Below are positions 1 through 53,374 of a stretch of 53,374 nucleotides of DNA, one piece after another. Numbering within the stretch: the stretch's first letter is position 1; every line of letters starts with the position of its first letter. A program made the translations under genes and the position numbers. The notes beneath the pieces are model-generated. The model was not told where the DNA came from. It was given only the letters and a program-made list of their open reading frames with translations, and searched no databases. Source of the stretch: a virus (taxonomy: Duplodnaviria > Caudoviricetes); the IMG/VR virus record IMGVR_UViG_3300044807_000061, positions 1-53,374 of that record. One strand, given 5' to 3'.

Positions 1-198
1 CCTCCGCTGGCTGCAGCAGTCCTACCTCGCCGAGTCGACCATCAGCCGCCGGTTCGGCGTCGTCGCCACCTTCTACCGCCGCGCCGTCCGAGACCGGCTC
101 ATCACCTGGGACCCGACAGCCGACATCGAACGCCCCGAGGTCGACTACGAGAAGCAGCACCGGACCTGGCTCAGCCCACTCGAGCTCGCCCGGTTCCT
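1..198 (+). repeat. Terminal direct repeat, left copy (matches 53177-53374 with 4 mismatches)
   Basis: Direct comparison: differences at positions 13, 23, 50 and 91; 92-198 identical. Confidence 0.97.
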
Positions 199-718
199 CG
201 AGGTCGCACAGAGCCACGGCCCGCACGTCTACGCCATCTTCATGATCCTCGGCCACTGCGGGCTACGAGCAGCGGAGGTCTGCTCGCTGCGGATCGAGCA
301 CATGGTCAGGCTCCGCGGCGAGGACACGATCAGGTTCGTCGGCAAGGGGAACCTGGCCGCGAAGGCCGACCTGCCCATGGCCGTCAGCCGCGCCGTTGAC
401 CTCGCGATCGCCGGCCGCACCGAGGGCCCGATCATCCTCAACACCGAGGGCAACCCGTACACCCCGAACAGCCTGTGGCGGCTCACGAAGCGCCTCGCGG
501 TCGAGGCCGGGATCGACCCCGCGAAGGTCTCCGTCCACACGTTCCGACGCTCCTGCGCCAGGATCGCGATCCTCGTCGGTGAGCCGGTCCACAAGGTCCA
601 GGCGATGCTGCGTCACAAGAGCGCCGACACGACCCTGAAGTGCTACATCGGCGCTGACGGCCTGGGCCGCAGCAGCAGCCACAACGTCTCCGGCTTCCTC
701 GAAGGAATGGCCGGGTAG
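2..718 (+). CDS. Tyrosine recombinase (XerC/D-like), 3' part; gene starts at 52959 and wraps around (about 311 aa)
   Basis: Catalytic set GLRAAE (R), VGKG (K), HTFRR (HxxR), LRH (H), KCY (Y); frame continuous with 52959-53374. Confidence 0.93.
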   Translation, partial: LRWLQQSYLAESTISRRFGVVATFYRRAVRDRLITWDPTADIERPEVDYEKQHRTWLSPLELARFLEVAQSHGPHVYAIFMILGHCGLRAAEVCSLRIEHMVRLRGEDTIRFVGKGNLAAKADLPMAVSRAVDLAIAGRTEGPIILNTEGNPYTPNSLWRLTKRLAVEAGIDPAKVSVHTFRRSCARIAILVGEPVHKVQAMLRHKSADTTLKCYIGADGLGRSSSHNVSGFLEGMAG

Positions 719-729
719 ACGCTGGGACC
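717..729. repeat. Right inverted repeat of the recombinase cassette (agacgctgggacc)
   Basis: Reverse complement of 52866-52879 (ggtccccagcgtct) apart from one G; 10-bp perfect core agacgctggg. Confidence 0.5.
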
Positions 730-737
730 TCCCCGCG

Positions 738-765
738 TCGTGTCGCGTCCCGCTGCACACTGGAC
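738..765 (+). promoter_or_regulatory. GTCC-N11-GGAC element; putative leaderless late promoter (-10 CACACT)
   Basis: gtcc-cgctgcacact-ggac at 747-765; CACACT lies 7 nt before GTG 769; 26/28 identical to 43650-43677. Confidence 0.7.
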
Positions 766-768
766 AGC

Positions 769-1119
769 GTGACGACACTCACCGACGACCAGATCGCCTA
801 CCTCCGCAGCGAGGTCGGTGACACCCCCGACGACGCGACGCTGCAGGACAAGTTCGACCGGCTCGGCAGCACCGTGAAGGTCGCGGCGGAGATCGTCAGC
901 GGGAAGCTCGCTGTCCTGGAGGGGCAGGCGTCGAGCACAACCCTGTCGATCCCCGGCGTGATCAGCGAGAGCGAGTCCTACGACGCGACGCTGCGGGCCC
1001 TGTCAGCGCGGCAGACGCGGCTGCTCGGGCTCGCCGCGCTGCAGGATCAGCAGGCGGCGGCCGTCGACGACGGTGACGGCGTCGCCAGGGTCACCCGCGC
1101 CGACCGGGCCCACCGGTAG
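769..1119 (+). CDS. Putative head-to-tail adaptor
   Basis: 116 aa, first gene of the neck cluster; call rests mainly on synteny. Confidence 0.55.
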   Translation: MTTLTDDQIAYLRSEVGDTPDDATLQDKFDRLGSTVKVAAEIVSGKLAVLEGQASSTTLSIPGVISESESYDATLRALSARQTRLLGLAALQDQQAAAVDDGDGVARVTRADRAHR

Positions 1120-2115
1120 ATGCCGCAGCCAACCGGGATCCGGGCTCTCGCTGAGGACCTCATCAGCCTCTACACCGACGCGTGGGACCGCCTTGAGCTC
1201 GCCGAGACCCGGCTCCTCGCGGACTGGCCGACCCTGAGCCGCGCCCAACGACGCGACCAGCTCGCTGCGCTGCAAGGCCTCGTCGACAGCCTCACCGTCA
1301 CCGCCGACGAGCAAGCCCTCCGCTGGACCAGCGACGTGCTGCCCCGCGCGTATCTCCTCGGCGCGGTCGCCGTGACGGCCGGGGACCTCGCTGGGCTGAA
1401 CCTCGACGCGCTCGTCATCATCGCCCGGGACACCTACGCGGATCTGCTCGCCGCGACGGCCGGGGTGAGTGACAGCGCGAAGACCCTGATCCGCGGTCTG
1501 GCCCGGTCGCAGGTCGCCGACAAGGTCCTGACCGGCGAGACAGCCGTGCAGGCCGGCAAGGACCTGGCCGCGCAGCTGGAGGGGCAGGGGATCCGGGCCG
1601 TGACGTACGCGAACGGCACCCGGCATGGTCTCGCGGAGTACGCGGAGATGCTGCTGCGGACGAAGACCGCGACGGCCTACTCGACGGGGAACCTGACGGG
1701 CATCAGCGCGGCCGGGGTCGGGTGGGTGGAGGTGTTCGACGGGTTCGGGTGCGGCTGGATCGGCCACAACGACAGCGACAAGGCCAACGGCACTATCCGG
1801 ACCGTCGAGGAGTCGATGACGGCGACGCTGAGCCACCCGCGGTGTCAGCGGTCGTTCGGTGGCCGGCCGGACATCACCAGCGCCGGCGCGGCGAAGGACG
1901 CGGTGGCGAGCACGACAGCTGCGCAGCGCCTCGACCAGGCCGCGGTCGACCACTCCCGGGAGCTCGCCGCCGCGCAGCGCGCCGTCCGCCGGGCGCTCAC
2001 CGGCACGACCCGCAGCCGCGCCGGCCGTGTCGTGACCAGCGCAGAGGGCCAGGCGGTGACGGTGCGGCAGGCTCAGCGTCTCGCCGGACGGGCCCGGGCG
2101 CGCGCGACGCGCTGA
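1120..2115 (+). CDS. Minor capsid / MuF-like head morphogenesis protein
   Basis: Helical N-terminus; YAEMLLRT...DGFGC...SHPRCQRSF Cys/His motif typical of phage minor capsid proteins. Confidence 0.75.
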   Translation: MPQPTGIRALAEDLISLYTDAWDRLELAETRLLADWPTLSRAQRRDQLAALQGLVDSLTVTADEQALRWTSDVLPRAYLLGAVAVTAGDLAGLNLDALVIIARDTYADLLAATAGVSDSAKTLIRGLARSQVADKVLTGETAVQAGKDLAAQLEGQGIRAVTYANGTRHGLAEYAEMLLRTKTATAYSTGNLTGISAAGVGWVEVFDGFGCGWIGHNDSDKANGTIRTVEESMTATLSHPRCQRSFGGRPDITSAGAAKDAVASTTAAQRLDQAAVDHSRELAAAQRAVRRALTGTTRSRAGRVVTSAEGQAVTVRQAQRLAGRARARATR

Positions 2116-2117
2116 CC

Positions 2118-2136
2118 GTCCCGCGTCCACCGGGAC
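2118..2136. promoter_or_regulatory. GTCC-N11-GGAC element
   Basis: gtcc-cgcgtccaccg-ggac in the intergenic gap; CACCAT 6 nt before ATG 2168. Confidence 0.55.
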
Positions 2137-2167
2137 ACGTGACACCCGATCAGGGCACCATGAGCGC

Positions 2168-2533
2168 ATGGGCCTCGCGGAGCAGCGCACGAAGTTCACC
2201 ATCAGCCTCCCCGGCGACGGCAGCACCTCGCAGGTCATGGTCGGCGGTGTCGACGTCACCGAGCAGGTCGGTGCGCTGCGCCTGGAGGCCGCTGAGGGCC
2301 GCACCCCGGTCCTCACACTGATCGGGAAGGCCGACGGCATCGTCGAGGCCGACGGGATCGTCCAGACCCCGTCCGGCGCCGCGAACGAGGCGGAGGTCAT
2401 CACCGAGTTCCTGTCCCGCATCGACCCCGTCCAGCTCGAGGCGAAGGTCCTCGCGCGGGACCTGCCGTACGGCGAGGCGATGACGATGCGCGGCGCGCTC
2501 GACCAGCTGATCGAGTGGGCGTCCGGTGGCTGA
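2168..2533 (+). CDS. Hypothetical protein
   Basis: 121 aa with GC3-type codon usage, in operon. Confidence 0.7.
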   Translation: MGLAEQRTKFTISLPGDGSTSQVMVGGVDVTEQVGALRLEAAEGRTPVLTLIGKADGIVEADGIVQTPSGAANEAEVITEFLSRIDPVQLEAKVLARDLPYGEAMTMRGALDQLIEWASGG

Positions 2534-2969
2534 CCCGGCCGACGTTCTCGACGAGCGCCTCACCCGGGCGCAGGGCCGGGTCGAGAAGGTGTTCCTCGAC
2601 GAGTGCGTCATCACCTTCGACGCGGAGGGCCTCGACGATGACGTGCTCGATGAGGAGTCCGGCGACCTCGTCGCTCCTGACGATGACAGCGCACCGCTGT
2701 ACACCGGCCGCTGCTCGGTGGCGCCGACGAACCGGGTCGTTGACGACGTGAGCCTCGACGCCGATCAGCACGCCGCGCAACGGCTCGACCCGCACTACGA
2801 GTTCCTCGGTCCCCTCGCCGAGGTCCCGAAGCTGCCGATCGGCGCGCTCGTCCGGATCACCGCGAGCCGCCGCGATCCGCAGCTCGTCGACAGGGTCTTC
2901 CGCGTCGCAGACCGGCCGGCTACCAGCACCTTCAGCGTGCTGCGGATCGCCAGCCTGGAAGCAACGTGA
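2526..2969 (+). CDS. Head-to-tail stopper (DUF6093-like)
   Basis: D.C.I...LYTGRCSV...ITAS.RDPQLV.RVFRV pattern; position in neck cluster. Confidence 0.7.
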   Translation: MADPADVLDERLTRAQGRVEKVFLDECVITFDAEGLDDDVLDEESGDLVAPDDDSAPLYTGRCSVAPTNRVVDDVSLDADQHAAQRLDPHYEFLGPLAEVPKLPIGALVRITASRRDPQLVDRVFRVADRPATSTFSVLRIASLEAT

Positions 2970-3358
2970 GCAGCGCCAGCAACGCCGAGGAGATCGCAGC
3001 CGCCCTCCTCCACATGGGCGCCCGGGCGAATCTGCGGGCGGTCACGATCACCACGCACTTCGGGCTGCTCATGCAGACTCGCGTCCGAGCCAACGCCAGC
3101 GGCCGGCCCGGTCCGCGCCGGCAGACCGGCGACTACGTCCGGACCATCACCGAGGAGACCACCGTCACCCCCGACGGCGGGGTCAGCAGCATCGTCGGGA
3201 CCAACGCCGTGCAGGGGTGGCGGCTCGAGGCGGGCTTCGCGGGCGAGGACTCGCTCGGCCGCCTGTATGACCAGCCGGCCTTCCCGCACTTCGAACCGGC
3301 GTACGAGCAGACCGTCCCGGAGTACCTCGAGGCGCTGGGAGCTCTGGTGACGCTGTGA
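2966..3358 (+). CDS. HK97 gp10-like neck/tail completion protein
   Basis: TGDYVRTI...VGTN...RLE.G...QPAFPHFEPA pattern. Confidence 0.75.
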   Translation: MSSASNAEEIAAALLHMGARANLRAVTITTHFGLLMQTRVRANASGRPGPRRQTGDYVRTITEETTVTPDGGVSSIVGTNAVQGWRLEAGFAGEDSLGRLYDQPAFPHFEPAYEQTVPEYLEALGALVTL

Positions 3359-3819
3359 GCCTGCCCGTCCTGCCCGTCTACAAGGCCGTTGCTGCGCTCA
3401 TCGGCGCGGCGACCGAGAAGCCTGTCGGCATGGCGAAGCTCCCGAAGGTCCTCGTCGACGGGAAGCCGACCGAGAAGGCCGACGTCCCGTGCACGGTGCT
3501 GTACGTCGAGAACCCCGTGACGAGCGGCCCGGGATGGGGCGATGCGGACGCCGACGCGGAGATGCGGTTCCGCGCCCGCGCGGTCGGTGGCACCGCCGAT
3601 CAGGTCGAGTGGCTCGTCGACAGGATCCGCGGTGCCTGGCTCGACAAGGACCCCGACGACGTCAAGCAGTTCCGCGTCGACCTGGCCATCGACGGGATGA
3701 GCGTGATGAACCGCGAGGTCAAGAGCGAGAGCCCCGTCGAGCCGGAGAGCGACCGGGTGTTCAGCCGCAGCATCGTCCTGTGCGCCTACGTCACGCCCGC
3801 GGACGCCCCCGCCCCCTGA
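3355..3819 (+). CDS. Putative tail terminator
   Basis: 154 aa, between the gp10-like gene and major tail gene. Confidence 0.6.
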   Translation: MSLPVLPVYKAVAALIGAATEKPVGMAKLPKVLVDGKPTEKADVPCTVLYVENPVTSGPGWGDADADAEMRFRARAVGGTADQVEWLVDRIRGAWLDKDPDDVKQFRVDLAIDGMSVMNREVKSESPVEPESDRVFSRSIVLCAYVTPADAPAP

Positions 3820-3847
3820 CGTCCGAGCGGCTGTCCGGTCTGCGCCG

Positions 3848-3872
3848 TACCGTGTCCCGCGACACGAAGGAC
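3848..3872 (+). promoter_or_regulatory. -10 (TACCGT) directly followed by GTCC-N11-GGAC
   Basis: taccgt-gtcc-cgcgacacgaa-ggac, then RBS aggagg and ATG 3892. Confidence 0.65.
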
Positions 3873-3891
3873 ACCTGAGCAGGAGGACCTC

Positions 3892-4182
3892 ATGACGACC
3901 ACACCGACCGAGTCGACGACGCCGGTCAACTTCATGCGCCTGGGCGAGGGGCCGATCGCGCCCGTCACCGACGAGGCGTTCCGGCAGGTCTGGGAGCCCC
4001 GCGGCTACTCGGCTGTCAGCGACGCGGACGCGGAGGCTGCCGCGAACGCACCCGACCAGCCCAAGACCGAAGCCGCTGCTGCGGAGGCCCCCGCACCGCC
4101 GGCCGCATCCCCGGCAGCGCCTGGCCGGCCCGGCGGCGGCACCCCCGGCGGCACACCCGGAGGTCAGCCGCCGACCCCCTGA
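3892..4182 (+). CDS. Small Pro/Ala-rich hypothetical protein
   Basis: Strong RBS; 96 aa. Confidence 0.7.
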   Translation: MTTTPTESTTPVNFMRLGEGPIAPVTDEAFRQVWEPRGYSAVSDADAEAAANAPDQPKTEAAAAEAPAPPAASPAAPGRPGGGTPGGTPGGQPPTP

Positions 4183-4197
4183 CCACACAACACCGAT

Positions 4198-4239
4198 GAG
4201 CGGCCCCGGCACGGGAGACCCCCACTGCCGGGGCCGCTC
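4198..4239 (+). terminator. GC-rich stem-loop (terminator or processing hairpin)
   Basis: 14-bp stem gagcggccccggca / tgccggggccgctc; no U-tract. Confidence 0.55.
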
Positions 4240-4296
4240 CACGTCCACGGCACGCCGAGCAGCCACACCTACCCCCCGGAACGTCGGCCCCCGTCG

Positions 4297-4328
4297 TACG
4301 CTGTCCCTCGTCCCGCAGCACACGGGAC
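4297..4328 (+). promoter_or_regulatory. -10 (TACGCT) plus GTCC-N11-GGAC upstream of major tail gene
   Basis: gtcc-cgcagcacacg-ggac at 4310-4328. Confidence 0.6.
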
Positions 4329-4426
4329 GCTGACGAGACAGCAACCTCTCGGCGACGCGGGTCCGTGACCCAGCGTGGGAAGCCCTCCACACCATCGCGG
4401 CGGTGCCGCAGAGGAGACATCCCATG
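4329..4426 (+). ncRNA. Putative structured 5' leader (copy 1) of the major tail gene
   Basis: Shares a GCTG/CAGC hairpin, a GGCG-[4 bp + bulged A + 5 bp + 3-nt loop]-GGGA block and TCCCATG with 48907-48991. Confidence 0.6.
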
Positions 4427-4900
4427 GCCGACGAGAGGTACATCAACCGGGGCGTCAGCCTCGCCTACTTCCTCCCCACCATCTCTGGCGCTGCCGCGAC
4501 CCGCGCGGAGATCGCCGCCGGCGTCGTCCTGCACGACCGGATGGCCGACATCAGCGGCTTCATGATCGAGGGCGCCGAGGCTGAGGCCAGCGACTGGAGC
4601 AGCGACTTCGACAAGAAGGCCAAGGGCACCCGCGCGCTCGCCGACAGCTCGCTGACCTTCCACGCGAAGAAGACCGGCACCGACGCCGTCCGCGTCGCAC
4701 TTCCTGAGGCGGCCCTCGGGTACGTCGTCATCATGAACGCCGGGGACATCCCGACCACGGGGAAGATGAACCAGTTCCCCGTCCAGGTCCGGTCGGTCGG
4801 TGACGTCTACTCCTTCGGGTCGGACACGGCGAAGTTCCGCGTCCAGTTCTCCCCGACGGACGTGCCGACCATCGGCGCGACCATCCCGGCCTCGAGCTGA
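4424..4900 (+). CDS. Major tail (tube) protein
   Basis: RBS gaggag; F.PTI...ATRAEI.AG...ISGF pattern of actinophage tail tubes; upstream of chaperone and tape measure. Confidence 0.8.
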   Translation: MADERYINRGVSLAYFLPTISGAAATRAEIAAGVVLHDRMADISGFMIEGAEAEASDWSSDFDKKAKGTRALADSSLTFHAKKTGTDAVRVALPEAALGYVVIMNAGDIPTTGKMNQFPVQVRSVGDVYSFGSDTAKFRVQFSPTDVPTIGATIPASS

Positions 4901-4904
4901 CCGG

Positions 4905-5471
4905 GTGACCGCCGAGACTGTGAGCGGCGGGCCTCCTCCCGCCGCGGTGGCATCCGACGCCCACTGGGCGGCGAAGATGGAGCGGCTCCGCAACCGCAAG
5001 CCTCCGGAGCGGACGCTGCTGGTCCGGCTCGACGACAGCGCGGTGGAGGCGGCGCGGAAGGCCCGCAGCGACCTCCACACCGCGCAGGTCCGGGCCAACG
5101 CCGCCGAAGAGGGCGACACCGGCCCGGCACTGGCCCTCGAGCAGGCCGAGCAGCGCCTCAGGGACGCGGAGACGGCATTGGCCGCCGCGACCGTCGAGCT
5201 GACGTTCCGCGGGATGCCCCGCGACGCCTACGAGCAGCTCATCGCCGAGTGCCCCCCGGGCGAGGATCAGGCCGCCGAGGGGCAGACGTACGACCCGGAG
5301 CTGTTCGCCCCGGCCCTCGTCAGCGCCTGCTCGGTCGATGCGATGCCGGTCGAGGATGCCCGGGAGCTCCTGACGTCCCTGTCGCAGCTGGAGGCGGGGG
5401 TGCTGTTCGAGACGTGCATCGGTCTGAACGAGACCGCCCGGATGGACTACGGGAGCCTGGGAAACGGATAG
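4905..5471 (+). CDS. Tail assembly chaperone (gpG-like); start approximate
   Basis: Between tail tube and tape measure; ends just after slippery site G GGA AAC. Confidence 0.8.
   Translation: MTAETVSGGPPPAAVASDAHWAAKMERLRNRKPPERTLLVRLDDSAVEAARKARSDLHTAQVRANAAEEGDTGPALALEQAEQRLRDAETALAAATVELTFRGMPRDAYEQLIAECPPGEDQAAEGQTYDPELFAPALVSACSVDAMPVEDARELLTSLSQLEAGVLFETCIGLNETARMDYGSLGNG
5459..5465 (+). other. -1 programmed frameshift slippery site GGGAAAC
   Basis: X XXY YYZ phase in the chaperone frame; -1 frame open to 5833. Confidence 0.85.
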
Positions 5472-5833
5472 AGGGCGACCTGCAGCTCCTCGCGGAACTG
5501 AAGCTCTGCGACTCCTACCGGATCTCGCACAGTCACTTCCTCGGTGGGCCGCCCACCTGGACCGAGCTCGACCGGCAGAAGGCGTTCGCGCTGCGTGCGT
5601 ACCAGGCCGAGCACGTGTGTCCGGACTGCGGGACCGACCCGAGCCTGTGGACGGTCAGCGATGAGGGCGTCCCGACGATCCCTTATGTCGCGCACCTCGA
5701 GGAGTGCGGCGGCTGCGGGGCGATGGAGTCGCTCCGGGACCAGGTCAGCAAGGACCCTGACGTCGCCGCGCTCCACGGCGTGAAGATCCGCCTGAAGCCG
5801 CTCCAGCCGCTGGAGCTGGTGCCCGGTGTCTGA
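5462..5833 (+). CDS. Tail assembly chaperone frameshift extension (gpT-like)
   Basis: WTELDR...CPDCG...CGGC; lacks a convincing start of its own. Confidence 0.75.
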   Translation, partial: KRIEGDLQLLAELKLCDSYRISHSHFLGGPPTWTELDRQKAFALRAYQAEHVCPDCGTDPSLWTVSDEGVPTIPYVAHLEECGGCGAMESLRDQVSKDPDVAALHGVKIRLKPLQPLELVPGV

Positions 5834-8800
5834 CCTCCGCCGCCTCTACGTCGAGCTGGCCACGAACGTCCGGCCGCTCGTCGCGGGGATGGCGCAGGGC
5901 TCCGTCGCGGTCAAGAAGCTCGGCAAGGACATCGGCGGCCTCGGCGCCGACATGGACCGGCTCTCAGCTAAGGCGACCGAGAGCAGCCGCCGCGTCGTCG
6001 AGGCGCAGAAGCGGATGGAGGCCGCGCAAGCTCGGCTGAACACCCTCCGCTCATCGGGCCGTGCCAGCGTGCAGCAGCAGGCCTCGGCGGAGGCGTCGCT
6101 CATCGCGGCGGAGCGGAACCTCGCTCGCGCCCACACCCAAGCCGCTGATGCGTCGAAGGCCGCGAGCGGCGGCATGAACGGCTTGACCGCCGCTGGCTCC
6201 ACGACGAAAGACATCCTGTCGAAGGTCGCCCTTGTGTCGGGTGTGACGCTCGCTGCTGGACTGCTGGCCAGCGCCAATGCGGCGCTGCAACTGGAGCAGC
6301 GTCTCTACAACGTGGCGTCGATCAGCCCTGAGGTTGCGAGCGACATGGGTCGCTATCGGGAACTGATCGTGTCCCTGTCGACCGAGCTGCCGCAGTCGGC
6401 GAACGACCTGTCCGAGGGCTTCTACAACATCGTCAGTTCGGGGTTCCAGGCCAACGATGCCATCGAGGTGCTGACTGCCTCCGCTCGCGCTGCCGCAGCA
6501 GGTCTGACGAGTACCGAGACGGCGGCGACGGCGATCAGCGCCGTGATAAACGCCTACGGCCTCAGCGCCTCCGATGCGGCGGACATCTCGGATGTGCTTT
6601 TCGAGACCGTCAACAAGGGTGTCATCAACTTCGATCAGCTCGCCCAGGGCGTCGGTGACTACGTCGGGACGGGCGCAGCAGCGAAGGTGAGTATCGGGGA
6701 GCTCGGCGCTGCGGTCGCCGCCATGACGCTGTCCGGTGTGACGGCTGCCGAGTCGGGGACGTCACTGAACCGGGTGCTGCAGTCGATCGTGCAGCCCAGC
6801 GACGCCCTGGCTGAGGCGCTGAAGAACGCCGGCTATGAGAGCGGCGCCGCGGCCCTTGAGGCTGATGGGCTGCACGGGGTTATGGAGAAGCTCCGCACTG
6901 CGACAGGCGGCAACGTCGAGCAGCTCCTCACGTTGTTCCCGGAGATGCGGGCGGCGCGTGGCGCGTTCGCCCTGATGGCCGCCGACGGGAAGAACTACAC
7001 GAACACGTTCGAGAGTGTGGCGACGGTCAACGGCCGGGTTGGTGCGACGCAGCATGCGCTCGCGGAGCAGCAGAAGAGCGGGTCCTACCAGATCACGGTC
7101 CTGAAGAATCAGGCGACTGCCCTCGGGATCGAGATGGGCCAGACGCTGCTGCCGGCCATCAAGTTCATCGTGGGGGGCTTTCACGATTTCTTCGCGATGG
7201 TGCGGGCTCTGCCTGGTCCGGTGATGGCGGTCGTCACCGTGCTGGCTGCCCTATCGGCAGCGGCGCTGCTGGGGGTTGGGGCGTTCATCCGCTACCGCGC
7301 GCCGGTCGCTCAGTTCCGTGCCAGCCTCGCTGCGATGCGCGCTGAGGGCAGTGCCCTCCCGGGGGTGCTAACTGGGGTGACTATCGCGGCGGCGGCCGTC
7401 GCGGCGGCGATGATCATCGGCACGATCATCTACGGCGAGTACGCGTCAGCGAAGGCCAAGGCGAAGCAGGCCACCGAGGACTTCACGGCGGCGCTCAAGT
7501 CTGAACAGCAGGGCCAGAAGGACGCGGTCATGACCTCCGCCATCGATCAGATGGTGAAGAACGGCAGCGCCGAGCGGCTGAAGAAGTACGGCCTGGACAT
7601 CTCGGACTACCTGAAGGGGATTCTGGGGTCGGAGCAGGACTATCAGCGTGAGCGGGACGCGATGTCCGCGGCGCAGAGGAACGCAGGGCCTGGGCACGTC
7701 AATGACTTCATTGAGCTGGCCGGGTCTCTCAACCAGATGCGGGGCTCGCTAGGGGATGCGCGTCTCGGCTTGAGCCTGCAGGCCGAGGCGCAGAAGGACG
7801 CCAGCGCAGCGACGAAGCAGGCACTCGGGCCGCTCGCCGACCTCGATGCAGCGCAGAAGAACGCGTCCGGCGCCGCGGTGGAGCTGTCCGCGTCGCAGAA
7901 GGGTCTCCGGGACACCCTCACCGGTCTCGTCGATGACGCTGCCGCGGCCAAGGATGCCCTGACGGGCCTGACGGACCCGGCGAAGGTCCTGTCGAAGGTG
8001 CAGCAGGACGCCAACGCGCCAGCCACGGAGGCGGCGGGGAAGAGCAAGGACGAGATCAAGGCGCAGAACCAGAAGGAGCTGTACGCGGCGCAGGACCGGG
8101 TCCGGTCGGTCCGGAACGGCACCAAGGCGCAGAAGCAGGCTGCGCAGGACAACCTGACCGAGGTGCGGCGGGCGAACAAGGCCCGGACCGATGCGCTCAA
8201 GGGCGGCAACGCGGACGCGCAGGTCACCCTCGACCAGTGGATCGTCGGGCTCCGGACGTCCGCGCGGCAGCAGGCGCAGTGGGAGGCGGACCTCACGACC
8301 GTCGCCCGCCGTGCCGGCCCCAATGTCGCCTCAGCACTTCGGCAGATGGGCGCTGATGCCATCCCGATCGTGCACGAGCTCGCGACCGGCACGAAGGCGC
8401 AGGTCGCTCAGGTCAAGAGCGCGCTGGACTCCCTCGCACCGGAGGCGCGGCATTCGCTGCAGGCCTTCACGGCCGAGCTCGCGAAGCAGGTCACGGACCA
8501 GGCCGCGTTCGTCGGGAACCTCGTGTCGCTCGCCGCACGTGGGCATCTGGCGGTCGCGCAGGAGCTTGAGAAGCTGCCGATGGAGCAGGCGGTGCCGCTC
8601 GCTGCGCAGGCCGCGAATTCGAGCGACAAGCAGCTGGCGCCGCTCGAGGCGACCTTGAAGCGGCGCGCGGCCATCGCTGGGGACGGGACGACGGAGGCGC
8701 TGGCGGCGGCGGTCGAGAGCGGCATGCAGGTCGTGACGCTCGCCGCCTCGAATGGTGCGCAGGCGGCGGTCGATGCGCTGGTGCAGCGGTTCGGGGATGT

Positions 8801-9467
8801 CGACCAGGCGGTGCTGTTCCTCGACAATCTCCGCACGGCCATCACCGACGTGACGGGCCGGCATGTGATCGACGTGGTCCTGAATCTGCTGACGACGCAG
8901 GGGCAGACGCGGGTGGGGCCGCTACCGCAGCCGGGACGGCAGGGCCACAGCCGCGACTCGGACTTCCTGCCCTCCGGAGGCGGTGCCGCGGCGCCGGCGG
9001 CGGCGCCGAAGGCCGGTTCAGCGTCGTCTCCCGCGACCCGAGACCAGCACTTCGCTGACGGTGGCTTGCGGGACGCGCAGATCCAGCCTGGTCGCGGCCG
9101 CGGCATGTTCCAGTGGGCTGAGGCCAGCACCGGCGGGGAGGCGTTCATCCCGCTCGGCGCGAGCAAGCGGCAACGCTCGACCCGGATCTTGCACACGGTC
9201 GCCAGACAGTTCGGGATGGCGATGGTCCCGGCCGCCGGGGTCCGGTCCTTCGCCGCGGGTGGCGTCACGATCCCGGCCCAGACGGGCGGCGTCGGTGTCG
9301 TGCGGCTCGCGACGGAGGACGTCGAGCGGGTCGCGATGGCCCTGTCGCGGCTCCTCCCGAGGGTGCAGAAGACCGAGTTCAGCGGACCCATCCACGGCTA
9401 CGACCTCGAAGCGGTCAGGCGCGACGCCGAGCGGCAGACCCGCCTGAACAGTCTCAAGGGGATCTGA
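5826..9467 (+). CDS. Tape measure protein (TP901-type core)
   Basis: 1213 aa, Ala-rich and helical; STELPQSANDLSEGFYNIVSSG...INAYG...SDVLFETVNKG; C-terminal FADGG...GGEAFIPL. Confidence 0.95.
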   Translation: MSDLRRLYVELATNVRPLVAGMAQGSVAVKKLGKDIGGLGADMDRLSAKATESSRRVVEAQKRMEAAQARLNTLRSSGRASVQQQASAEASLIAAERNLARAHTQAADASKAASGGMNGLTAAGSTTKDILSKVALVSGVTLAAGLLASANAALQLEQRLYNVASISPEVASDMGRYRELIVSLSTELPQSANDLSEGFYNIVSSGFQANDAIEVLTASARAAAAGLTSTETAATAISAVINAYGLSASDAADISDVLFETVNKGVINFDQLAQGVGDYVGTGAAAKVSIGELGAAVAAMTLSGVTAAESGTSLNRVLQSIVQPSDALAEALKNAGYESGAAALEADGLHGVMEKLRTATGGNVEQLLTLFPEMRAARGAFALMAADGKNYTNTFESVATVNGRVGATQHALAEQQKSGSYQITVLKNQATALGIEMGQTLLPAIKFIVGGFHDFFAMVRALPGPVMAVVTVLAALSAAALLGVGAFIRYRAPVAQFRASLAAMRAEGSALPGVLTGVTIAAAAVAAAMIIGTIIYGEYASAKAKAKQATEDFTAALKSEQQGQKDAVMTSAIDQMVKNGSAERLKKYGLDISDYLKGILGSEQDYQRERDAMSAAQRNAGPGHVNDFIELAGSLNQMRGSLGDARLGLSLQAEAQKDASAATKQALGPLADLDAAQKNASGAAVELSASQKGLRDTLTGLVDDAAAAKDALTGLTDPAKVLSKVQQDANAPATEAAGKSKDEIKAQNQKELYAAQDRVRSVRNGTKAQKQAAQDNLTEVRRANKARTDALKGGNADAQVTLDQWIVGLRTSARQQAQWEADLTTVARRAGPNVASALRQMGADAIPIVHELATGTKAQVAQVKSALDSLAPEARHSLQAFTAELAKQVTDQAAFVGNLVSLAARGHLAVAQELEKLPMEQAVPLAAQAANSSDKQLAPLEATLKRRAAIAGDGTTEALAAAVESGMQVVTLAASNGAQAAVDALVQRFGDVDQAVLFLDNLRTAITDVTGRHVIDVVLNLLTTQGQTRVGPLPQPGRQGHSRDSDFLPSGGGAAAPAAAPKAGSASSPATRDQHFADGGLRDAQIQPGRGRGMFQWAEASTGGEAFIPLGASKRQRSTRILHTVARQFGMAMVPAAGVRSFAAGGVTIPAQTGGVGVVRLATEDVERVAMALSRLLPRVQKTEFSGPIHGYDLEAVRRDAERQTRLNSLKGI

Positions 9468-9925
9468 TGGACATCACCCTCGACGCCTACATCGAAGACG
9501 GCAGCAACACCAGCATCGCTGACCTCCACCTCATCCCCGCGAACGGCTACAGCATCGCCCGGGACGGCATCGGCGCTGGCGTCCGGTCGTGGGTGAAGGA
9601 AACCGCGACTAGCCCGTTTGTGCACAGCCGCGCGGTCGTCGCGCAGCGCCTCGACGTCATGACGGCGCTGCTGACGGTCCGGATCCGCGCTGCGTCGACG
9701 GCGCAGCTGTTTACCCGCTACTCGGCGCTCATCAGAGCGGCTGAGCAGAGCGCCTGGACGCTGCGGCTGGTCATGGATGGCCAGACCACCCGGTGGCGCT
9801 GCGAGACCGCCGACAGCTCGGTCGGGGAGTCCGGCGTTCTCGACTCGGTCGCGCTGATGCAGCACTTCCAGCTCGTGCACCTGTCCATCCCCCGCCACCC
9901 CGTGCCTGTCACCGGACCGTTTTAG
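9467..9925 (+). CDS. Putative distal tail protein
   Basis: Directly after tape measure, translationally coupled. Confidence 0.55.
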   Translation: MDITLDAYIEDGSNTSIADLHLIPANGYSIARDGIGAGVRSWVKETATSPFVHSRAVVAQRLDVMTALLTVRIRAASTAQLFTRYSALIRAAEQSAWTLRLVMDGQTTRWRCETADSSVGESGVLDSVALMQHFQLVHLSIPRHPVPVTGPF

Positions 9926-9933
9926 GAGCCAGC

Positions 9934-10341
9934 ATGGGACGCCTCTCCAACGCCACCGCGAACGCGGTCCTCGACGCCCTCTTCGGCGGCACCGCGCTGC
10001 CGCTGGCGACTCAGATCGCCGTGGCCTTGTCGACGACCGAGCCGGCCGATGACGGCAGCAACGTCACCGAACCCTCCGGTAGCGGCTACGGCCGCGCTGT
10101 CGTCGACAACGACCTCACCACCTGGGCCGCCGCTGACAGTCGCAGCAAGACCAACGCCATCACCGTCGCCTTCCCCGATCCGACCGGCGACTGGGGCGAC
10201 CTCGAATGGTTCGCGGTCTACGACGACGGCAGCGGCGACTTCCTCGGCTGGGGACTGCTCAGCTCCGTCGTCACCGTCGGCGCTGGCACCACCGTCGCCT
10301 TCGACCCCGGCTCGCTCGTGTTCGTCGCCCCCGGCACCTGA
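9934..10341 (+). CDS. Minor tail protein
   Basis: RBS aggag; VAL.T..P......EPSG.GY.R...FP..TGDWG pattern of small phage tail proteins. Confidence 0.7.
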   Translation: MGRLSNATANAVLDALFGGTALPLATQIAVALSTTEPADDGSNVTEPSGSGYGRAVVDNDLTTWAAADSRSKTNAITVAFPDPTGDWGDLEWFAVYDDGSGDFLGWGLLSSVVTVGAGTTVAFDPGSLVFVAPGT

Positions 10342-10369
10342 CCACGCATCCGCCCCCGAAAGGACAGTC

Positions 10370-10804
10370 ATGAGCGTCACCGCCAAGGTCTACGGCCTGG
10401 CCCTGAAGTCCCTGTGCAACAAGGAGATCGACTACGACACAGACACCGTCAAGGTGATGCTGTGCACGTCGTCGTACACGCCGAACCAGGACACCCACCA
10501 GTACAAGAGCGACGTCACGAACGAGGTCACCGGCACCGGCTACACCGCCGGTGGCGCCACCCTCGCGTCCAAGACCGTGACGTACACCAGCGGCACGAAC
10601 ACGCTGGTCCTCGACGCCGCCGACCCGGCGTGGGCGACGTCGACGATCACCGCCCGGTACGCCGTCGCGTACGTCGACACCGGCACAGCCGGGACGAGCC
10701 CGCTGCTGTGCTACTGGGACTTCGGCGCTGACGTCTCCTCGTCCGCCGGGACGTTCACCCTGACCATCGACGCTGCCGGGCTCGTGACGCTGACCGCGGC
10801 ATGA
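10370..10804 (+). CDS. Minor tail protein
   Basis: IDYDTDTVKVML...EVTGTGYTAGG...LLCYWDFG pattern common in tail modules. Confidence 0.7.
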   Translation: MSVTAKVYGLALKSLCNKEIDYDTDTVKVMLCTSSYTPNQDTHQYKSDVTNEVTGTGYTAGGATLASKTVTYTSGTNTLVLDAADPAWATSTITARYAVAYVDTGTAGTSPLLCYWDFGADVSSSAGTFTLTIDAAGLVTLTAA

Positions 10805-11457
10805 GCAACGACCTGCGCGTTCGGCAGAACTTCCTGTCTGGGGTCGTTGATGACAACCCGCTCGGGTCGGGCGCGACGACGCTGACGAGCAGTGCGCTGG
10901 CGTCGCTGGTGGCGGTCGGGTCGACGCAGCACCTTGCGATCACCCTCGATCCGGGCGCGACCGCCGGTGCCCCGGAGATCGTGTATGTCACCGCACACAC
11001 CGCGTCGGCGACGACAGCGACGATCCTGCGTGGTCGGGAAGGCACGACAGCACGAGCCCACAACCAAAACGTGCCGTGGTCACACGGCCCAACCATCGTC
11101 GACTTCGCCCTCGCGGGCACCATGCTCCCTGCATGGATCGCGCCGACGTTCACTAACTCTTGGGTGAACGATGGCACTGCCGGGTATCCCACTGCGGGTT
11201 ACTATCTCGGTCCTGATGGCACGGTTCACGTTCGTGGAGTCGTCAAGAGTGGTGCGGCTTCTACGGCTATGTTCACGCTCCCTGCCGGGTACCGGCCCGA
11301 GTTCATCAGCCAGTTCCTCTGCGAGTATTACGACGGCACCAACGTAGGTCTCGTTGCGCAGGTCATTGTCAACTCCAACGGTCAGGTGTCCACCAACAGG
11401 GCCGTGACCTCTGGGAACCTGTCTCTCGACGGTATTTCCTTCCGTCAGTTCGGGTGA
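10801..11457 (+). CDS. Tail fibre-related protein
   Basis: EIVYVT...RGREGTTA N-terminus; C-terminal FTLPAGYRP beta-sandwich-type motif. Confidence 0.65.
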   Translation: MSNDLRVRQNFLSGVVDDNPLGSGATTLTSSALASLVAVGSTQHLAITLDPGATAGAPEIVYVTAHTASATTATILRGREGTTARAHNQNVPWSHGPTIVDFALAGTMLPAWIAPTFTNSWVNDGTAGYPTAGYYLGPDGTVHVRGVVKSGAASTAMFTLPAGYRPEFISQFLCEYYDGTNVGLVAQVIVNSNGQVSTNRAVTSGNLSLDGISFRQFG

Positions 11458-11464
11458 TCTGACC

Positions 11465-11998
11465 ATGGCGAGGGGGTACGGCACCACCGTCTACGGCAGC
11501 AGCACCTACGGCGCCGGGACCGTCACGCCCGACGCCACCGTCACCGGCATCGCGGCTACCGTCACGGCCACCGCGCCCGCTGGCACAGCGGCAGTCGTCG
11601 CCGCAGGGACCGTCATCGGCGTCGCGGCGACCGCCTCCGCGGCCGCACCAGCAGGCACGGTCGCCGGCGCGGCCAACACCACCGGTCCCGCCGCCAGCGC
11701 CACAGCCACAGCCCCCGCAGGCACCGCGACCGGAACGAGCACGGCAACCGTCACCGGCGTCGCCGCCACCGCGGCCGCTGCAGCCCCCGCCGGCACGGTC
11801 TACAGCGAGACCAGCATCGCGACCTGGACCGCCGAAGACACCCAGCAACTCAACATCGACGTGCAGCTGTTCGGGACCCTCAGCCTCGACGTCACACCCG
11901 TCGACCCGCCCGCCGGCAGCGAAACAGACGGCGCCGACATCATCCACTTCGACTTCGACGGCGACCTCGTCCTCGACGACAACGGACGGCCCACCTGA
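11465..11998 (+). CDS. Ala/Thr-repeat tail protein
   Basis: Four imperfect G.AATA.A.APAGT peptide repeats. Confidence 0.6.
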   Translation: MARGYGTTVYGSSTYGAGTVTPDATVTGIAATVTATAPAGTAAVVAAGTVIGVAATASAAAPAGTVAGAANTTGPAASATATAPAGTATGTSTATVTGVAATAAAAAPAGTVYSETSIATWTAEDTQQLNIDVQLFGTLSLDVTPVDPPAGSETDGADIIHFDFDGDLVLDDNGRPT

Positions 11999-14004
11999 TG
12001 GCCTGGTCACCGATCCAACTCTCCGGCGGCAAGTGGGGCCGACTCCAGCTGCTGTTCGGCTCCACCGACGTCACCTACTTCCGGCAAGTCCCCACCACCA
12101 TCGAGACGTGGGAGAACACCGACCCGTTCGGCGACAGCGAGCTGATGCTCACGTTCCCCCAGATCACCGTGTACGACCACCTCGGCGTCGCGCCGCTCGC
12201 CTGGCTGTTCAACGGGCAGCAGGTCACCCTCCGCCTCATCCGCCCGAACGGCACCCGGAAGAACCTCTGGGAGGGCTACGCGTCCATGCCGCAGGACGCC
12301 CAAGGCAACGGGTCCATGCCCTTGCAGGTGCAGTGCACCGGCGTGCTCTACCAGGCCGACCAGGGACGTCAGAAGCCCCGGTTCGCCCAGGACGCCGAGG
12401 ACATCGGAAAAGTCATCTCCGACGCGTTCAACGGCTACATCAGCCGCGACTACGGCCCCTGCACACCGGTCACCACCGGCATCCTCACCCGGCAGCGCGG
12501 GTCGTGGACGCCCATCGCCACGGGTTTTGTGCAGGACCTCCTCGGGACCGCCACCACCGCCGACGGCAGCAACCAGTGGACCGTCAAGCAGCACGGCCGT
12601 CTCGGACCGATCATCGCCCTGAAGGACATCAGCACCGTCCACGCCACGGTGACAACCGGCGCGCAAGGCGTCACCCCCAACCTCAGTTCAGACACGCACG
12701 GCTTCTTCAACGTGATCTACGGCGAAGGGACCGCACCCGACGGGTCCCGCTGGCGCAACACCAAGTACCCCAACCTCCGCTCGGACGACGCCCCGATCTA
12801 CCCGCACTCCCCCGGGACCGTGTTCAACGCCGGTGACGGCCTCACCGGCTTCGACCCGTTCGCTGACGAGATGCGCCGCTCCGGCTACCACATGGCCTCC
12901 GGCGACACCTACGTCAGCGCCGACGTCGCGGAGGTCAGGGACGCCCAGGCCCGCGCCGGGATCCTCGTCGACGGGATCGTCGGCCCACAGACCTGGGCGT
13001 CCATCTTCGCTGTCGGCTCCGACGGCGGCGACCTCAGCGGCGCGTTCTTCATGCCACTCGCCTACGACAGCCGCGTCGAGCCGTACCTGTACAACGCCCA
13101 AGGCAAGAAGATCGGCAACAATCCGGCCTTCGAGCCGGGCCGGCCCCGTATCGAGACGAAGATCGACTACGGGGAGAACATCAGCAAGGCCGACGCGACA
13201 CGCTCCGCCCGCGCCACCCTCGCCCGCTTCCCCGCCCCCGGCCTCGCAGGCGAGATCACCCTCAAGAGCGACCCCGCCGAGATGAGCCGTTTCGAGCTCC
13301 GCGCGGGCATGAACATCAAGCTGAAGAAGTACCGCGGCGGCGACCGGATGCTGCACATCGCGCAGGTCCGGGTGAACTGGCAGGACCTGACCGTCACCCT
13401 CACCGTCGACGTCTACTTCCGCGACCTCATCAGCCTCGCTGCGATCAAGCAGCGGAACCGGGAGGCCGCCAGTGACCCCGCGAACCGGGGCAGCAGCCAA
13501 CGCCGCCGCTCCCGGATCGCGAACGACACCATTGTGGTGTTCGACAGCGAGTCCGGCGCCGGGATCATCCCGCGGCACGCCGTCTTCGGCGGCCTGTGGA
13601 CCGTGCTCCGGATCCCCGCCGGGCAGGTCGGGACCATCGCGAAGACCCGCTACACCAGCACCGGGCCCGCCGCCGCCTTTGCTGTCGGGGTGTTCAGCAA
13701 GCCCGTCACCTCCAACACCCTCGCCCGGCTCGTCGGGAACCCGCTGGGCGGCAGCAAGCCGTGGAGCCCAGAAGCAGATGCGCTGTACGACGCGGGGCTC
13801 CTGATGGCCTGGGGCAGCATCGACGAACCAGCCGGCTACTACCCGAGCACCAAGACCGACGGTGGCGCCGTCACCGGCCGGCTCATTGACGACGCCGGGT
13901 GGGAGTACGTGAGCGAGCATCCGCCGTGGCTCTGGGTCGCGGAGTTCTCCGGCAGCTCCTGCTTCCTCGAGGGCAGGTTCTTCGCGGCCCCGGACGGTGG
14001 CTGA
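11998..14004 (+). CDS. Tail hub / minor tail protein with internal peptidoglycan-binding-like domain
   Basis: 668 aa in tail module; VRDAQARAGILVDGIVGPQTW motif. Confidence 0.7.
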   Translation: MAWSPIQLSGGKWGRLQLLFGSTDVTYFRQVPTTIETWENTDPFGDSELMLTFPQITVYDHLGVAPLAWLFNGQQVTLRLIRPNGTRKNLWEGYASMPQDAQGNGSMPLQVQCTGVLYQADQGRQKPRFAQDAEDIGKVISDAFNGYISRDYGPCTPVTTGILTRQRGSWTPIATGFVQDLLGTATTADGSNQWTVKQHGRLGPIIALKDISTVHATVTTGAQGVTPNLSSDTHGFFNVIYGEGTAPDGSRWRNTKYPNLRSDDAPIYPHSPGTVFNAGDGLTGFDPFADEMRRSGYHMASGDTYVSADVAEVRDAQARAGILVDGIVGPQTWASIFAVGSDGGDLSGAFFMPLAYDSRVEPYLYNAQGKKIGNNPAFEPGRPRIETKIDYGENISKADATRSARATLARFPAPGLAGEITLKSDPAEMSRFELRAGMNIKLKKYRGGDRMLHIAQVRVNWQDLTVTLTVDVYFRDLISLAAIKQRNREAASDPANRGSSQRRRSRIANDTIVVFDSESGAGIIPRHAVFGGLWTVLRIPAGQVGTIAKTRYTSTGPAAAFAVGVFSKPVTSNTLARLVGNPLGGSKPWSPEADALYDAGLLMAWGSIDEPAGYYPSTKTDGGAVTGRLIDDAGWEYVSEHPPWLWVAEFSGSSCFLEGRFFAAPDGG

Positions 14005-15044
14005 TGCCGACCCCTGGGCCGTGGATCACTCCGGCCCCCAAGGGCGTCGACGTCGACTACGCCGGTACCGGAGCCAGCTACACCCGCACCGGCCTGAGCG
14101 TGTTCGTGGCGCCGGTGTTCGGGACTGGCGACTATGCGACTGAGGCGGAAACGGACTACAGCAGCGGCAGTGGACTCGGGGACGTCGGGAACGACAACCA
14201 GACATTCGCGCGGCGGGCCCGCAACAGCACGAGCGGCGGCGCGGACATCCTGACGTGGAACATCGCGCAGACGAAGTGGGACATCGGGCTGGTCCGCGTC
14301 AAGAACGCCATGAGCTTCGGCTTCGGCGATCTCCCCGACCCGCCAGCCACTGCCATCGGGGTCGAGTACGAGCAGCCCGACGGTTCGGCCTCCGACAGTC
14401 CCGCCTCAGCCTCCTACCCGTGGCTCACCGACCTTCGCCTCCGGGTCACCGGTGACGTGAACCAGCGGGAGATCGCCGTCTCGGGCGGTGTCGAGTACGA
14501 GCAGTTCACCGCTGTCGCGGACAGCACCCTCGAGTTCCGGCTCGAAAGCACCAACCAGGCGCTGAGCATCGGGGCACGGTCCGCGTGGCTCACAGGCGCG
14601 CAACTCCTGGCCAAGCCGCTGCTGCTGTCCACCGCCTACCCCAGCAGCCTCGGCGCGACCTACCACCCCGCCGCAGGGGAGACCCCACCGGTGGACTCCA
14701 ACCCGATCAGCTACGACATCCCGATCCCCCTCGGCAGCATCGTCACGACCGGCTCGGCGTTCATGACGATCACCGGCCAGTTCACCGACCAGCAAGAACA
14801 CAGCCCCTCCGCCACCCCTGGCAGCTACGGCGGGCTGGACTACCTGAAGAACGGCAGCAAACTGCTGTTCGACACCTACGCGCACGCCCTCGGCACCTAC
14901 CAGCCGCCGCGCTACCGGTGGATCCTCAGCGGCCGCCCGCCGGTGCGGCAGCTGCAGCGCGGCGATGGCCTCACCGGACGGGGTCCGCGGCAGTGGGCAG
15001 TTCCCTCAGCTGATGTGCGGCAGGGACCGGGAGCGATCCGGTGA
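14004..15044 (+). CDS. Putative tail tip / receptor-binding protein
   Basis: Coupled TGATG start; last gene of the tail module; beta-rich composition. Confidence 0.5.
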   Translation: MPTPGPWITPAPKGVDVDYAGTGASYTRTGLSVFVAPVFGTGDYATEAETDYSSGSGLGDVGNDNQTFARRARNSTSGGADILTWNIAQTKWDIGLVRVKNAMSFGFGDLPDPPATAIGVEYEQPDGSASDSPASASYPWLTDLRLRVTGDVNQREIAVSGGVEYEQFTAVADSTLEFRLESTNQALSIGARSAWLTGAQLLAKPLLLSTAYPSSLGATYHPAAGETPPVDSNPISYDIPIPLGSIVTTGSAFMTITGQFTDQQEHSPSATPGSYGGLDYLKNGSKLLFDTYAHALGTYQPPRYRWILSGRPPVRQLQRGDGLTGRGPRQWAVPSADVRQGPGAIR

Positions 15045-15078
15045 GCACAACGTCCCCGCCCCTGTCCACCCGCGCGCC

Positions 15079-15103
15079 TACCCTGTCCAGTGTGCAGCAG
15101 GAC
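15079..15103. promoter_or_regulatory. -10 (TACCCT) plus inverted GTCC-N11-GGAC upstream of endolysin
   Basis: gtcc-agtgtgcagca-ggac; reverse complement of 15083-15103 is 20/21 identical to 747-767. Confidence 0.7.
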
Positions 15104-15120
15104 ACAGGACGGAGCAGCCG

Positions 15121-15849
15121 ATGACCGCGACCCTCGCCGCATGCCGATCCTGGCTCGAGCATCAGGTCGGCACCGTCGAGACCGGCGGCCCCGACGGCCA
15201 CAGCGGCAACCACGTCCGCTACTGGGACGACATCGGACGGCACGACCTCCAGGGCTCCTACTGGTGCGGCGCCCTCATGGACGCCATGGCCAAGGCCACC
15301 GGCCTCAAGCTCCCCGGCTCGATGATCGACACGACCGCCGGGGCGCTCGCGTTCCAGCGCGCCGGCCTGTGGGTGCCAGTCAGCAAGGGCGGGCAGCCCG
15401 GCGACTTCACCTTCTTCGCGTGGAACGGCCGGAAGGACTTCGACTCGATTGACCACGTCGAGTGGGAGGTGAAGCCGGTGCCCGGCGGCAAGCAGGAGGA
15501 CATCGGCGGCAACACCAGCGGCGTCGGCGACAGCGGGCAGGCGCAGAGGAACGGCGGGATGGTCGCCAAGCGCGTCCGCGACCGGCGGTTCATCGTCGGG
15601 TACGGCCGGCCGCAGTACGCCCCTGCCAAGCCGGTGATCGTGATGAGCAGCAACCCGTACAACTTCCACGAGCACATCGTCTACGCGACACAGTGGGCCC
15701 TCGACGTCCGCCTCACCGGCAGATGGGACAAGCCCACGGTCGCTGCGCTCATCGCGCTGAAGAAGCGCAACGGCTTCTCCGCCGACCGCGGCGTCGGCCC
15801 CAAGACCATCGCGCTGCTCTCCCAGATCCGCCACCCCCGGCAGATCTGA
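15121..15849 (+). CDS. Endolysin (CHAP-type peptidase with C-terminal peptidoglycan-binding domain)
   Basis: YWCG...PGDF.FF...DHVE...GGNT; C-terminal ADRGVGPKT. Confidence 0.85.
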   Translation: MTATLAACRSWLEHQVGTVETGGPDGHSGNHVRYWDDIGRHDLQGSYWCGALMDAMAKATGLKLPGSMIDTTAGALAFQRAGLWVPVSKGGQPGDFTFFAWNGRKDFDSIDHVEWEVKPVPGGKQEDIGGNTSGVGDSGQAQRNGGMVAKRVRDRRFIVGYGRPQYAPAKPVIVMSSNPYNFHEHIVYATQWALDVRLTGRWDKPTVAALIALKKRNGFSADRGVGPKTIALLSQIRHPRQI

Positions 15850-15878
15850 CATGCCCCCACCTCGCCGCGGCTCATGAC

Positions 15879-16166
15879 GTGCGACTCCCAACCGGCTGGT
15901 TCGCCGCCGGCACAGGCGGCAGTGACCTGCCCCTTTCGGGCTTCGCGCAGTACGGATTCTCCGGACTCATCCTCTCCGTCGCCCTCTGGTTCTTCTGGGC
16001 CGTCTACAAGCGCGAACGCGACCGCGCCGACTCCAACGCCACCGAGATCAAACGCCTCAACGACCTCATCCAAGACAAGTACGTCCCCAGCCTCGAACGA
16101 GCCACCGTCGCGCTCAAAGAATCGACCGACGCGCTTGCCGTCGCACGGGATAAGAGGCGGCCGTGA
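15879..16166 (+). CDS. Membrane protein (holin-like); start uncertain
   Basis: QYGFSGLILSVALWFFWAVYK transmembrane segment followed by coiled coil. Confidence 0.65.
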   Translation: MRLPTGWFAAGTGGSDLPLSGFAQYGFSGLILSVALWFFWAVYKRERDRADSNATEIKRLNDLIQDKYVPSLERATVALKESTDALAVARDKRRP

Positions 16167-16327
16167 TGACGCTGCGGCGCCGCGGCGACCACGACCTCAG
16201 CCCATCCCGGCGGCTCGAGGAACTCGCCGAGCAGCTGTTCGCCACTGCCGACGAAGTGTCACGGCTGGCCAAGCAACTGCAAGCCAAGGAGAGGGACGAG
16301 GATGAGCAGCCCCGACCACGCCCCTGA
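16166..16327 (+). CDS. Small coiled-coil hypothetical protein (53 aa)
   Basis: Read manually; coupled TGATG start; LEELAEQLFATADEVSRLAKQL. Confidence 0.45.
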   Translation: MTLRRRGDHDLSPSRRLEELAEQLFATADEVSRLAKQLQAKERDEDEQPRPRP

Positions 16328-16781
16328 GACCGACGCGGAAGCGTCCGCCCGAGCTGTCGAGAGCTTCGACCTTCGTGACGCGATGATCGCTGGTCTCGCG
16401 TCAGGGGTGAACGACCTCACCCAGGTCGCCCGTGACCTCTACAAGGCGTCGGTCCTCACGCGGGTGCAGAAGATCGTGGTCGCGTTCGTCCTCACCGGCA
16501 CGATGGTCACGAGCGGCCTGAGCCTGATTCTGGTCGTCCGCCTCAACGGCATCGCGTCCACCAACCGGGCGAACAACGCCGCGACGCGCGAGAACACCTC
16601 CGTCATCAAGGACTGCACCGACCCGGACGGGACGTGCTTCGCGGAGGCGCAGGCCCGGACGGCGGCGCTCGTCGCGCAGCTGAACAGCGCGACCCTCATC
16701 GCTGTCGAGTGCGCCGACGCGCACAACGGTGATGAGGCCATCTCCGCCTGTGTGACCCGTCGACTGAAGGAGCACCCGTGA
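16302..16781 (+). CDS. Membrane-anchored lysis-cassette protein
   Basis: One TM segment; four Cys in the C-terminal part. Confidence 0.65.
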   Translation: MSSPDHAPETDAEASARAVESFDLRDAMIAGLASGVNDLTQVARDLYKASVLTRVQKIVVAFVLTGTMVTSGLSLILVVRLNGIASTNRANNAATRENTSVIKDCTDPDGTCFAEAQARTAALVAQLNSATLIAVECADAHNGDEAISACVTRRLKEHP

Positions 16782-17185
16782 TCCACGTCATCCACACCAT
16801 CGGCCAGGTCACCACGGCCGGCGACAACGCTCAGGTCTTCACGAACCAGGGGCAGCTGCTCCTCAACATCGGCATCGGTGTCCTGCTCCCGATGCTCGTC
16901 GCGCTCGTCACGCACCGCCTCGCGACCGGCGCCGTGAAGACGCTGCTGTTGCTGGCCCTGTCGCTCCTCGGTGGGCTGCTGGCCAACGTGACCGTCGCGA
17001 GCTTCCGCTGGCAGGACTTCCTCACGAGCTTCCTGTTGCAGTTCGGCACCGCCGCGGTCGCGCACTTCAGCGCCCTCAAGCCCCTGGGCATCACCGGCGC
17101 CCAGGGTGTCATCGCGACGTCGGTCCCGGCCGGCGTCGGAGCCCCCGAGCTCCTCACTCCCTTCGAGGGCGACGCCGCCGGATGA
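16778..17185 (+). CDS. Putative holin
   Basis: About 3 TM segments; GVLLPMLVALVT...KTLLLLALS...HFSALKPLG pattern. Confidence 0.75.
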   Translation: MIHVIHTIGQVTTAGDNAQVFTNQGQLLLNIGIGVLLPMLVALVTHRLATGAVKTLLLLALSLLGGLLANVTVASFRWQDFLTSFLLQFGTAAVAHFSALKPLGITGAQGVIATSVPAGVGAPELLTPFEGDAAG

Positions 17186-17288
17186 TCGTCTGGGACCCGT
17201 CGGGGGGCGCCGGGCAGATTCCCCGCAAGGCCGTCGACGGGATCGTGTGGCAGGTAATCCGGCTCCCCGCCGGGTGGCGGCGGCACTG

Positions 17289-17405
17289 ATGGACCGGCTG
17301 TTGCTCAAGGTCGCCATCGGGCTCCTCGCCTACGCGGTCGGGGCCCTCGGCCTCGCGCACCGCTGGGCCAAGACCGGCGACCAGCGCCTCTGGACCGAGG
17401 TCTAA
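17289..17405 (+). CDS. Small single-TM peptide (38 aa)
   Basis: MDRLLLKVAIGLLAYAVGALGLAHRW. Confidence 0.4.
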   Translation: MDRLLLKVAIGLLAYAVGALGLAHRWAKTGDQRLWTEV

Positions 17406-17590
17406 CGCGGCTCCTCGAGGTCCCGCTGAGCAGCCCGCCACACGTCGACAGCCTCCCGCTCCCAGATCGACCCGGCCGACAGCACCGCGACCGGCGCCGG
17501 GAAGTCCTCCCGCCGCGACAGCTGATGCACCCGCTGCCTACTCACGCCGAGCATCTCGGCGATCTCCGCTGTCCCCACCAGGTGATGCAC
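17402..17590 (-). CDS. AlpA/excisionase-like HTH DNA-binding protein
   Basis: LVGTAEIAEMLGVSRQRVHQL...DFPAPV.....G.IW. Confidence 0.85.
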   Translation of the reverse strand: MHHLVGTAEIAEMLGVSRQRVHQLSRREDFPAPVAVLSAGSIWEREAVDVWRAAQRDLEEPR

Positions 17591-17611
17591 GACGGGACGG
17601 TCCCAGCGACC

Positions 17612-17633
17612 CCCCTTGACGGTCGCCAAGGGG
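17612..17633. promoter_or_regulatory. Palindromic operator candidate CCCCTTG-N8-CAAGGGG
   Basis: Perfect 7-8-7 inverted repeat upstream of the AlpA-like gene; overlaps TTGAC. Confidence 0.5.
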
Positions 17634-17784
17634 CGGGGCAACCTGCACCAGCCCGACCAAGCCAGGCGACCTCCGTAGCGCGGCGTCGGCCTTTCTTGCC
17701 AGGGTCACACGCCGGCCGGGGGGGCGGTGCAAGTCGCGGAGGGTCCCCCTGCCCTGTGGGGACCCGGGAGACGGGAGCCACGGA

Positions 17785-18141
17785 GTGGTGATCAGCGCAA
17801 CAGCAGCACACGACACGGATTTGTCGTGCCCCCCGTGGTGCCAGGTCAGCGGCATCGACCAGCACGAACAGCGGGCAGGGTCGCTGAGCGAGCACAGGCA
17901 GCCCGTCGGCGAGTTCTGGCAGCGGGAGCTCCGCACACCAGGCGGCCGGATCGTCCGGCCGGCCCGGGGTCGGGTGAGCGTCGGCCTGCTCCTCCTCGAA
18001 CGGTCTGACGGTGCGCTCGGCGAGGAGATCGTGACGGTCGACGTGACCGGTGACGGGCTTGAGCTGACGAACGGGGAGGCGCGGCACCTTGCGGCGCTGC
18101 TGGTGGCCGCGACGGACCGTCTGGATGGCCTACGGCCGTAG
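17785..18141 (+). CDS. DUF6907-like protein
   Basis: CPPWC...H...H N-terminus; C-terminal LTNGEARHLAALLVAATD. Confidence 0.65.
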   Translation: MVISATAAHDTDLSCPPWCQVSGIDQHEQRAGSLSEHRQPVGEFWQRELRTPGGRIVRPARGRVSVGLLLLERSDGALGEEIVTVDVTGDGLELTNGEARHLAALLVAATDRLDGLRP

Positions 18142-18240
18142 TTCAGGGTCGGCGTGGTGGAGTGTCCGGCATGAAGCATGGACTGGGCGCGTGGGGTTGG
18201 GACCTGCGAGCATGCGTCCACCCGCGCTAACAGCACGCGG
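18142..18240. other. Candidate attP region
   Basis: Only non-coding gap next to the integrase 3' end; imperfect inverted repeats (gcgcg...cgcgc); crossover point not identifiable. Confidence 0.35.
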
Positions 18241-19677
18241 TCAGAGCCACTCAAGCTGCACGCGATCGCGCATCTCTTGGCCGCGCTCCCCCGCGCAGAG
18301 GTAGACGGCTCGGAGGTAGGTCTTCAGGACTCGGTTCTGCTCCTCCGACTCCCAGTGTGGCCAGCCTGCCTCGATCCGCTTGGCGATGGTCACCGTGATC
18401 GTCACGGGCGCCATCGTCGACTCCTCGGCGTACGCGAGGTCGGCCAGGAGCCGCGACCGCTGCTCCTCGAGCTCGGCCGCCGCGTCCGCGTACGCGTGCT
18501 CCGTGAGCCGCTCGTTCGCCAGCGCCATCGTCAGGGTGCGCAGCGACCGCTCCACCTTCGCGAGCTGCTTGCGGATCTCCTGCTCCTGCGTCCGGATCGA
18601 GGCCTGCGCGATGCGCCGCTGTTCACGGGCATCCTTGTCATCACGGAGCCGCTTCGCGGTGGCGATGATGTCCTCGATGACCGCACGGTGGACGTCCAGC
18701 TCGTTGGGTGCGCCGATGCCAGCGCAGCTGCCGAGGTCCTGTCCCTGGCAGACCAGCGCGACCCGACGCTGCCCATCCCGCGTCCGACCGGGTTTCCGCT
18801 GAAGGATCAGCCCGCAGCCGGGCCGGCCGCAGCGGATCAGCCCCGCGAGCGGGTGGGCTGCCTGCACCGTCCGGGAAGGTGGCGACGGCCGCCCGAGCCG
18901 CTTCTGCACCCGCTCGAACAGGCGCACGTCAACAAGAGGCTCATGCTCACCGTCGTACACCTCGTCGCGGAGCCGGACCTTCCCGATGTACGCAGGGTTC
19001 CGGAGGACCTCCCGCACCGTCGTCGGCCGCGTCGTGACCCCGAGCAGCGGCGCGACGTCCCGGGCGATCTGCGCACATGACCAGCCGCTGTCGTACAGCT
19101 CGAAGATCCGGCGCACGACCGGCGCGGTCGCCGGATCGAGCTCGACTGCTCGCGGCGGGACACGGACGTACCCGAGCGGGACCTTCCCGTGGAAGTAGCC
19201 CATCCGCGCGATGTGCGTGGCCGTGTCAGCCCACTGCCTCCCCATCTGGTCGCTGTACAGCTGCGCCATGGAAAGGAACTGGGTGAGCATGAACTGCCCC
19301 TCGGGGCTGTCGTCGATCTGCTCGACGGTGCTCACGATGCTGATCCCGAGGTCTCGGAGCTCCTTGATGAACCGGAGGCTCTCGGCCGTGTTCCGGCCCA
19401 GCCGGCTCAGGTTGTAGACCGCGACGACGTCGACGTCCCCGGCCCGCGCGAGCGCACGGAGCTGCTCGATGCCGCTGCGGCTGAACGTTCTGCCGCTGAC
19501 GTCGATGTCCTGCACGACGTGCGTCTCCCGGAGCCCCTGCCGGCGCGCGTGGTCCCGCATCGCCTTCAGCTGCAGGTCGGGGCTGTGCAGGTCCTCGCGG
19601 CCCATGACGGCGCTGACCCGCACGTACAGGGCGGTGCGCTTCCCGGGGTTGGGGACGGCGGCGAGGCGGCGGCTCAT
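18241..19677 (-). CDS. int: Large serine recombinase (integrase)
   Basis: YVRVS (catalytic Ser), DIDVSG, LSRLGRN, PLGY, LRNPAYIG, GEHEPLV, zinc-ribbon Cys residues and coiled coil. Confidence 0.95.
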   Translation of the reverse strand: MSRRLAAVPNPGKRTALYVRVSAVMGREDLHSPDLQLKAMRDHARRQGLRETHVVQDIDVSGRTFSRSGIEQLRALARAGDVDVVAVYNLSRLGRNTAESLRFIKELRDLGISIVSTVEQIDDSPEGQFMLTQFLSMAQLYSDQMGRQWADTATHIARMGYFHGKVPLGYVRVPPRAVELDPATAPVVRRIFELYDSGWSCAQIARDVAPLLGVTTRPTTVREVLRNPAYIGKVRLRDEVYDGEHEPLVDVRLFERVQKRLGRPSPPSRTVQAAHPLAGLIRCGRPGCGLILQRKPGRTRDGQRRVALVCQGQDLGSCAGIGAPNELDVHRAVIEDIIATAKRLRDDKDAREQRRIAQASIRTQEQEIRKQLAKVERSLRTLTMALANERLTEHAYADAAAELEEQRSRLLADLAYAEESTMAPVTITVTIAKRIEAGWPHWESEEQNRVLKTYLRAVYLCAGERGQEMRDRVQLEWL

Positions 19678-19979
19678 CCGAGTCGCTTGACGCTCCGTGC
19701 GCGCTGCCGGATCTCTTGGAGGCGACGGAGCCTCTTGACGAGCATCGGGTCGTGCACGAGCGCGGCGGGCTGGTCGATGATCACGCGGAGGAGTTGGTAG
19801 TAGCGGGTGGCGGAGAGGTCGAAGGTGTCCTTGATGGCTTGCTCCTTCGCCCCCGCGTACTTCCACCAGCGGCGCTCGAACGCGAGGATCTGCCGGTCCC
19901 TGTCCGTGAGCTGGTCCGGTGCCTCATCTGAGGTCGGATTTCGGCAGGTCGCCTCGGCTCCGCCGGGCATGTCGGTCAC
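19674..19979 (-). CDS. DUF3263-family protein (similar to mycobacterial Rv0430/NapA)
   Basis: ILAFERRWWKYAGAKEQAIKDTFDLSATRYYQLL...DPMLVKRLRRL. Confidence 0.9.
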   Translation of the reverse strand: MTDMPGGAEATCRNPTSDEAPDQLTDRDRQILAFERRWWKYAGAKEQAIKDTFDLSATRYYQLLRVIIDQPAALVHDPMLVKRLRRLQEIRQRARSVKRLG

Positions 19980-20245
19980 GACGGCGACCGGACGGCGGAG
20001 GGCTGACTGATCCCCCGCTCGCGGCGGAGCGCAGCGACGAACACCTCATCGAAGGCGGGCGCGAGGGGATGCTGCAGCGCCTCATCCACACCGGCCCAGT
20101 AGACGTCCTGGCTCGGGTGGCTGGCGTCGACGGCACGCTCGTTCGCGGTCCACCAGTTCCGGCGCGCGGCGGCGAGGACCCCGACGACGGACCGGGGCAG
20201 CCCGGCGGCGAGGGCCCTGTCGATGTCGCCGGCGCCGCGGGTCAT
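19976..20245 (-). CDS. Hypothetical protein (89 aa)
   Basis: 4-bp overlaps with both neighbours. Confidence 0.55.
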   Translation of the reverse strand: MTRGAGDIDRALAAGLPRSVVGVLAAARRNWWTANERAVDASHPSQDVYWAGVDEALQHPLAPAFDEVFVAALRRERGISQPSAVRSPS

Positions 20246-20574
20246 CGCCGGCGCCGTTCGAGGAGCAGGTCGACCAGGGCGAGGACGTGCTCCCGCTCCT
20301 TGCGGGTGAGCCGCTGGGCCCGACGCGGCAGGACGAACGGCTCGTCGGTGTCGCTGTCGCCCACCCCGGCGGCCCGGGCGACCCGCCCGAGCGGGAGGCT
20401 GAGGCCGCGGGCGAGGCCGTCGAGGGTGTCGTCTTCGACGCTGGTCCGCTGGCCCTGCTCGATGGAGTGGATGGTGCTGCTCGACAGGAGCCCACCGGAC
20501 CTGTCGGCGACCTCCCGCAGCGACAGGCCCAGTCGGGCCCGCTCCGTCTTCACCAGCTGCTGCAGCGTCATCAT
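20242..20574 (-). CDS. XRE-family HTH regulator
   Basis: RARLGLSLREVADRSGGLLSSSTIHSIEQG...TLDGLARGL. Confidence 0.88.
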   Translation of the reverse strand: MMTLQQLVKTERARLGLSLREVADRSGGLLSSSTIHSIEQGQRTSVEDDTLDGLARGLSLPLGRVARAAGVGDSDTDEPFVLPRRAQRLTRKEREHVLALVDLLLERRRR

Positions 20575-20822
20575 CGTCGCCCTTCCTGCTGCAGACAGAG
20601 CCGTTCGTACTGCACACCCGGTCCCGAGTAGGGGCTCAGGCCAGCGTCCTGGGTCTTCTGCCGGCAGGAACGGTCACCGGAGGTGTTGTGCATGGCCCAG
20701 ACGACGCTGATCACGATGAAGGCCACCAGCGCGAGCGTGCCCCACGTGAACCATCGGCGGATGCGCCGGTCCCGTCCAGCCCAGGCCGCCCGCTGATCGG
20801 GGGTCGGCTCGCTCGTCGTCAT
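20571..20822 (-). CDS. Small membrane protein (possible superinfection exclusion)
   Basis: One TM segment and two Cys; in lysogeny operon; function inferred from context only. Confidence 0.55.
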   Translation of the reverse strand: MTTSEPTPDQRAAWAGRDRRIRRWFTWGTLALVAFIVISVVWAMHNTSGDRSCRQKTQDAGLSPYSGPGVQYERLCLQQEGRR

Positions 20823-21259
20823 CAGGCCGCCCCCCACTCCTGAGCGGCACGGACCCGATCCTGCACCAGCGTCCGCTCGGCCCAGGTGAGACTGTCGGCG
20901 CGGGCTCGCAGGATCGGCACGTCGACCCACAGCTCCTCGGCCTGCTCCTCCTCATGACGGCTCCACAGCCGCGCCCTGACGTACGCGTCGAGCGGGATCA
21001 GCCAGCGGCTCGCGACGATCTCCGCCTCGAGCTCCTGCCGGCGCAACGACCGGCGGTCAGCGCAACCGGTGTGCTCAAGGTGATGGTGGGCGAGCTCGTG
21101 CGCCAGGGTGCAGCGCCGCTGGACCTGCAGCAGCCCGCGGCGGAGCAGGATCGTCTGGAGGTCGGCGAACAGCACCCCGTCGACGGTGGGCACGTCATGC
21201 CACCCCTGGGTGACGGTCTCCATGGCCCGGAGCGCATGCCACGGGTGGTAGACGGTCAC
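20822..21259 (-). CDS. ImmA/IrrE-family metallopeptidase
   Basis: RCTLAHELAHH...ELEAEIVASRWLIP. Confidence 0.9.
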   Translation of the reverse strand: MTVYHPWHALRAMETVTQGWHDVPTVDGVLFADLQTILLRRGLLQVQRRCTLAHELAHHHLEHTGCADRRSLRRQELEAEIVASRWLIPLDAYVRARLWSRHEEEQAEELWVDVPILRARADSLTWAERTLVQDRVRAAQEWGAA

Positions 21260-21666
21260 GGCTGGGCCTTCGGGTTCTGGCCGCGGAACAGCTCGGCGAG
21301 CTGCCTCAGCTGGCTCTGCTGCTCGTCGGTCAGGCCGTCGAGCGGGAGGACTGGCCCACCATGCCGTCCGCGTGCGACAAGTTCACCGTCGCCCTCGGGG
21401 GCGCTGATGTGGTGGCGGTTCGCGGCGAGGCTGGCGATGGCTGCCTGCAGGATCTCGTCCGGGCTGACCCGGACCGCGATCGCCAGTTCCTCGCGGGTCT
21501 GCTCCCGCGGCAGGCTCTTCAGCCAGTAGCCGGGCTGCAGGTGCTGGCTCATCGTGGCGCGGGCCGGCGCGCCCCTCAAGGTGCCGTCAGGCGGCCGACA
21601 CACGTCCCGGAGCTTCCAGCCGTTCTCTTCCATCCGGCTGTGCAGCAGGACTGTGAGCGGGGTCAT
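21256..21666 (-). CDS. Putative immunity repressor (HTH)
   Basis: First gene of the leftward operon, next to ImmA, divergent from the cro-like gene. Confidence 0.65.
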   Translation of the reverse strand: MTPLTVLLHSRMEENGWKLRDVCRPPDGTLRGAPARATMSQHLQPGYWLKSLPREQTREELAIAVRVSPDEILQAAIASLAANRHHISAPEGDGELVARGRHGGPVLPLDGLTDEQQSQLRQLAELFRGQNPKAQP

Positions 21667-21880
21667 GACGCGAGGGTCGGGACTGTCGCCGCTGATAGCA
21701 ACTGCCCTCCTCCGCCGTGTCGTGTCCGTCGACCGGGACCGCTCCCGAACATAGTGCCGTGTCTAAATAACTTGGAAAACACGCAGGTCAGAGCGTTCAT
21801 GCAGGTCACAGGCCGGAACCACACGACTGTCATTTCTTGACTTCCATCGGGACTGGTCCCACATTCTGATTCCGAGTTAG

Positions 21881-21909
21881 TTGACATGGAGGACGGGACC
21901 AGACACGAT
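21881..21909 (+). promoter_or_regulatory. Rightward early promoter
   Basis: TTGACA-17 bp-CACGAT; second candidate TTGACT-17 bp-CACATT from 21837; locally AT-richer divergent region. Confidence 0.65.
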
Positions 21910-21943
21910 GCTCACACCCGAGAAGAGACGTAGGAGGCGGCGC

Positions 21944-22246
21944 GTGATGCAGCGGAAGTTCCGAGCCAACGCCAGTCGGATCGACCGCGTCATGGACGAG
22001 CTGTCGGTCAGCGCCGAAGCCATCGGCCGAGCCGCCGGCCACGCTGACGGCAGCTACATCCGCCGCATGCGCCGCGGTGACAAGCGGGCACAGAAGGCCA
22101 CCCTGAAGACGGCCGAAGCGGTCTGCCGAATGCTCGGCAGCCTGCCCCTGGACTACCTCTTCACGGAGGTCGACCCCCGCACCGGGCACGACCTCGTCAT
22201 GACCGCGGATTCCAAGACAACTGGATCGGAGGCGCTGGCGTCATGA
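21944..22246 (+). CDS. Cro-like HTH protein
   Basis: RBS aggagg; SAEAIGRAAGHADGSYIRRMRRG...AEAVCRML...YLF. Confidence 0.75.
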   Translation: MMQRKFRANASRIDRVMDELSVSAEAIGRAAGHADGSYIRRMRRGDKRAQKATLKTAEAVCRMLGSLPLDYLFTEVDPRTGHDLVMTADSKTTGSEALAS

Positions 22247-22422
22247 CCGCAATGCCGGCCGACCCGAACAACCCGCTCCTACGCCGCCTCGGCGATCCGC
22301 CTGGTCCGGATGAAGGCATCGGCGACGCCGAACGGGCCCGCCGGATGACCGCGGTCCTCGACCAGATCGACGAAGCCCGAGCCCGCAGAGAGCACCCGAG
22401 CAGGACCAGCAAGACCGCCTAG
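22243..22422 (+). CDS. Hypothetical protein (59 aa)
   Basis: Read manually; ATGA overlap with the cro-like gene. Confidence 0.5.
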   Translation: MTAMPADPNNPLLRRLGDPPGPDEGIGDAERARRMTAVLDQIDEARARREHPSRTSKTA

Positions 22423-22492
22423 CAGCACAGACGGCTAGGGCCACGCACCGCCGGCCCACGGACTAGCCGCCGTCACCCGAGAGGAACCACCC

Positions 22493-23032
22493 GTGCAGAC
22501 CATCACCCCGCCGGTCGCGCCCGTCGCCGACCTCCTCGACCTCCGCGCCCGACGCGCCGCGGCCAGGATGAGGCACCCATCGACGCTGGCGCGCCCGGCT
22601 GTCCTGACTCCGCAGATGCGCGCGTCGCTGATCGTCACCGTCGCCCGCACCTGGGACGCCCTCACCGACCTGTTCACCGGGCCGAAGGGAGCCGAGCAGG
22701 CCGAGCAGTGCGTCCTCGGACTCGCGGAAGCCCTCGTCCACCCCGAAGCCCGCGCCAGCCTCGGCGCCTTCGGGATGCCCGAGCTGCGTCGCCTCGTCGA
22801 CCACCTCGACGCCGTCGAGCGCGGCGACATCAGCCACAAGGATCTCGAGGACTGCGGCTCCTACGACGAGGCCCTCGCCGACGCGCAGGCCAACGTCGAC
22901 TTCGCGGTGTGGCCGCTCCTGACCGGCCGGCCGACCCGGGAGGCGTGCCGCGGCTGCCGCAACCGGCTGCCCGTGCACCAGTGGCGCACGCAGGTCGACT
23001 GCGACGACCACCGCGAAGGGCGAGTCCAGTGA
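22493..23032 (+). CDS. Hypothetical protein
   Basis: RBS gagg; C-terminal Cys/His cluster. Confidence 0.6.
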   Translation: MQTITPPVAPVADLLDLRARRAAARMRHPSTLARPAVLTPQMRASLIVTVARTWDALTDLFTGPKGAEQAEQCVLGLAEALVHPEARASLGAFGMPELRRLVDHLDAVERGDISHKDLEDCGSYDEALADAQANVDFAVWPLLTGRPTREACRGCRNRLPVHQWRTQVDCDDHREGRVQ

Positions 23033-23361
23033 ACCTCGTTCCCGACGCTGAGGTCGCGTCCGTCCTCGTCTGCCTGGCGCCGCTCGACAGCCGCCTCGAC
23101 CGGTACCGGCAGCGGCTCCTCACCCGCCGCGAGTTCGACGTCGAGGAGTGCCTCGACAACGGCTGGTCCTCCGGTGAGCGCCGACTGATCCAGCTCGCCG
23201 GCGTCCTGTGGAAGGGCGGCGGGCAGGTCGACCTCGGCTACATCGTCACGATGCTCGACGGTCCGTTCTTCCAGGCCGCCATGGACGCCATCGCGGTCCG
23301 CCGCCAGGAGGACATCCGCACCGACGGTGCCTCCGCCTTCGACCTCGCGGCGGCGTCATGA
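23029..23361 (+). CDS. Hypothetical protein
   Basis: Overlapping start/stop; WSSGERRLIQLA motif. Confidence 0.65.
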   Translation: MNLVPDAEVASVLVCLAPLDSRLDRYRQRLLTRREFDVEECLDNGWSSGERRLIQLAGVLWKGGGQVDLGYIVTMLDGPFFQAAMDAIAVRRQEDIRTDGASAFDLAAAS

Positions 23362-24602
23362 AGATCATCAGCCTGACCGCGGAGAACGTGAAGCGGCTGA
23401 AGGCCGTCCACATCGAGCCCGACCCCAGCGGCAACCTGGTCATCGTCAGCGGCGCCAACGCTCAGGGCAAGACCAGCGTGCTCGACAGCATCTGGCTCGC
23501 CCTCGGTGGCGCCCCGGCTGGGAAGGCGACCCCGCAGCCGATCCGTGACGGCGAGACGTACGCCAGCGTCACCCTCGACCTCGGCGACCTCGTCGTGACC
23601 CGCTCGTGGAGCGGCGACAAGCCAACGACGCTGAAGGTCGCGAGCAAGGACGGCGCGAAGTACAGCAGCCCCCAGACGATGCTCGACTCCCTCGTCGGGC
23701 GGCTGTCGTTCGACCCGCTGGAGTTCGCGCAGCAGGACCAGAAGAGCCAGCGCGCGACGCTCCTGTCGCTGGTGGACCTGCCCTTCGACCCGGACGAGCT
23801 CGACGCGAAGCGCCGCGGGATCTTCGACCGGCGTACCGACGTTGGTCGCCGTGCGAAGTCGCTGACCGGCCAGTTGGACGGGATGCCGCCGTACGACGAC
23901 ACCCTGCCGGCGGAGGAAGAGAGCCTTTCGGCGCTGCTCGACGAGGCACGGGTGGCGCGGGATCAGGTCGCCCTGTTCGACCGCATCGTCGCTGAGCAGG
24001 AGTCCGCCCAGCAAGCGTTCCTCGCCGCGCAGGACGCGATGGAGCGAGCGAAGCAGCGGATGAACGCTGCCGAGGACGCCTACAGCGAGTTCGACGCTTC
24101 GGCGCTGGTCGATCCGACGGCGATCGAAGCCCGGATCCAGGGCCTTGAGCAGACGAACCGAGAGATCCGCGCGCAGCAGCAGCGGCGGCTTGTCAAGGCC
24201 GAGCACGACGAGGCAGTCGCGCTGGCCAAGGGCCTCACAGAGCAGATCCAGGATCTGGACGCGCAGCGCACCGCTGCCCTCGCTGAGGCCACGATGCCGC
24301 TGCCCGGTCTGTCGTTCGACGACGACGGCGTCACCTACCAGGACGTCCCGCTCAAGCAGGCCTCAGCCGCCGAGCAGCTCCGCGTCAGCATCGCGATGGC
24401 CATGGCGCTGAACCCGAAGGTCCGGGTCATCCGCATCACCGACGGGTCGCTGCTCGACAGCCACAACCTCGCCCTCATCGAGGCGATGGCCGTCGAGCAC
24501 GACTTCCAGGTGTGGGTCGAGCGGGTCGACGAGAGCGGCCAGGTCGGCATCGTCATCGAGGACGGGCAGGTCGTCGAGCAGACGACTGCGGTGTCGGCAT
24601 GA
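23358..24602 (+). CDS. SMC/Rad50-like ATPase
   Basis: ENVKR, Walker A GANAQGKTS, long coiled coil, degenerate signature ASAAEQ, Walker B region IRITDGSLLD. Confidence 0.88.
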   Translation: MKIISLTAENVKRLKAVHIEPDPSGNLVIVSGANAQGKTSVLDSIWLALGGAPAGKATPQPIRDGETYASVTLDLGDLVVTRSWSGDKPTTLKVASKDGAKYSSPQTMLDSLVGRLSFDPLEFAQQDQKSQRATLLSLVDLPFDPDELDAKRRGIFDRRTDVGRRAKSLTGQLDGMPPYDDTLPAEEESLSALLDEARVARDQVALFDRIVAEQESAQQAFLAAQDAMERAKQRMNAAEDAYSEFDASALVDPTAIEARIQGLEQTNREIRAQQQRRLVKAEHDEAVALAKGLTEQIQDLDAQRTAALAEATMPLPGLSFDDDGVTYQDVPLKQASAAEQLRVSIAMAMALNPKVRVIRITDGSLLDSHNLALIEAMAVEHDFQVWVERVDESGQVGIVIEDGQVVEQTTAVSA

Positions 24603-24766
24603 AGACGGGGACGTGCGCGCGGGAGTACCAGCGGTGCGATCTGCCTGCCGGCGGGTTCCGCGGCACGTTCCCGGCTCTGTGCAGCAAGCACGCCCGGGCC
24701 CGTGTCGTCGGGATCGACCTGCTGCGGCGTGCACGGCGTAAGTCGCTGCTCGGCGGTGGCCGATGA
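24599..24766 (+). CDS. Small Cys-containing hypothetical protein
   Basis: Coupled overlaps with neighbours. Confidence 0.5.
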   Translation: MKTGTCAREYQRCDLPAGGFRGTFPALCSKHARARVVGIDLLRRARRKSLLGGGR

Positions 24767-24936
24767 TCGTCATCCCGCTGCCCGACCCGCCCGTCGTGAT
24801 CACCACTGAGCTCGCCCCGGAGCCGTTCGAGGGCACCGACGTCAACCCGCGCTGCCTCTGCGGCCACGACGAGCACCCCGACGGCACGTGCCCCAGGCGC
24901 TGCTGCGGCTGCCGCGAGAACCGGACCGCCTCATGA
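24763..24936 (+). CDS. Small Zn-finger-like protein (57 aa)
   Basis: Read manually; CLCGHDEH...C...CGC. Confidence 0.5.
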   Translation: MIVIPLPDPPVVITTELAPEPFEGTDVNPRCLCGHDEHPDGTCPRRCCGCRENRTAS

Positions 24937-25100
24937 GACGCGCCCTGGTCGGCGTCGGCGCCTCGCTCGTCTGCATCGCCTTCACGGGCGCGCTGCTTCT
25001 GGCCTCGCACCACGGCGAGCAGCGCCGCTGCGCCTGGCTCGTCGCCCACCACTCACCCGCAACAGCCACCTACGACTGCACCACGACAGGAGCACCATGA
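24933..25100 (+). CDS. Small membrane or secreted protein
   Basis: N-terminal hydrophobic segment. Confidence 0.5.
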   Translation: MRRALVGVGASLVCIAFTGALLLASHHGEQRRCAWLVAHHSPATATYDCTTTGAP

Positions 25101-25780
25101 CCATCGCACTGAAGCCGACCCTGCCGGACGGCACGATCCGCTCACAGGACGCCGACCGCGACTTCCAGGACTGGGTCATGGGTCGGCCACTCACCCGACG
25201 GCTGTTGCTCGTCGAGGTCGAGGCCGGCGGGATCAAGGGCGACACGCAGGAGAAGGGCCGGATCACCGGCACCCGCTACAACGTCATCCACGCGGCCGAG
25301 ATCCGTGACCTCCACGAGATCGACCTCAGCCGCCACCGGATCGCTCAGATCCGCGGCGAGGGCGGCTTCTACGCCAAGCAGCCCGCCCTGTTCGACGTGA
25401 CCGACGCGGAGAAGCGCGACGCGATCCTCGACCTCATCAAGGACCACGCGTCCGGGCTCGACCTCCCGATGTCCGATGTCGACAGGCAGTGGGTCGACTA
25501 CTTCGGTGGCGTCGAGAACGCGGCGTCCGAGACGGTCCAGGCGAGTCGCTCGCTCACGCAGCTGCAGGAGTTCGCCTACGTCTTCGGGGCGCTGGAGGAC
25601 AAGAAGGCCGGCAGCGCCGACGAGGAGCCCGTCGACCTCGAGCCTGACAACGAGGACGGCGAGGACGGCGACGAGAGCCAGGACGACGCCAACACGGTCC
25701 CGCAGCAGACGCCCGCCGCGGCCGCCGAGAGCGACTCCGCTGTCGGAGGCGTCCCCTTCACAGAAGTCACAGAGCAGTGA
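25097..25780 (+). CDS. Hypothetical protein with acidic C-terminus
   Basis: RBS aggag; 227 aa. Confidence 0.75.
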   Translation: MTIALKPTLPDGTIRSQDADRDFQDWVMGRPLTRRLLLVEVEAGGIKGDTQEKGRITGTRYNVIHAAEIRDLHEIDLSRHRIAQIRGEGGFYAKQPALFDVTDAEKRDAILDLIKDHASGLDLPMSDVDRQWVDYFGGVENAASETVQASRSLTQLQEFAYVFGALEDKKAGSADEEPVDLEPDNEDGEDGDESQDDANTVPQQTPAAAAESDSAVGGVPFTEVTEQ

Positions 25781-26844
25781 CCACCGTCGAAGACACACCC
25801 CGCGCCGCGCCACCGCCGCTCAGCACCCTGCCCAAGCTCCTGTCGACCCGCGGCGCCTACGACCCCCAGAACGACGACAACGACGGCCGCTGGTACACCG
25901 ACCCCGACACCGACCAGCTCCTCGCCTCCGTCACCACAGTCCTCGGAGCCACAAGCAGCAAGCCGTGGCTCGCGAACTGGGCCGCGAAGCTCGCCGCCGA
26001 GTTCGCCGTCGAGCAGCACGCGCTCGTCACCGACACGATCGCCGCCGCCGGCCCCGCCGCCGCGATCGACCTCATCAAAGGCGCATCGAAGCGCAAGCGG
26101 GAAGAGGCCAGAGACCGCGGCACCTGGGTCCACGACGTCGTCGAGTGCCTCGCCCTCGACACGACCATGCCGGACTTCCCCGACGACGTCGCGCCCTACG
26201 CCGACGCGTTCATCGACTGGTTCTGCGAGTGGGAACCGACCTTCGTCGCGTCCGAGTGCACCGTCGCCGACCCCGCCCGCGGCTGGGCCGGGACCCTCGA
26301 CCTGCTCCTGCACTTCCCCCGCTGGCCGCACCTCGGCCGGTGGCTCATCGACGCCAAGAGCGGCGCGAACCTCGACCACACCATGCCCATCCAGCTGGGC
26401 ACCTATCAGCGGGCGCGGGAACTGTGGCTCCCGTTCGGGCGGAAGGTCCCGATGCCGCAGACCGACAGGTGCGGCGTCCTCCACATCCGCCCTGAGGGCG
26501 TCAAGCTCATCGACGTCACCGAGTACGCGACCGACGTCGCGTACGAGCAGTTCCTCAAGATGCGGTCGGTCCTCGACTTCCGCGAGAGCCTTCCCAAGCA
26601 CATCGGCCGGGTCCTGTACCCGCCGCTGCCCGATGGCAGCCAGCCCCCGCCGATGCTCGAAGACCTCCCCGGCGCCCAGTGCGTCGCGATCCTCAAGGCC
26701 GCCGGGATCATCCGCCTCGACGACCTCGCCGCCTGCACCCGCGCCCGTCTCCTCGCCCTCAAGGGCATCGGCGACAAGAAGGCCGACGCGCTCGAGGAGT
26801 TCCTCGCGCAGCACGGCCGCAGCCTCAGGTCGGTGGCGGCATGA
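25777..26844 (+). CDS. PD-(D/E)XK exonuclease with C-terminal RNAP alpha-CTD/HhH-like domain
   Basis: SVTTVL, RGTWVH, AGTLD, IDAKS, QLGTY; C-terminal LKAAGI..LDDL......LLALKGIG.K. Confidence 0.85.
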   Translation: MTTVEDTPRAAPPPLSTLPKLLSTRGAYDPQNDDNDGRWYTDPDTDQLLASVTTVLGATSSKPWLANWAAKLAAEFAVEQHALVTDTIAAAGPAAAIDLIKGASKRKREEARDRGTWVHDVVECLALDTTMPDFPDDVAPYADAFIDWFCEWEPTFVASECTVADPARGWAGTLDLLLHFPRWPHLGRWLIDAKSGANLDHTMPIQLGTYQRARELWLPFGRKVPMPQTDRCGVLHIRPEGVKLIDVTEYATDVAYEQFLKMRSVLDFRESLPKHIGRVLYPPLPDGSQPPPMLEDLPGAQCVAILKAAGIIRLDDLAACTRARLLALKGIGDKKADALEEFLAQHGRSLRSVAA

Positions 26845-27851
26845 CACTCCTCGATCGGCAGCGGCAGGGCGTCCGGCTCGGTGCCATCCGCATCGGGATC
26901 AAGGTCGTCAAGGACGGCAAGACCCGCCCGCAGAAGCTCAACACCTTCCGCCTCACGTCACCGGACCGGGTGAAGGTCGAGGCCGCCGCGCAGGTCTACG
27001 GCGGCGAAGTCCAGGCGTGGAAGCCGAACGACAACGCCGGGCAGCAGTGGGAAGTCGTCACGACCGTCGACCGGATGGACGTCCGGATCCCGCCCGGTGA
27101 CCCGGTCGCGCAGGACTACGAGCTGTGGACCACGACCCGGCAGCGGCTCTGCGACGGCGTGACCGAACGCATGAAGGGCCGCGCGTGCCAGTGCCCCCGC
27201 GACCTGATGGAGCGGAAGGAAGCCGCGAAGAGCGGCGACGCCTGCAAGCCGATCACGCGCCTGAACCTGATCCTCGCGGACCTCCCCGGCCTCGGGGTGT
27301 GGCAGCTGTCGTCGACCGGCGACGCCGCCGCGGACGAGCTCGCCAGCACCGCCGAGTTCCTGCAGCGCGCCGGGGCGGGTGGCGTGATGCTCCCGGCCGT
27401 CCTGCGGCTCGAGCAGCGCGAGTCCCGCGGCTCCGGTGAGCTCCGCCGCTTCGCCGTCCCTGTCCTGGACGTGGCAGCGTCGATGCTGCAGCTGGAGACC
27501 GGCCAGTTCACGCCCGCCGGCCTGATCGGCAACGGCGGACCGAACCCTGGGCAGCGGGCTCTGCCGGCCGGGTCGGCACCGGATCCCACTGTTCCGAAGC
27601 AGATCGACGCTCAGGCGGCTCCTGTGGAGGAGCGGACGGTCGCTCCGCTGCCGCTCCCCGATGACCTGACGCCGCAGAAGCTCGCCAACCTGGCCAGGAC
27701 CGCGACGCACAAGGATCAGGTCCGTGACTTGAAGCTCCACGCCCGCACCGTCGGGTGGCTGGAGGAGTTCGTCGACGACGCGCAGGGCGTGAGCGAGCCC
27801 CTCGACAACGCGCTGTTCACCGAGTTCGAGCGGCTCGGCGGTACGGCCTGA
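26841..27851 (+). CDS. phiC31 gp3-like protein (recombination directionality factor-like family)
   Basis: LGAIRIG...PQKL.TFRLTS...RLCDG...CKPITRL...PGLGVW...FAVPVL. Confidence 0.75.
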   Translation: MTLLDRQRQGVRLGAIRIGIKVVKDGKTRPQKLNTFRLTSPDRVKVEAAAQVYGGEVQAWKPNDNAGQQWEVVTTVDRMDVRIPPGDPVAQDYELWTTTRQRLCDGVTERMKGRACQCPRDLMERKEAAKSGDACKPITRLNLILADLPGLGVWQLSSTGDAAADELASTAEFLQRAGAGGVMLPAVLRLEQRESRGSGELRRFAVPVLDVAASMLQLETGQFTPAGLIGNGGPNPGQRALPAGSAPDPTVPKQIDAQAAPVEERTVAPLPLPDDLTPQKLANLARTATHKDQVRDLKLHARTVGWLEEFVDDAQGVSEPLDNALFTEFERLGGTA

Positions 27852-28120
27852 TGCAGACGGTCGACCACTCCCCCCTGCGCAAGAACGCCCTCGCCACGTA
27901 CCGCGCCGGACGGCTGCAGCTCATCGAGGTCGTGAGCGGCTGGGACCTGATCCCGGTCAAGGTGACGGCCCGGGTCGAGAGCAGCCGCGACGGCGGCGGG
28001 ACGTACGCGGTCGACCTGATCGACGGCGTGTGGCGCTGCACGTGCCGGGTCGGGCAGCGCGGTGAGCCGTGCGCGCACGTCCACTCGGTGCAGCTGTGCA
28101 CGACTGGAGTGCCGGCGTGA
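27851..28120 (+). CDS. SWIM zinc-finger protein
   Basis: YAV......WRCTC.......CAHV. Confidence 0.75.
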   Translation: MQTVDHSPLRKNALATYRAGRLQLIEVVSGWDLIPVKVTARVESSRDGGGTYAVDLIDGVWRCTCRVGQRGEPCAHVHSVQLCTTGVPA

Positions 28121-28722
28121 CCGCTCTCACGCTTCCGGGTGTCATCGACCCTCGCCCGGAGGACCGGGCCGCTGAGGTGGGAAGTGGGGAACTTCCCGCC
28201 CCAGCGGCCCGGGTCATCGGAGTCGACCTGTCCTTGACAGGTACCGGGATGGCCGACGGCGAGAACACCTGGCTCGTCACCAGCAAGGGCACCGACAAGG
28301 ACAGCCTCGCGCAACGCTGGATGCGACTGGGCCGGCTCGCCCGCGACATCTGCGGCCGCATCCCCACCGACGTGACGCTCGTCCTCATCGAGGGCCCGTC
28401 GTTCGGCAGCCGCGACGGGCACGCGCACGACCGCAGCGGCCTGTGGTGGCTCGTCGTGAGCGCCCTCCACAAGGCTGGCATCCCTGTGGCTGAGGTCGCG
28501 CCGTCGTCCCTGAAGCTCTACGCCACCGGCAAGGGCAACGCGAAGAAGGAACTCGTCGTCGACGCGACAGCCCGCCGCTATCCCGACGTCGTCACGGGGG
28601 CCGACTCGAATCGCTGTGACGCGCACTGGCTTGCCGCCATGGGACTAGCGCACCTGACAGGCCGGCACGTCGTCCCGACAGCGCACCAGCAGGCCATGGT
28701 CAAGGTCCGGTGGCCAGCATGA
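28117..28722 (+). CDS. RuvC-like Holliday junction resolvase
   Basis: VIGVDLSLTGTG, LIEG, KLYATGKGNAKKE, NRCDA. Confidence 0.88.
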   Translation: MTALTLPGVIDPRPEDRAAEVGSGELPAPAARVIGVDLSLTGTGMADGENTWLVTSKGTDKDSLAQRWMRLGRLARDICGRIPTDVTLVLIEGPSFGSRDGHAHDRSGLWWLVVSALHKAGIPVAEVAPSSLKLYATGKGNAKKELVVDATARRYPDVVTGADSNRCDAHWLAAMGLAHLTGRHVVPTAHQQAMVKVRWPA

Positions 28723-29232
28723 GGGCGCACTACCGCTCCCAGGTCGCGACGGTCGTTGCCGCCGCCGCGCTGTTCGTCTCCTTCTGCGCACTCATGGCCA
28801 CCGGCCAGAACAAGGACCGCATCGCGCAGCTCGAGCAGCGGCGCTCCCCCCACAAGCTCGACGTCACCCGTCCAGACCCCGCGAGTGACGTCGACCCCCG
28901 CGAGCCGGTCCCGGCGCAGCCTGGCAGGTCACAGGCACCCCGAGGGCGGCTCTGCGCCCAACGGAACCGGGACCGGCTCGCGGCTCTCCATCACGGCTTA
29001 CTGCTGGACCGGGAACCGCACCGCAAGTGGCCTCTGGCCGCAGGTCGGGATGGCCGCCGGCAACCGCTGGCCGGTCGGGACGGTCCTGCACGTGGAGGAC
29101 GTCGGGACCGTCGTCATCCGGGACCACATCGGATCAGGCAGCGACCTCGACATCTACCTCGGCCGCGACGGCTGCGAACAACGCGCCCGCCAGTTCGGAC
29201 GGCGCCAACTACGCGTGGAGGTCACCGGATGA
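28719..29232 (+). pseudogene. Membrane-anchored 3D-domain protein split by a frameshift in a C6 tract (28846-28851)
   Basis: TM N-terminus in one frame; linker plus ITAYC...TASG...D.IG...LDIY...QFGRR in the +1 frame; deleting one C fuses them. Confidence 0.75.
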
Positions 29233-30041
29233 GCGTCCAGCACGGCACCGTCGCCGGCTACAAGGGCTGCAACGGCGGAGGGCGCAACGCCTGCCAAGAC
29301 TGCCGAGACGCCAACAGCATCCGGGCCGCCGAACGCCGCCGCCTCAAGGCCTACGGCCGCAACAGCCCGACGGACCGGGTCGACCCGACCCTCACCATCC
29401 AGGCGCTTCATCTGCTCGCCGCGATGGGGCACAACACCGTCGCGGTGCAGCAGCTCACGGGCGTCAACAACACCATCGTCGCGAGGCTGCTGCGCGACGA
29501 GGCCTCCTGGATCTACCGCGAGACGAAGGACCGGGTCTTGTGCGGCCTGTCGTACGCGCTGATCCACCCGGAGTGGAAGCGCGACACCTGGTACGTCCCC
29601 AGCAGACGGTCGTTGCAGCAGATCCACAGTCTGCAGGCGCTCGGCTGGCCGCTGAACACGCTGATGGGGATGCTCGGGTACCAGCAGGCCAAGCAGCCGG
29701 TGCCGTGGCGCCGGGACCGCATGACACGTCGCAACGCTGAGCGTGTCCAGCAGCTGTACGACGAGCTGTCCGGGACGAAGGGTCCGAGTCGCATCGCAGC
29801 TGCGAATGCCGCGCGCCTCGGCTGGCACACACCCCTGGCCTACGACGACGACGGGCGGCTAATCGCGGAGGCGATCCCGAACGATCTGAGCCGCGCGGTG
29901 GAGCGCCGGGAGGACCGGCAGGCACGGGCCGCGCAGGTCGAGGAGCTGACCGGCAAGGGATACAGCACGGCTGAGATCGCTGAGCGGCTCGGCGTCACCG
30001 ACCGGACCGTCACCCGCGCCCGAGCAAGGAGATCCGCATGA
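29229..30041 (+). CDS. Zn-finger plus HTH DNA-binding protein
   Basis: HGT..GY..C...CQDC; LQALGW; C-terminal GYSTAEIAERLGVTDRTVTR. Confidence 0.8.
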   Translation: MSVQHGTVAGYKGCNGGGRNACQDCRDANSIRAAERRRLKAYGRNSPTDRVDPTLTIQALHLLAAMGHNTVAVQQLTGVNNTIVARLLRDEASWIYRETKDRVLCGLSYALIHPEWKRDTWYVPSRRSLQQIHSLQALGWPLNTLMGMLGYQQAKQPVPWRRDRMTRRNAERVQQLYDELSGTKGPSRIAAANAARLGWHTPLAYDDDGRLIAEAIPNDLSRAVERREDRQARAAQVEELTGKGYSTAEIAERLGVTDRTVTRARARRSA

Positions 30042-30391
30042 CTCAGGACCACGAGCAGTTGGCGCTCGACGAGATCGCCGTGCGGCCTCTCATCGCCGGG
30101 GAGGGCGCGACCATCAGCGAGCGGTTCGACTCCTTCCACCGGCAGAACCCGTGGGTGTATCAGGCGCTGGAGGAGCTGACGCGCGACGAGTTCGCCCGCG
30201 GGAACCGCCGGATCGGCATCGCGATGCTCTTCGAGGTCCTCCGCTGGCACTACGGCCGCCGCACCGAGGGTGACCAGTTCCGGCTCAACAACAACCTGCG
30301 GTCCAGGTACGCGCGTCTGCTGATGCACAACCACCCGGAGTGGGGCGAGGTCTTCACGACGCGCCACCTGCCCTCGGAGCGGGCCGCATGA
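30038..30391 (+). CDS. Hypothetical protein
   Basis: FHRQNP.VY...LNNN.RSRYARL; good RBS. Confidence 0.75.
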   Translation: MTQDHEQLALDEIAVRPLIAGEGATISERFDSFHRQNPWVYQALEELTRDEFARGNRRIGIAMLFEVLRWHYGRRTEGDQFRLNNNLRSRYARLLMHNHPEWGEVFTTRHLPSERAA

Positions 30392-30888
30392 CCGGCACCG
30401 ACATCGAGATCGCTTGGGCTGCGGGGATCTTCGAGGGCGAAGGCAGCATCGTCCACTACACCTACGAGGGCCGAAAGCAACGCCGGCTCACGGTCAAGAT
30501 GACCGACGAGGACGTGGTGCTGAGGCTCGTTACGGCTACCGGATGCGGAGCGGTCACCGGACCTGAGCAGCGCCGTGAGGGCTGGAAGCCGATCTGGACG
30601 TGGAACGTCTGCCGTTGGGCTGAGATCGAGTACCTCCTTCAGGCATGGCGGCCGCTGCTGGGAGAACGGCGCCGCGCGAAGGCTGACCAGCTGCTCGCCG
30701 ACCCTGCGCAGACAGTCGGTCGACCGCTACTGGACACCTGCACTGCCGGTCACGAGCGGACCGACGAGACCGTCTACATCAACTCCAAGACCGGCATCTG
30801 GCACTGCCGCGTTTGCCAGCGTGATCGAGCGGCCGCCAAGCGACGCGCGCAGGGTAAGCCGACCCGTCGGCAGCGGAGCGCCGCCTGA
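30388..30888 (+). CDS. LAGLIDADG-like endonuclease domain plus Zn-finger
   Basis: AWAAGIFEGEGSI; C..GH...CRVC. Confidence 0.7.
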   Translation: MTGTDIEIAWAAGIFEGEGSIVHYTYEGRKQRRLTVKMTDEDVVLRLVTATGCGAVTGPEQRREGWKPIWTWNVCRWAEIEYLLQAWRPLLGERRRAKADQLLADPAQTVGRPLLDTCTAGHERTDETVYINSKTGIWHCRVCQRDRAAAKRRAQGKPTRRQRSAA

Positions 30889-31832
30889 TGGGCGATCAGA
30901 GCGCGATCGAGTGGACTGACGCGACGTGGAACCCGACGGTCGGGTGCACGAAGGTCAGCCCCGGCTGTGATCACTGCTACGCGGAGACGTTCGTCAACCG
31001 CTTCGCCGGGACCAAGGGGTTCCCGCTGCCGTTCGACCAGCTGCTGCTCCGCGACGAGTCGTTCCTGACCCTGCCGCTGCGCTGGCGGAAGCCGCGGAAG
31101 ATCTTCGTCAACAGCCTCAGCGACCTGTTCCACCAGGACGTCCCCGACGAGTTCATCGCCCAGGTCTTCGCCGTCATGGCCCTCACCCGCCGCCACACAT
31201 TCCAGCTCCTCACCAAGCGGCACGCTCGGTTGCGGTCTCTGCTCAACGATGACGACTTCCACGCGCAGGTCGCCGAAGCAGCCAGCGACGTCATGGGGTC
31301 GGGTGTTCGCGGGATCGAGGTCAACGGCGTCGGCGACGGGTGGCACGTCACCGGACAGGACCTCGAAGGCGCCAACATCTGGTCGCCGTCGTGGCCGCTG
31401 CCGAACGTGTGGCTCGGCGTCAGCGTCGAAAACCAGCAGTGGGCCGACATCCGCATCCCCGCTCTGCTCGCCACCCCCGCTGCAGTCCGGTGGATCAGCG
31501 CGGAACCGCTCCTCGGCCCGATCGACATCACCGGCTGGGCACCCGAGAACGACGACGCGCGCTGGCTCGACTGGGTTGTGGTCGGTGGCGAGAGCGGCCC
31601 GAAGGCCCGCGCGATGCGCCCCGAGTGGCCAGACAGCCTGCTCGACCAGTGCGGCGTCCTCAGCGTCCCCTTTCTTTTCAAGCAGTGGGGGAACTGGGCA
31701 CCCACGGGCAAGGTCAGCGACCGGACGGTCATGGCGAACGTCGGGAAGAAGCGCGCCGGCCGGACACTCCGCGGACAGACGTGGGACGGGTACCCGCCTG
31801 ACGGCACACCCGCCCGGATGGCCGCGTCATGA
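30888..31832 (+). CDS. DUF5131 (phage Gp37/Gp68) family protein
   Basis: IEWTDATWNP..GCTKVSPGCDHCYA, IFVNSLSDLFH, LTKR, SAEPLLG, VGGESG, FKQWG. Confidence 0.93.
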   Translation: MGDQSAIEWTDATWNPTVGCTKVSPGCDHCYAETFVNRFAGTKGFPLPFDQLLLRDESFLTLPLRWRKPRKIFVNSLSDLFHQDVPDEFIAQVFAVMALTRRHTFQLLTKRHARLRSLLNDDDFHAQVAEAASDVMGSGVRGIEVNGVGDGWHVTGQDLEGANIWSPSWPLPNVWLGVSVENQQWADIRIPALLATPAAVRWISAEPLLGPIDITGWAPENDDARWLDWVVVGGESGPKARAMRPEWPDSLLDQCGVLSVPFLFKQWGNWAPTGKVSDRTVMANVGKKRAGRTLRGQTWDGYPPDGTPARMAAS

Positions 31833-32098
31833 GCGGCCAGTTGTACGCGGTGCAGCATCGGGTGTGCGGGCACGTGAGCGCGACGACGACCGAACGGACT
31901 CGGGCGGAGAACACCCTCGCGCTGCTCGTCGGCGCGGGCTATCACCAGTGGCGCGTCCGGATCCTCGCCGCTGAGGAGGCCGTCGCCCAGGTCCTGACCG
32001 ACACCGTGTGCGGCACGTGCAAAGTCGACCCGCAGCGCGGGCTGCTCCCCGCCGCGCAGGCCGCCGCCGCGTCCCTGCTCGGCGGTGGTCTCGCATGA
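31829..32098 (+). CDS. Hypothetical protein
   Basis: Coupled ORF; H..CG and C..C motifs. Confidence 0.55.
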   Translation: MSGQLYAVQHRVCGHVSATTTERTRAENTLALLVGAGYHQWRVRILAAEEAVAQVLTDTVCGTCKVDPQRGLLPAAQAAAASLLGGGLA

Positions 32099-32511
32099 GG
32101 GCCATCACAGTCAAGCAGCCGTGGTCTACGGCCATCGCCGTCGCCGCCGTCCGGCCAGACCTCGCGAAGCTCGTGGAGAACCGTGACCGGCCGCATCCGT
32201 GGCGCGCCGGCATCGGTGAGCGCATCGCCATCCACGCCGGGCAGACCTGGGATCACGACGCCGACGGTGATCCTCGTCTGCTGCGGCTGTGGTCGGCGCT
32301 CAGCGGATGGCTCGCGCAAAACCCGCTTGCGCAGCGGCGCGGTGAGGTTCTTGCCACCGCGGTCCTGGCGGACGTTCACACGTGCGACGGGTCGTGTTCT
32401 CCGTGGGCTGTGCCGGACGCCTGGCACCTCGTGCTCGTCGACGTCCAGCTGGTCACTCCGCCCGCACCGGCCCGCGGTGCCCTCGGCTGGTGGCAGTGGG
32501 AGGCGGCATGA
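32095..32511 (+). CDS. ASCH-domain-like protein
   Basis: AITVKQPW...KLVENR...IAIHAG...RGALGWW. Confidence 0.8.
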   Translation: MRAITVKQPWSTAIAVAAVRPDLAKLVENRDRPHPWRAGIGERIAIHAGQTWDHDADGDPRLLRLWSALSGWLAQNPLAQRRGEVLATAVLADVHTCDGSCSPWAVPDAWHLVLVDVQLVTPPAPARGALGWWQWEAA

Positions 32512-32909
32512 CGCCCGCGCAGCGTGTCCAGGCGGCCTTGACGGAGATCGCCCGGCGCAGAGTCGTGACCCGCGCCACGGCGACGTACGCCCCGACCGAC
32601 CACAGACCCACAGGTCCGCAAGGCGCATGCTGCGCCGAAGGCGCCGGCGTCTTCGACACCCGGGGCGGTTGGCTCGCGACCGTCTGGGCCGACGACCAAG
32701 AGCGTCAGCGCCGACACGAGGCGATGAGTGACCACATCGCCGACAACGACCCCGCGCACGTCCTCGCGGTCCTCGACATCCACCAGCAGATCCTCGCGGC
32801 CGTCAACGAGTGGCTCCTCCCTCGACTGGACCGGCCCGCGTTCTTCACCGACCTGATCCGGGCCGTCCTCGACCTGTACGCCCCCGAACTGGAGACCACC
32901 GATGCCTAA
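32508..32909 (+). CDS. Hypothetical protein (DUF6221-like)
   Basis: HIADNDPAHVLA motif. Confidence 0.55.
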   Translation: MTPAQRVQAALTEIARRRVVTRATATYAPTDHRPTGPQGACCAEGAGVFDTRGGWLATVWADDQERQRRHEAMSDHIADNDPAHVLAVLDIHQQILAAVNEWLLPRLDRPAFFTDLIRAVLDLYAPELETTDA

Positions 32910-33288
32910 CACCGCGACCACCGCCGAGCCCGTCCTGCACGTCACGGCGACGCCCTACGAGTCGGCCATCTGCCCCCTCCCCAGCTGCGACGGCGAGCTG
33001 TACCTGATGTTCGAGGGCGGCTCACCGATCAGCGCCGGCGACACCTCGGACACCCTGGGCTTGGCGGCGTCGGCCCCGAACTTCCTGACGTGGAAGGTCG
33101 AGTGCCAGCACGGTCACGTCCTGCTGGTCCCGACCGATGTGACGGACGCGGAGGTCCGGGTCTTCGGCCGGTGTGACTGCAGCGACTTCGAGGACGAGGG
33201 CGTGCACTTCGGTCTGTGTGGCGTCTTCGACTTGGATCGGCTGCGGAAGGTCAGCGGCGTCGGCAAGGTCGACGGGGACCCGATCTGA
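32902..33288 (+). CDS. Cys-containing hypothetical protein
   Basis: RBS ggag; CP..C...C..GH. Confidence 0.6.
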   Translation: MPNTATTAEPVLHVTATPYESAICPLPSCDGELYLMFEGGSPISAGDTSDTLGLAASAPNFLTWKVECQHGHVLLVPTDVTDAEVRVFGRCDCSDFEDEGVHFGLCGVFDLDRLRKVSGVGKVDGDPI

Positions 33289-33515
33289 TGGCCGCCCACG
33301 AGCCCCAGAGTGCGGCCTCTGTTGCGCGTCCTGAGCGTGCGCCGTTAACGCAACCGGACACCGCAGCGGCCCGGACGAAGGTCGTTGGGGTCCGGCTCAC
33401 GGAGGCCGAGTACGACGCCCTCTCCCTTGTTGCGGCTGTGCAGGGCGTGTCCATACCGGAGGTGCTGCGGCTCTCGTGGTTCCTCGTCGAACGCCTGGAG
33501 ACCAGCCATGCCTGA
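33288..33515 (+). CDS. Ribbon-helix-helix DNA-binding protein
   Basis: RTKVVGVRLTEAEYDAL...GVSIPEVLR. Confidence 0.65.
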   Translation: MAAHEPQSAASVARPERAPLTQPDTAAARTKVVGVRLTEAEYDALSLVAAVQGVSIPEVLRLSWFLVERLETSHA

Positions 33516-33852
33516 CCTGATTGAGTCGCGGCAGCGCCGCGAGCTGGACCGGCTCATGCTCACCATCCAGGCGCTTGACCACTTCGCGCACCTCGACTTC
33601 TCGTCCTACACCGGCAGGTGGTACGTCAGCGCCAACGTCGAGGTCGGCAACGGCGCGTTCCTCACCGGGATCACCGAGCACCGGGGCGACCCCTACGAGG
33701 CGGTGCGCGCCTTCTTTGAGCGCCTGACCAGCGTGCCGCAGGACGAGTACCTGGTGACGAAGTACTGCGGTCACAGGCGCGAGTGGCGCTGGAACGGCGC
33801 GGCCTTCCAGGAGTGCACACGGCGGGAGGTGGTCGAGCGTGGCTACGTCTGA
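33508..33852 (+). CDS. Hypothetical protein
   Basis: RBS ggag; 114 aa. Confidence 0.65.
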   Translation: MPDLIESRQRRELDRLMLTIQALDHFAHLDFSSYTGRWYVSANVEVGNGAFLTGITEHRGDPYEAVRAFFERLTSVPQDEYLVTKYCGHRREWRWNGAAFQECTRREVVERGYV

Positions 33853-34036
33853 GCCCACACCTGCGTCGTCTGTTGCGCCAACGCCAGGTGCTTGCGCCGA
33901 CCCGTCGTGCCCGGTGCTGCACACAGACCCCGCCAACCCGATTCACCCACCGGACTACGAGCCGGGAGGCCCCTTGTTCGACAACGAGCACCCCGCATGG
34001 TGCAAGTGCCAGCGCGTCTGTGGCGGCGACCAGTGA
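33839..34036 (+). CDS. Small Cys/His hypothetical protein
   Basis: Fills the gap; overlaps the methyltransferase start. Confidence 0.4.
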   Translation: MATSEPTPASSVAPTPGACADPSCPVLHTDPANPIHPPDYEPGGPLFDNEHPAWCKCQRVCGGDQ

Positions 34037-35337
34037 GCGGGGACGCTGCGGCTTCTGATGCGTCGACTGGCCTGGTCATCGACTGCTTTGCTGGCCCGGG
34101 TGGCTGGGACGAGGGTGTTCTTCCGCTCGGCATCCGTCCAGTCGGGATCGAGTGGGACGAGGCCGCGTGCCTGACGGCTCGAGCCGCAGGCCACGCCCGC
34201 ATCCGCGCGGACGTGTCGGTGCTGCCGACCGAGCCGATGGTCGGCAAGGTGACGGGCCTGATCCAGTCTCCGCCGTGCCAGGCGTGGAGCATGGCCGGCA
34301 AGCGCAAGGGCGAGTTGGACCGGCTGAACTGCCACACCCTCGCCGACCGCATGGCCGCGGGGGACGACTCCACCGACTGGACCTCCTGGGAGGACGAGCG
34401 CAGCCCCCTGGTCTGCCAGCCCGTCCGATGGGTCCGCGACCTCCGCCCCGAGTGGGTCGTGCTTGAGGAGGTCCCGGCGGTGGCTCCCCTCTGGGAGCAC
34501 TTCGCCCTGATCTTCCGCCGCTGGGGCTACAGCGTCTGGACGGGTGACCTCAACGCGGCCGACTACGGCGTCCCGCAGACCCGGACGCGCCGCATCCTCA
34601 TCGCCTCTCGGGTGCGCTCGGTGACGATGCCAGCGCCCACGCACGCTCAGAACCCGGCCACTGACCTTTTCGGTGGAGAGCTGCTCCCGTGGGTCACGAT
34701 GGCTGAGGCGCTCGGCTGGGGCATGACGCGGCGGCCCTCTGTGACCGTCATGGCCGGGTCAGGGCGACAGGGAGGCGCTGATCCCCTCGACGGTGGCAGC
34801 GGCTCGCGTCAGACGCTCAGGAACGCCCGCGAGAGTGGGGACTGGGCATTCGTCTCGGCTGGCGTGACCGGGCAGGGTCGACCGAAGGACCCCGAGTCCC
34901 AGCCTGCCGACACGCTCACCGGCAAGGGCACGGCGTACTGGGTGCAGCGCGAGCGCAGCGGTGACCGCGCCGAGGAGGGATTCCTGGCGTCAGAGGAACC
35001 AGCGCAGTGCCTGACGAGCAAGGCGCGCTCGTGGACGGTCTGGCCCTACGAGCGCCCCGCGACGACGGTGGTCGGCTCGTACTGCCCCGACGTGATCAGC
35101 CCTCCGGGCTACCGGACGACCGTCAGCAGGCAGAACGCCGAAGGCGGCGTCCGGGTCACTGTCGCCGAAGGCGGCGTCTTGCAGTCGTTCCGGCCCGACT
35201 ACCCGTGGCAGGGCTCGCGGACCAAGCAGTACCAGCAGATCGGCAACGCGATACCCCCGCGACTCGCCTTGCATGTGGCCGCTGAGGCCATGGGTGTCCA
35301 GGTGCCTGACGCAATCGAAGCGGGAGCGGCGGCATGA
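34033..35337 (+). CDS. C5 cytosine DNA methyltransferase
   Basis: Motif I DCFAGPGG, IV SPPCQ, VI variant EEV, VIII GVPQTRTR, IX-X LQSF...QIGNAIP. Confidence 0.93.
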   Translation: MSGDAAASDASTGLVIDCFAGPGGWDEGVLPLGIRPVGIEWDEAACLTARAAGHARIRADVSVLPTEPMVGKVTGLIQSPPCQAWSMAGKRKGELDRLNCHTLADRMAAGDDSTDWTSWEDERSPLVCQPVRWVRDLRPEWVVLEEVPAVAPLWEHFALIFRRWGYSVWTGDLNAADYGVPQTRTRRILIASRVRSVTMPAPTHAQNPATDLFGGELLPWVTMAEALGWGMTRRPSVTVMAGSGRQGGADPLDGGSGSRQTLRNARESGDWAFVSAGVTGQGRPKDPESQPADTLTGKGTAYWVQRERSGDRAEEGFLASEEPAQCLTSKARSWTVWPYERPATTVVGSYCPDVISPPGYRTTVSRQNAEGGVRVTVAEGGVLQSFRPDYPWQGSRTKQYQQIGNAIPPRLALHVAAEAMGVQVPDAIEAGAAA

Positions 35338-35383
35338 CGACCAAGCACGCAAACGACAGCTCGGGTGCCGCTGGTGAGACACC

Positions 35384-35626
35384 GTGACGGCACCGCTCCG
35401 GGTCGTCGGGACCCCCGCCTACCGCGCCGACCTCATCCGGCAAGTCCAGGACCTCAACCGCATCAGCGCCGAACACCAGGCCCGCGCCGACGTCATCGGC
35501 GCCGAACGCAAAAGAGCCCTCGCCGAGCTCCGCGCCGACGGGATGACCTATAGCGAGATTGCCCGGGCGACCGGGATGCGGCGTGAAGACGTCCTCCGCA
35601 AGCTCGGCGTCAGGCGCAGCGGATGA
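35384..35626 (+). CDS. Small HTH protein
   Basis: LRADGMTYSEIARATGMRREDV. Confidence 0.7.
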   Translation: MTAPLRVVGTPAYRADLIRQVQDLNRISAEHQARADVIGAERKRALAELRADGMTYSEIARATGMRREDVLRKLGVRRSG

Positions 35627-35973
35627 ACGAACTGCTGCAGCACCTCCGCGAGTACCGCTGGCCCCCCTGCATCGACGAGTACATCCTGCAAGGCGCCGTC
35701 CAGCACCTCCTCCGCGACCTTGAGCTCGAGCACAGCCGCGAAGCCGTCCTGTCACCCAGCGACCGGCCCGACTTCCTCCTCGCCAACGGCACCGTCATCG
35801 AGTGCAAGGTGGCCGGGACCGTCAGCGGCGTCCGGCGGCAGCTCGGCAGGTACATGAGCCACGAGCAGGTCACCGACGTCATCCTGATCACCCGCCGCGC
35901 AGTCCACCTCGCCGTACCGCGCGTCGTCCTCCCCAAGCCGTGCCAGGTCGTGTTCACCGGGGCGGTTTTGTGA
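35623..35973 (+). CDS. PD-(D/E)XK nuclease-like protein
   Basis: RPDFL.....IECK......QLGRY. Confidence 0.7.
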   Translation: MNELLQHLREYRWPPCIDEYILQGAVQHLLRDLELEHSREAVLSPSDRPDFLLANGTVIECKVAGTVSGVRRQLGRYMSHEQVTDVILITRRAVHLAVPRVVLPKPCQVVFTGAVL

Positions 35974-37664
35974 GGACGTACGGCAGCCTCGTCTACGGCC
36001 ACAGCAACGACAGCCCCACCTTCGCGCTCCGCACCGAACCGCACGTCATGATCCGCCTCAAGCGGCTGTTCCCCCGCGCCCAAGGCAGCCGCACCGGGCA
36101 CCTGTTCATCCGGGCGACCCCCGAAGTCGCCCGCGACCTCGAATGGATCCTCGACCGCTGGCCCCTCGACGTCACGCCCGTCGCACGCGACCAGATCAGC
36201 AGCCTCGCCGGCCGGCACCGGCAGACCGAAGACGCCGTCCTCCACATTCTCGAAGGACACCGCCGCAGCCTCCACCTCCAACGAGAACCAGCCCGGCCCG
36301 GCCGCGACTACCAGATCCAAGCCGCCGACATGCTCCTCGCCACCCGCCGGCTCCTCCTCGCCGACGAAGTCGGTCTCGGCAAGACCCAGAGCGCCATCCT
36401 CACCTTCCTCGACCCCGACACGCTCCCCGCCGTCTTCGTCACCCTCACCCACCTCCCCGTCCAGATGCAGCGGGAGATCGCCACCGTCACCCCGTGGCTC
36501 ACCACCCACGTCGCGAAACGCGGCACCCCCTACGACGTCGACACCGACATCCTCATCATCAGCTACTCGAAGCTCGCCGGATGGGTCGAGCACCTCAGCA
36601 AGGCCGACCTCGGGCTCGTCGTCTTCGACGAGATCCAAGAGCTCCGCCGCAACGGCACCAACCGCTACATCGCCGCCGCCCGCATCGCCGACCAAGCCCG
36701 CTATCGACTCGGGCTGTCCGCGACGCCCGTCTACAACTACGGCGACGAGGCCCACAACGTCTTCAGCATCCTCGCGCCCGACCTCCTCGGCGACCGCAGC
36801 GAGTTCCTCCGCGAATGGGGCGGACGCTCCACCTACGGCGGCAACACCCTCGTGTCCGACCCCACCGCCCTCGGCGCCTACCTCCGCGACCAGGGCCTCA
36901 TGCTGCGCCGGACCCGCGCCGACGTCGGCCGGCAACTCCCCGACGTCGTCCGCGTCACCCAGCCCGTCGACGCGGACCTGAGCAAACTCGACGAGGTCCA
37001 GGTCGAAGTCGAAGACCTCGCCCGCCGCCTCATCGACGGGCCCTCGGACGAACGCTTCCAGGCCGCCGGGGAGATGGAGTGGAAGCTCCGGAAGGCCACC
37101 GGGGAGGCGAAGGCGCCGTACGTCGCCGCGTTCGTCCGGATGCTCCTCGACAGCGAACCGAAGATCGTCCTGTACGGCTGGCACCGCGACGTCTACGACC
37201 GCTGGCTCACGCTCCTGGCCGAGTTCCAGCCGCGGCTCTACACCGGCACCGAGAACCCCAGGCAGAAGCAGCTCGCCGCCGACGCGTTCATCGACGGTGA
37301 CAGCCGCCTCCTCATCGTGAGCCTCCGCTCGGGTGCCGGGCTCGACGGGCTGCAGAAGGCCGCCCGCGTCTGCGTCTTCGGTGAGCTCGACTGGTCCCCC
37401 GGCATCCATCACCAGTGCGAAGGCCGGTTGCACCGCGACGGGCAGCCCGATCCGGTCGTCGCCTACTACCTCACCGCGGATGTCGGGTCGGACCCGACGG
37501 TGATGGAGGTCCTCGGCGTGAAGCGGGGGCAGGCCGAACCGATGCTCGACCCGAACATCAAGACGGTCGCGGTGCCCGATCAGAGCGCCGCCAGGATGCG
37601 GCGGCTCGCGGAGAGCTACCTCGACCGGCAACGCCGCCATCCCAGTCAGGCGGCGCTCGCATGA
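35970..37664 (+). CDS. SNF2-family helicase
   Basis: RDYQ, LADEVGLGKT, FDEIQ, LSATP, QCEGRLHRDGQ. Confidence 0.92.
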   Translation: MRTYGSLVYGHSNDSPTFALRTEPHVMIRLKRLFPRAQGSRTGHLFIRATPEVARDLEWILDRWPLDVTPVARDQISSLAGRHRQTEDAVLHILEGHRRSLHLQREPARPGRDYQIQAADMLLATRRLLLADEVGLGKTQSAILTFLDPDTLPAVFVTLTHLPVQMQREIATVTPWLTTHVAKRGTPYDVDTDILIISYSKLAGWVEHLSKADLGLVVFDEIQELRRNGTNRYIAAARIADQARYRLGLSATPVYNYGDEAHNVFSILAPDLLGDRSEFLREWGGRSTYGGNTLVSDPTALGAYLRDQGLMLRRTRADVGRQLPDVVRVTQPVDADLSKLDEVQVEVEDLARRLIDGPSDERFQAAGEMEWKLRKATGEAKAPYVAAFVRMLLDSEPKIVLYGWHRDVYDRWLTLLAEFQPRLYTGTENPRQKQLAADAFIDGDSRLLIVSLRSGAGLDGLQKAARVCVFGELDWSPGIHHQCEGRLHRDGQPDPVVAYYLTADVGSDPTVMEVLGVKRGQAEPMLDPNIKTVAVPDQSAARMRRLAESYLDRQRRHPSQAALA

Positions 37665-38767
37665 CCAAGCTGACGTGTCCATCGTGTGGCTTCACGACCG
37701 CCCCCACGACTCTCGCCCGCGCTGAGTACGGCCTCAGCCAGCACAGCTGCGAACGGTACCGAACGAAGATCGCCGCCAAAGCCCGCGGTGAGGACCGCGC
37801 CCGCATCGACCGGACCCCGAAGCCGTGCCTGCACAAGGAAGCCCAGCACCAGCACGGCACCCACGCCTGCTACGTCCTCGACCGCTGCCGCTGCATCCCC
37901 TGCAAGACCGCGAACACGGCGTACGAACGCAGCCGGAACCGGCTGACCGCCTACGGCCGATGGCAGCCGCATGTGGACGCAGGACCGGTCCGCGCTCACG
38001 TCCAGGACCTCCAGAACGCTGGCCTCGGGCTCAAGCGCATCGCTGTGCTGTCCGGCGTGTCCAACGGTGCCCTGTCGAAGCTCATGTACGGCAAGCGGCA
38101 GCCCGACGGGACCCAGGTACCCAGCGTGCAGGTCCGCACCGACACCGCCGTCAAGCTGTTCCGCGTCACCGCCCACCCTGACCTGCTCGGGCAGACCGTG
38201 TGCATCCCCAGCAGCGGCACCATCCGGCGCCTCCAGGCCCTCGTCGCCGCCGGCTGGTCTCAGAGCAAGCTAGCCCGCGAGCTCGGGATGAATCCGAGCA
38301 ACTTCACCGGCGTAATGGTCCGGCCTGAATGCCAGACCCGTACTGCCCGAGCCGTCAGCGACCTCTACGAGCGGCTAGCGCCAGTGCCGCCGCCCGAGGA
38401 CAGCCACCGCGACCGGATCGCAGCCTCCCGCGCCCGCAACCGTGCCTCAGCCGCCGGCTGGCCGCCGCCGCTCTGGTGGGATCCCGAGGACCTCGACGAC
38501 CCCACCTTCAGCGAGCACCTCCGCTACCTCAACGTGGAATCGAGAAGGAGCCATCACGACGTCGACCCGGTCGCCGTCGAGGAGGCGATTCGGGGGAACA
38601 CGACCGTCACGCTGACGATCGCCGAGCGCCGTGAGGTCATCCGCCACCTCCATGCGCTCGGCCTCAATGACCAAGACATCCAACGCCGCACCGGCATCAC
38701 CGACCGAACCTGCGTCCGGATTCGCCGCGAGCTCGACCTCCCTGCCAACCGAGCAGGAGCCGCATGA
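37661..38767 (+). CDS. Zn-finger plus multi-HTH DNA-binding protein (related to 29229-30041)
   Basis: HGT..CY...CRC.PC; RRLQALVAAGWS; C-terminal LNDQDI...GITDRT..RIR. Confidence 0.8.
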   Translation: MTKLTCPSCGFTTAPTTLARAEYGLSQHSCERYRTKIAAKARGEDRARIDRTPKPCLHKEAQHQHGTHACYVLDRCRCIPCKTANTAYERSRNRLTAYGRWQPHVDAGPVRAHVQDLQNAGLGLKRIAVLSGVSNGALSKLMYGKRQPDGTQVPSVQVRTDTAVKLFRVTAHPDLLGQTVCIPSSGTIRRLQALVAAGWSQSKLARELGMNPSNFTGVMVRPECQTRTARAVSDLYERLAPVPPPEDSHRDRIAASRARNRASAAGWPPPLWWDPEDLDDPTFSEHLRYLNVESRRSHHDVDPVAVEEAIRGNTTVTLTIAERREVIRHLHALGLNDQDIQRRTGITDRTCVRIRRELDLPANRAGAA

Positions 38768-38813
38768 CACCCCCCAGCGCCACCATCCCCCCTGACCCGA
38801 AGGAGGCCGTCTA

Positions 38814-39644
38814 GTGGCCCGCGACCACGCCCGGATCGGAACGTCCATCTGGCGAGAGGACAGCATCCGCAACCTCACCCGGCTCCAGCAGCAGGCCTAC
38901 CTCCTCGTCCTCTCCCAAGACGACCTCAGCCGCTGCGGCGTCCTCGCCTACCGGCCCCGCCGCTGGGCCCAGACCAGCAGCGACGGCACCGAGAAGGCCC
39001 TCCGCCGCGACTTCGCCGGCCTAGTCCAGTCCCGGCACGTCGTCATCGACGAAGAGACCGAGGAGCTGTTCGCCCGCACCTACGTCCGGCACGACCGGAT
39101 CCTCGCCCAGCCGCTCGTCGTCGCGGCCCTCGTCAACGACTTCCCGATGATCGCCAGCCCCACCATCCGGCTCGCGTTCCTCCGCGAGATGCGCCGCCTC
39201 TGGAGCCTGCTCGACCTCCCCGAAGGGGAACGCGGCGGGTGGCTCCTCGCCTTCGGGCAGTACCCGCAAGCCGCCCAGAGGGACACCAAGCCGGTCTGGC
39301 CGCACACGCAGTCGCCGCCCGCCCTGGCGAAGCTGGAGAAGGCCGTCAAGGGTGGTCTGCTCGGCCCGATGGTCGCGTCCATCTGCGCCGACGAGGTCGA
39401 ACCCTTCTGGGAAGGCTCACCCGAAGGCATTCCCCAAGGCTTTCCCGAAGCCTCTGCCAGACCCTCTCCCAGACCCACCGGGGATACGCATGCGCGCGCA
39501 GGTGCCCCTACCCCAACCCCGTCCCCTACCCCAGCCCCGAGCCCCATCCCCCTCACGGCGGCTGACGCCGCCAGTTCGTCCCTCACCGACGATGAGAGCG
39601 AAGCTGCAGTAGACGTACCGCGCGCAGCCCGACGACTCGCATGA
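38814..39644 (+). CDS. Putative replication initiator
   Basis: RBS aggagg; MARDHARI..SIW...L...Q..YL..LSQ..LS..G pattern; internal 12-bp repeats. Confidence 0.7.
   Translation: MARDHARIGTSIWREDSIRNLTRLQQQAYLLVLSQDDLSRCGVLAYRPRRWAQTSSDGTEKALRRDFAGLVQSRHVVIDEETEELFARTYVRHDRILAQPLVVAALVNDFPMIASPTIRLAFLREMRRLWSLLDLPEGERGGWLLAFGQYPQAAQRDTKPVWPHTQSPPALAKLEKAVKGGLLGPMVASICADEVEPFWEGSPEGIPQGFPEASARPSPRPTGDTHARAGAPTPTPSPTPAPSPIPLTAADAASSSLTDDESEAAVDVPRAARRLA
39399..39482 (+). repeat. Degenerate 12-bp tandem repeats (candidate iterons / origin)
   Basis: gaacccttctgg gaaggctcaccc gaaggcattccc caaggctttccc gaagcctctgcc agaccctctccc agacccaccggg. Confidence 0.55.
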
Positions 39645-40081
39645 CCGCCCTCGACCGGCACATCGACATGCCGAAAACCCGACCCCCGCTCCGCCACCGC
39701 CTCGTCGCCCTCGACGGCACCCACATCCGCTGCATCGACTGCCAGCAGACCCTCGACGTCGCCAACCTCCGCCCCCCCAAGCAGCCCGCCGGGACCGTCG
39801 CGCCACGCGACCCGCTCCCCGAGCAGACCTGCCCCAAGCACCCCGGCGAGTTCACCGGCGCCTGCCGCAGCTGCGCCGCCGACCGCCTCGAACGCAAACC
39901 CGACGACCCCCCGCCCGTCAGCCAGGTCCGCAACGGGGCCGACCCGAGCACCGTCCCCGAGTGGCAAGCCGCCAAGGCCGAGCTCGCCGCACGAGAAGCC
40001 CAACGCCGCCGCCAGCAACGCCAGCCCATGTCACCCCCCAGCCCCACGCTGGACACCGAACCGCAGGAGGCCACCCCGTGA
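39641..40081 (+). CDS. Zn-finger hypothetical protein
   Basis: CIDC; CPKH......CRSC. Confidence 0.65.
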   Translation: MTALDRHIDMPKTRPPLRHRLVALDGTHIRCIDCQQTLDVANLRPPKQPAGTVAPRDPLPEQTCPKHPGEFTGACRSCAADRLERKPDDPPPVSQVRNGADPSTVPEWQAAKAELAAREAQRRRQQRQPMSPPSPTLDTEPQEATP

Positions 40082-40338
40082 CGACGATCAGCGAGCAACC
40101 AGGCGCGCCCCGTCTCCCCCTGTGGCCCGACTCGTCCCGCGCCCCCAGCAGCACCCTCACCGCCATCGCCAGCAGCCTCGACCGCGAAGCCCAACACCAC
40201 GAACGGCAAGCCAAGGAGCACGAGTCCCAGGCCCGAGACCACCGCGAGGCAGCGCAAGCCTGCATCCGCAGCGCCGAGCAGCACCGCACCGCCGCCGCCA
40301 GCCTCCCAACCACCATCGACCTCACCAGCCCCCGCTGA
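40078..40338 (+). CDS. Coiled-coil hypothetical protein
   Basis: RBS aggagg. Confidence 0.6.
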   Translation: MTTISEQPGAPRLPLWPDSSRAPSSTLTAIASSLDREAQHHERQAKEHESQARDHREAAQACIRSAEQHRTAAASLPTTIDLTSPR

Positions 40339-40826
40339 TGGCCAAGACCACCCCGCTCACCATCGGGAAGCGCACCTACACCGACGAGCAGAAGACCGAA
40401 GCCCTCGCGCTCTACCGCGAGCACGGCCCCGCCGAAGCAGCACGCCGCACAGGCATCCCCACCAAGACCATCGCGAGCTGGGCACGCCGGACCGGCGAGC
40501 AGATGGATGCGGAGACTCCCGCCCGGCTGCTCCTGGCTGCAACGGTTGCATCCCTTGCAGCAGCGGAGAAGCGCGCGAAGATCGCCGACGCCATGTGGGA
40601 CAAGCTCGCGGAGAGCCTCGACCGGCTCGGCAAGGACAGCACCGCGAACGCGCAGGAAGCGCGGGTCATCACGGTCCTGGCCGAGAAGGCGCAGCTGCTG
40701 ACTGGTGGCGCGACGACCAGGGTCGAGGTCGGGGACGTGGCGACGCCGGATGGCCGGTTGGCGACGGTCCACAACCTGCGGGATGCGGTGCAGCGCAGGG
40801 GTGAGCGGGCGGAGGACACGGGATGA
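40338..40826 (+). CDS. Putative terminase small subunit (N-terminal HTH)
   Basis: YTDEQKTEALAL...AEAARRTGIPTKTIASW; C-terminal KAQLLTGGATTRVE. Confidence 0.55.
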   Translation: MAKTTPLTIGKRTYTDEQKTEALALYREHGPAEAARRTGIPTKTIASWARRTGEQMDAETPARLLLAATVASLAAAEKRAKIADAMWDKLAESLDRLGKDSTANAQEARVITVLAEKAQLLTGGATTRVEVGDVATPDGRLATVHNLRDAVQRRGERAEDTG

Positions 40827-41107
40827 GCGGGTTCCTGCTCGGGTTCGTGACGGGCGCCGTGCTGCTCGGGACGGTGCTGGTCGTGTTCGGTGTGCTGCGC
40901 CGGCACCCGGCCCGGCCCACGGCGCTGGCTGTGGTTGGTGAGGGTCCGGAGCTGGTCCGCGCGCACCCCCGCTCCTGCCACTGCCGCGGCACCGGCGTCG
41001 TCGACCCGACAGCGAGCCCAACGAGGCCGTGCCCAGTCGTGTGGCGGCCCCGCGTGCTCATCGTCCCGGACCGGGTCGGCCGTGTCCCTCGAGCAGGCAC
41101 CCGATGA
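40823..41107 (+). CDS. Membrane protein
   Basis: N-terminal TM segment. Confidence 0.55.
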   Translation: MSGFLLGFVTGAVLLGTVLVVFGVLRRHPARPTALAVVGEGPELVRAHPRSCHCRGTGVVDPTASPTRPCPVVWRPRVLIVPDRVGRVPRAGTR

Positions 41108-41328
41108 CGGTCGTCGACTGCACCACGATCATCGAGCGCCTCGCGAGCCTCGACCTCAGCGGCGGCGCGACGACCCGGGAGCGCCGCAACGCCCGTCGCG
41201 TCTTCCACCGCCTCGCTGAGCAGCTCCCGGCCGGGACGGTCGAGCGTGCGTGGGACCTGGACCTGCTGACGGTCGAGCAGCACGACGCGGCGGTCCGCTG
41301 GCGCCGCAGCCAAGGCCTCGAACCATGA
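41104..41328 (+). CDS. Hypothetical protein
   Basis: Coupled ORF. Confidence 0.55.
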   Translation: MTVVDCTTIIERLASLDLSGGATTRERRNARRVFHRLAEQLPAGTVERAWDLDLLTVEQHDAAVRWRRSQGLEP

Positions 41329-41359
41329 CGGTGTCGGTAGCCGTGCGGACGATCAGCGC

Positions 41360-41782
41360 ATGAGCCAGATGCAGCAGACCTGCCCCTACCCGCAGGTCCT
41401 CGACGACCTCGTCTCGCGGCTGACCTACCGGCCCGGCTGGCAGGTCCGGCTCGAGGACCTCGACCGCGGCCAGGGCAGCACAGGCCTGACCCTGATCATC
41501 ACGACCGTCGGCTACGACAGCTACCACCCGGACCGTGGCCAGACCTACCGGGTGCAGCACTTCATGCCGGTCCCGCCCGCCGCCTACGACGAGCGGTCAT
41601 GGCGACGCTGGCTGCTGGACCAGTTCCTGCTGGTCGAGCGGCACGAGGCGTGCGAGTTCTTCACCATCGACGGCGAGAAGCCCTACGCGCCGCACCACGG
41701 ACCAGGGAACGACCCGTACATCGTGTTCGACCACGGCACTGCGGATGACGTGGCGACGTCGTACCTGGGCGTCCGGACGTGA
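41360..41782 (+). CDS. Hypothetical protein
   Basis: YRPGW...VERHEACEFF...PHHGPG. Confidence 0.75.
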   Translation: MSQMQQTCPYPQVLDDLVSRLTYRPGWQVRLEDLDRGQGSTGLTLIITTVGYDSYHPDRGQTYRVQHFMPVPPAAYDERSWRRWLLDQFLLVERHEACEFFTIDGEKPYAPHHGPGNDPYIVFDHGTADDVATSYLGVRT

Positions 41783-42210
41783 CACCCAGGCAGGCGTACG
41801 CGCTCGCTCACCCGATCGGCCGCGCCGACGGCTCAGCCCTCACGATGCGGCCGTACCTGGCCAGCCGCCGGCACCCGACCGGCGTCATCCTCAAGAGCAT
41901 CCTGGCGGTGGACCGTTGACAACGTCTGAACGCCGGCCAGCCCGTGTGGCACGTGTCGGTGAGCGCCTGGTCAGGCGCCCAAGGGGAACGCAGGTCGCGG
42001 GCGCCGCAGCTCGTCGAGCGGGAAGCTGTGAAGCTCCTCCGCGGTGTGGGTGGCGACGTCGAGTGGTGGCTCCACAACGACAAGGCCGCCGGCTTGCCGG
42101 TCGGGCATCTGCGGGTCCCGCTCACGCCTGGGGAGGTCGCGGTGCTGCCCGCGGGGTGTGCGCTGCACGACGCGGGCGAGTCCGGTCCCGAGCGGCCACG
42201 CACGCGGTGA
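41779..42210 (+). pseudogene. Hypothetical gene interrupted by in-frame TGA (41917-41919)
   Basis: GTGA-coupled start; same frame continues past the TGA to 42210. Confidence 0.55.
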
Positions 42211-42214
42211 GCCG

Positions 42215-42400
42215 ATGAGCCGCCGCGGCCCCGCCGATGACGCGTTCGAGGTGACCTGCGCCATCCTCGTCCCCCTCCTCACCGTCGCCTTCTGGACCTT
42301 CTGCGCCCTCGCCTGCGCAACCCCCGGCGACGACCCGTACGGCGACCTCGCCGTCTTCACGTTCGTCGCCGCCATCACGCTGCTGGTGATCGTCCAGTGA
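42215..42400 (+). CDS. Small two-TM membrane protein
   Basis: Two hydrophobic segments. Confidence 0.55.
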   Translation: MSRRGPADDAFEVTCAILVPLLTVAFWTFCALACATPGDDPYGDLAVFTFVAAITLLVIVQ

Positions 42401-42672
42401 GCCTCGTCGACGACCGGATCGTCCTGCCCCTCACCAAGACCCGGCAGGCCGCGCACCTCCTCTGCCAGACCGTGTGTGCCGGCCGGGCGCATCACCGGTC
42501 GTGCCTGATCCCGGACCTCGCCCGCCGTGAGCTGCTCCTGACCGGCCCGGACCTGACGGATGTGGTCCTGCCGGACTGCCGCGACGAGAAGTGCGTCGCC
42601 TGCACCGGCTGCGCACACGCCTGCCATCGGCACCACAACCGGCCGACCGCCGTCGTACCGTCAACGTCATGA
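42397..42672 (+). CDS. Cys/His-rich hypothetical protein
   Basis: CRDEKCVAC.GC.H.CH. Confidence 0.55.
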   Translation: MSLVDDRIVLPLTKTRQAAHLLCQTVCAGRAHHRSCLIPDLARRELLLTGPDLTDVVLPDCRDEKCVACTGCAHACHRHHNRPTAVVPSTS

Positions 42673-43016
42673 GCAACACCGGGACCGTGGAGGCCGGTGC
42701 GTGCCGTACCTGCACCCACTGGAAGCCGCCGCCGTTCGACGACTGGTCATTGTCGATACGCCTCACTCGCCTTCCAGATGAGGCGGCCGGCGACGAGTAC
42801 CACTGGGACAGCGCCCACAACGAGCGGGTACGTCGCGCCGAGCAGCAGTACGGGCAGTGCCAAGCCATCGGCCTTCTGGATAGCGACGAGGCCTATGAGG
42901 AGCGCGCGCTCCCACCAGCATTCACGCAGGACGCGAGCAACTACAGGGCCGCGCTCTACACCCGCGCCGAGTTCGGATGCACCATGCACGAGGCGCGTGA
43001 GGACCGTCCCACGTGA
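42669..43016 (+). CDS. Hypothetical protein
   Basis: CRTCTHW...GQC...FGCTMH. Confidence 0.65.
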   Translation: MSNTGTVEAGACRTCTHWKPPPFDDWSLSIRLTRLPDEAAGDEYHWDSAHNERVRRAEQQYGQCQAIGLLDSDEAYEERALPPAFTQDASNYRAALYTRAEFGCTMHEAREDRPT

Positions 43017-43192
43017 GCTGCGTCTGGTTCCTGCCGCTCGGCGCTGAGCCCATCGCGCGCCGCGGTGAGGAGCTGGTCTATGCGACCGAGGACGGCGTCG
43101 GACAGGCACAGCCGCTGGGCGGCGTCGACGTTGCCCTGCCATGGCGGGCACAGGACCTCGAGGTCATCCCGCCACGTGAGGGCAAGTCGTGA
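43013..43192 (+). CDS. Hypothetical protein (59 aa)
   Basis: Read manually; coupled start. Confidence 0.4.
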   Translation: MSCVWFLPLGAEPIARRGEELVYATEDGVGQAQPLGGVDVALPWRAQDLEVIPPREGKS

Positions 43193-43195
43193 GTC

Positions 43196-43378
43196 GTGGC
43201 TGACCGCGGTGCGTGCGTCGGCCGCGCCTACCTCGAGCGCGGCCAGCCGGTGACGGTCGAGCGGGGCTGGCGCGGCAAGGGCCCCCGCAACGTCCTCATC
43301 CGACGCGCCGACGGCAGCCGCGTCGTCCGGCCCTTCCGAGGCCTCCGTCGCACACCGGTGGCACCCTCCAGCACGTGA
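43196..43378 (+). CDS. Small basic hypothetical protein
   Basis: YLERGQPVTV...PRNVLIRRADGSRVVRPFRGLR. Confidence 0.6.
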   Translation: MADRGACVGRAYLERGQPVTVERGWRGKGPRNVLIRRADGSRVVRPFRGLRRTPVAPSST

Positions 43379-43580
43379 CGGCCATGGCGGTCCTGCTCGT
43401 GCTCTGCACGATGCTCGCCGTCGTGCTCCTGGTGCACGCGGCACCCACAGCAAGGAGCGGCCGTCGCCTCTCCCTCGGGAGCAGCGCCCCTGCCCGCGAC
43501 GAGCGGCTGTGGTGGCCAGAACCGGACGCTCCCGTACCTCGACGCGACGCCCGCGCGCACAACCCCGAACACTTGACGAG

Positions 43581-43609
43581 ACGCCCTCGGCCTCACCAGC
43601 CGGGGGCGC
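43581..43609 (+). terminator. Stem-loop at the end of the early/middle region
   Basis: cgccctcggc / gccgggggcg stem. Confidence 0.4.
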
Positions 43610-43649
43610 CGTCACGTCCGGAAGCGCCCGTTTCGTTGTTTCACGTGGA

Positions 43650-43677
43650 TCGTGCCGTGTCCCGCTGCACACTGGAC
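43650..43677 (+). promoter_or_regulatory. GTCC-N11-GGAC element; putative leaderless late promoter of the terminase operon
   Basis: CACACT 6 nt before ATG 43680; 26/28 identical to 738-765. Confidence 0.7.
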
Positions 43678-43679
43678 GC

Positions 43680-43862
43680 ATGCGGACGCGCGACGACGTC
43701 GAGAAGGAGATGCTCGACGCCCTCGCCGACGCCTACCGATGCGACGAAGCCGACGACGAGGTCGGCGCCGAGTTCGCCCGCGAGACCCTGTGCCGGCTCG
43801 GCGACGAGTGGCCCACCATCCCGCAGACCATCCCGCAGCAGCGACCAGCCGCAGAGGCATGA
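43680..43862 (+). CDS. Small acidic hypothetical protein (60 aa)
   Basis: Apparent leaderless ATG; overlaps terminase start. Confidence 0.6.
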   Translation: MRTRDDVEKEMLDALADAYRCDEADDEVGAEFARETLCRLGDEWPTIPQTIPQQRPAAEA

Positions 43863-45397
43863 CCGCCGATCCCCTCGACGCGCCACCCGCCGCGCTCCCC
43901 TTCGGCCCCGGGCATCCGCTGTGGCTCACCGACGACGAGATCACACTGCTCACCGACGACGAATACGGCGTCTACTGCGACATCCTCCGCGCCGAAGCAG
44001 AAGGCCTCGGCGCCCCCATCGAAGGCTCCCCTGGGCAGCTCGCTGATGAGCTCGGCGGCGCCGACCTCCACCCCCGGCACCTCCGCCTCGTCGACGACGC
44101 GTACATGCGGATGGAACGCGGCGAGGTCAAACGCACCCTGATCGTGATGCCGCCGCAGCACGGCAAGACCACCCGAACACGCTGGGGCAGCCTGCACCGG
44201 TGCAAGAACAAGCCTGAGCACCGGATCGTCGTCGCCTCAGCCGAGCTCGACCTCGCCCGCGAACACACCCGCTGGGTCCGGAACAAGCTCGAAGAGAACA
44301 CCATCCGGCTCGGCCTCAACACCGCCCGCGACCGCCGCAGCGCCCGCGCCTGGGACCTCGAAGGGCACCGCGGCGGCATGTACGCCGTCGGGATCGGCGG
44401 TGCCCTCACCGGCCGCCCCGCCGACCTCCTCGTCCTCGACGACCCCGTCAAGGAGTCCAAGGCCGTCGAGACCGTCGAGCAGCGCAACGCCATGTGGACC
44501 TGGTTCACCGAGGTCGCCCTCACCCGCCTCGCCCCCGGCGGGCAGGTCGTCGTCATCATGACCCGCTGGCACGAGGACGACATCGCCGGCCGCATCCTCA
44601 AAGGGCAGGAGGGGTCCGACTGGCTCGTTCTGCACCTCCCCGCGATCTGCGACGACCCCCCGAATGATCTCCTCGACCGGGAGAAGGGCGAGGTGCTGTG
44701 GCCGGGCCGGTACGACCTGGGCGAGATCGAAGGGAAGCGGAAGAGCCTCGGTAGCCGCAGCTTCGCCGCGCTCTATCAGGGCCGGCCGGTGCCGCCCGGC
44801 GGGACGCTGCTGCAGCGGCACTGGTTCCATCAGGAGCAGGACTGGCCCCGGGCCGGGAAGGCACTCCGGTACATCGACTTCGCCGCGACCAGCGCGGATG
44901 AGGGCGGCGATCCGGACTGGACCGTCGCGGCGCTCGTCGCGCTCCATGAGGGGCGCTGGTGGATCCTCGACATCGAGCGGTGGCGGGAGAGTCCACACGG
45001 GCAGAAGCAGCGGCTCATCGCGCTGCGGAACCAGGACGGCCGCAACATCCCGATCCGGGCCGAGCAGGAACCGGGGTCGAGCGGGAAGCTGTTCGTGTAC
45101 GACCTCGCGACGACGGTCTACGCCGGCTATGACTTCCGGGCCAAGACGAGCACTGGCAGCAAGCTGCTCCGGGCGGGTCCGATGCTCGCGGCGGCGGAGG
45201 CGGGGAACGTGACGCTCCTCGATGACGGGACGGGCGACTGGGTGAGCGACTTCCTCGCTGAGGCGGAGTCGTTCCCGTTCGGCAGCCACGACGACCAGAT
45301 CGACGCTGTCGCCGGTGCGATGGCGTGGCTGACGGGCCCGGTGGATGAGCAGCTGGTGCAGCGGGGACGTTGGTCGCAGACGCGGTCGCGTCGCTGA
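43859..45397 (+). CDS. terL: Terminase large subunit
   Basis: MPPQHGKT, LTGRPADLLVLDDPVK, MTRWHEDD, LYQGRP, YIDFA, HDDQIDA. Confidence 0.96.
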   Translation: MTADPLDAPPAALPFGPGHPLWLTDDEITLLTDDEYGVYCDILRAEAEGLGAPIEGSPGQLADELGGADLHPRHLRLVDDAYMRMERGEVKRTLIVMPPQHGKTTRTRWGSLHRCKNKPEHRIVVASAELDLAREHTRWVRNKLEENTIRLGLNTARDRRSARAWDLEGHRGGMYAVGIGGALTGRPADLLVLDDPVKESKAVETVEQRNAMWTWFTEVALTRLAPGGQVVVIMTRWHEDDIAGRILKGQEGSDWLVLHLPAICDDPPNDLLDREKGEVLWPGRYDLGEIEGKRKSLGSRSFAALYQGRPVPPGGTLLQRHWFHQEQDWPRAGKALRYIDFAATSADEGGDPDWTVAALVALHEGRWWILDIERWRESPHGQKQRLIALRNQDGRNIPIRAEQEPGSSGKLFVYDLATTVYAGYDFRAKTSTGSKLLRAGPMLAAAEAGNVTLLDDGTGDWVSDFLAEAESFPFGSHDDQIDAVAGAMAWLTGPVDEQLVQRGRWSQTRSRR

Positions 45398-45446
45398 CCG
45401 ACCGCATGCTGTGCGGCGTCACGATGATCGGATTCGAGGAGGAACG

Positions 45447-45563
45447 GTGCCCACTGCGAAGCAGAAGGCGAAGCTGCCGCCAGGGTTGCTGAAGGCGATC
45501 AGCAAGGGCAAGACGGGGGCGGTGAAGAAGTCGGCCGCGAAGAAGGGGAAGCGCGGCAGGTAG
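45447..45563 (+). CDS. Very basic 38-aa peptide
   Basis: RBS gaggagga; MPTAKQKAKLPPGLLKAISKGKTGAVKKSAAKKGKRGR. Confidence 0.6.
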   Translation: MPTAKQKAKLPPGLLKAISKGKTGAVKKSAAKKGKRGR

Positions 45564-45606
45564 GGCGGTCGGGCGCGGCGGCGAGGGGTTGGTGCTGCTG
45601 CGCCCG

Positions 45607-45631
45607 TACCGTGTCCCGCGTGACACAGGAC
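45607..45631 (+). promoter_or_regulatory. -10 (TACCGT) plus GTCC-N11-GGAC
   Basis: taccgt-gtcc-cgcgtgacaca-ggac; GTG 45620 lies 7 nt after the -10. Confidence 0.65.
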
Positions 45632-45916
45632 GCGCCCATCAGCTACCCGCCCCTCGTCATGGTCGAGTGGGTGGACGCGACCAACGTCGCGGAGTGGGTC
45701 CCCCTGGACGAGGTCAGCGACTGGGCGAGCTGCGGCGGATGGGTCTGCCGCAACGTCGGCTATCTCGTGCACGAGGACGACGAGTGTGTCGTCCTCGCCG
45801 CGCGCATCGCCCTCGCGGCGGAGCCCGTTCAGGTCGGACTGTTCGAGCGCATCCCGAAGGCCATCATCTCTGGCCGCTGGACGCTGACCGCGCCAGGTCA
45901 CGCAGCGGTGGCCTGA
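45620..45916 (+). CDS. Hypothetical protein
   Basis: VEWVDA...C.NVGYLV.EDD..VVLA...IPK..I. Confidence 0.7.
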   Translation: MTQDAPISYPPLVMVEWVDATNVAEWVPLDEVSDWASCGGWVCRNVGYLVHEDDECVVLAARIALAAEPVQVGLFERIPKAIISGRWTLTAPGHAAVA

Positions 45917-45919
45917 GCC

Positions 45920-46267
45920 GTGTACGTCGACGCGCTCTACCACTGGAGCCCCCGAGAGCGGCGCAAGCGGATCACCCGCCACGGCCTCCTGCCACGGCGG
46001 GCCCTCACCTGCAGCAGCGGCAGCGACGACGAACCCGAATGGCGCCAGCCGGCTGTCTGCCTGTCGAGCGCACCGTCGACCGCCTGGGGACTGTCCGGCG
46101 GGATCTTCGGACAGCCCGGTCAGGTCTGGGACCTCTGGCAGATCCGTCTCCACCCTGACGACGCGGTCCACACCGTCCCGACCTGGGGTGCGCTGATCCA
46201 GGAGTTCCGCGTCGCCAACCGCATCCCTAAGTCCCGCTGCTGGTGGGTCGCCGAGAGGACCGTCTGA
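45920..46267 (+). CDS. Possible ADP-ribosyltransferase-fold protein
   Basis: LYHWS......I..HGL.P...VCLS...EFRV..RIP. Confidence 0.45.
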   Translation: MYVDALYHWSPRERRKRITRHGLLPRRALTCSSGSDDEPEWRQPAVCLSSAPSTAWGLSGGIFGQPGQVWDLWQIRLHPDDAVHTVPTWGALIQEFRVANRIPKSRCWWVAERTV

Positions 46268-46269
46268 CC

Positions 46270-48006
46270 GTGCGCACCTTCATCCAGGACCAGTGGGCAC
46301 CGCTGTCGCATAAGACCGCCGCGTTCGGTGACGGCACCCAACGACCAGGCGGCCCCAGCTGGGTCCCGCCCGAGGAGACCCGGCGCCTGTCCGCCTACGA
46401 CGTCCTCGCGGCCTACTGCAACAACGTCAGCCGCTACTACCTCCCCCTCGACTTCACCGACCCGCAGATCGCGAAGTACCGCGAGTACGGCGACGCCCAC
46501 CGGCTCGTCCTCGCCGCCCGCAGCGCGCTCCTCGGTGACGAGCAGGCCATCCACGTTCCCGGCACCGAAGAGGACGACGTCCCCGAAGGTCAGGCGCAGC
46601 CTCCGGAGGTCCTGCGGGCGCAGGCCGCGAAGGCCTACCTCGACAGCTGGGCCATCGCGGAGCGGCTGTGGCTGGAGCTGCTCGATGCGGAGTACGACAC
46701 GCTGCGGCTCGGCGACGGCGTCTGGACCCTCTACTGGGACGCGGAGAAGAAGCGCCCGCGGATCGTCACGTACGACCCGGGGTTCTACTTCCCGGTCCTG
46801 GAGAGCGGCAACGGCGACTTCCCCGACAAGCTGCATGTGGCGTGGGAGGAGAAGCTCCCGGGCGCCGGGAAGATCGAGATCCACCGGCTGACGTGGGAGC
46901 TCGCACGGATCCGGCCGGCGCTGGACCCGGCAAGGGACGTCGGCACGCTCGCTTACCTGTACAGCAATGATGGGACGCCGGTTCTGATGGACGGCGACAC
47001 GTACAGTCCCGCCACCGGGATCCAGCGGCAGTACCCGTGGAACGTCGACGAGAAGGGCGAGCCGGTCCGGTCCGGTGTCACGTGCTTCTTCACGCACGCC
47101 GTGTTCGACGCCAGCAAGACCAAGGGCACGCTGATCGACTTCACCGAGCCGATCCGGTACGAGCGGGGCGCGCACAAGCGGGATCTGCGCCTGGACTTCC
47201 TGCCAGCCGTGCACGTCCCGAACACCCCGGCCCGGCGGGAGCACTTCGGCCAGTCGCTGCTGCTGCACCCCGCCCAGGGCCTCGATGACCTGAACGGCAC
47301 CCACTCCGACCTCGCCGAGAGCGGCGCGCTCGTCGGGAACGCGACCCTCGTCACGAAGGGCGCCCCCGGCGACCTCGAGCTCGGGCAGCCCGGGTCGCAC
47401 CTGAACCTCCCCGACGGCGGTGATGCCCGCTACCTCGACGTCAGCAAGAACCTCGACGCGCTCCTGAAGCTCGAAGACCGGCAGCGCGCCATCGTCAGCG
47501 AGAACAGCCGGATCAGCCCCGCGACGCTCGGCCGGACCGACGGTGCGAACAGCGTCAGCGGCCTCGCCCTCGCCCTGTCGTTCTCCCCCACTTCCGAGCT
47601 CGTCCGGGAGCTGCGGATGGTCCGGAACGCGAAGTACCCGCTGCTGCTGCGGATGGTGCTGCGGATGGCGCAGGCCGCGAAGCAGCTCGACCCTGGTGCG
47701 ACGCCGCCGGCGGAGATCGTGTGGGGCTCGTTCCTGCCGGCCGACAAGCAGCAGGCCGTCACGCTCGTGTCGGCGGCCATCAAGGGCCGCGCGATGAGCA
47801 CCCACACCGGCGTGCTCTATCTGCAGGCACAGGGCTTCCCGATCGACGATGCGGTCGCGGAGGTGACGCGGATCCAGAAGGAGAACATGGAGGCCGCGAA
47901 GCTGCTGTGGGACGCGACCGGCGACGAGACGGCAGTCGCGACGTACCTGGGGATCGACCTCAGCGGCGCACCGACCCGCACCAACCCGCCCGCTCCGCCG
48001 GCGTAG
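46270..48006 (+). CDS. Portal protein
   Basis: 578 aa between terminase and scaffold; LGDGV...YDPGFYFP...VHVPN.....HFGQS...SGLALAL. Confidence 0.88.
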   Translation: MRTFIQDQWAPLSHKTAAFGDGTQRPGGPSWVPPEETRRLSAYDVLAAYCNNVSRYYLPLDFTDPQIAKYREYGDAHRLVLAARSALLGDEQAIHVPGTEEDDVPEGQAQPPEVLRAQAAKAYLDSWAIAERLWLELLDAEYDTLRLGDGVWTLYWDAEKKRPRIVTYDPGFYFPVLESGNGDFPDKLHVAWEEKLPGAGKIEIHRLTWELARIRPALDPARDVGTLAYLYSNDGTPVLMDGDTYSPATGIQRQYPWNVDEKGEPVRSGVTCFFTHAVFDASKTKGTLIDFTEPIRYERGAHKRDLRLDFLPAVHVPNTPARREHFGQSLLLHPAQGLDDLNGTHSDLAESGALVGNATLVTKGAPGDLELGQPGSHLNLPDGGDARYLDVSKNLDALLKLEDRQRAIVSENSRISPATLGRTDGANSVSGLALALSFSPTSELVRELRMVRNAKYPLLLRMVLRMAQAAKQLDPGATPPAEIVWGSFLPADKQQAVTLVSAAIKGRAMSTHTGVLYLQAQGFPIDDAVAEVTRIQKENMEAAKLLWDATGDETAVATYLGIDLSGAPTRTNPPAPPA

Positions 48007-48036
48007 CGCGTCCGGGCGTGTTCCTACGCTGCGGCC

Positions 48037-48822
48037 ATGCTGAAGCGCCCCGTCCTCGCCCAGGCCCTACCCGCGCCGCTGCTCGTCAACGGCCTCACCA
48101 TCGGCGAACTCCTCGCGTCGAAGCGTGAGCAGTTCGGCGGCGCCCGGATGGGACCCGACGACGACAAGACGTTCACGCAGGACGACGTGAACCGGCTGAC
48201 CGCGGAGGCCCGTGACCGCGGGAAGCGAGAGGCCGCCACCGGCGCATCCGAGGAGGCGAAGCGGGAGGCGCACCGCGACTTCCTCAAGGCCGCCGGTCTG
48301 CCCGAGGACACCAAGCCTGAGGACGTCGGGAAGGCGCTGAAGGCCGCCCGCGACAAGGAGCTCGAGCAGCTCGGCGAGGTCGAGCGTGCGAAGCGGGAGG
48401 CCGACGATGCGAAGGCTGAGCTGCAGCGGGAACGGGACTCGGCGGCGCAGCGCGAGACGGAGCGGGCGGCGGAGCAGTTCGAGGAGCGCCTCACGAACCT
48501 GATCGAGAAGGCCGGTGCCGGCGCCCAGCATGAGCAGGACGCCGACAAGAAGGCGAAGGAGGTCGCGCGGGTCCGGAAGCTGCTGTCGGTGGATGTGAAG
48601 GTCGGCGCTGACAGCGACGCGATCCGCAAGGCCATCGACGAGGTGAAGGTGGAGTACCCGGAGCTGTTCCCGACCGGCGACGGCGAGGGCGGTGGGCTGC
48701 CGGATGGGCGGCCAGGCAGCGGTCCGGGCACGCAGCGGCAGGCGCCGAAGAGCAAGGTCGCGGAGGGCAAGGCCAAGGCCATCGCGATCGGCTGGACGAA
48801 ACCCGACGCGCAGGCCTCCTAG
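48037..48822 (+). CDS. Scaffolding protein
   Basis: KTFTQDDVNR, charged coiled coil, YPELF; -10 TACGCT 6 nt before ATG; alternative start 48148. Confidence 0.85.
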   Translation: MLKRPVLAQALPAPLLVNGLTIGELLASKREQFGGARMGPDDDKTFTQDDVNRLTAEARDRGKREAATGASEEAKREAHRDFLKAAGLPEDTKPEDVGKALKAARDKELEQLGEVERAKREADDAKAELQRERDSAAQRETERAAEQFEERLTNLIEKAGAGAQHEQDADKKAKEVARVRKLLSVDVKVGADSDAIRKAIDEVKVEYPELFPTGDGEGGGLPDGRPGSGPGTQRQAPKSKVAEGKAKAIAIGWTKPDAQAS

Positions 48823-48842
48823 CCGCGCTCGACACGCCGAGC

Positions 48843-48869
48843 GTCCTCTGTCCTGCTGCACGCTGCACA
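48843..48869 (+). promoter_or_regulatory. Variant late element (GTCC-N11-GCAC, -10 CACGCT)
   Basis: 24/27 identical to the reverse complement of 15084-15110. Confidence 0.55.
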
Positions 48870-48906
48870 CAGGTGTGCGTAACCTGTGGAACCAACAGCG
48901 ACTGCG

Positions 48907-48991
48907 GCTGAGACAGCAGGCGACGGCAGGAACCTTCTGACCGTGGGACCACCGAGCAGCACCGGACCCCCACGACAGGACGGATCCCATG
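48907..48991 (+). ncRNA. Putative structured 5' leader (copy 2) of the decoration/capsid genes
   Basis: Same geometry as 4329-4426 with compensatory changes. Confidence 0.6.
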
Positions 48992-49687
48992 GACCTCTCC
49001 CCGCAGAGCACGACCGTCACGACCCTCGAGAACCGTGACTGGCTCGGCTCGGCCCACGGCACCGAGTCGACGGACACCATCACCCTCGACCTCGCCCTGT
49101 TCACCGAGGCGGTCCACTACCCCAACGGGGAGATCCTCTCCGGGACGGTGCTCGCGAAGAAGACCAGCTCCGGTCTGTACGGCCCGTACTCCGGGACGAC
49201 GGAGGAGGTCCAGACCATCACCGAGGGCGGCTCCGGCCTCACCTCCTACGTCCTGCACTTCGACGGTCAGGACACCGCCGCCATCGCCGCTGCCGCGACG
49301 GCCGCGCAGGTCCGGACGGCCCTCGAGGCGCTGAGCAACATCGCGCCGGGCGACGTCACGGTCACCGGCTCAGCGAGCGGCCCCTACACGGTGACGTTCG
49401 GCGGCCAGTACCTCAACACCAACGTGCCCGCCATGACGGCGACCCCGACCGGCGGGTCCGGGACGGTCACCATCGCGACCTTCACCGCCGGTGGCGCCGA
49501 GGGCAGCAGCGACGGGCTGCAGGTCGCCAAGGGGCACCTGTTCAGCGTCATCCAGGTCCGGAACCCCGCCGGAAAGGCCGGTGCGGCGCTGCTGCGCCAC
49601 GGCAAGGTCCGGGTCGCGAAGCTGCCGCCGAACAGCGGCTACGACCCGGCGGTCAACGCCGACGTCCCCAACATCATCTACATCTGA
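48989..49687 (+). CDS. Head decoration protein with inserted domain
   Basis: WLGSAHG...GTVLAK...GLYGPY...DG.....GHL...LRHG; about 100-aa insert starting EVQTIT. Confidence 0.75.
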   Translation: MDLSPQSTTVTTLENRDWLGSAHGTESTDTITLDLALFTEAVHYPNGEILSGTVLAKKTSSGLYGPYSGTTEEVQTITEGGSGLTSYVLHFDGQDTAAIAAAATAAQVRTALEALSNIAPGDVTVTGSASGPYTVTFGGQYLNTNVPAMTATPTGGSGTVTIATFTAGGAEGSSDGLQVAKGHLFSVIQVRNPAGKAGAALLRHGKVRVAKLPPNSGYDPAVNADVPNIIYI

Positions 49688-49699
49688 GAGGCCTGACTC

Positions 49700-50725
49700 A
49701 TGCTGGTTACCGACCTCACAGACCTGGCGATCCTCACGGGGGCTGTCCGGGAGATCGACCCGCCGGTCGACTACACGCTCAACGGGCTGCTGCCCGACGA
49801 CACCATCAACGACGTCGAGTACAGCACCCGGAAGAGCACCGTCAGCCGCGGCGAGGCCGAGTTCCGCGCGTACGACGCGGAGACGCCGATCGGGCGCCGC
49901 CGCGCGACCGTCACGACCGGCCGGCAGCTGCTCCCGCCGCTGGGGACCAAGTTCCTCATCGGCGAGTCCGAGCGGCTCGCGCTGCAGCGCGCCCAGGGCA
50001 TGAACACGCAGGCCCTCGAGAACAGCATCTACGACGACGCGAAGTCCGGTGTCATCGGGATCCGCCGCCGCATGGAGCGGGCCCGCGCGCAGGTCCTCTA
50101 CACGGGGAAGTTCACCCTCGTCGACGAGAACGAGCTCACCCTCGAGGCCGACTTCCTGGTCGACCCCGACAACCTCGACGTCGAGCCGGCCACGCCGCTG
50201 TCCGACCCGGACCTCGACCTGTACGGCTTCTTCGAGACGCTGATCGAGCAGTACCGCGACAGCAACATCGGTGGGCAGGCCCCAGGCCGCTTCACGACGT
50301 CGCGCCGCGCGGTCAACGCGATGCGCGCGAACAAGCAGGTCATCCGGAGCATCTTCGGGCCCCTCGCGACCGAGGGGAACGTGACGGTCTCGCAGCTGTC
50401 GCAGGCGTTCGTCGACAACGACTTCCCGCCGATCAGCCAGTACAACACGCGGGTCGACGGGGAGTACCTCATCCCGACCGACCGGATGATCATCACCCCG
50501 ACGGACCCGCGGGACCTGGGCCGGACGGTGTGGGGCATCACCGCGGAGTCGCTCGAGCTCGTCGGGTCCAACGCGGTCGACATGACGCTCGCCGACGCTC
50601 CCGGGATCGTGGCGGTCACCCTGAAGGAGGGTGACCCGGTGCGGATCTGGACGAAGAGCGCCGCGGTCGGCATGCCGGCGCTCGACGACCCGACCCTGCT
50701 CATGACGGCGAAGCTGTTCGGCTGA
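49700..50725 (+). CDS. Major capsid protein (lambda gpE-like family)
   Basis: AEFRAYDAETPIG...LPPLG.K...R.E.AR.QVL.TGK...DPV.IWT...GMP. Confidence 0.92.
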   Translation: MLVTDLTDLAILTGAVREIDPPVDYTLNGLLPDDTINDVEYSTRKSTVSRGEAEFRAYDAETPIGRRRATVTTGRQLLPPLGTKFLIGESERLALQRAQGMNTQALENSIYDDAKSGVIGIRRRMERARAQVLYTGKFTLVDENELTLEADFLVDPDNLDVEPATPLSDPDLDLYGFFETLIEQYRDSNIGGQAPGRFTTSRRAVNAMRANKQVIRSIFGPLATEGNVTVSQLSQAFVDNDFPPISQYNTRVDGEYLIPTDRMIITPTDPRDLGRTVWGITAESLELVGSNAVDMTLADAPGIVAVTLKEGDPVRIWTKSAAVGMPALDDPTLLMTAKLFG

Positions 50726-51129
50726 TGCGGACGGCAGCGCGGTCGTTCGTCCTGAGCGACCCGGAGACGTTCGAGTCCCGCTTTGTGAAGCGGGGCGCGG
50801 AGGTCACGGACGCGCAGGCCGAGCGGGTGAGTCCGCATCTGCTGGTGCCGCTGGAGACCGTCCAGGCGCCGGCTACCCCTGCTGCTGCTCCGCCGGTCGA
50901 GCAGGAGAAGCTCGACGAGGCGGAGCGGCAGAAGCAGCTCGCGGAGGCTGACGCGGCGGAGGCGCAGCGACTCGCGAAGGTTCTCGAGGGCAAGGTCGAC
51001 GCGGTCAACGACCACATCACCGAGCACCCGGAGGACCGGGACGCGCTGCTCGCGTTGGAGGCGCAGGCGGAGAAGCCCCGCAGCGGGATCACGGAGGGGC
51101 CGCACGCGGCTCCGCCGGTCGAGCAGTAG
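50725..51129 (+). CDS. Capsid-associated hypothetical protein
   Basis: Coupled to capsid gene; AAPPVEQ occurs twice. Confidence 0.65.
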   Translation: MRTAARSFVLSDPETFESRFVKRGAEVTDAQAERVSPHLLVPLETVQAPATPAAAPPVEQEKLDEAERQKQLAEADAAEAQRLAKVLEGKVDAVNDHITEHPEDRDALLALEAQAEKPRSGITEGPHAAPPVEQ

Positions 51130-51140
51130 GACCAAGGGCG

Positions 51141-51175
51141 CGGCGGCCCGACCAGGGAGCCTGGTCGGGTCGCTG
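51141..51175 (+). terminator. Stem-loop after the capsid operon
   Basis: cggcggcccgaccagg-gag-cctggtcgggtcgctg. Confidence 0.6.
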
Positions 51176-51193
51176 TCATGAGAGGGGCTGGGC

Positions 51194-52072
51194 ATGAGCA
51201 CGACGTTCCGACTGGCTGAGCTGGCCAACGTGCCCGCCGGTCGTTACCGGCTCGACACCGCCGCCGGGTCGACGACGCCGGCGGCGGATCTGTCGCTGAC
51301 GGAGCCGCTGCTGCGGGTGAAGCGGGGCCATCAGCCGGGGCCGGTCCGGTCTTCGACGGGCCGGACGGTGTTGTACGGGAAGCGGCTGGGGGTCCTTGGC
51401 CAGGTGCTCGCGACGGTGACGTTGTCGGCGGACGCGACCATGGCGGAGCCGACGCCGGTGGGTCAGGCGGCGCTGGACGCGGCGGTGAGCACGGCGGTGG
51501 CGGGGTTGGTGAACGGGGCGCCGGGGGCGCTGAACACGCTGGAGGAGCTCGCTGACGCCCTCGGGGATGACGCGAACTATGCGGCGACCGTCGCGGCGGC
51601 GTTGGCGGCGCGGCTCACGACGGTGAGCCACGGCAGCACGGCAGGGACGGCCCGGCCGGCGTCGGCGCTGCCGGTGCTGTGGATCGGGACGGTCGCGCCG
51701 ACGAGCGCGACGGCACGGGACCTGTGGCTGGATGAGACGACGCCGGCGCTGCAGCGCACGGACGGGTCCACCTGGACTGCGCTGGGAGCGGGCACCTCTG
51801 TTGCGTCAACCGTGGTCGCCAAGACAGCCGCCTACGCCGCCGTCAACGGAGATGTCGTCCTGGCCGATGCCAGCGGCGGCGACTTCCCGGTGACGCTGCC
51901 AGTGCCCACGTCTGGCGGGAAGGTGACGGTGAAGAACGTCGGCGCATCCGGCACGGTCACCGTCGCGCCACACGCGGCCGAGAGCGTTGAGGGCACCAGC
52001 AGCTACGCCATCGCCACACAGCACCTGTCCCGCGATTTCCTGTCCGACGGCACCGACTGGTGGGTGGTCTGA
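51194..52072 (+). CDS. Fibre-like virion protein
   Basis: LVNGAPGALNTLEELADALGDDANYAATV fibre-shaft motif; C-terminal KTAAY...DVVLADA.GG.F.VTLP...SDGTDWW. Confidence 0.7.
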   Translation: MSTTFRLAELANVPAGRYRLDTAAGSTTPAADLSLTEPLLRVKRGHQPGPVRSSTGRTVLYGKRLGVLGQVLATVTLSADATMAEPTPVGQAALDAAVSTAVAGLVNGAPGALNTLEELADALGDDANYAATVAAALAARLTTVSHGSTAGTARPASALPVLWIGTVAPTSATARDLWLDETTPALQRTDGSTWTALGAGTSVASTVVAKTAAYAAVNGDVVLADASGGDFPVTLPVPTSGGKVTVKNVGASGTVTVAPHAAESVEGTSSYAIATQHLSRDFLSDGTDWWVV

Positions 52073-52073
52073 G

Positions 52074-52781
52074 ATGTCCTACAGCCCGAACGGCGCGACC
52101 GACATCCGCCTCCCCGACCACTCGTTCGACTACCCCGGCGGCCCTGGATGGCTGATGAGCTGGGAGGTCGAGTGGTCCGGCGGGCGACTGAACATGCCGC
52201 ACAGCCTGCTCGGCCTCCGCACGCTAGAGATGGAGATCAAGCTGCGCGCGGGCGTGATCGACTCCGTGAGCGCCCACGAGGGCGCAGCCGCGACCGTCAT
52301 CGACATCGGACACGCAGCCAACGGCGTCTGGAACGACCAGGCCGGGGACTCCGGGAACGCCAACGGTTCGGTCGTGACGGCAGGTCACTACTCGCTGGTG
52401 GTCTACCTGCCCGGCGAGACCGAGCGGGCTCTGCTTTCCCCTGTACTGCCGGACGGGATGCTGTTCGCGCCGCCAGACTCAGCTGGCGGTTCCCAGCTCG
52501 CATGGATCACCGACAACGGGTCGCGTCGAGCTCTCGCCGCCGGCAGTGAAGAAGGCTCCGCGGTGACGCTCACCGATGCGGCGGCGCTCGCGGGCAGCGG
52601 CAACGGGATCTACTGGCAAGTCGGGGCCGTCGACGGCGACAACACCCAGGGCTTTGTCGTCACTAGCGGCGACAACGGGGCGCACGGCTTGGAATTTCGG
52701 GGCGACGGGGTGCTCAAGATCGACGGCGTGGATGTCCTCGCGGCGATCAGGGCGCGGCTCGACGCCCTTGAGACGCCCTGA
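52074..52781 (+). CDS. Hypothetical protein, possibly fibre-associated
   Basis: Beta-rich; ends in a short coiled coil (AIRARLDALE). Confidence 0.55.
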   Translation: MSYSPNGATDIRLPDHSFDYPGGPGWLMSWEVEWSGGRLNMPHSLLGLRTLEMEIKLRAGVIDSVSAHEGAAATVIDIGHAANGVWNDQAGDSGNANGSVVTAGHYSLVVYLPGETERALLSPVLPDGMLFAPPDSAGGSQLAWITDNGSRRALAAGSEEGSAVTLTDAAALAGSGNGIYWQVGAVDGDNTQGFVVTSGDNGAHGLEFRGDGVLKIDGVDVLAAIRARLDALETP

Positions 52782-52862
52782 CGCGCAAGCAAAGCGCAGG
52801 CTGCTGGATCCGACCCGAGCACATCAGCCGAACGGGTAGATGCGCACGGCAAGTAAGCGGGA

Positions 52863-52958
52863 TACGGTCCCCAGCGTCTCCCAAAACGGAGACGGCCCCG
52901 CCAGGTGGTTGCACACCTGACGGGACCTAAGGACACCACCCACATGGAGGTGGCGGCC
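52863..52958 (+). promoter_or_regulatory. -10 TACGGT and three-hairpin leader of the tyrosine recombinase; includes left inverted repeat 52866-52879
   Basis: cgtctcc/ggagacg; cccgccaggtg-gttgca-cacctgacggg; ccacc/ggtgg overlapping the GGAGG RBS. Confidence 0.55.
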
Positions 52959-53374
52959 ATGCCGTCATACGCTACTGCCCTGCTCCCCGCCGGTCTCGTC
53001 GCCGGGGACATCCCCAACCTGCGACCCGAAGACCAAGCCATCGCCGGCTTCTTCAGCCGCATCCGAAACGAGAAGACCGCCCGGCTCTACAAGCACGACC
53101 TCAAGGTCTACCTCAGCTGGTGCGCCGAGCAGAACGTCGACATCCTCAACGTCCACCCCGTGCAGGTCGAGCTGTACCTCCGCTGGCTCCAGCAGTCCGA
53201 CCTCGCCGAGTCGACCATCAGCCGCAGGTTCGGCGTCGTCGCCACCTTCTACCGCCGCGCCGTCCGGGACCGGCTCATCACCTGGGACCCGACAGCCGAC
53301 ATCGAACGCCCCGAGGTCGACTACGAGAAGCAGCACCGGACCTGGCTCAGCCCACTCGAGCTCGCCCGGTTCCT
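52959..53374 (+). CDS. Tyrosine recombinase, 5' part (continues at window start)
   Basis: RBS ggagg; T...Y..DL..Y..WC...STI.RR...V..FY core-binding-domain pattern; absent from the ORF track because it has no stop in the window. Confidence 0.92.
   Translation, partial: MPSYATALLPAGLVAGDIPNLRPEDQAIAGFFSRIRNEKTARLYKHDLKVYLSWCAEQNVDILNVHPVQVELYLRWLQQSDLAESTISRRFGVVATFYRRAVRDRLITWDPTADIERPEVDYEKQHRTWLSPLELARF
53177..53374 (+). repeat. Terminal direct repeat, right copy
   Basis: Matches 1-198 with 4 mismatches. Confidence 0.97.

Follow-up and report, generated by a model that had tools for sequence, protein, structure and literature searches.

Tailed phages need hundreds of capsid, decoration, and tail-tube subunits and few copies of the neighboring gene products, often from one late transcript. 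The means by which actinophages set these virion protein ratios are, to our knowledge, largely unknown. The locus described here raises the question of whether two partly identical intergenic regions of a soil actinophage, one ahead of the tail-tube gene and one ahead of the head decoration gene, may constitute such a means, and in what manner they might act. The sequence analyzed (hereafter the window, i.e. the whole stretch of 53,374 bp, 70% GC) is an IMG/VR virus record.

The + strand of the window encodes terminase, portal, a scaffold-like gene, head decoration (phrog_3583), and the lambda-E-type major capsid protein (PF03864), and also neck genes, the tail tube (PF25595), and tape measure. 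Gaps of 166 nt and 241 nt precede the decoration and tail-tube genes, respectively. The record is classed as linear. Its last 198 nt (53177–53374) match its first 198 nt (1–198) with a score of 190 of 198, and a tyrosine-integrase ORF (phrog_1; + strand, 52905–53374 into 1–718) is stop-free across the record ends; from these two features the genome is probably near-complete, with a circular or terminally redundant form, and its completeness probably exceeds the estimate of 74%. On the circular map ~9 kb separate the two leaders. The tyrosine integrase lies within the structural module, between head and neck genes, an odd spot for an integrase. Two ORFs (51194–52781) separate the capsid cassette from it, the first of which has tail/tail-fiber PHROG matches over residues ~80–150 only and may represent a domain that is collagen-like or a repeat. 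The window further encodes a serine-type integrase with Resolvase and Recombinase domains (18241–19866, −) and a recombination directionality factor resembling Gp3 (26679–27851, +); with a tyrosine and a serine integrase, the phage therefore carries two integration systems. The coordinates of the leader features and of the genes they precede are collected in Table 1.

Table 1. Features of the two leaders, their cassettes, and the flanking hairpins in the window
Feature	Position	Strand	Remarks
GC-rich hairpin, 14-bp perfect arms	4198–4239	+	−38.4 kcal/mol; after ORF 3892–4182, just ahead of the tail-tube leader
Block A CACGCCGAGC, tail leader	4251–4260	+	Copy at 48833–48842
First hairpin of the tail-tube leader (CGCUGAcGAG...CUCUCGGCG)	4328–4354	+	Abuts the second hairpin directly
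Block B GAGACAGCA	4335–4343	+	Within the first hairpin of the tail-tube leader
Core, tail-tube leader	4351–4380	+	GGCG, hairpin 4355–4376 (4+5 bp, loop CGU, bulged A4372), GGGA
SD GAGGAG and block E ATCCCATGG (4419–4427)	4410–4427	+	ATG at 4424; UCCC complementary to core GGGA
Tail-tube protein gene, 158 aa	4424–4900	+	PF25595 Phage_TTP_16, E 2.8e-18
8-bp GC hairpin	4924–4945	+	24 nt past the tail-tube stop codon
Block A copy, decoration leader	48833–48842	+	In a small hairpin right behind the scaffold-like gene's stop codon
GCTGAGACAGC mini-hairpin	48907–48918	+	Decoration leader
Block B GAGACAGCA, decoration copy	48910–48918	+	Just 5′ of the core
Core, decoration leader	48919–48948	+	GGCG, hairpin 48923–48944 (loop ACC, bulged A48940, one G-U), GGGA
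Block E ATCCCATGG, decoration leader	48984–48992	+	ATG at 48989
Cassette behind the decoration leader	48989–51129	+	Decoration, capsid, 134-aa ORF
Head decoration gene	48989–49687	+	phrog_3583
Lambda-E-type major capsid gene	49700–50725	+	PF03864
134-aa ORF after the capsid gene	50725–51129	+	
17-bp GC hairpin	51140–51176	+	−34.9 kcal/mol; closes the decoration-capsid cassette

The center of the shared sequence, GGCGACG-N16-CGTGGGA, has exactly two zero-mismatch matches in the window, 4351–4380 and 48919–48948, located 43 nt (tail tube) and 40 nt (head decoration) ahead of the start codon. When up to three mismatches are allowed there are 38 window matches, versus 32 by chance, and the 36 others carry at least two mismatches. 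A sequence-only reading of the window had drawn attention to these 30-nt cores, and their coordinates, sequences, and hairpin are all present as it described. Both copies have the same 9-bp hairpin with a 3-nt loop and a 3′ bulged A. The stems were also correctly described as changing between the copies yet still pairing: 18/18 cells pair across the two copies, 5/9 pairs being changed on both sides and 4/9 invariant, and the stems differ at 10/12 variable positions with pairing kept, between perfectly conserved flanks. In controls, sliding the pairing left at most 39% of cells paired, 17/500 column shuffles matched or exceeded the observed values, and of 20000 random 16-mers inserted between the fixed flanks, 30 formed the complete set of six inner pairs with this geometry. 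With n = 2, “covariation” here denotes compensatory differences between two paralogous copies. The covariance model built from both copies, as the earlier reading had recommended, scores them at 42.9 and 40.8 bits and recovers nothing else in the window (next match 17.8). Since one of the decoration-copy pairs is G-U, only the sense strand can form the whole hairpin. The z-scores of the folds, −0.5 to −2.1, are weak and ordinary for GC-rich RNA. The analysis confirms that the element is real and not a product of chance, and that it is a sense-strand hairpin with structure-preserving changes.

The similarity of the two intergenic regions extends beyond the core. Five collinear exact blocks, 41 nt in total, join them; this chain score of 41 was matched or exceeded by 0/2000 dinucleotide shuffles and by 3/19689 random pairs of window segments. 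Block A is weak alone, with three exact copies of CACGCCGAGC in the window. The GCTG..AGACAGC stretch that had been noted ahead of each core is present at 4329–4342 and 48907–48917, its two window occurrences, and its 4-bp GCTG/CAGC stem is weak taken alone. Both genes do begin in a common block, as had been claimed: ATCCCATGG occurs twice in the window, each time spanning one of the two start codons. The core hairpin, a weaker 9-bp stem without a U-run inside the leader, differs from the gene-end hairpins at 4198–4239, 4924–4945, and 51140–51176, the first of which looks like a terminator or 3′ stabilizer, though without a U-run. The strongest local hairpin on the + strand (28165–28214, −43.9 kcal/mol) is at the start of ORF 28069–28722.

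Comparison with known elements gave no assignment. Rfam 15 has no matches in the whole window, with chance-level scores only (E ≥ 0.85) for 4150–4500, in agreement with the earlier reading, which did not recognize a known RNA family in it; likewise, no Rfam matches were found in nine ZL12-like loci (see below). The core hairpin is followed by GGGAAGCCC or GGGACCACC in the two copies, i.e. by no U-run, so it does not qualify as an intrinsic terminator, and a search for U-tract terminators found no terminator-like sites within 3700–4600 and 48500–49200. A literature search on phage leaders and pZL12 returned no description of such leaders in the portions of the sources covered. We therefore present a new candidate leader element, absent from Rfam and from the literature searched, for which a mechanism is offered as a proposal.

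A tblastn search of plasmids identified 34 Streptomyces/Kitasatospora phage-plasmids (~85–150 kb) that are related to phage ZL12 and whose tail-tube proteins share 32–40% identity with that of the window. Leaders were compared at 11 loci, comprising ZL12 and 10 of the 34 plasmids. At 11/11 loci, long gaps in the head-to-tail region are confined to the sites ahead of the decoration gene, behind the small post-capsid gene, and on either side of the tail-tube gene. The decoration leaders all (11/11) contain GGGA-CCACG-(9–23 nt)-CGTGG-ACG, and the tail-tube leaders all (11/11) contain CGCA-CCGCG-(9–11 nt in the copy used)-CGCGG-AC. Their common form is a first hairpin (P1), CCRCG-loop-CGYGG, then AC, then a second hairpin (P2). 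The five P1 pairs are formed in 95/95 cells, the middle one being A-U throughout the decoration leaders and G-C throughout the tail-tube leaders. P2 follows directly after AC in 20/22 leaders, with 14 distinct stem sequences (shuffles, 1046/4400); in the remaining 2/22 leaders P2 has an internal mismatch. P1, AC, and P2 are all in the minimum-energy structure of the four modules tested. The family modules consist of two adjacent hairpins ~45–75 nt ahead of the start codon. Post-cassette hairpins, located with a crude finder, are present in 22/22 family gaps and are strong (−20 to −41 kcal/mol) in roughly 7/11 after each cassette, the others being weaker (−12 to −19 kcal/mol). These data extend the window observation to a new, family-level pattern, with leaders at the same two genes in 11/11 ZL12-like loci; this layout and placement, like the repeat and its pairing in the window, are directly observed.

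Several further features of the family loci were noted. The tail-tube leader of a Kitasatospora plasmid (L180 7296–7376) has two tandem CCGCG-loop-CGCGG-ACGC boxes, the upstream one with an 8-nt loop. Some family genomes have TTTCGCGA(A)AGGGGC in common between decoration and tail leaders, and in family tail-tube leaders (e.g. L002 8950–9000 and L187 7440–7494) the SD-like AAGGGGCC occurs twice with GGCCCC between, giving a decoy/anti-SD/SD order before the start. The annotated GTG start of ZL12 gene pZL12.64c (L002 3130) falls inside the 3′ arm of the leader hairpin, ~66 nt before that of related plasmids, and has probably been set too early. In CP075614 (L185 740–2416) scaffold and decoration are annotated as one ORF.

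The window resembles the ZL12-like family in several respects. Its long leaders precede the same two genes, decoration and tail tube; GGCG-AC is present in both of its copies, with a variable hairpin at once after, where the family has CGYGG-AC, such that the core hairpin occupies the place of the family P2. In the tail copy the first hairpin (4328–4354) abuts the core hairpin, as P1 precedes P2 in the family, and 86% of the ensemble has this two-abutting-hairpin fold; for the decoration copy, predicted folds leave the first hairpin ambiguous. The post-cassette hairpins of the window (51140–51176 and 4924–4945) are strong, as in most family loci, and another (4198–4239) stands before the tail leader. 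Unlike the family's CCRCG-loop-CGYGG-AC, the window box is GAGACAGCA...GGCG-AC, with CGUGGGA added after the hairpin. All window regex matches to the family P1 motif fall outside both leaders, so the link between window and family is architectural only. Local alignments between window and family leaders are not significant (26–529 of 1000 shuffles match or exceed the same-type scores), and two matches picked out by eye, CCACACCA-TCGCGG and AGCAGCACCG, were dropped after failing the shuffle test. The best reading of these comparisons is that the window element is a lineage-specific variant of the family leader design; homology of the window leaders to the family leaders is plausible. Both leaders of a genome carry identical boxes, and the window boxes are not those of the family, a pattern that suggests a common reader that may co-evolve with them. 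Because the boxes are lineage-specific, a putative binding protein for the element is plausible.

The leader design was sought beyond the ZL12-like group. In blastn searches of INPHARED phages the tail leader has no match and the decoration leader matches only ZL12 coding sequence, and IMG/VR, scanned with the tail-tube protein and with the capsid protein singly, yielded no relatives. The tail-tube protein does have close relatives (93, 86, and 82% identity) on short JGI/Logan contigs (P0002–P0004, the 93% relative being JGI P0002). More distant ones are one Mycobacterium MAG locus from a scan of genome contigs (41% identity, without the motif), 45 loci from a metagenome scan with the tail-tube alignment (30–42% identity; the P0002 contig is not among them), and 5 of 401 sampled Actinomycetes genomes (33–37% identity only; the tally takes in the unpublished genome G024). 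The two-copy covariance model, applied to 47 loci (ZL12, the Mycobacterium MAG, and the 45 metagenome loci), gave a best score of 18.1 bits (E 0.57). No paired leader was found in 17 distant loci of at least 5 kb, where the best chains score at most 31 versus 41 in the window; the inspected metagenome loci mostly have the tail-tube gene close behind its neighbor. Pattern searches of IMG/VR returned no matches to blocks B+C+D, three chance-like matches to C+D+start, and at least 120 matches to the core pattern in at least 119 stretches, where none of those listed has a 6/6 hairpin and three have 5/6. Contigs from a second soil metagenome run (X2) cover 4245–4392 with 12 differences and one insertion (4332), i.e. 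~92% identity, a divergence about that of the flanking genes. Over 4245–5000, including the leader and the tail-tube gene, identity is ~91–95%, with a 6-nt insertion just past the start codon; no contig of this run extends over ~4171–4244.

Taken together, these observations lead us to propose, tentatively and with somewhat less than even confidence, that a cis-acting two-hairpin RNA leader module sets the expression of the two high-copy virion cassettes, through stability or translation. The 30-nt cores would be the second hairpin of a ~55-nt two-hairpin module in the 5′ leaders of the decoration-capsid and tail-tube cassettes. The hairpin would work by shape, its stems and loops being free to vary provided that pairing is maintained, and the invariant flanks (GAGACAGCA, GGCG-AC, CGUGGGA, and AUCCC-AUG) would work by sequence, read by one common factor that could be either phage encoded or a host machine. 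The module may mark or protect the mRNA segments for capsid and tail tube at their 5′ boundary, with the strong 3′ hairpins ending them, while GGGA:UCCC pairing beside the AUG would fix the folding context of the ribosome-binding site. The outcome would be that both cassettes are more abundant than other late genes. Action as RNA, reading by a common factor, and an effect on stability or translation are what we infer from the repeat with its compensating stems, the collinear blocks, the G-U pair that restricts the complete hairpin to the sense strand, the two-hairpin fold of the tail copy, the consensus fold with GGGA:UCCC, the negative scans of both leaders for sigma-70-type promoters and U-tract terminators, the family layout, the boxes that differ by lineage, and the post-cassette hairpins. 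Counting against it are the presence of only two copies in the window, non-significant homology to the family, a predicted probability of at most 0.02 for the decoration hairpin, unremarkable z-scores, and distant relatives without the leader.

The mechanism initially advanced for the cores was a two-state translational switch, in which CGUGGGA either closes the hairpin or hides the start codon through UCCCAUG, and a phage protein on the bulged-A hairpin possibly toggles between the two. Predicted folding makes this unlikely, although part of its basis is sound. The conserved blocks are indeed complementary over 7–8 nt, and RNAalifold on both leaders independently recovers the hairpin together with a GGGA:UCCC helix. 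At equilibrium in the tail copy, GGGA:UCCC has a probability of 0.95 and the hairpin 0.5–1.0; the two coexist and would stack, contrary to the proposed competition. In the decoration copy both are at most 0.02 (GGGA:UCCC 0.01); CCCACG and the SD are the predicted partners of block D and the hairpin 3′ arm there, and enforcing the hairpin costs 5.1 kcal/mol. In favor of a switch, the 5′ arm of this hairpin, CAGGA, duplicates the SD, and the minimum-energy fold allows the real SD to pair with the 3′ arm. The cost of opening the SD-AUG region (8.0 and 7.1 kcal/mol) is mid-range among 33 other gene starts (3.4–18.8 kcal/mol), and there is therefore no sign of special sequestration of the ribosome-binding site. 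A further pairing proposed to cover the tail-tube ribosome-binding site, CCUCUCGGC:GCCGCAGAGG, is absent from the minimum-energy folds, where CCUCUCGG pairs with coding sequence. In addition, the hairpin is 40–43 nt away from the AUG, and ZL12-like leaders, by inspection, have no consistent complement to the start codon. Thus, the complementarity and the consensus GGGA:UCCC helix survive from the switch proposal; competition with the hairpin and sequestration of the ribosome-binding site find no support in the predicted folds.

The hairpins that follow both cassettes and that stand ahead of the tail leader are strong and terminator-like, and the layout of two similar copies, each with two putative adjacent stem-loops over ~55–70 nt, would be that described for HK022 putL/putR (PMC9378689). 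Both features would suit an antitermination RNA, in which the nascent leader, alone or with a phage factor, modifies RNA polymerase to allow read-through of the post-cassette hairpins; the order of a linear conserved box followed by a variable-stem hairpin, which resembles boxA plus boxB, would also fit. Against such a role, both copies lie within the late structural region, their loops are not conserved as boxB loops are, the record has no Q-type antiterminator domain (PF06530), and the downstream hairpins have no U-runs, making them putative terminators only. We consider antitermination improbable. It is equally doubtful that the twin leaders would constitute the first actinophage put/nut-style RNA device in a late operon, a family across Streptomyces phage-plasmids with lineage-specific boxes; in that case the nascent two-hairpin RNA, read by RNA polymerase or a co-evolving phage factor, would govern the amount of transcription that gets past the strong hairpins around the two cassettes.

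An action at the DNA level also appears to us to have a low probability. Here the boxes would form a late promoter or activator site for an activator or sigma factor specific to the phage, and the hairpin would simply be the transcript 5′ end or spacer DNA. The tail leader follows the strong hairpin at 4198–4239, and high tail-tube expression may thus need a new start; moreover, boxes that are the same within a genome and different between lineages are as expected for co-evolving promoter-factor pairs, and GCGACG-N16-CGTG loosely recalls what we take to be ECF-type −35/−10 spacing. However, the spacer is fully complementary in both copies, which the random insertions reproduce only rarely and which a promoter does not need. 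The inverted arms in the family are 8–23 bp apart, and P1 loops of such variable length (8–23 nt) fit an RNA hairpin better than a dimeric DNA site. A scan of both leaders for sigma-70-type promoters found none. With respect to candidate factors, the Sigma70_r2 domain is absent from the record, which has only weak region-4-like HTH matches below the cut-off; no Ogr/Delta domain was found in it, and Pfam scans of 30 non-structural ORFs gave generic HTH matches only.

That the leaders have no dedicated function, being relics of gene conversion or duplication with hairpins incidental to 70% GC, is very unlikely: GC-rich leaders do fold well anyway, as the weak z-scores reflect, and neither block A nor the 4-bp GCTG/CAGC stem is strong by itself, but perfect flanks surround stems that have diverged while still pairing, and the same layout with many compensatory stems recurs at the same two genes of all the related phage-plasmid loci.

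The RNA leader module that we favor would have several consequences. A putative leader located at exactly two high-copy cassettes, and kept by compensatory change, would offer a concrete, mutable handle on virion protein ratios. It represents a candidate new class of cis-regulatory RNA in Streptomyces phage-plasmids, which are amenable to laboratory growth and induction. Should the reader of the leader be a phage factor, this factor and its box could provide an orthogonal expression switch for Streptomyces.

In MS2-type operators the hairpin holds the start codon or ribosome-binding site, and its loop and bulge are conserved for binding of the coat protein. The loose resemblance to this operator suggested from sequence inspection fails on both counts, as the window hairpins have their ends 47 and 44 nt 5′ of the AUG, and their loops differ (CGU versus ACC). 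The lambda nut sites consist of a conserved linear boxA followed by a boxB hairpin, in two copies per genome, with conserved boxB loops that are read by N. The window likewise has a conserved linear box then a short hairpin, in two copies; unlike in nut, the loops are CGU in one copy and ACC in the other, and PF06530 is absent from the record. This difference in the loops is evidence against a loop reader of either the boxB or the MS2 type.

The start-associated sequence (SAS; extended form, ESAS) of Cluster K mycobacteriophages reportedly sits a few base pairs 5′ of the start codon. It is a 13-bp motif, GGGATAGGAGCCC, present in 11–19 copies at non-structural genes only, and in SAS/ESAS imperfect inverted repeats with a variable spacer lie upstream, the consensus varies by subcluster, and a role in translation is suspected (PMC3203893). 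The window element is similar to SAS/ESAS in being an actinophage repeat tied to gene starts, and dissimilar in that it has just two copies, which are found 40–43 nt ahead of structural genes. The window holds no match to GGGATAGGAGCCC with fewer than three mismatches, and 15 with three mismatches versus 21.7 expected.

The putL and putR sites of the lambdoid coliphage HK022 are two similar copies per genome of a cis-acting antitermination RNA of ~70 nt with two stem-loops, situated just downstream of the early promoters and followed by terminators that are suppressed through RNA polymerase (PMC9378689). The window copies differ from put in belonging to an actinophage and to its late structural region, and are likened to it by description only. 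As to stem-loops, the tail copy is predicted to fold as two abutting hairpins, and the first stem of the decoration copy is ambiguous. In common with put, the window carries two similar copies per genome with terminator-like hairpins downstream.
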